In this document: positions 1 to 11,024 of the stretch, piece by piece
Position numbering within the stretch: position 1 is the first letter of the stretch
How the letters are laid out: each line of letters starts with the position of its first letter
IMG/VR virus record: IMGVR_UViG_3300012155_000036
Location: 1 to 11,024 of that record
Source of the DNA: a virus
Taxonomy: Duplodnaviria > Heunggongvirae > Uroviricota > Caudoviricetes
Length of the DNA stretch: 11,024 nt
Direction: 5' to 3' (one strand)
Notes under the pieces: generated by a model
Database searches by the model: none
Told to the model about the DNA's origin: nothing
The model's input: the letters and a program-made list of their open reading frames with translations, nothing else
Made by a program: the position numbers and the translations under genes

Positions 1-185
1 GTCTGCGGCTGAATCTCCTGATAGTAAACAATGCCGCCGAACTGCCCGTGCACGTTCACCTCAAAGTAACGGCAATCAGGTTTGTAGTCGTATCCATCAC
101 CGTTGTTGCTTCCGGCAATAATGTCAGGGTGATTTCCTACTGCTTCGATCAGGTCGATGTTTCGCGTTGGTTTGAATGTAATCAT
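1..185 (-). CDS. N-terminal fragment (61 codons) of the gene following the tail needle, running off the left edge; by position the P22 gene-14 slot (internal virion / ejection-associated protein)
   Basis: ATG at 185..183 overlaps the needle stop codon (TGATG on the minus strand); frame is open to base 3. My translation: [61 protein letters not shown]. Not in the ORF track because it is truncated. Function is inferred from synteny only. Confidence 0.5.
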   Translation of the reverse strand, partial: MITFKPTRNIDLIEAVGNHPDIIAGSNNGDGYDYKPDCRYFEVNVHGQFGGIVYYQEIQPQ

Positions 186-886
186 CAGTCAATCAGCCCA
201 TGTAATCTAAGTGCCGTTTCAAGTGCCAGAATACGCTGCCGCGCCTGCTGCAAACCTGTAGCGAGGGATGCAACTTCGGATTGTGTGTACGTAGTGCCGA
301 CAGTGTATGACTGGTTAGCGTTGAATGAGCCAAGAAGTGGCGTACCTGTGGCTGCAGTCCATCCGGTATTTCTTGCTCCAACAACCTGAATTCCATCAAC
401 TGAATATGATGTTTTTACATCCAGCGGTGACGCAAGAGACTGCGATTCGGTTACGGTTTTCGATACGTAATCACTCTTAATGTCAGATACATCGCTTTCT
501 ACGCCATCCAGTCTTTTGTCAACAGTGACCAGATGCGCCTGAATATCGATAACCTCATCCAGCAAGTAATCAACATCGCTACGCAGTACGACTATCTTCC
601 CTTCGGCAGTTGTTAACCTGACCTCAAGGAGATTTATCGCTTTTGTGTTTGCGGTGATTCTTGTGTCGTGATCAGCCAGTTCGACATCCTGTTCATCGTT
701 TTTCACCTGAGCATCGTAAGCGCCCTGACCAGCCTGATTTGCCTTCCCGGCAATTGCGCCGACATCAGCCCCCTGATTAATGACATACAACAGGTAAGAC
801 TGGCTGAAGATATTGCGTGGAAGGATTGATGTATCGAGCCGCGTCGCCTGCACAATAACAGGGGTGTTGAGATTCGAATCAGCCAT
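185..886 (-). CDS. Tail needle protein, P22 gp26-like (233 aa)
   Basis: 233 aa, the length I recall for P22 gp26. N-terminus [18 protein letters not shown]...SYLLYVI and C-terminus ...[18 protein letters not shown]...[22 protein letters not shown] resemble what I remember of that family. ATG at 886..884 shares one base with the upstream stop (TAATG). It lies immediately after the gp10-like gene, as in P22. Confidence 0.88.
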
Positions 887-2304
887 TACTCAATCCTTAT
901 CTGGCAACCAGACAGGGTGACAGGTGACTTCGTGATAACGCGCAATTTGAAACCAATGTTTTTCCTGATGCGCCCTACTTTCTTCCACAAAACGCGTTTG
1001 TCGTAAACGAACGGTTCATTCTGCTCAATCATCTGCTCACGCCCGTAATTGATGCCGTCAGTGGTTGCAGAGAGAAAAAGGCGGTCAGCGTACTGCGCAA
1101 CGCCAGTTGAAGATTCAACTTCAAGGTCGAACACTCTGGCATTATCTGCTTTGAACAACGGAGTAAACAGCAGGTGTTCCTGTTGCTTGTCGTACTGGCT
1201 GCTGATATCGAACTGCAATTTCCCGGTCACGGATTCCAGCTTATCGCCGCACGTTATCTGATTGCCTTCGTAAATGAAGTCGATAGCGCGGTACACATCG
1301 TCATACAGGCCTGTTTTCAGTACACACCATTGCGGACCATTGGCGCTTGAAGATGCGTCGTACACGAGAACATGGCGCGGAAGGTGGATAATCAGCAACT
1401 CATGCGCATCAAATCGCAGAGACTCCATCACACCATCAGCCAGTTCATCAGCAGTGTAGGAGCGGAGAATTTTCTCAATGCTCGCGCTGGCGATTGGTGA
1501 CACCTGACCGGATCCGATGATGTAAACAGACGGAGCACCTGTTGCCGGATTGCTGATGAACGCATAAGAATCAGCGAATGGCGTTTTGCAGTAAGTCCCG
1601 GCGATGCCTTTTTGCACCATCAGTGATGGCTGTGCGACATACAAAGCTGCACCAACGGTGGTTGCACCAGTCAGGGAGAAATATTCAATCGTCGATGAAC
1701 CAAAGCAGACGATGAAGTCTCGCCATGTGCCGATGCCGATGATGCCGTCCGGCTGCGATTCTGCGCGATATTGTGCGCTGTAGCGGTCAGGATGCGATTC
1801 GTCTTCAAGATCAGTGATGAACCATGAATCAGTGCCGTCTTTTGACCACGCATAACGCCCACGCAAGCGCGTAATGTCGCGAACTGAACCTAACTCATAC
1901 TGCGTGAATCCGCTGTCTGTAGGCCAGTTTGAGACTGTTTTAACCGTGCCATCATAACGATACTCGACCAGTTGACCATTAACGCCTACAGCCTGAGATG
2001 TCCGACCATGTGCCATTGATACGCGACCACTTCCGGCGACGTCACCGACTTCGCTTTCGCCTTTGTAGAGCTTGCCGCCACACACACGATAAACAGCATT
2101 CTGAGCCATGTTGTACTCGACGCCTCGCGATACTCCGTTCACATCAGAACGTTTGGCAATGCCCGGGAATGAGCGAAGATATCCGCTGCTGTTGAGTATT
2201 TCTTTGGGTGTAGCCAGCATATTCACTGGCAGATAGTCGATATAGTCGGCGTTTCGAAAGTCTTTGCCGACACCTTTCATGAGCGGAAGTTGCTGAATCG
2301 GCAT
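886..2304 (-). CDS. Head-completion / tail-hub protein, P22 gp10-like (472 aa)
   Basis: 472 aa, the same length I recall for P22 gp10, in the expected position between the gp4-like and needle genes. ATG at 2304..2302 is preceded by GAGGTG with a 6 nt spacer. Confidence 0.85.
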
Positions 2305-2313
2305 TTATTCACC

Positions 2314-2775
2314 TCACGTACTCGGATCATCTTTCTCGATGTAAAACCGATTCCACGTAAACGCGCTTTTGTTACCACTACCGCGAGGCATGTCATTTCG
2401 CCGCTCAAGTGGTGGTATTTTGGTTAAAGCGATGCAGATTGTCTGATATGCACTGTCAGCAGCGGTCAGGAGAGCATCCGACGGCTGAATGACGTTATCC
2501 ATGCACACTTGCACAGCGAGTTTCAAAGCGACGCCATCATTTGCCCATGCAGGGATACCTGAATCATCGTCCGGTAACGGCATGATGCCGTTTTCTGTAT
2601 CAGCAAACTGATACCCAAGCTCGATACCTTTAGCCTGCCATGCTGCCATCATGTCTTCGAGGTCATTAATGGCATCTTCAATTGCCTGAGGGTCAGCATC
2701 TGTCAACGTGGCATTGGAATACAGCCCAGCTTTTCGTAAAGCCTTTAGAACGAGATCACCCTTCGTTTTCGCCAT
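2314..2775 (-). CDS. Head-completion / tail adaptor protein, P22 gp4-like (153 aa)
   Basis: N-terminus MAKTKGDLVLKALRKAGLYSNATLTD resembles my recollection of P22 gp4 (MQIKTKGDLVRAALRKLG...). Position is between the capsid and gp10-like genes. It ends 9 nt before the gp10-like start. Confidence 0.8.
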   Translation of the reverse strand: MAKTKGDLVLKALRKAGLYSNATLTDADPQAIEDAINDLEDMMAAWQAKGIELGYQFADTENGIMPLPDDDSGIPAWANDGVALKLAVQVCMDNVIQPSDALLTAADSAYQTICIALTKIPPLERRNDMPRGSGNKSAFTWNRFYIEKDDPST

Positions 2776-2944
2776 CTTCTTCCGCCTTAGCCAATTTTTG
2801 CTTCGTTGCGGTTTCTTCAGGAGTTTTTACCCAACCTTTTTTCAGGTGAGATTTAACCTCTTCGTCATCAACAATGATGTAATCGACAGCAAACTGACCA
2901 CAGATGATCATGTTGCCAGGCTTATAGAGCATTGTTCGTGCCAT
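2756..2944 (-). CDS. Small hypothetical protein (62 aa) between capsid and gp4-like genes, with an acidic C-terminal tail (AKAEEDGENEG)
   Basis: ATG at 2944..2942 is preceded by GGGAGA with a 5 nt spacer, directly after the terminator hairpin. It overlaps the gp4-like start by 20 nt in another frame. The ORF track extends it to a TTG at 2983, which would overlap the hairpin and capsid stop; I prefer the ATG start. Confidence 0.45.
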   Translation of the reverse strand: MARTMLYKPGNMIICGQFAVDYIIVDDEEVKSHLKKGWVKTPEETATKQKLAKAEEDGENEG

Positions 2945-2950
2945 TGTATT

Positions 2951-2985
2951 CTCCCAATAAAAATGGGGCCGAAGCCCCACCAAAA
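2951..2985 (-). terminator. Putative intrinsic terminator / attenuator immediately 3' of the major capsid gene
   Basis: Minus-strand RNA reads UAA-UUUUGG-UGGGGC-UUCG-GCCCCA-UUUUUAUU. A perfect 6 bp GC-rich stem (2964..2969 pairing with 2974..2979) closes a UUCG tetraloop and is followed by a U5AUU tract. Downstream genes must still be expressed, so any termination would be partial. Confidence 0.5.
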
Positions 2986-4239
2986 TTACTGCCCGGCAAT
3001 AACGATGCCCGTATATTCAGGAACAAGTACAGAGCAACCGTAAAGAGTGGTGAAACGAGCAGTGGTTACGCCTTTGATGTGGTCGAAGGAGTAAGACATG
3101 ATCAGCGTAGCGCCCTGCTCGGTGGTTGCTGTCATTACCTGTGGACCCTGACCAGTCGGGAACGCCAGTTTGCCGTACATCAGCTCAACAGAACCATCAG
3201 CCCAGAACAGGTTAGCCGGTGCGGCATTTTTGTTGAGAATGGTGATTGCTGCACCATTTGCCGCGTTAGCATCAACGTTTGCATATGGACGGCTGGCGAC
3301 ATCTGCGTTGTCAGGCGGCAGAATTTTCGGGGAGATAGTCACTGTCGTTCCGCTTACTGCCAGAACGCGGAATACCTGCGGCTGCCCGGTGGTATCTTTG
3401 GTAATCTGGTGTACAGAATTCACGCCTGCAATGGTGAACGCATCGCCAACCTGCAAACCTTCAGCAGATACCGTAATGGTCCCCTGTCGGTTATCCACTG
3501 GCATATCGTTAGCATCTTTCGCTTCAACCTTGTGCGCAGGTGCTGCTGCCAGCGTAATGGAAGTTGCTGTACCCTTCGGAACACGACCGGAAATATCGGT
3601 CTTGTAGCTATCGAAGGACGCAACCGGAGGGATCTGCGCTTTTTCGTATGCTGTCAGGGTTGCGCCCTGAGCATAGGCACGGTGACCAAGCTCGCCAGCA
3701 AGGTCTTTGTAGTTGAAGGGGTTCCAGAAAGAGCGGCGGTTGATACCCTGTGGTACACCAATCGCCGTCATGGTGGCATCAATACCTGCCGCACAGTTCC
3801 ACAAATCACGGCCCTGTGAACCAGTGGTTGAGTCAGCCATTGTGATCACGTTAGTAGCACGCTGCGTGACCATGGAAATCAGGTCAGAGTCAATCTGTGC
3901 AGCAAGGCGCATACCTGCGGCGCGACCAGCTTCAGTTTTATGTTCCGGGTCACGCATTTCACGCGCATCCAGAGTGTACAGAATGTTTTTCGGCTCCTTG
4001 AACACAGAAGGAACAAGGCGCTGAACCAGTGCTGTTGGCGTTTTGCCGCTGAGGTCTAGGCCTTCCTCAATGTTCATGTGGTAATGCTGCGGACGATACA
4101 GAACATCACCTGCTCGCTGCATTGCTGTATCACCGGGACGGAATTTTTTAGCGTTACGGGAAACTACGCAGGCGGCCTCAAAGCCTTCAACGTAGTTTTC
4201 GAACATGATTTCAAGGTCTTTTGCTAATTGGTTAGCCAT
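2986..4239 (-). CDS. Major capsid (coat) protein, P22/Sf6 gp5 family (417 aa)
   Basis: About 420 aa ORF directly after the scaffold gene, the arrangement in P22-like phages. ATG at 4239..4237 is preceded by GGAG with an 8 nt spacer. Followed by the terminator-like hairpin. Confidence 0.9.
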   Translation of the reverse strand: MANQLAKDLEIMFENYVEGFEAACVVSRNAKKFRPGDTAMQRAGDVLYRPQHYHMNIEEGLDLSGKTPTALVQRLVPSVFKEPKNILYTLDAREMRDPEHKTEAGRAAGMRLAAQIDSDLISMVTQRATNVITMADSTTGSQGRDLWNCAAGIDATMTAIGVPQGINRRSFWNPFNYKDLAGELGHRAYAQGATLTAYEKAQIPPVASFDSYKTDISGRVPKGTATSITLAAAPAHKVEAKDANDMPVDNRQGTITVSAEGLQVGDAFTIAGVNSVHQITKDTTGQPQVFRVLAVSGTTVTISPKILPPDNADVASRPYANVDANAANGAAITILNKNAAPANLFWADGSVELMYGKLAFPTGQGPQVMTATTEQGATLIMSYSFDHIKGVTTARFTTLYGCSVLVPEYTGIVIAGQ

Positions 4240-4257
4240 GCTTAATGCTCCGATAGG

Positions 4258-5151
4258 TTATTTTTTTGCCTTTTTAGCGGCGAAATACGGCGTCCAGTCA
4301 CCAGTTTCCAGCGCCTTGGCTTTCAGTTTGTCGAGGTTGTTGATTACTGCGCCGTTGCTCCCCTTAACTGTCGGGGTTGTGGCTGCCGTGGTTTTTGCTT
4401 TTGGCATGATTCTGGCCTTCGATTCGATACGTTCCAGCAGACGACCAATTGCTACGGGGTTGGTAGCTTCTGCCAGTTGCTTGCGCAGTTCAGCGTTGCG
4501 ACCGAGTGCCAGAACAACGATTTCCGGCTTCTCTGACTCAAACAAGATCGCGTTTTGTGTCTCGATGGGGATTTCCTCGAGTACGGCCTGCTCAGCTTCC
4601 TGATAGCCAGGAACTTTGAGAGCCTTAACACGTTGCTGATATTTGGATAATCGCTCTTGATAGGCAGCCTGAAGCTCCTGCTCCTTCTGCTTGCGAGCCA
4701 TCTCCTGTTGCTGGTACTTGCCGTTATCCTCTGCCCACTTAGCCATGCGTTGCTGGTAGATTTCTTCATCGAAACCGATGTCCTCATCATCCAGTTTTGG
4801 CATTCGCGGTGGTTGAGTGATTACCGGCTGCTGCTCGACGGGTTTCTGAGACTGACGCATCAGCTCTTTCAGCTCACGGTCTTTCTCTTTAATCGTCTTG
4901 CGCAGGTGTTTTACCAGTCCATGCTCTGCGCCATCTTCGCTGGTTGGCGAATCCAGCTTTTCGTCACCAAAGTAGAATTCCTGTTCTGATTCGTCGTCAT
5001 CAGTTTCAGTAGCTTCCTCTACATCATTGCCGGATGACTCACTGCCATCTTCTGTTTCGACTTCTTCAGCCAGTTCGACATCATCAGGAATCTGCTCTGA
5101 CGCGTCGGTTTCGATTTCAACTTCTGGTGTGTTTTCTGCCATCTGGTCCAT
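4258..5151 (-). CDS. Scaffolding protein (297 aa)
   Basis: Sits between portal and capsid genes; about 300 aa, as for P22 gp8. The N-terminal ~80 residues are extremely acidic, the middle is charged and helical-looking (QQQEMARKQKEQELQAAYQERLSKYQQRVKALK), and the C-terminus is basic (KLKAKALETGDWTPYFAAKKAKK), consistent with a coat-binding end. Confidence 0.82.
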   Translation of the reverse strand: MDQMAENTPEVEIETDASEQIPDDVELAEEVETEDGSESSGNDVEEATETDDDESEQEFYFGDEKLDSPTSEDGAEHGLVKHLRKTIKEKDRELKELMRQSQKPVEQQPVITQPPRMPKLDDEDIGFDEEIYQQRMAKWAEDNGKYQQQEMARKQKEQELQAAYQERLSKYQQRVKALKVPGYQEAEQAVLEEIPIETQNAILFESEKPEIVVLALGRNAELRKQLAEATNPVAIGRLLERIESKARIMPKAKTTAATTPTVKGSNGAVINNLDKLKAKALETGDWTPYFAAKKAKK

Positions 5152-5241
5152 TTGTTACCCCTGTTTACTCGATGTTCAGCCCATCGGAAGGCAATAGGGT
5201 GCCAGGCCTCATAAAGACAGCCATTGCACGTTATGGGTTAA

Positions 5242-7440
5242 TTACTGCTGTGGTTGTTGCTGAGTTGATTTTTGCAGGATGCTGCTGATGTCCATGCGCT
5301 GCGCATGGCCCTGTGCCTGACTTTTCAGGACAAGCTCTGCATCAGCACGGGCATTGTCTCCTTGCTGTTGCTGGAACTGTCCGAGCAGTTTCAGAGCCTC
5401 GCGGATATCAGATTTCTGCTGGCTATCAGCAGATGCGAGGATTTTCACAACATTTGCCGCTGCAACCTGAGCATCAGTCTGTGCCTGGAATGCTTTAACC
5501 TGAATGGCTGCCTGCTCGTTCTGCGCTTTCTGCAATTCAGCCTGACCAGCAAGAAGCTGACCTTGCGCAGCAACCATAGCCGGATCTGGCTGACTGGCCT
5601 GTTGTTGTTTCGCCTGCTCAACCATTTGCTGTTCTTCAGGCGTTCTCGGCTTGATAACGCCAGACAGAAGCAACTGATTGCGGTTGTATTCTTTCAGGTC
5701 GTCCATCCCTTCGCCGTCCATATTGTCGAGAATCATCGACGATACAAGGTCATGCTTCGGCGTTCCTGGCGGGATAAGTGCCAGCATGGAAAGTAACGAC
5801 TTAACCGTTGCATCACGGCGAGTAGCGAACGACTGACCGACATCGACAGTCACTTCATAGTTGCCCTGCGAAAGGTCATTAAGCGCGATAACCTGCCCTG
5901 TCTGACGGTCAATCACTTCACCAGTCATCAGCGCCACGTCATCGCTGCCGTCCTCATTAACGATACGCATCGGCGTATCACTGCCATAGACCTCACGCGC
6001 CATAGAAAGCCACACAACGCCAGCGCGGCGCATGGATTTAGCCATGTTGTCCATGTAGATATAGGACTGCGTGTCCATCCGGTTAAAAATGCTATCAACG
6101 GTATCGGTGGCGACGTTGCTCGGCATGTTCTCAAGCTGCGACGCACCTGTAATTTGCTGAATAGCCGTTCCGGTGTACTGCAATAGCCCGGCAAGAGCAG
6201 GAGGCATTTGTGTCGGAGGTGTCCAGCCAGCAACCTGAGCCTCTGAAATGACCGTTCCGTTTTTGTCCTTCTTGCTGGTCATGGGAAGAACTGCAGGTCT
6301 TTTCTTATTCCTCTCTGCCCAGTGATTCATTAATGGACCGGGAATGAAATCAACATCCACGATAGGAATGCCATCACCGCCAGCCTGAGTAGCGTTATCT
6401 GCAATCATGGAAACCATCAGGTTCTCAAGACGCTGTGCATCCATCGCTTTTGCTGCGTGGCCTTCGATTCGCTCCTGATTATCAACAAATGAACGACGCC
6501 CATATACCGGGATGAGAGGAATATGTTCACCCGGAATACGCTTCGGTTCTTCCAGCCATTCAGCGCCAGACAGAAGACCGCAATAAACGCGGCGTTTCTT
6601 CACTGTCCGCTCACCAATCAGTTCGAATGCGCCATCGGTTAGCTCGTCGACAATATCTTTGATTTGCTCTTCATCATAGATTGCTGTTTCTCCGCTGACA
6701 GGATTGCGCCACGCCGTGAGCTTCACCTTCTCTATGCGAACTTCGTAGTAGCGTCCAACATAGATGGCATCGGGCGTTGACCAGTCATACTGAGTACCAG
6801 TGTCATCACGAGAAAGGCTTGCCGCAATGGAATCAGGGTATTCAGCCTCGAACGCTTTAGGCGTCATGGAGAACATTTCCATAGCCCACATAGCATCAGA
6901 GCGGTCATATTGCTTGCTGTCCTGATCGAAGAAGACGCATGTCGCTGGGTCGTAAACAGGAAGAAGGCTGATGCGTCGCTGCTCGTTACTCGGATCCATT
7001 TCATCCTCGTAATCAGCACACATGCGGAAACAACCGAATCCGCCCGTTACAGCATCATCAAATGCGTTATCACACGCTTCGCCACCGGATGTTTCCTGAT
7101 AGTCAGCGCGGAATTTGCCGTTCATCTTTTCGGCTAACGCTTCCGATGCCTTATCGTCCTTCGGTCTGAATTTAACGCTGATGCGATTCTGTCGATACTC
7201 GCCAATGATGCGATCACATTCACGGGAAATCTTATTCAGTTCAAAGCGCGGGTAATGCTCAAACCTGCCTTCATCAAATGAGTAACCAGCGTTTGTGCTG
7301 CCTTCCCACTGTGCGCCGGATACCCGGACGAAACGTTGAGCCTCAATAATCTGCTCACGCATATCCTGCGTTGCTGACCAGGCATTATCAAAGTTGCACA
7401 GCACCTTGCGATGCCAGTCAGTCATCTTTTTTTCTGCCAT
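5242..7440 (-). CDS. Portal protein, P22 gp1 / Sf6 gp3 family (732 aa)
   Basis: 732 aa ORF immediately downstream of the large terminase (TGA-T-ATG junction). The long Gln/Ala-rich helical C-terminus (...PEEQQMVEQAKQQQ...AQNEQAAIQVKAFQAQ...QQQPQQ) resembles the C-terminal barrel region I recall in the P22 portal. Confidence 0.92.
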   Translation of the reverse strand: MAEKKMTDWHRKVLCNFDNAWSATQDMREQIIEAQRFVRVSGAQWEGSTNAGYSFDEGRFEHYPRFELNKISRECDRIIGEYRQNRISVKFRPKDDKASEALAEKMNGKFRADYQETSGGEACDNAFDDAVTGGFGCFRMCADYEDEMDPSNEQRRISLLPVYDPATCVFFDQDSKQYDRSDAMWAMEMFSMTPKAFEAEYPDSIAASLSRDDTGTQYDWSTPDAIYVGRYYEVRIEKVKLTAWRNPVSGETAIYDEEQIKDIVDELTDGAFELIGERTVKKRRVYCGLLSGAEWLEEPKRIPGEHIPLIPVYGRRSFVDNQERIEGHAAKAMDAQRLENLMVSMIADNATQAGGDGIPIVDVDFIPGPLMNHWAERNKKRPAVLPMTSKKDKNGTVISEAQVAGWTPPTQMPPALAGLLQYTGTAIQQITGASQLENMPSNVATDTVDSIFNRMDTQSYIYMDNMAKSMRRAGVVWLSMAREVYGSDTPMRIVNEDGSDDVALMTGEVIDRQTGQVIALNDLSQGNYEVTVDVGQSFATRRDATVKSLLSMLALIPPGTPKHDLVSSMILDNMDGEGMDDLKEYNRNQLLLSGVIKPRTPEEQQMVEQAKQQQASQPDPAMVAAQGQLLAGQAELQKAQNEQAAIQVKAFQAQTDAQVAAANVVKILASADSQQKSDIREALKLLGQFQQQQGDNARADAELVLKSQAQGHAQRMDISSILQKSTQQQPQQ

Positions 7441-7441
7441 A

Positions 7442-8857
7442 TCAACCTACACCACAAGGAATTGAGTAACTGGAATAGTCGGGTTGCGCAGCCGACTCCG
7501 GGCAATGCATACACATCATCAGCGCATCAGCCAGGTTAGGAGATGGAATACCGAGCTTCTGCTTCATTTCGACCTTAGTCATAAGCTCCAGCTTCCCGTT
7601 ATTATTGAATTTGCGCTGAATCTGCGTCAGTTCTGCAAACAGCTTCTCCAGCATCTTCTCGCCTATCGCTTCTTTGTCGAAACTCAGCATGTCGTCTGGG
7701 TCTGCATACTCACCGTGAACAACCGCACGATATGTCAGATACAGCCTGTCAGCCAGCGCGTAATAGAATTGCGCTCGCTTATTGCGGAATACATCGCCAA
7801 TAGTGCGAACGTTGTCGCCCTGCACGACTTCATCAGCCCATGCTCCGGCCTGGTAAGGCGCATCTTCATCGAATGGCGATTCGCTACCCTTGAACATCGT
7901 GGCGGTGATTTTCTTGCCGGAGAACGCTTCCGTTGTCTGTCTGCGTAGCCCGGCACCAACACCATCACCATCCCACAGGTAATGGTCAGCGCCGTCTTCA
8001 ATCGCCAGCGAAGTAGCCCAGTCAGCACCCTCGTTGATGTCCATCAGCAGACCTTCGGCAATGCGCTTAACTACCGAACCGTGACGCGATGCATAACCTT
8101 TAGCATCCGGCCCTGTATCTGACGGGTCATGTGCAGAAACAACAGCGCCTTTCGCTTTCCATCCGAGTTTCTTGTGCGCATCGGTTGCGGCTTCAAGCCA
8201 TTCACGTTTGATGATTGCCATATCACTTGCGCTTACCGGCTCACCAAGCCAGATGTGACGATACAGTGTCGGATTTCTGCGTTTGCACTCTTCCATCTCC
8301 AGACGGAGAACTTCAGGAAAGTGCGGGTTGTCGGTGTAGTTCACCGTCAACAGACAAATATCATCAGGAGGATTTACGACGAATCGCTGATAGGTATCGT
8401 CGAGGATGTTCTTCGGGTTAAAGCTCACCCATATTTCAGAGAACGGCTTACGGATGGTTGGAATCAGGATATCCCATGATTCCTTCGTTACCGCTTCCGC
8501 TTCTTCCACCCAGCAGATATCAATACCTTCGAGCGATTTAATCTTCGTCGGGTTGTTTTTAATGCCGTAGAACATGAATTCAGCATTCGTTCCGAGATGA
8601 CGAATCATTGAACGCTGAATTTCAAACTCAGCCGAATACCCTTCACGCTCGATGGTATCTTCAAGCAACCGGATTACCGAATCGCTGATACTGTTTTGCA
8701 GTTCACGAGCGCAGAGAATACGCACTGGCTGCCGACGCGCCGCTTCAACAAGCAGTCTCGCAATTGCCCATGACTTACCGCTACCTCGACCGCCTTTGGC
8801 GACTTTGTAGCGATGCGCCTCAATGAACGGTTCAAAGATAGGATTAATCGAGGTCAT
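7442..8857 (-). CDS. Terminase large subunit (471 aa)
   Basis: Walker A motif KGGRGSGKS near the N-terminus and a Walker B-like IDICWVEEAE. The N-terminus MTSINPIFEPFIEAHRYKVAKGGRGSGKSWAIARLL matches what I recall of Sf6 gp2. ATGA overlap with the small terminase stop. Confidence 0.93.
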   Translation of the reverse strand: MTSINPIFEPFIEAHRYKVAKGGRGSGKSWAIARLLVEAARRQPVRILCARELQNSISDSVIRLLEDTIEREGYSAEFEIQRSMIRHLGTNAEFMFYGIKNNPTKIKSLEGIDICWVEEAEAVTKESWDILIPTIRKPFSEIWVSFNPKNILDDTYQRFVVNPPDDICLLTVNYTDNPHFPEVLRLEMEECKRRNPTLYRHIWLGEPVSASDMAIIKREWLEAATDAHKKLGWKAKGAVVSAHDPSDTGPDAKGYASRHGSVVKRIAEGLLMDINEGADWATSLAIEDGADHYLWDGDGVGAGLRRQTTEAFSGKKITATMFKGSESPFDEDAPYQAGAWADEVVQGDNVRTIGDVFRNKRAQFYYALADRLYLTYRAVVHGEYADPDDMLSFDKEAIGEKMLEKLFAELTQIQRKFNNNGKLELMTKVEMKQKLGIPSPNLADALMMCMHCPESAAQPDYSSYSIPCGVG

Positions 8858-9279
8858 TTTCCGAATAGAGTACTCATCGGTGATGTTTCAATCTGTATTG
8901 CGCCGCCGTCTTTGCCGACAAGCTCGTTAGTTACCTTGTCGCCATACTTACGGGGATTCATTCGTGCCAGCGCCCATTTGCGGGTATCAACGCGAAGTCT
9001 TGCCTTTGCCACCTCAGCAGCATCTGGAATCGCAGTGTCAGCAATTTCGAATATCTCTTCGAAAATAGAATCAGCTCGTGCCTCAGTTGCCTTCGCGTAC
9101 TTGTCTCTAAATTCTTCATGCTCTGACAGCCAGCGAAATACAGTAGCCTTTGCTGGCATGCCTGGGCGCTTGCAAACCTTAACCAGACTTTCCCCGGAGG
9201 CAAGCAGCGCACAGATATCATCAGCCACCTCCGGCAGGTAATCCGAAGGGCGACCGACATTCTTTTTCTCAGTCGCCAT
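8854..9279 (-). CDS. Terminase small subunit (141 aa), Sf6 gp1-like
   Basis: 141 aa ORF directly upstream of the large terminase and coupled to it. Translation MATEKKNVGRPSDYLPEVADDICALL...KVCKRPGMPAKATVFRWL suggests an N-terminal helix-turn-helix DNA-binding domain and resembles my recollection of Sf6 gp1. Confidence 0.82.
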   Translation of the reverse strand: MATEKKNVGRPSDYLPEVADDICALLASGESLVKVCKRPGMPAKATVFRWLSEHEEFRDKYAKATEARADSIFEEIFEIADTAIPDAAEVAKARLRVDTRKWALARMNPRKYGDKVTNELVGKDGGAIQIETSPMSTLFGK

Positions 9280-9358
9280 ATTGATTATTTCCCTTCTGCT
9301 TGCTTATCCCATTCATCGCGGAATTTGGATGGGTTGTCGAAACCTTGAATTGCCATGT

Positions 9359-9613
9359 TTATGCTCCGGTAGTGAACAGGTCTAACGCTTCCTTCGATTT
9401 ACGCACCGCTTCGATAGTACGGGTCGTGATATCTGAATTAGCGCCACCTGACTGGAAGTGAATTTTGAATAGCTCAAGCTTCAGTTCGTCAGTGCCAATG
9501 AATTGAAATGCTTCTTCTGCGGCTGCGTTCTGGTTCATGACCAGTTTGTAAATCTCTAACTGGAATTTCTGTTCTTCAGTCATGGGAATAATCTCTGCCA
9601 TTGTTGGCTCCAT
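9359..9613 (-). CDS. Hypothetical small protein (84 aa; 80 aa if it starts at the second ATG, 9601)
   Basis: ORF upstream of the small terminase. The internal ATG at 9601..9599 has the better ribosome-binding site (GGAG, 6 nt spacer); the first ATG at 9613 has only a weak GGA. No family recognised. Confidence 0.5.
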   Translation of the reverse strand: MEPTMAEIIPMTEEQKFQLEIYKLVMNQNAAAEEAFQFIGTDELKLELFKIHFQSGGANSDITTRTIEAVRKSKEALDLFTTGA

Positions 9614-9704
9614 TTATCCGTTAAAGGGGATATCAGTTAAGTTATCCCGTGTAGGGTATAAGCCATTATCAAAGCCACTCTGTAGGGAATGGCTTTTGTA
9701 ATAA

Positions 9705-10085
9705 CTACTGTTCGCTTAGCTTCTGCTTCAGCAAGTAACCTTCGAGCATCCAGATTTTGTTTACAGCATTTTGCCGGGCAATCTTCCGACCAATTTCTGC
9801 ATCAAAGTTTTCCGGGCTTGCACAGGCACTCTCTCCGGTGACGGTGAAGCCATTCTTCAGCACCAGTACGCAGAAAGTGAGCAACTTCAATGGTGATAAA
9901 TCACGATCGCCTTCTTCTGGTTTTTCCCTGCCACAATATTCGTTGCTGGAAATGGCACCATTTCGTCCATCATAAGCAGTAAAGTAATGCTCGCTTTTAA
10001 TCACGTCTTCGATGTGCTGCGGGGTGATTCGCGGTGCCGTTTTGCCTTTCTCAACGATTTCTTTTTCGATTTGCTGGTCGTTCAT
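9705..10085 (-). CDS. Conserved phage protein (126 aa), possibly Gp49-like / DUF2829 family
   Basis: The motif ...LTFCVLVLKNGFTVTGESACASPENFDAEIGRKIARQNAVNKIWMLEGYLL resembles a family I recall as Gp49-like (DUF2829), which often sits near terminase genes. Family name is from memory and unverified. ATG at 10085. Confidence 0.55.
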   Translation of the reverse strand: MNDQQIEKEIVEKGKTAPRITPQHIEDVIKSEHYFTAYDGRNGAISSNEYCGREKPEEGDRDLSPLKLLTFCVLVLKNGFTVTGESACASPENFDAEIGRKIARQNAVNKIWMLEGYLLKQKLSEQ

Positions 10086-10272
10086 AATTATGACCCTGTG
10101 GAGTGGTTGCTTGATTAGGATGTCTTTCCATCAGTCCGCCACCACAAAGAATCTTTTTTGCCATAAGGCTGGAGGTTCATCTTTCAGTGGCTGCCAGTGT
10201 TATTTCCCCACTTACTGGCTTGGGTTGTTTCGTGGTACTGCCGTAATGTACAGACTGGATTAACCTGAGAAA

Positions 10273-10803
10273 TCACACCATTCCGGGCAAATACATTTGC
10301 ACTTCATTTGCCGCTCTCTCACGTGCAACATGAAGCAATCTTTTTCGCCCACCAACGCCCCACTTAGCCATTTGGCTTGCGCACTGGCTTATCGCTTTGG
10401 TTTCAGTATTGATGATGTGATCGATTCTATTCAGACGTGACATTGCGCCAACGCCGAGACGGACAACCGTTTTGAAAACTTCATAAACTTCGATTTCAAA
10501 TTCCGGCTTAATCCATGCTGCATATCTGATTGCCAGAAGTTCAACACCCCACACACCTGGTTCTGCACCACCTTTGATTATTTTAAGTGGTTGAATTTGT
10601 TCCAAAGTGCTTTTTTGCACTTTGGCCTCCAGTGCTTTTATGAAGCGTTTTATCTGCGCGCTACGCAAAAACTGGCTTGGGCGCTGTTGCTCTGTAGCCT
10701 CTCCATTTGCAACTGCTGCTGCATGGAGATCGTTTAAGTTGTAGCGTCCATCCTCATCAACACGAACGGACACACCATTGACAATAACTGTTGGGTACTT
10801 CAT
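10273..10803 (-). CDS. KilA-N domain-like DNA-binding protein (176 aa)
   Basis: N-terminal region ...VNGVSVRVDEDGRYNLNDLHAAAVANGEATEQQRPSQFLRSAQIKRFIKALE fits the KilA-N pattern as I remember it (DG-Y-N-DLH-A-G ... P-FLR). ATG at 10803. About 220 nt of apparently non-coding sequence lies upstream. Confidence 0.6.
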   Translation of the reverse strand: MKYPTVIVNGVSVRVDEDGRYNLNDLHAAAVANGEATEQQRPSQFLRSAQIKRFIKALEAKVQKSTLEQIQPLKIIKGGAEPGVWGVELLAIRYAAWIKPEFEIEVYEVFKTVVRLGVGAMSRLNRIDHIINTETKAISQCASQMAKWGVGGRKRLLHVARERAANEVQMYLPGMV

Positions 10804-11024
10804 CAGTGATTACCTTTTAGTGATGAACCTTGTCACACAGGATTCCGGCCCACAGAAAGGCACCGATCACCAAACCGGCATCCTCAAGGGTCATCCTGAA
10901 AGGTTCTGTGTTCAGAAGTCGCGCGTGTGAAGCGCGTTTGTTGCAGATATAAAGAAGCCCCGCGAATGCGAGGCTAAACCCTGGTATTTGTAATGACTGG
11001 CTCTTATCTCAACGCAGCCCCTTA

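What the first reader, a model, noticed from the sequence alone, without database searches (positions are those of the whole stretch)
185..8857. Mosaic module: Sf6-type packaging genes joined to a P22-type knob-less tail needle
The small and large terminase N-termini match my recollection of Sf6 gp1 and gp2. The needle, however, is 233 aa with a P22 gp26-like C-terminus (…[16 protein letters not shown]), whereas Sf6-type needles carry an extra C-terminal knob. The central part of the needle also looks different from what I recall of P22 gp26. This suggests recombination within the needle or tail module.
Basis: partly seen in the sequence, partly recalled or inferred. Interest (0 to 1): 0.4.

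Follow-up and report, generated by a model that had tools for sequence, protein, structure and literature searches.

The report
Known P22-like phage assembly-gene mosaic
This is the virion-assembly gene block of an ordinary E. coli P22-like prophage whose patchwork of Sf6-like packaging genes, CUS-3-like head genes and an HK620-like knob-less tail needle is real but already known from a sequenced phage and hundreds of prophages.

Summary
TerS (8854-9279, just outside the stated range) and TerL are Sf6-like. The needle (185-886) is 233 aa, ends in [16 protein letters not shown], has no knob domain, and its middle differs from P22 gp26.

1. The needle is not a P22/other hybrid. It is the known HK620/CUS-3 needle allele ("subtype A" of Leavitt 2013). 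It is 97% identical to CUS-3, 94% to HK620 gp26 (crystal structure 5BU5) and 60% to P22, with no internal breakpoint against its close relatives.
2. HK620 itself already pairs Sf6-type terminase with this needle.
3. A 5.2-kb CUS-3-type head block (2315-7497: gp4, orf62, coat, scaffold, portal and the last 18 codons of TerL) is 94-100% identical to CUS-3 but at most 56% to Sf6 or P22.

Phage Huey is collinear from TerS to the needle at 96% nucleotide identity. An E. coli assembly carries the block at 99%, and 317 of 5,426 complete E. coli genomes cover at least 80% of the window. All breakpoints fall on protein-interaction domain boundaries. The clearest case is the TerL C-terminal tail, which tracks portal type even across unrelated TerL families.

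Verdict: real, ordinary, already known.

The parts
1..188 (-). 5' end (62 codons) of the gp14 homologue (DUF2824 head-assembly/virion-stability protein); runs off the window
   Evidence: Its translation matches the CUS-3 gp14 N-terminus. The homologous gene is annotated in all relatives. It is shared with Sf6, HK620, CUS-3 and P22 at 84-97% nt.
185..886 (-). Tail needle (gp26 homologue), 233 aa, knob-less, HK620/CUS-3 'subtype A' allele
   Evidence: 97.0% identical to CUS-3 and Huey, 93.6% to HK620 gp26 (same sequence as PDB 5BU5, E=2e-136), 59.9% to P22 gp26, and 53% to Sf6 gp9 over the N-terminal part only. No PF16532 knob. The exact protein occurs on 13 public contigs.
684..886 (-). Needle N-terminal domain (residues 1-67), which plugs the gp10 hub; conserved across all P22-like types
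   Evidence: Nucleotide homology to Sf6 resumes at window 684 and to P22 at 657. 49-60 of 60 residues are identical in all six comparators. [quoted passage not shown]
185..683 (-). Needle shaft plus tip cassette (residues 68-233), the exchangeable part
   Evidence: No nucleotide match to Sf6 over 186-683. It is replaced by a knobbed shaft and tip in the otherwise similar FDAARGOS_1256 prophage.
886..2304 (-). gp10 homologue (tail hub), 472 aa
   Evidence: PF11134, E=6e-301. 98.5-99.4% identical to Sf6, HK620, CUS-3 and Huey, and 93.4% to P22.
2314..2775 (-). gp4 homologue (head-to-tail adaptor), 153 aa, CUS-3 type; left edge of the CUS-3-type block
   Evidence: PF11650. 100% identical to CUS-3 and 41-42% to Sf6, HK620 and P22. 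Homology to Sf6 and HK620 stops at window 2314.
2756..2944 (-). Small ORF annotated as 62 aa in relatives (the mechanical ORF call of 75 aa starts at TTG 2983); function unknown
   Evidence: Annotated as a 189-nt CDS in CUS-3, Huey and the E. coli prophages. 93-96% identical to these.
2962..2981 (-). Terminator-like GC-rich hairpin plus T-run immediately after the coat gene
   Evidence: Same position as the annotated 't coat' (Sf6), 'tGP5' (HK620) and stem-loop (P22) features.
2986..4239 (-). Coat protein, 417 aa, CUS-3 type. The I-domain lies at about 3229-3576 (residues 222-337).
   Evidence: PF11651. PDB 8SKG (CUS-3 coat) at E=1e-264 and 6MNT (CUS-3 I-domain) on residues 222-337. 94.2% identical to CUS-3, 99.3% to Huey, 29% to P22 and no hit to Sf6.
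4258..5151 (-). Scaffolding protein, 297 aa, CUS-3 type
   Evidence: 99.3% identical to CUS-3 and 33% to Sf6 and HK620.
5242..7440 (-). Portal protein, 732 aa, CUS-3 type
   Evidence: PF16510, E=1e-169. 97.1% identical to CUS-3, 55% to Sf6 and HK620, 34% to P22.
7445..7498 (-). TerL C-terminal tail (residues 454-471, ESAAQPDYSSYSIPCGVG), CUS-3 type; inferred portal-docking peptide and right edge of the CUS-3-type block
   Evidence: Identity to Sf6 gp2 stops after residue 453, and the tail equals that of CUS-3 and Huey. In 21 sampled E. coli records with a different portal, homology stops at or before the tail start (20 at query position 145, one at 106). The same tail sits on an unrelated P22-type TerL next to a CUS-3-type portal. 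Deleting the P22 TerL tail abolishes portal binding (PMC5290284).
7442..8857 (-). Large terminase, 471 aa, Sf6 type (ATPase plus nuclease)
   Evidence: PF04466. PDB 4IDH (Sf6 gp2) on residues 1-456. 100% identical to Sf6 gp2 over residues 1-453. No tblastn hit to P22 gp2 at E<=1e-3.
8854..9279 (-). Small terminase, 141 aa, Sf6 type, a variant allele.
   Evidence: PF20901. PDB 3HEF and 4DYC (Sf6 gp1) at E~1e-82. 90.8% identical to Sf6, HK620 and Huey, with all 13 differences (12 substitutions and one inserted residue) in the N-terminal ~85 residues. The exact allele is present in E. coli prophages. The CUS-3 TerS is a different type (30% identity) that shares only the last ~24-30 residues (window 8854-8942).
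9359..9601 (-). DUF2560 protein (80 aa as annotated in relatives; HK620 hkbM / Sf6 gp67 homologue)
   Evidence: PF10834, E=1e-43. 100% identical in CUS-3, Sf6 and HK620.
9705..10085 (-). Gp49 / Sf6 gp66 family protein, 126 aa
   Evidence: PF13876, E=3e-35. 99.2% identical to Sf6 gp66 and absent from CUS-3 and HK620.
10273..10803 (-). KilA-N domain protein, 176 aa
   Evidence: PF04383, E=7e-18. 100% identical to WP_000877024.1 in E. coli prophages.

Best explanation
The window is the start of the late operon of a P22-like (Lederbergvirus) temperate podophage or prophage of Escherichia coli. It encodes a complete, conventional headful-packaging and virion-completion set. TerS recognises pac through its N-terminal helix-turn-helix domain. 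TerL, an ATPase plus nuclease, docks on the procapsid portal and pumps DNA. [quoted passage not shown]

The module is a mosaic of three kinds of segment already described for this phage group:
(a) Sf6/HK620-type terminase (window 7498-9279).
(b) A co-inherited CUS-3-type block of mutually contacting head proteins (2315-7497: the TerL C-terminal tail, portal, scaffold, coat, orf62 and gp4).
(c) The near-universal gp10 plus the HK620/CUS-3 'subtype A' knob-less needle (185-2314).

Breakpoints sit where one protein-protein interface ends and the next begins:
- TerS residue ~112, before its TerL-binding tail.
- TerL residue 453, before its portal-binding tail.
- The gp4/gp10 intergenic gap.
- Needle residue ~67, after its hub-plugging domain.
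- The needle/gp14 boundary.
Recombinants therefore keep interacting partners matched.

Shown here: the identities, the breakpoints, the absence of a knob, the occurrence of the same arrangement elsewhere, and the co-variation of the TerL tail with portal type. Inferred from characterised homologues: the biochemical roles, and that the interfaces are the reason the breakpoints sit where they do.
For: Gene order and Pfam families. The per-protein identity tables against CUS-3, Huey, HK620, Sf6 and P22, the 200-nt sliding identity and the exact HSP boundaries. The boundaries are: CUS-3 5-8942 in one HSP at 95.7%; Huey 1-9279 in one HSP at 96.0%; HK620 1-2314 and 7498-9285; Sf6 1-185, 684-2314, 7498-9279 and 9361-10246; P22 only 6-203 and 657-2305 at 83-84%.

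Needle: a flat 16-20/20 identity per bin to CUS-3, HK620 and Huey. It matches PDB 5BU5, which has the HK620 gp26 sequence, at 2e-136 over residues 1-233. The knob family PF16532 is absent, with Sf6 gp9 as positive control. The literature describes 11 subtypes of the P22-type tip, with subtype A (HK620) in E. coli phages, and extensive horizontal exchange in virion genes (PMC3741392).

Prevalence: 317 of 5,426 complete E. coli genomes hold a place covering at least 80% of the window. 13 contigs carry the exact needle protein in the same gene order. One metagenome contig is 100% identical over 10,886 nt, and an E. coli assembly is 99.0% identical over 10,248 nt.

TerL tail and portal co-variation. 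There is experimental support that the P22 TerL tail binds the procapsid portal (PMC5290284). Solved structures exist for close homologues of TerS, TerL, coat and needle.
Against: No expression or virion data exist for this element, so whether it is an inducible prophage is unknown. The claim that interfaces explain the breakpoint positions is an inference from a handful of genomes plus a 60-row sample of 644 E. coli records, not a formal recombination analysis. The TerS N-terminal region is only ~86% nt identical to the Sf6, HK620 and Huey alleles, so no isolated phage in the collection matches the window uniformly above 95% in that gene. Only prophage and metagenome contigs do. The key comparative paper (Casjens & Thuman-Commike 2011) could not be read here, so the names 'CUS-3 type' and 'Sf6 type' for head-gene clusters rest on my recollection plus the identities measured here.
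Confidence: 0.9

Rival explanations
1. One reading: a recent recombinant in which Sf6-type packaging genes were joined to a Salmonella-phage P22-type needle, with a recombination junction inside the needle gene that explains its odd central part.
For: TerS and TerL are Sf6-like, and the needle has the P22 architecture, length and C-terminal motif. Needle identity to P22 is patchy: high in residues 1-80 and 141-180, low in 81-140 and 181-220. Needle tips do get swapped in related prophages.
Against: The needle is only 59.9% identical to P22 gp26 but 93.6-97.0% identical, uniformly along its length, to the HK620, CUS-3 and Huey needles. At the nucleotide level P22 matches only 6-203 and 657-2305 at 83-84%, so no segment was recently derived from P22. 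HK620 carries Sf6-type TerS and TerL and this same needle. The patchy P22 profile matches the published divergence between tip subtypes A and C. The intervening head genes are CUS-3 type, which this reading ignores.
Confidence: 0.03
2. The mosaic is an assembly artefact: a chimeric metagenome contig that joins reads from different co-occurring P22-like prophages.
For: The only 100% identical source found is a metagenome assembly contig (ENA ERZ27241829 k141_88385). P22-like prophages share long near-identical stretches (gp10, TerL) where assemblers can switch templates.
Against: The same arrangement occurs in an isolate genome assembly at 99.0% nt over 10,248 nt, in two further independent run assemblies at 99.0-99.1%, in the isolated phage Huey in one 9.3-kb HSP, and in hundreds of complete E. 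coli chromosomes.
Confidence: 0.01
3. The module belongs to a defective prophage remnant and no longer makes virions, so its combination of parts has no functional meaning.
For: P22-like remnants are common in E. coli genomes; more than 100 genomes carry a several-gene remnant including a needle gene (PMC3741392). Nothing here tests inducibility.
Against: All 12 ORFs are intact and full length relative to characterised homologues. The source contig continues with gp14, gp7, gp20, gp16, immunity-region genes and a tailspike. The same combination is carried by a plaque-forming phage, Huey (PMC11990801).
Confidence: 0.06

Closest known systems
Escherichia phage Huey (PQ850609; BASEL-associated Lederbergvirus isolate)
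   Same: Same gene order and the same combination: Sf6-type TerS and TerL, CUS-3-type TerL tail, portal, scaffold, coat and gp4, and a 233-aa knob-less needle. One 9,285-nt alignment at 96.0%. Proteins are 97-99.8% identical except TerS.
   Different: TerS is the canonical Sf6 allele (90.8% to the window; the N-terminal region is ~86% nt). Upstream genes (KilA-N, gp49-family) were not compared because the fetched Huey locus L005 starts at TerS. The needle gene is mis-annotated 'tail needle knob' in the record although it is 233 aa and knob-less.
Enterobacteria phage CUS-3 (CP000711)
   Same: One 8,948-nt alignment at 95.7% from gp14 to the 3' end of TerS. TerL 99.8%, portal 97.1%, scaffold 99.3%, gp4 100%, gp10 98.9%, needle 97.0%.
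   Different: The CUS-3 TerS is a different type (30% identity) that shares only the C-terminal ~24-30 residues. Its coat I-domain region is 80-82% nt against 96-97% for Huey. CUS-3 lacks the gp49-family and this KilA-N gene upstream.
Enterobacteria phage HK620 (AF335538) and its gp26 needle (PDB 5BU5, 5BU8, 5BVZ)
   Same: Same TerS and TerL type (90.8% and 98.7%). Same gp10 (99.4%) and the same knob-less 233-aa needle type (93.6% over the full length), for which crystal structures exist. Nucleotide homology covers 1-2314 and 7498-9285.
   Different: Its head genes are Sf6 type (portal 56%, scaffold 33%, gp4 42%, coat no hit), and its TerL tail is Sf6 type.
Shigella phage Sf6 (AF547987)
   Same: TerS 90.8%, TerL 100% over residues 1-453, gp10 98.5%, gp66 homologue 99.2%, and the needle N-terminal ~67 residues.
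   Different: A different portal, scaffold, coat and gp4 type and a different TerL tail. Its needle has a longer shaft and a PF16532 knob (282 aa).
Salmonella phage P22 (BK000583)
   Same: The same overall module architecture. gp10 is 93.4% identical. The needle has the same domain plan, length and C-terminal ...HGLID motif.
   Different: The terminase is unrelated at the threshold used. Portal 34%, coat 29%, gp4 41%, needle 59.9%, with two offset 14-residue indels.

Membership tests
P22-like phages (genus Lederbergvirus) virion assembly module | Syntenic late-operon order TerS-TerL-portal-scaffold-coat-small ORF-gp4-gp10-gp26-gp14 | tested here: met
   ORF map compared with the annotated P22, Sf6, HK620 and CUS-3 records.
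P22-like phages (genus Lederbergvirus) virion assembly module | Family-specific protein domains: P22_portal, P22_CoatProtein, P22_Tail-4 and Phage_stabilise | tested here: met
   PF16510 1e-169, PF11651 4e-77, PF11650 7e-41, PF11134 6e-301.
CUS-3-type head (procapsid) gene cluster | Portal, scaffold, coat and gp4 close to CUS-3 and distant from the Sf6 and P22 types | tested here: met
   97.1%, 99.3%, 94.2% and 100% to CUS-3, against at most 56% to Sf6 or HK620 and at most 41% to P22. The coat matches the CUS-3 capsid structure 8SKG at 1e-264.
Sf6-type terminase | TerS of the Sf6_terminase family with high identity to Sf6 gp1 | tested here: met
   PF20901 at 9.6e-45. 90.8% identity. PDB 3HEF and 4DYC at ~1e-82.
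Sf6-type terminase | TerL ATPase and nuclease body identical or nearly identical to Sf6 gp2 | tested here: met
   100% over residues 1-453. PDB 4IDH.
Sf6-type terminase | Sf6-type TerL C-terminal tail (...ALVREETEIYVPSSSGW) | tested here: not met
   The window ends ...ESAAQPDYSSYSIPCGVG, as in CUS-3 and Huey. The TerL is therefore an Sf6-type body with a CUS-3-type tail.
P22-type (knob-less) tail needle, tip subtype A (HK620) | High full-length identity to HK620 gp26, including the C-terminal tip domain | tested here: met
   93.6% over residues 1-233. Residues 141-233 are 90 of 93 identical. The subtype definition comes from PMC3741392.
P22-type (knob-less) tail needle, tip subtype A (HK620) | Conserved N-terminal hub-plugging domain | tested here: met
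   Residues 1-60 are 49-60 of 60 identical to all comparators, including P22 and Sf6.
P22-type (knob-less) tail needle, tip subtype A (HK620) | Trimeric coiled-coil fibre with a triple beta-helix and an inverted coiled-coil tip | not tested
   Inferred only, from 94% identity to the crystallised HK620 protein (5BU5). No trimer prediction was run because the tool folds single chains.
Sf6-type knobbed tail needle | C-terminal PF16532 (Phage_tail_NK) knob domain | tested here: not met
   Sf6 gp9 scores 8.7e-119. The window needle gives no hit at E<=10. tblastn to Sf6 gp9 aligns only residues 1-146.
P22 gp26 sensu stricto (tip subtype C, Salmonella phages) | High identity to P22 gp26 along the shaft and tip | tested here: not met
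   59.9% overall, 22/60 in residues 81-140 and 16/40 in residues 181-220, with two offset 14-residue indels.

The most novel reading that the evidence does not exclude
The real junction between the Sf6-like packaging genes and the head genes lies inside TerL, 18 codons before its stop. The short C-terminal tail (…DYSSY(S/N)IPCGVG) behaves as a portable portal-docking cassette. It accompanies the CUS-3-type portal on an Sf6-type TerL (this window, CUS-3, Huey). It also does so on an unrelated P22-type TerL (E. coli PKF8 and Ec15103 prophages; phage EC.P3, the sampled one of four phage records that match at >=99%). Sf6 and P22 carry different tails next to their own portal types. If this has not already been formalised, it gives a natural swap series that defines the minimal TerL-portal specificity determinant. 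[quoted passage not shown] I recall Casjens & Thuman-Commike (2011) noting this co-variation, so the probability that it is new is low.
Probability: 0.12. Interest if true: 0.35.

Novelty: already known. Interest (0 to 1): 0.12.

Why it matters
It matters little as a discovery. It is one more example of the well-documented module shuffling among P22-like phages. Every protein in it has a closely related, structurally solved homologue, and the same combination exists in a cultured phage and hundreds of E. coli prophages.

Its modest value is illustrative. The breakpoints map with single-codon precision onto protein-protein interface boundaries: the TerS tail with TerL, the TerL tail with the portal, gp4 with gp10, and the needle plug with the hub. 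These positions could guide the design of chimeric packaging motors or needle-tip swaps. The variant TerS DNA-binding domain may also mark a different pac specificity.

Tried and rejected
- Pfam on the needle gave no family. Controls show that P22 gp26 and HK620 gp26 also have no significant Pfam family, so this is a gap in the library and not a sign of novelty.
- Rfam at gathering thresholds, tRNA search and repeat search over the whole window found nothing beyond short chance repeats. The promoter-like count was below the shuffled expectation. The terminator scan gave 20 sites against 10.9 expected, and I interpret only the post-coat hairpin.
- I tried to read Casjens & Thuman-Commike 2011 (by PMID and a guessed PMC id), Bhardwaj 2009 (PMC2713385), Leavitt 2013 Virology (PMC3643300) and Bhardwaj 2016 (PMC4697157). 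None is held, so statements about their content are marked as recollection.
- I did not run structure prediction of the needle. A crystal structure of a 94%-identical protein exists, and the tool folds monomers only, which is meaningless for a trimeric coiled coil.
- I considered and rejected 'recombination inside the needle', because identity to close relatives is flat along it.
- I considered and rejected 'assembly chimera', because independent assemblies and an isolated phage share the arrangement.
- The two locally divergent patches looked at first like possible novel segments. These are portal 6201-6400 (72-73% nt to CUS-3, Huey and EC187792) and TerS 9001-9279 (86-88% to Sf6, HK620 and Huey). 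Both are common prophage alleles: 94 and 20 E. coli records at >=99%.

Full report
**What is in the window.** All long ORFs lie on the minus strand. In transcription order they are:
- a KilA-N protein (10803-10273)
- a Gp49/Sf6-gp66-family protein (10085-9705)
- a DUF2560 protein (9601-9359)
- TerS (9279-8854)
- TerL (8857-7442)
- portal (7440-5242)
- scaffold (5151-4258)
- coat (4239-2986)
- a small ORF (2944-2756)
- gp4 (2775-2314)
- gp10 (2304-886)
- the needle (886-185)
- the first 62 codons of gp14 (188-1)

Pfam confirms Sf6_terminase, Terminase_3, P22_portal, P22_CoatProtein, P22_Tail-4 and Phage_stabilise, and KilA-N and Phage_gp49_66. No tRNA, Rfam family or meaningful repeat is present. 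A terminator-like hairpin follows the coat gene at 2981-2962. Sf6, HK620 and P22 have annotated stem-loops at the same position. GC content is flat at 44-54%.

**Checking the observation.**
- TerS is 90.8% identical to Sf6 gp1, and TerL is 100% identical to Sf6 gp2 over residues 1-453. P22's terminase gives no hit at E<=1e-3.
- The needle is 233 aa and ends [16 protein letters not shown].
- The 'no knob' claim was tested with a positive control. Sf6 gp9 hits Pfam PF16532 (Sf6-type needle knob) at 8.7e-119, while the window needle gives no hit to it even at E<=10.
- The middle of the needle does differ from P22 gp26. Identity in 20-residue bins is 14-19/20 for residues 1-80. It falls to 13, 3 and 6 of 20 for residues 81-140. 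It recovers to 16/20 for residues 141-180, falls to 8/20 for residues 181-220, and is 11/13 at the end.
- P22 has 14 extra residues after position 75, and the window has 14 extra around positions 111-124. The identical length of 233 aa is therefore a coincidence of two offset two-heptad indels.

Two things in the observation are off. The stated range (185-8857) leaves out the TerS gene. And the module is described as two parts when it has at least three.

**What it is.** Megablast of the window against phage genomes puts CUS-3-type phages on top: phiv205-1, CUS-3, Huey, Kapi1 and Sf101 at 95-96% over 80-86% of the window. Sf6 covers only 33%. Per-protein comparison and a 200-nt sliding identity scan resolve the structure, and the HSP boundaries give the breakpoints:
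- CUS-3 aligns to window 5-8942 in one piece (95.7%).
- Huey aligns to 1-9279 in one piece (96.0%).
- HK620 aligns to 1-2314 and 7498-9285.
- Sf6 aligns to 1-185, 684-2314, 7498-9279 and 9361-10246.
- P22 aligns only to 6-203 and 657-2305, at 83-84%.

So window 2315-7497 is a CUS-3-type block, shared with CUS-3 and its close relatives such as Huey but not with Sf6, HK620 or P22. It holds gp4, the small ORF, coat, scaffold, portal and the last 18 codons of TerL. These proteins are 94-100% identical to CUS-3 but at most 56% to Sf6 or HK620 and at most 41% to P22. This block sits between segments shared with Sf6 and HK620. The window differs from CUS-3 itself mainly in TerS. The CUS-3 TerS is of another type (30% identity) and shares only the last ~24-30 residues.

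**The needle.** It is 97.0% identical to the CUS-3 and Huey needles, 93.6% to HK620 gp26, 59.9% to P22 gp26, and 53% to Sf6 gp9 over the N-terminal part only. Identity to CUS-3, HK620 and Huey is flat along the protein (16-20/20 in every bin), so there is no breakpoint inside it relative to its relatives. The best PDB match, 5BU5 (also 5BU8 and 5BVZ), has the HK620 gp26 sequence and aligns over residues 1-233 at E=2e-136. Leavitt et al. 2013 reported that 95 of 164 P22-like genomes have P22-type tips. These fall into eleven sequence subtypes up to ~50% divergent. Subtype A (HK620) is found in E. coli phages and subtype C (P22) in Salmonella phages (PMC3741392). The 'odd central part' is therefore the known A-versus-C divergence and not a recombination scar. 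HK620 already pairs Sf6-type TerS and TerL with this needle, so the pairing that prompted the finding is not a new junction.

**Is there needle recombination at all?** Yes, in the population but not in this needle. The E. coli FDAARGOS_1256 prophage has the window's exact TerS allele (100%) and CUS-3-type head genes (97.5-99.3%), but a 317-aa knobbed needle. Nucleotide homology to the window is interrupted over 188-682. The exchangeable unit is therefore the shaft plus tip (residues ~68-233). It is bounded by the conserved N-terminal hub-plug domain and by the gp14 start. [quoted passage not shown]

**How common is the arrangement?** 317 of 5,426 complete E. coli genomes have a place covering at least 80% of the window. 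The exact needle protein occurs on 13 public contigs, all in the same gene order. A metagenome contig (ENA ERZ27241829 k141_88385) is 100% identical over 10,886 nt and is presumably the source. An E. coli assembly (GCA_017777015.1) is 99.0% identical over 10,248 nt, with all proteins from orf126 to the needle (every window gene except KilA-N, which lies outside the match) at 97.6-100%. Huey, a plaque-forming temperate coliphage placed near CUS-3 and HK620 (PMC11990801), has the same combination.

**How it works, and why the breakpoints are where they are.** Functions are inferred from characterised homologues, all with solved structures: Sf6 gp1 (3HEF, 4DYC), Sf6 gp2 (4IDH), the CUS-3 coat (8SKG) and I-domain (6MNT), and the HK620 needle (5BU5). 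Each breakpoint coincides with the edge of an interaction surface.
- *TerS.* All 13 differences from Sf6 gp1 (12 substitutions and one inserted residue) fall in the N-terminal ~85 residues. Homology with the otherwise unrelated CUS-3 TerS begins at residue ~113 and becomes near-identity over the last ~24 residues (ELxGKDGGAIQIETSPMSTLFGK). This is consistent with a C-terminal segment that stays with its TerL partner (that this segment binds TerL is my recollection of Sf6 and P22 work and was not tested here).
- *TerL.* Identity to Sf6 stops at residue 453, and the last 18 residues equal those of CUS-3 and Huey. I tested whether this tail follows the portal. In 60 rows sampled evenly from 644 E. 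coli records matching window 7242-7642, 34 carried tail plus CUS-3 portal. In 21, homology stopped at or before the tail start (20 at query position 145, one at 106). Five had the portal without this TerL, and none had the tail without the portal.
- *The portal-only class.* The PKF8 and Ec15103 prophages have a P22-type TerL: 92% identical to P22 gp2 over residues 1-485 and not detectably related to the window's TerL. Yet it ends ...EIDYSSYNIPCGVG next to a portal 99.3% identical to the window's. P22's own TerL ends ...KKIPAPIRPVRRGR.
- *Isolated phages.* EC.P3 matches this chimeric TerL to residue 498, and four phage records match it at >=99%. All 12 sampled Salmonella phage records with a P22-type TerL align only to residue 479-485.
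- *Experimental support.* Deleting P22 TerL residues 483-499 abolishes binding to the procapsid portal (PMC5290284).

The tail is thus very probably the portal-docking peptide, and it is inherited with the portal. [quoted passage not shown]

The left edge of the CUS-3-type block is the gp4/gp10 intergenic gap. gp4 binds the portal and travels with it, whereas gp10 is 93-99% identical across all types.

**Comparison with the known, and novelty.** The element is a member of the P22-like (Lederbergvirus) phages with:
- a CUS-3-type head cluster
- an Sf6-type terminase whose TerL carries the CUS-3-type tail
- a subtype-A knob-less needle

It fails the tests for an Sf6-type knobbed needle and for P22 gp26 in the strict sense. 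Mosaicism of exactly this kind is the textbook property of the group (PMC3741392; PMC2629481; PMC11990801). I recall that Casjens & Thuman-Commike 2011 define these head-gene types and discuss terminase/portal co-variation. That paper, and three others on the needle and TerS, are not held in the library, so that part is recollection.

Novelty: already known. Interest: low (0.12). The most novel reading not excluded is that the TerL tail is a portable portal-specificity cassette across unrelated TerL families, but this is probably already in the literature (probability of being new about 0.12).

**Limits.** There are no expression or induction data. The co-variation test is a sample and not a census. 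No formal recombination statistics were run. The trimeric structure of the needle is inferred from 94% identity to a crystallised homologue and was not modelled.

Noticed in passing
window 7445-7498 (minus strand; TerL residues 454-471); L014 2940-2987: The TerL C-terminal tail (…DYSSY(S/N)IPCGVG) co-varies with portal type and not with TerL family. It is found on the Sf6-type TerL here and on an unrelated P22-type TerL in the E. coli PKF8 and Ec15103 prophages and phage EC.P3, always next to a CUS-3-type portal. [quoted passage not shown]
   Followed up: partly
window 8943-9279 (minus strand; TerS residues 1-112): The TerS N-terminal DNA-binding and oligomerisation region is a distinct allele. 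It has 12 substitutions plus a one-residue insertion relative to Sf6, HK620 and Huey, and is ~86% nt identical. The allele is present at >=99% in 20 complete E. coli records, against 191 records at 80-90%. It might mean a different pac specificity.
   Followed up: partly
window 6201-6400 (minus strand; portal residues ~347-413): A 200-nt patch of the portal gene is only 72-73% identical to CUS-3, Huey and the EC187792 prophage, although the flanks are 94-100% identical. The patch is 100% identical in other E. coli prophages: 94 records at >=99% and 236 at 80-90%. It looks like two alleles of an internal portal segment that re-assort.
   Followed up: partly
window 3201-3600 (minus strand; coat residues ~213-346): The coat gene is 80-82% nt identical to CUS-3 in this stretch but 96-97% to Huey and an E. 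coli prophage, while the rest of the gene is 98-100%. The stretch coincides with the I-domain (the PDB 6MNT match covers residues 222-337), so the surface-exposed insertion domain appears to be exchanged separately from the HK97-fold core.
   Followed up: partly
L008 11174-12127 (E. coli FDAARGOS_1256): A prophage with the window's exact TerS and CUS-3-type head genes carries a 317-aa knobbed needle. Its coiled-coil shaft is 35 residues longer than in Sf6 gp9 through extra 'ADHETRI'-like repeats. This shows both tip swapping and shaft-length variation on one backbone.
   Followed up: partly
L005 8391-9092 (phage Huey, PQ850609): The Huey needle gene is annotated 'tail needle knob' although it encodes a 233-aa knob-less HK620-type needle 97% identical to the window's. 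This is an annotation error in the public record.
   Followed up: yes
window 2962-2981 (minus strand): A GC-rich hairpin followed by a T-run lies 5 nt after the coat stop codon, inside the mechanically called 75-aa ORF. It is at the same position as the annotated post-coat terminator or stem-loop of Sf6, HK620 and P22. The small ORF therefore probably starts at the ATG at 2944 (62 aa), as annotated in relatives.
   Followed up: partly
window 9280-11024: The region upstream of TerS is itself a patchwork. DUF2560 is shared with CUS-3, Sf6 and HK620. The gp49-family gene is shared with Sf6 only (99%). The KilA-N gene is absent from all four reference phages but 100% identical in several E. coli prophages. 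Another terminator-like hairpin lies at 10975-10956 (minus strand).
   Followed up: no

Follow-up and report, generated by a model that had tools for sequence, protein, structure and literature searches.

Do the hairpins that lie directly past phage coat genes terminate transcription, or do they mainly stabilise the coat mRNA, with Q antitermination expected and the stop codon only 4-6 nt off? The locus that raises this question lies in the window (the whole stretch of 11,024 nucleotides analysed here), for which the original prediction had proposed a terminator or attenuator that stops transcription in part directly after the capsid gene. We found that the whole window belongs to a P22-like podovirus and holds its late (virion) operon, which is read from the minus strand and is of the type found in CUS-3/Kapi1-type prophages. 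It is 98% identical to phages Kapi1, JEP4, Huey and Sf101 and 94.7% identical to CUS-3, and prophage copies of the locus are present in 428 of 5,426 complete E. coli genomes. The virion genes, in the order of transcription, are as follows.

8854-9279, minus strand: small terminase
7442-8857, minus strand: large terminase
5242-7440, minus strand: portal
4258-5151, minus strand: scaffold
2986..4239, minus strand: major capsid (coat) gene, 417 aa, stop TAA at 2988-2986 (PF11651 P22_CoatProtein, E = 3.9e-77)
2756..2944, minus strand: 62-aa ORF, ATG at 2944-2942 (phrog_1175, E = 1.5e-27)
2314..2775, minus strand: gp4-like head-completion/tail accessory gene (PF11650, E = 7e-41)
886-2304, minus strand: gp10-like gene
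185-886, minus strand: gp26-like needle gene

The coat protein is 98-99% identical to the Kapi1, Huey and Sf101 coats and 94.5% identical to CUS-3-type coats. The order coat, 62-aa ORF, gp4, gp10, gp26 is the same as in P22 and Sf6, and the 62-aa ORF is the positional counterpart of P22 orf69 and Sf6 gene 6, with 22-37% identity to its positional counterparts. From the coat stop to the ATG of the 62-aa ORF there is a 41-nt gap, and RefSeq starts the ORF at the same ATG. Hence, the hairpin described below is truly intergenic.

Annotations of the small post-coat gene differ in their start. The longest-ORF call (TTG start, 75 aa, 2756-2983, minus strand) crosses both the hairpin and the U-run, and the Kapi1 record uses this TTG start (Kapi1_051, L099:10318-10545), whereas RefSeq and CUS-3 use the ATG at 2944. 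The 75-aa call is probably too long, and the 62-aa ORF, whose ATG is served by a GGGAG Shine-Dalgarno (SD) sequence, fits much better.

Relative to P22, the region from 886 to 4239 (minus strand) contains a sharp mosaic boundary, with protein identities of 29% for the coat, 27% for the small ORF, 41% for the gp4-like protein against P22 gp4 and 93% for gp10. By this comparison, the divergent head module ends at the gp4/gp10 junction, away from the hairpin. We rejected the hairpin as a marker of the mosaic boundary, since identity to P22 jumps to 93% only at gp10.

The gap between the coat gene and the small ORF is filled by four elements.

2985-2980, minus strand: spacer UUUUGG between the coat stop and the stem, inside the mRNA stretch covered by a ribosome on the stop codon
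2979-2964, minus strand: core hairpin UGGGGC-UUCG-GCCCCA, in which 6 bp close a C(UUCG)G tetraloop (5' arm 2979-2974, loop 2973-2970, 3' arm 2969-2964)
2963-2956, minus strand: U-tract UUUUUAUU, 7/8 U, immediately 3' of the stem
2955-2951, minus strand: SD sequence GGGAG, followed by a 6-nt spacer AAUACA before the ATG at 2944

The anatomy had been described as a perfect 6-bp GC-rich stem with a UUCG tetraloop and the U-tract UUUUUAUU after the coat stop, and this is exact to the base on the minus strand; the next ribosome-binding site had been placed right after the U-tract, where GGGAG indeed abuts it. All six core pairs are Watson-Crick (five G-C and one U-A), and one or two outer G-U pairs can lengthen the stem to 2981-2962 (7-8 bp). 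The core folds with -11.2 kcal/mol and the G-U-extended hairpin with -13.3 kcal/mol. Judged by its sequence, the structure bears every hallmark of an intrinsic (Rho-independent) terminator: a G+C-rich stem in the range of ~5-14 bp with a short loop (here 6 bp and UUCG) and a U-run (7/8 U) immediately 3' of the stem. A terminator scan placed it among the two best terminator-like sites of the transcribed strand, and its terminator discriminant is positive. The U-run is present on the transcribed strand only; the plus-strand copy of the hairpin lacks one, so the element is unidirectional. We rejected an antisense role, since that plus-strand copy has no U-run and the promoter-like site on the plus strand (2883-2911) is no more than chance would give (8 such sites found versus 11.7 expected). 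The Rfam gathering search of the window returned no family.

A promoter scan of the minus strand between 2962 and 2314 found no promoter-like site. Hence, the genes 3' of the hairpin must be reached by read-through, as had been proposed, and the gp4-like gene is the first functionally assigned virion-completion gene (gp4/gp10/gp26) that depends on it.

The folding energy of the 66-nt context is unexceptional (z = -1.5; 17 of 200 shuffles fold as well). After this weak plain z-score, we used a motif-specific shuffle test, defining the motif as at least six Watson-Crick pairs, at least five of them G-C, with at least 7/8 T immediately after the stem. The transcribed strand contains this motif once, and none of 300 dinucleotide shuffles of the 11-kb strand contains it.

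Among close relatives, we found the core GTGGGGCTTCGGCCCCAT unchanged in 79 of 80 near-identical IMG/VR contigs. In the bases immediately 5' of the core these near-identical relatives vary (TTTAGG, TTTTAG, TTTGGG, TTTTTG), and the bases that form the outer G-U pairs vary among close relatives too. A GC hairpin directly past the coat stop, in most cases with a T-run, is shared by the divergent relatives (P22, Proteus V3, the Sf6-type phage Dewey, Vibrio phages, Murrayvirus, Sortsnevirus, a Stutzerimonas phage and a freshwater virus); the layout is kept and the sequence is changed. Stop codon, a few nucleotides, GC tetraloop hairpin, U-run, SD sequence and small-ORF ATG follow one another in P22, Sf6, Proteus V3, Dewey and the lambda E-FI junction alike. 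The distance from stop to stem is 4-6 nt in the window, and its median is 4-5 nt for the clades of the window, P22 and Sf6.

Across nine divergent coat proteins, no stretch was conserved enough for a profile-based search for the locus, and the survey set was enlarged by three single-protein scans; the coat stop was located in 267 loci that reduce to 98 distinct downstream sequences. We found a hairpin (at least 6 bp, at least four G-C) no more than 80 nt past the coat stop in 97 of the 98 sequences versus 119 of 728 (16%) other same-strand ORF ends, and a hairpin with at least 5/8 T in 74 of the 98 versus 11 of the 728; relatedness among the 98 sequences and the crude calling of control ORFs make p-values for these comparisons indicative only, overstating independence. 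RSK1 is a true exception: its coat stop is overlapped by the following ORF, and the 'hairpin' reported by the script sits 46 nt inside that ORF. The post-coat sequences comprise 74 distinct stem-loops, and their loops are dominated by extra-stable types, C(UUCG)G in 41/98 and G(GAAA)C in 11/98.

RNAalifold applied to 32 alignable freshwater relatives returned a helix of 8 bp just past the conserved C-terminus of the coat. In this alignment 97.3% of the cells are paired, and compensatory changes are present in seven of the eight pairs. We counted 61 double-change cells, compared with 16.6 ± 4.1 in shuffles, and 0 of 500 shuffles reached 61; slid registers of the alignment are just 45-70% paired. 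Positional conservation of the hairpin holds across lineages with 26-35% coat identity, and the flanks are not conserved among the clades; the hairpin alone is.

These results bear on whether the element is a chance inverted repeat, or a DNA-level signal without RNA function. The 66-nt fold energy, which is not unusual for the composition, would fit a chance repeat, but the motif is absent from the 300 shuffles and a chance repeat would not keep its position with compensatory changes at such low coat identity; for a DNA-level signal, the U-run on the transcribed strand alone points instead to RNA. We regard this reading as refuted by conservation and covariation and give it next to no credence.

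The two parts of the element are conserved to different degrees. The T-run (at least 5/8) is kept in every enteric clade examined and in 35 of 57 freshwater sequences, and all 23 sequences that failed the first terminator filter have a strong hairpin, most of them falling short of the T-run alone. About one-third of the freshwater relatives thus keep a strong hairpin without a U-run; hence, the hairpin itself is the conserved part. What is universal across post-coat sites is the hairpin; the U-run varies. Freshwater relatives that lack a U-run may simply have hosts with different terminators.

The original prediction had known of no documented element at this position; we found that curated GenBank records of three phages annotate one there, the P22 stem_loop, the Sf6 't coat' and the HK97 putative terminator. 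On comparison of these records, the post-coat hairpin is the CUS-3/Kapi1-type counterpart of the known 't coat' stem-loop, an ordinary element already annotated in relatives. Like 't coat', it occupies a short gap directly 3' of the coat gene and ahead of a small ORF and head-completion genes, and its structure is conserved across lineages with divergent coat genes; the stem core GGGGC/GCCCC is common to the window, P22 and Sf6, whose coats are merely 26-29% identical. The known status rests on the GenBank feature annotations of P22, Sf6 and HK97 and not on paper text: a literature full-text search, whose reach does not include the P22, Sf6 and HK97 genome papers, found no statement on the P22-type post-coat stem-loop, the literature covered gave no RNA data at this site for any P22-like phage, and the transcript papers on BTP1 and Sf6 do not resolve the coat/small-ORF junction.

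The closest of the annotated counterparts are in the P22-like Lederbergvirus group. In Sf6, 't coat' (AF547987, regulatory/terminator 6147-6173) lies directly past the coat gene, with a small ORF and a gp4 homologue after it, and it shares the GGGGC/GCCCC core, a 4-nt loop, the U-run and a start ~4 nt past the stop; its loop is UUAC rather than UUCG, and the Sf6-type coat is another coat type, ~26% identical (measured on Dewey and APC_JM3.2). What the Sf6 record gives is likewise predicted, in the words 'likely to be a transcription terminator'. In P22, the stem_loop at 6102-6119 (BK000583) lies past gene 5 and before orf69 and gene 4, 5 nt from the stop, with the stem AGGGGC/GCCCCT and the U-rich tail UUUCUUUAU; its loop is UGCG, and the coat is 29% identical. 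The P22 record claims no function and describes the feature as 'putative; similar in location to stem-loops in phage HK97 and phage lambda'.

HK97 and lambda have the same arrangement in Q-dependent late operons, with a GC hairpin 2-6 nt past the major capsid stop and the next SD sequence close by. HK97 (AF069529) carries a putative terminator at 5192-5213 right past the major head gene 5, and the lambda E-FI stem-loop (ATGGCCC-UUCG-GGGCCAU), which starts 2 nt past the E stop, has the UUCG loop of the window. Both phages differ from the window in being siphoviruses with capsid gene families unrelated to its coat and in having weaker U-runs (lambda UUGUUUCUCU, HK97 UUUU); the lambda discriminant is near or below zero, and in HK97 the major tail gene is also bracketed by such sites.

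Two more distant phages share the design. In T7, the terminator Tphi lies immediately past capsid gene 10, and the essential genes 11 and 12 are expressed only via read-through; Tphi is the sole T7 terminator for T7's own polymerase (PMC5592923). It differs in acting on T7 RNA polymerase and not on the host enzyme, with no Q-type antitermination, and it is shown experimentally, whereas the element of the window is predicted from sequence. In SPP1, a predicted terminator at 8775-8815 past the major capsid gene 13 consists of a hairpin and U-run from the capsid stop, followed by a small ORF and connector genes (PMC6316719); SPP1 is an unrelated phage of a Gram-positive host, and its terminator is a prediction only.

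The post-coat hairpin therefore carries little weight as a discovery, being the positional counterpart of a feature annotated in GenBank (P22, Sf6 't coat', HK97) with the same design as T7 Tphi. Its value is modest: the element is unannotated in the nearest records (CUS-3, Kapi1, Sf101, epsilon34 and RefSeq prophages), some gene calls run through the hairpin (Kapi1_051, with its TTG start), and its universality is now quantified, at 97 of 98 lineages with covariation.

The parallel with T7 suggests an intrinsically leaky Rho-independent terminator, whose fixed, substantial stop fraction would by itself set the ratio of coat to downstream transcripts, as Tphi does past T7 gene 10. The canonical anatomy, with 7/8 U and a positive discriminant score, speaks for such a terminator, as do the U-run kept in all enteric clades despite differing sequences and the precedents of T7, where genes 11 and 12 are reached by read-through only (PMC5592923), and SPP1, where the predicted terminator begins at the capsid gene stop (PMC6316719). 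In addition, the lytic Murrayvirus/Sortsnevirus relatives have a conserved GCTTATAC after the terminator and a ~90-nt gap, which is compatible with termination followed by re-initiation. However, Tphi works on another enzyme, T7 RNA polymerase, and about one-third of the freshwater relatives have the hairpin without a U-run.

The polymerase itself also weighs against a fixed stop fraction. Lambdoid late operons need Q antitermination (PMC2629481; PMC7547250). The Q gene and the late promoter lie outside the window; in the 98%-identical Kapi1, both are present upstream of the same operon, and by this comparison we expect the operon to be transcribed by Q-modified polymerase of the lambdoid late type, which would resist terminators.

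A second obstacle is the ribosome. A ribosome protects ~10 nt 3' of the A site, and in E. coli shifting the stop codon's position from 28 bp to 5 bp upstream of the tR2 terminator lowers termination from ~90% to <10% (PMC4824070). At the 4-6 nt that separate stem and stop codon in the window, ribosomes in E. coli nearly abolish termination. Hence, Q antitermination together with the close stop codon predicts a low natural termination efficiency. We therefore consider it unlikely that a leaky terminator alone sets the transcript ratio. The claim of partial termination holds in so far as read-through is required; the weak terminator that it implied is not needed, since Q-modified polymerase and a ribosome on the stop codon would suffice.

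If Q-modified polymerase should ignore the terminator, the hairpin might instead be a safety insulator, silent in lytic growth, that halts only Q-less polymerases from spurious or internal prophage promoters and so keeps the downstream virion genes off in lysogens. Four transcription start sites have been mapped inside the capsid gene cluster of the P22-like prophage BTP1 (PMC7067206), and the locus resides as a prophage in the 428 E. coli genomes noted above, both of which fit such a role. Insulation would nevertheless leave the specificity for the coat end unexplained, as the hairpin is found there in 97 of 98 lineages with lytic phages included; occlusion by ribosomes would weaken the insulation of any translated transcript, and hairpins without U-runs cannot insulate. 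We judge an insulator to be distinctly improbable.

Of the two labels originally offered for the element, terminator or attenuator, the anatomy fits the first. A classical attenuator would be a signal-responsive switch between terminator and antiterminator folds, and its case consists of the terminator-like hairpin alone and of the closeness of the stop codon, which loosely couples the hairpin to coat translation. We found no competing fold of comparable strength in the 66-nt context, whose minimum free energy structure is the hairpin with weak flank pairs (z = -1.5), nor a leader peptide, a ligand-binding fold or other sensor, or an Rfam family. The flanks, moreover, are not conserved among clades, and the position is intercistronic rather than that of a leader. 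Hence, attenuation is very improbable here.

From the observed structure, position, conservation with covariation and operon context, we infer read-through, a frequency of termination, a stabilising role and an effect on protein ratio, and combine them in a mixed model that we hold to be probable, though by no wide measure: most polymerases would read through, a minority would terminate and the hairpin would shield 3' ends, so that the coat message is favoured. The coat gene is the last one in the late operon whose product is required in very large amounts, and the hairpin stands directly behind it. During lytic growth most polymerases would pass the hairpin with the Q antiterminator aboard, and the ribosome finishing the coat gene would cover the 5' arm of the hairpin and promote read-through, while a minority of polymerases would terminate at it. 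On the read-through transcripts, the UUCG hairpin would fold once the ribosome has gone, and the folded hairpin would block 3'-to-5' exonucleases after cleavage downstream. By either route, RNA 3' ends would accumulate just past the coat gene, and the coat-containing message would outnumber or outlast the gp4/gp10/gp26 message, whose products are needed in few copies per virion. The P22 virion contains ~415 coat copies versus 12 of gp4, 6 of gp10 and 3 of gp26, and enrichment of coat RNA over downstream RNA would fit this stoichiometry.

We favour the mixed model because the hairpin is conserved even without the U-run and because terminator strength is linked to transcript abundance in E. coli: in one report, strong terminator variants went with ~2.2-fold higher transcript abundance than weak ones, which its authors credit to stability of the upstream mRNA (PMC11696848). 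The post-coat element has the features of an mRNA stabiliser, being a stable stem-loop at the 3' end of a cistron that is needed in excess and being kept independently of the U-run. The U-run in every enteric clade argues that real termination matters there, so that a view of the hairpin as a pure stabiliser is incomplete. Selection for enhanced translation can also favour U-rich sequence immediately 5' of an SD sequence.

A broader form of the mixed model is tentative and, in our estimate, somewhat doubtful. It holds that the conserved role is not termination but translation-gated 3'-end formation, in which the ribosome finishing the coat gene would mask the hairpin and so let polymerase read on, and the UUCG hairpin would later serve mainly as an exonuclease barrier that prolongs the coat message. 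The enteric U-run would then be secondary, providing residual termination or acting as a translation enhancer, and the role would be general across P22-like, lambda-like and other tailed phages.

Several other sites were seen in the window and its relatives. The only other transcribed-strand site with a good hairpin and at least 6/8 T is at 10975-10956 (minus strand), where AGCCTCGC-AUUC-GCGGGGCU is followed by UCUUUAU. Comparison with Kapi1 places this second terminator-like site downstream of the lysis cassette, and a Rha-like regulator ORF (10273-10803, phrog_129) follows ~150 nt downstream of the site. The otherwise tightly packed operon also has two unusually long intercistronic gaps on the minus strand, at 5152-5241 (90 nt, portal/scaffold) and 10086-10272 (187 nt, orf176/orf126), and neither contains a terminator-like site. 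In the Sf6-type phage Dewey, an HNH endonuclease gene lies on the opposite strand between scaffold and coat (L092:1176-1697), an insert that is absent from the other P22-like loci examined.

The motif GCTTATAC(T/C) stands directly after the post-coat T-run in four lytic relatives, Lumpael, KMB41, Sortsne and IME279 (L081:2807, L082:2813, L084:2813 and L085:2813), and might restart expression past the terminator, as a promoter-like or some other signal. Its longer form GGCTTATAC occurs once in the window, versus a chance expectation of 0.04 per window, at 9664-9656 (minus strand) in the gap from orf126 to orf84, just past a hairpin at 9696-9671.

Follow-up and report, generated by a model that had tools for sequence, protein, structure and literature searches.

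The last part of the window (the whole stretch of 11,024 nucleotides analysed here), positions 9280-11024, carries three genes, which, like all genes of the region in the ORF map, lie on the minus strand: a DUF2560 gene (80 aa, 9359-9601), an Acb4-family gene (126 aa, 9705-10085) and a KilA-N gene (176 aa, 10273-10803). The downstream end of this accessory region is marked by terS, encoding an Sf6-type small terminase subunit of 141 aa (8854..9279, minus strand; PF20901 Sf6_terminase, E = 9.6e-45; phrog_1482, E = 1e-66). At the other end, the window edge coincides with the stop codon (11022-11024) of a 50-aa gene resembling Sf6 gp65, which, together with a conserved boundary, ...CATTACAAA (10995-10987), makes up the minus-strand element 10987..11024 delimited by comparison with Sf6 and loci L171 and L159; past this boundary, the KilA-N cassette stands where Sf6 has a hairpin. 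An arrangement of holin, endolysin and Rz genes, then the gp65-like gene, the three genes and terS is found in E. coli prophages.

The three reading frames of the original prediction were recovered where they had been placed, with spacers of 79, 91 and 187 nt; the remaining 221 nt up to the window end hold no ORF of more than 25 aa. The DUF2560 frame can be read as an 84-aa ORF (9359-9613) from its upstream ATG, but its start is almost certainly the second ATG, at 9601, because a GGAG ribosome-binding site is found there, most homologous loci have ACG in place of the upstream ATG, and an 80-aa product is called by PGAP and in the P22, Sf6 and HK620 records. The middle spacer is consequently 103 nt, which gives accessory spacers of 79, 103, 187 and 221 nt. 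These gaps were correctly described as wider than those of the tight structural block, which range from -20 to 90 nt with a 75-aa ORF at 2756-2983 included (exact Mann-Whitney test, p = 0.004). Profile searches and structure prediction, proposed as a check on the original prediction, identified the KilA-N, Acb4 (9E4W fold) and DUF2560 families. Domain-level similarity had been anticipated for two of the proteins and none for the third; instead, Pfam families were found for all three, each above its gathering cut-off. None of the NCBIfam matches passed its cut-off, and the PADLOC defence models gave no match to any of the three proteins.

Families and folds of the three proteins

The 126-aa protein matches PF13876 over all 82 positions of the model (E = 3.4e-35; 120.8 bits, cut-off 27), and 125 of its 126 residues are identical in Sf6 gp66. 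Chang et al. equate PF13876 with Acb4 homologues and include Sf6 gp66 in their Table S3. Identity to N4 Acb4 is 45% (E = 4e-29), with an NGFT-TG-SAC core motif common to both proteins, and SPO1 Acb4 (PDB 9E4W) was matched by sequence (E = 0.007) as well as by profile (7e-5). The AF2 monomer model (pLDDT 91.7), with strands at 29-36, 69-76 and 81-87 and a helix at 96-125, conforms to the Acb4 protomer fold of three antiparallel strands, N-terminal helices and a long C-terminal helix. In a Foldseek search of this model against the PDB, the best 13 matches were all chains of 9E4W (prob 1.0, target TM 0.60-0.70), and the first match after them had an E-value of only 0.25. By family membership, the protein is an Acb4 (anti-CBASS 4) of the Sf6 gp66 type. 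Any anti-defence function had been expected to sit in this region, and the Acb4-family gene is indeed located there; the accompanying statement that there was no direct sequence evidence for a defence system missed the anti-defence gene, for which the PF13876/Acb4 membership and the near-identity to gp66 are such evidence.

Comparison with the ligand-contact residues of SPO1 Acb4 (K36, F48, E49, V56, Y57, F62, N63, I66, T70 and K81) showed that the stacking and adenine-pocket residues F48, F62 and I66 are retained as F80, F94 and I98, and that the guanine- and phosphate-contact residues K36, E49, Y57 and T70 are replaced by L68, T81, A89 and I102, so that ligand specificity is not transferable from SPO1. 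In N4 Acb4, whose sponge activity is proven, the residues corresponding to T81, F80, F94 and I98 are T, F, F and L, respectively. The N4 protein binds c-di-AMP (111 nM), is a sponge in vivo and triggers PanDA; nanomolar binding of cyclic dinucleotides together with relief of CBASS restriction is known for SPO1, eight homologues and N4.

The 176-aa protein was rightly called KilA-N-like, matching phrog_129 (E = 2e-60) and PF04383 (E = 7e-18; 64.8 bits, cut-off 23.8), the latter with residues 9-113 aligned to positions 6-104 of the 107-position model. Its N-terminal DNA-binding KilA-N domain (9-113) is followed by a conserved C-terminal part of ~60 aa, and conservation across Enterobacterales prophages extends over the full length; homologues in other genera occur in unrelated gene contexts that are too heterogeneous to inform. 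A marginal PDB profile match of the C-terminal half to MarR/TcaR (E = 0.0014) was treated as noise. Domain identity and position suggest a sequence-specific DNA-binding, antirepressor-like regulator that is interchangeable with Rha.

The 80-aa protein belongs to PF10834 (DUF2560; E = 1e-43, 147.5 bits against a cut-off of 25) and corresponds to P22 Orf80, Sf6 gp67 and HK620 HkbM. It is 100% identical to its counterparts in Sf6, HK620, CUS-3 and epsilon34 and 98.8% identical to that of P22 (79-80 of 80 residues), and a second allele, with ~43% identity, is carried by ST104, L and SPN9CC. Four helices are predicted in the AF2 model (pLDDT 73), for which neither a fold nor a profile match was found in the PDB. 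Assignment as a Sequestin (PF21825) was considered and rejected, with no Pfam match, an hhalign probability of 0.5% against the Sequestin domain of P0107 and no PDB fold match. DUF2560 is near-universal and almost invariant in enterobacterial P22-like phages, a frequency estimated from unintersected counts, as the 72-locus survey described below was seeded with DUF2560 and cannot give it.

Conserved spacers and two cargo slots

As judged from 80 P22-like loci, the spacers are conserved non-coding junction and RNA elements, not slack; they had been correctly taken as non-coding, which is borne out by even codon-phase variation and 1-nt indels in homologues, but not correctly as loose packing. 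These elements delimit two cargo slots, slot A after Rz (here the KilA-N gene) and slot B before DUF2560 (here the Acb4-family gene), and all lie on the minus strand. Along the late strand, a terminator-like hairpin of 8 pairs (6 G-C) followed by a T-rich tail (10946..10975; consensus scan and direct reading) opens the KilA-N cassette. The conserved structured leader of the slot-A gene (10804..10915) aligns with the P22 sncRNA P22F, which in P22 ends 6 nt from rha (PMC13397905). It is kept whether a KilA-N or an Rha gene follows, has frame-breaking 1-nt indels in diverged homologues and yields an RNAalifold consensus structure with weak covariation. The two slots are separated by a conserved non-coding core (10119..10252) that is homologous to P22G: it shows 94-99% identity in 69 of the 80 loci, whatever the neighbours, its variable sites are distributed 12/9/10 over the three codon phases, with 1-nt indels, and the window segment 10119-10244 aligns with the published P22G at 95.3% identity over 128 nt. 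The P22G- and P22F-like RNAs may derive from the late transcript as stable fragments and not be independent RNAs.

Next to this core, the 33-nt Acb4 leader with its ribosome-binding site (10086..10118) is limited to 18 Acb4-bearing loci and is part of the Acb4 cassette, empty sites reading GACATC-GG-TTATTGC. The right-hand junction of the slot is a long hairpin of 16 pairs with a 2x2 internal loop (9663..9704), directly 3' of the Acb4 stop codon and without a clear U-run. Across 18 distinct sequences, 98% of its cells are paired (42-57% in slid controls), compensatory double changes occur at 4 pairs between three allelic types, and none of 500 shuffles reached the observed score; allelic type 1, that of the window, is found in all 19 Acb4 loci and type 2 in 37 empty sites. 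The DUF2560 leader contains a small hairpin, GGGAUA-N10-UAUCCC (9627..9648), just upstream of the ribosome-binding site, with 6 pairs that are 99% paired and almost invariant; covariation neither supports nor refutes it. Finally, the 79-nt leader or junction before terS (9280..9358) is 96-100% identical in 23 of the 80 loci. Its last ~30 nt, including the terS ribosome-binding site, form the shared junction, and its 3' part recurs without change in locus L106, where it ends a 162-aa gene lying ahead of a different terS.

The 23-codon mini-ORF at 9285-9356 in the terS leader and the 25-codon ORF at 10817-10894 in the slot-A leader are probably not genes. These, a 37-aa frame at 10051-10164, the 'hyp45'/orf25 frame and an 83-aa plus-strand ORF at 10012-10263 were rejected because homologues carry 1-nt indels, codon-phase bias is absent and the frames differ between annotation pipelines. 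Rfam, at a permissive E-value, gave a single chance-level match (asX2, E = 0.53). A scan of the spacers for sigma-70 promoters found none, consensus scans being weak evidence either way, so that expression of the cargo would be late only. Such timing may be late for counter-defence and is unlike the classical moron, which carries a promoter of its own.

We surveyed 72 P22-like loci (70 distinct). Slot A held Rha in 29 of them, nothing in 23, KilA-N in 16 and a Tad2-like gene in 4; slot B was empty in 50 and held Acb4 in 16 and hkbL in 8, the two together in two loci. Acb4 was paired with four of the five slot-A states (Rha, hkbK-type KilA-N, Tad2-like and none). KilA-N of the window type was found in five loci, and its pairing with Acb4, seen in none of the 72, is nevertheless present in E. 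coli prophages. Cassette boundaries were exact in the cross-locus comparison. Other sponges in the same region are a Tad2-like protein in phage Huey and, in one locus (L106), an Acb2/Tad1-hairpin (Acb2-like) protein; uncharacterised small genes alternating at the site include hkbL, a 62-aa ORF, DUF551 and DUF6953. The 'anti-CRISPR' labels in Huey are automatic, and the genes concerned encode an Acb4 homologue and the Tad2-like protein. Of 5426 complete E. coli genomes, 2800, or about half, contain fragments of the region.

The comparison across phages that had been proposed to establish whether the locus is variable thus has a divided outcome. Variable presence at a precise insertion point, as in a moron, was found for Acb4 and KilA-N and not for DUF2560, which is constant, so the predicted variable accessory trio is reduced to two members that vary independently beside a near-universal third. 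The KilA-N and Acb4 genes are independently assorting modules, and the three genes are not one unit; by its conservation, DUF2560 is a backbone or anchor gene of the region, not variable cargo.

Proposed function and alternative readings

Taken together, positions 9280-11024 very likely correspond to the accessory region that P22-like phages or prophages (Lederbergvirus) carry between lysis genes and terminase, built as a scaffold with two independent cargo slots; the reading is based on family membership, fold, synteny, cassette boundaries and the conservation and covariation of RNA elements. The region would be expressed as part of the late operon, a timing that we infer. Read along the late strand, the scaffold comprises the gp65-like gene, the boundary, slot A, the P22G-like core, slot B, the long hairpin, the DUF2560 leader, DUF2560/Orf80 and terS, with a putative antirepressor-like DNA-binding regulator in slot A and a predicted Acb4-family sponge, nearly identical to Sf6 gp66, in slot B. 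By analogy with the SPO1 and N4 homologues for ligand binding and tetramer formation, the 126-aa protein would assemble into a homotetramer, the four inter-subunit pockets of which would sequester cyclic dinucleotides from host CD-NTases; likely ligands are 3'3'-cGAMP, cUA, and 3'3'-c-di-AMP as in other Gram-negative-phage Acb4s. CBASS effectors would remain untriggered and the phage could complete packaging, and the same sponge activity would expose it to guard systems such as PanDA. DUF2560/Orf80 is a small protein, predicted to be helical, that is near-invariant beside terS and dispensable in the laboratory.

That the 126-aa protein has the Acb4 fold without an anti-CBASS sponge role is distinctly unlikely. 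It might bind RNA, as the fold resembles dsRBD and ribosome-hibernation proteins and the Foldseek runners-up, although weak matches, are Rv1738 (hibernation-factor-like) and HPF, or it might be directed at a different signal (c-di-AMP decoys, Thoeris signals or type III CRISPR signals); the lost guanine- and phosphate-contact residues and an insertion or extension of ~30 residues relative to SPO1 would fit such a change. However, 3'3'-cGAMP was bound by all eight diverse Acb4 homologues assayed by Chang et al., the N4 protein with the same core motif is a c-di-AMP sponge in vivo, the core residues of the 126-aa protein are invariant among 71 relatives, and its subtype occurs fused to Tad2 and Sequestin sponges (P0100, P0107), which favours the sponge role. 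For the KilA-N protein, we considered a BstA-like prophage abortive-infection function, which would turn the region into one of defence plus anti-defence. The terminator-like hairpin upstream of its gene is reminiscent of prophage-expressed morons, but the protein has 176 aa, whereas BstA of BTP1 has 307 aa and a different C-terminal half that is missing here; it matched no PADLOC model at E <= 1, and its gene lies within the late operon and not beside the repressor/immunity region, has no promoter-like site upstream and shares its slot with Rha-type antirepressor-like proteins, all of which makes this function very unlikely.

The three genes are adjacent and co-oriented, and the same trio is present in several E. 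coli prophages, as would be expected of one co-inherited system of KilA-N regulator, sponge and small partner, be it an anti-defence operon that encodes its regulator, as acr-aca does, or a prophage defence system. DNA-binding regulators often travel with anti-defence genes, and a Tad2-like gene adjoins Acb4 in both Huey and N4. Such a system is nonetheless highly improbable, as Acb4 assorts with various slot-A genes or with an empty slot A, all five loci with window-type KilA-N in the 72-locus sample are without Acb4, DUF2560 is present regardless of cargo, the cassette boundaries divide the genes, KilA-N homologues of other genera sit in unrelated contexts and PADLOC found no match. We also regard as fairly unlikely that DUF2560/Orf80 is a terminase-linked packaging or late-regulation accessory and not a host-interaction gene, a role that would account for its invariance and its fixed place just upstream of terS. 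In its favour, the gene is always last or nearly last before terS, of whatever type, is near-invariant in Salmonella, Shigella and E. coli phages and is often separated by only 2-5 nt from the gene that follows, and its first 28 codons are kept by HK97-like phages at the equivalent place; yet it is accompanied by three unrelated terS types, which renders a specific protein partner unlikely, the family is confined to Enterobacterales, and P22 in which orf25, pid and orf80 were replaced is still competent for lysogeny and lytic growth, all three genes being non-essential. Because three sponge families (Acb4, Tad2-like and Acb2-like) alternate at the site, one may further speculate that the P22G-like core, the long hairpin and DUF2560/Orf80 constitute a platform for acquiring and expressing anti-defence cassettes, with DUF2560 and/or KilA-N/Rha as anti-defence factors or cargo regulators and the hairpin as a cassette junction, an element of RNA processing or stabilisation, or a structure-recognised recombination site; we consider this unlikely.

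On the preferred reading, that of a scaffold offering two slots for cargo, a small hot spot flanked by lysis and packaging genes seems to be maintained in temperate P22-like phages of Salmonella, Shigella and E. coli. CBASS and Thoeris sponges (Acb4, Acb2-like and Tad2-like) alternate at this spot with uncharacterised small genes, and the gp66-like proteins of P22-like prophages listed as 'hypothetical' or 'Gp49 family' could be annotated as putative Acb4 anti-CBASS sponges. Since P22 and Sf6 are genetically tractable, the site is convenient for finding new anti-defence genes by association, and it is equally suited to functional questions about the conserved RNA elements and the invariant Orf80. 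These results apply current understanding and do not change it.

Comparison with P22, Sf6 and other phages

The lysis-to-terminase accessory region is a real feature that was already known in kind: the moron region that had been predicted to lie, in a P22-like phage, between the lysis and packaging modules is the site of the P22 pid moron locus, located between orf25 and orf80 (Cenens et al. 2013, PMC3573128), where related phages have no insert or another insert (PMC3573128). The insertion point of pid, between the orf25/P22G core and the orf80 leader, is the same as that of the window Acb4 gene, but pid is on the opposite strand and the Acb4 gene on the late strand; a search for a pid homologue in the window found none. 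The sncRNAs P22G and P22F (PMC13397905) flank rha in P22 and the KilA-N gene in the window. For the KilA-N protein, the closest counterparts occupy the same post-Rz slot in ST104 (orf45), SE1, MG40 (KilA) and ST64B (sb54), with 91-95% identity, the figure being 95% for the Salmonella phages MG40, SE1 and ST104. HK620 HkbK and P1 KilA have the KilA-N domain in common with it at 26-34% identity, and HkbK carries an ORF11CD3 C-terminal domain that the window protein lacks. SPO1 Acb4 (96 aa, ~25% identity) is more distant from the 126-aa protein, which is 30 aa longer and has other guanine-reading residues. In Sf6, gp66 occupies the same position as the Acb4-family gene, just upstream of gp67 (DUF2560), within flanking non-coding DNA that is 98% identical; Sf6 differs in having no KilA-N gene upstream of gp66 and in carrying gp68 between DUF2560 and terS.

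Gene layout of the accessory region

Every long ORF of the window lies on the minus strand. Genes for structure and packaging occupy 185-9279, with portal (5242-7440), large terminase (7442-8857) and a small terminase of Sf6 type, terS (8854-9279; PF20901, E 1e-44), at the right-hand end; they are followed there by three further minus-strand ORFs, encoding a DUF2560 protein (9359-9613 in its longest form, 84 aa), an Acb4-family protein (9705-10085, 126 aa) and a KilA-N protein (10273-10803, 176 aa). The gaps of this trio measure 79, 91 and 187 nt, and the 221 nt from there to the window end hold no ORF longer than 25 aa. Gaps in the structural block are -20 to 90 nt when a 75-aa ORF (2756-2983) is included, a significant difference (exact Mann-Whitney p=0.004). 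The original prediction of a tight structural block next to three widely spaced ORFs is thus upheld, with two corrections. The predicted 84-aa ORF is present, but its start is almost certainly another: the second ATG (9601), preceded by a GGAG ribosome-binding site, gives 80 aa, the length in all curated records, and the first ATG reads ACG in most homologous loci. With this start, the middle spacer is 103 nt, not 91.

The second correction is that the window end falls exactly on the stop codon (11022-11024) of a further, 50-aa gp65-like gene, whose counterparts in Sf6 and E. coli prophages overlap the Rz end; its hydrophobic product (MPSMIAIILLIILHIWLC...; locus L004, 7208-7360) occurs in many, not all, P22-like loci. 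The TTG-initiated 75-aa ORF (2756-2983, minus) fills an otherwise 210-nt gap between a 153-aa gene and the coat gene and has a counterpart among the small annotated genes of phiv205-1 (L009, MN340231). This phage, the nearest relative by portal (99.7%), has its 146-aa small terminase misannotated as 'HNH homing endonuclease' and its coat as 'terminase small subunit'.

The Acb4-family protein

All three trio proteins match curated Pfam families far above threshold. The original prediction recognised domain-level similarity in only two of them and saw no direct sequence evidence for a defence system; the 126-aa protein is a member of Phage_gp49_66 (PF13876, E 3e-35), the family of the anti-CBASS 4 (Acb4) cyclic-dinucleotide sponges, and gives direct sequence evidence for an anti-defence gene. 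Acb4 was discovered in Bacillus phage SPO1, where it is a 96-aa tetramer sequestering 3'3'-cGAMP and related CBASS signals; the same study defined the family as PF13876 with 1,331 members, found cGAMP bound by 8/8 purified homologues and included Sf6 gp66 (Q716B1) in its Table S3 (Chang et al., bioRxiv 10.1101/2024.12.30.630793). Sf6 gp66 and the window protein are identical but for one residue (G3 vs D3). A direct sequence search of the PDB returned the Acb4 structure 9E4W as the sole match (E 0.007), improved to 7e-5 by a profile of 71 relatives. From the alignment of these relatives AlphaFold2 gave a confident model (pLDDT 91.7), whose best 13 Foldseek matches in the PDB were all 9E4W chains (probability 1.0, target TM 0.60-0.70, 23-25% identity), with the next-ranked match at E 0.25.

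When the SPO1 ligand contacts were mapped onto the window protein, the stacking and adenine-pocket residues proved to be retained (SPO1 F48, F62 and I66 are window F80, F94 and I98), and the guanine-reading and phosphate contacts not (K36, E49, Y57 and T70 are L68, T81, A89 and I102). The homologue of E. coli phage N4 (EPNV4_gp48; 45% identity across residues 19-126, E 4e-29) has the same core motif pattern, NGFT-TG-SAC. For c-di-AMP, N4 Acb4 has a KD of 111 nM, and its expression alone triggers the PanDA guard system (bioRxiv 10.64898/2026.08.10.743972); acceptance of c-di-AMP by Acb4s of Gram-negative phages is likewise a published finding. The motif pattern common to N4 and the window fits this finding, and the Sf6-gp66 subtype may accept c-di-AMP too.

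In the N4 RefSeq record (L012, NC_008720 33632-34485) the PF13876 protein is tagged gp48 and the adjoining gp49 is Tad2-like, so that the Pfam name 'N4 Gp49' mismatches the RefSeq numbering; Acb4 and Tad2-like genes stand side by side in N4 as well. Two close relatives of the window protein, P0100 and P0107 (71-73% identity), are fused to a Tad2 (PF11195) or a Sequestin (PF21825) domain. Such fusions have been described previously (bioRxiv 10.1101/2025.07.12.664507).

Cargo slots, DUF2560 and spacer elements

The predicted accessory (moron) region between lysis and packaging has a published counterpart in P22, whose orf25-orf80 interval was described as a true moron site, left empty or filled by a different insert in related phages (Cenens et al., PMC3573128). 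At the same place P22 carries rha, orf25, pid (opposite strand), orf80 and orf59c. The DNA at 9280-11024 is a mosaic, with pieces in 339 phage records, none reaching 80%: Sf6 has the Acb4 and DUF2560 segment (98% identical) without KilA-N, UPF_BP1, SE1 and ST104 have KilA-N and DUF2560 without Acb4, and a few complete E. coli genomes have the exact trio, within a prophage arranged as Q, holin, endolysin, Rz, gp65-like gene, KilA-N, Acb4, DUF2560, terS.

We fetched 80 P22-like viral contigs via DUF2560 and labelled their genes by tblastn; 72 cover the Rz-to-terminase interval, with 70 distinct interval sequences. Comparison of these loci, as the original prediction had proposed, revealed variable cargo that assorts independently. 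The place after Rz (slot A) holds Rha in 29 loci, nothing in 23, an HkbK-type KilA-N in 11, a window-type KilA-N in five and a Tad2-like gene (PF11195) in four. Before DUF2560 (slot B) there is nothing in 50 loci, Acb4 in 16 and hkbL in eight, two loci having both genes; between DUF2560 and terS (slot C), nothing in 53, orf59c/hkbN in 14 and orf47/orf48 in six. Within this sample Acb4 pairs with Rha, HkbK-type KilA-N, Tad2-like or an empty slot A, its pairing with window-type KilA-N being seen in E. coli prophages. The 166-aa 'anti-CRISPR' protein of phage Huey (L001 997-1497), at the place of the window's KilA-N, is Tad2-like (PF11195), and an insert in L106 (3423-3707) encodes an Acb2/Tad1-hairpin protein (PF24729, E 3.5e-18); together with Acb4, three known families of immune-signal sponges are thus found in this region across phages. 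In a Tatumella prophage, an Acb2-like ORF (L052 3211-3444) lies just upstream of a KilA-N homologue. Further unlabelled inserts comprise DUF551 (L125 3635-3853), an hkbL-like protein fused to T5orf172/MUG113 (L131 1563-2048), DUF6953 on the opposite strand (L125 4319-4558, minus) and ORFs without family, such as one of 62 aa (L095 3674-3862); a 95-aa ORF lies at L167 3419-3706. By association, the uncharacterised cargo of these slots provides candidates for new anti-defence genes.

DUF2560, which had been counted as accessory cargo, is instead a near-universal backbone gene: we estimate this from 143 full-length matches in phage records vs ~150 enterobacterial P22-like records by portal, two lists that were not intersected. 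The 80-aa protein (PF10834, E 1e-43) is P22 Orf80, Sf6 gp67 and HK620 HkbM, with 100% identity to its counterparts in Sf6, HK620, CUS-3 and epsilon34 and 98.8% to the P22 one. Its family is tiny (93 clusters among 5.8 billion proteins; 73 representatives among 1.84 billion) and restricted to Enterobacterales, and its predicted four-helix structure, of moderate confidence (pLDDT 73), had no meaningful structural neighbours. HK97, HK544, HK75, HK446 and mEp234/235/X1 keep only the first 27-28 DUF2560 codons (93-96% identical) near the right genome end, the truncated form matching phrog_23132, which suggests a boundary common to HK97-like siphoviruses and P22-like phages.

The spacers, read originally as loose packing, are neither coding nor slack, and hold a conserved non-coding core, a hairpin, a leader and junction elements. 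The core (10119-10252, minus), which makes up 134 nt in the middle of the 187-nt spacer, is 94-99% identical in 69/80 loci whatever its neighbours; its variable sites are spread evenly across the three codon phases (12/9/10) and it carries 1-nt indels, hence it is not a gene. The same data speak against its readings by annotation pipelines as orf25 (P22), a 45-aa ORF (phiv205-1) and a 37-aa ORF (Huey), each in another frame. Over 128 nt the core is 95.3% identical to P22G, a 204-nt small RNA found in P22-infected cells (PMC13397905).

The Acb4 cassette, a 33-nt leader plus the ORF (10118 down to 9705), is inserted exactly between the core end GACATC and TTATT, empty sites reading GACATC-GG-TTATTGC. 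The Acb4 stop codon is directly followed by a long hairpin of 16 pairs (9704-9663, minus), in which 98% of cells are paired across 18 distinct sequences, with compensatory double changes at four pairs among three allelic types, these three lineages representing few independent events. Its score was reached by 0/500 shuffles, and slid controls were 42-57% paired. The window carries the type seen in each of the 19 loci with Acb4 and also alongside other cargo; a second type, found at 37 empty sites, lacks a U-run. The element is therefore no canonical terminator, and cleavage by RNase III, stabilisation of an mRNA end or a role as recombination boundary are possible functions. Hairpin type correlates with slot occupancy. 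A related hairpin stands just after gp65/Rz in Sf6 and in loci with an empty slot A; the window retains only its first bases (CATTACAAA, 10995-10987), followed by the KilA-N cassette.

A leader of ~110 nt (10804-10915, minus), conserved upstream of KilA-N and Rha genes alike, aligns with P22F, another small RNA of P22; diverged homologues carry frame-breaking indels, and covariation in its consensus structure is weak. It contains a 25-codon hydrophobic ORF (MTLEDAGLVIGAFLWAGILCDKVHH), annotated as part of a 54-aa protein in UPF_BP1 and as the Rha N-terminus in P22, whose reading as coding is countered by the indels. The last ~30 nt before terS form a common junction, also found at the end of a 162-aa gene preceding another terS type in L106. 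The spacer between DUF2560 and terS is taken up by a 23-codon mini-ORF (9285-9356, minus), whose final codons, together with the ribosome-binding site of terS (9280-9312), are identical to the 3' end of that gene; this junction is probably a recombination scar. A terminator-like hairpin is present at 10975-10946; the spacers showed no sigma-70-like promoter, and nothing in the region matched Rfam.

Proposed functions and relation to known systems

By synteny with P22, Sf6 and lambda, the region would be read within the Q-dependent late transcript. Judging from SPO1 and N4, Acb4 would then be made, assemble into tetramers and sequester CD-NTase products, leaving CBASS effectors silent; the same activity could set off guard systems based on c-di-AMP decoys, such as PanDA. 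Given cGAMP binding by 8/8 homologues and the core motif common with N4 Acb4, set beside the lost guanine-reading and phosphate contacts, a non-sponge role for this protein seems improbable. There is little chance, too, that the trio acts as one three-gene system, in view of the independent assortment of its members, even with the exact combination recurring in E. coli prophages.

The KilA-N call for the right-hand gene was correct (PF04383, residues 9-113 of 176). The protein is 91-95% identical to those of Salmonella phages MG40, SE1, ST104 (orf45) and ST64B, and all 176 residues are conserved in prophages across many Enterobacterales; no relatives of its C-terminal 60 residues were recognisable. 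It is most simply a DNA-binding, antirepressor-like protein in a slot common with Rha. With BstA it has in common a KilA-N-like N-terminus, yet none of the PADLOC defence models matched it, which rules out a BstA-type identity and makes a BstA-like defence role quite unlikely. A P22 derivative with a resistance cassette replacing orf25, pid and orf80 is competent for lysogeny and lytic growth (Casjens and colleagues, bioRxiv 10.1101/2023.08.15.553423). Because P22 can do without DUF2560, and because the gene is found with three unrelated types of terS, we tentatively favour, with low confidence, a non-essential host-interaction or late-regulatory role over a structural one; its place next to terS notwithstanding, a terminase-accessory role has only a slim likelihood.

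The region is real and already known in kind. Its proteins are 91-100% identical to those of published phages, the middle one is in the Acb4 list, the moron locus is published and one spacer corresponds to a small RNA already in the literature; a limited literature search found no paper naming this region an anti-defence hot spot. Added here are the explicit view that the trio consists of independent modules set on a conserved scaffold, the alternation of Acb4, Tad2-like and Acb2-like genes at this place in P22-like phages, the exact boundaries of the cassettes and the covariation support for the hairpin, additions that are unsurprising but useful for annotation and as leads.
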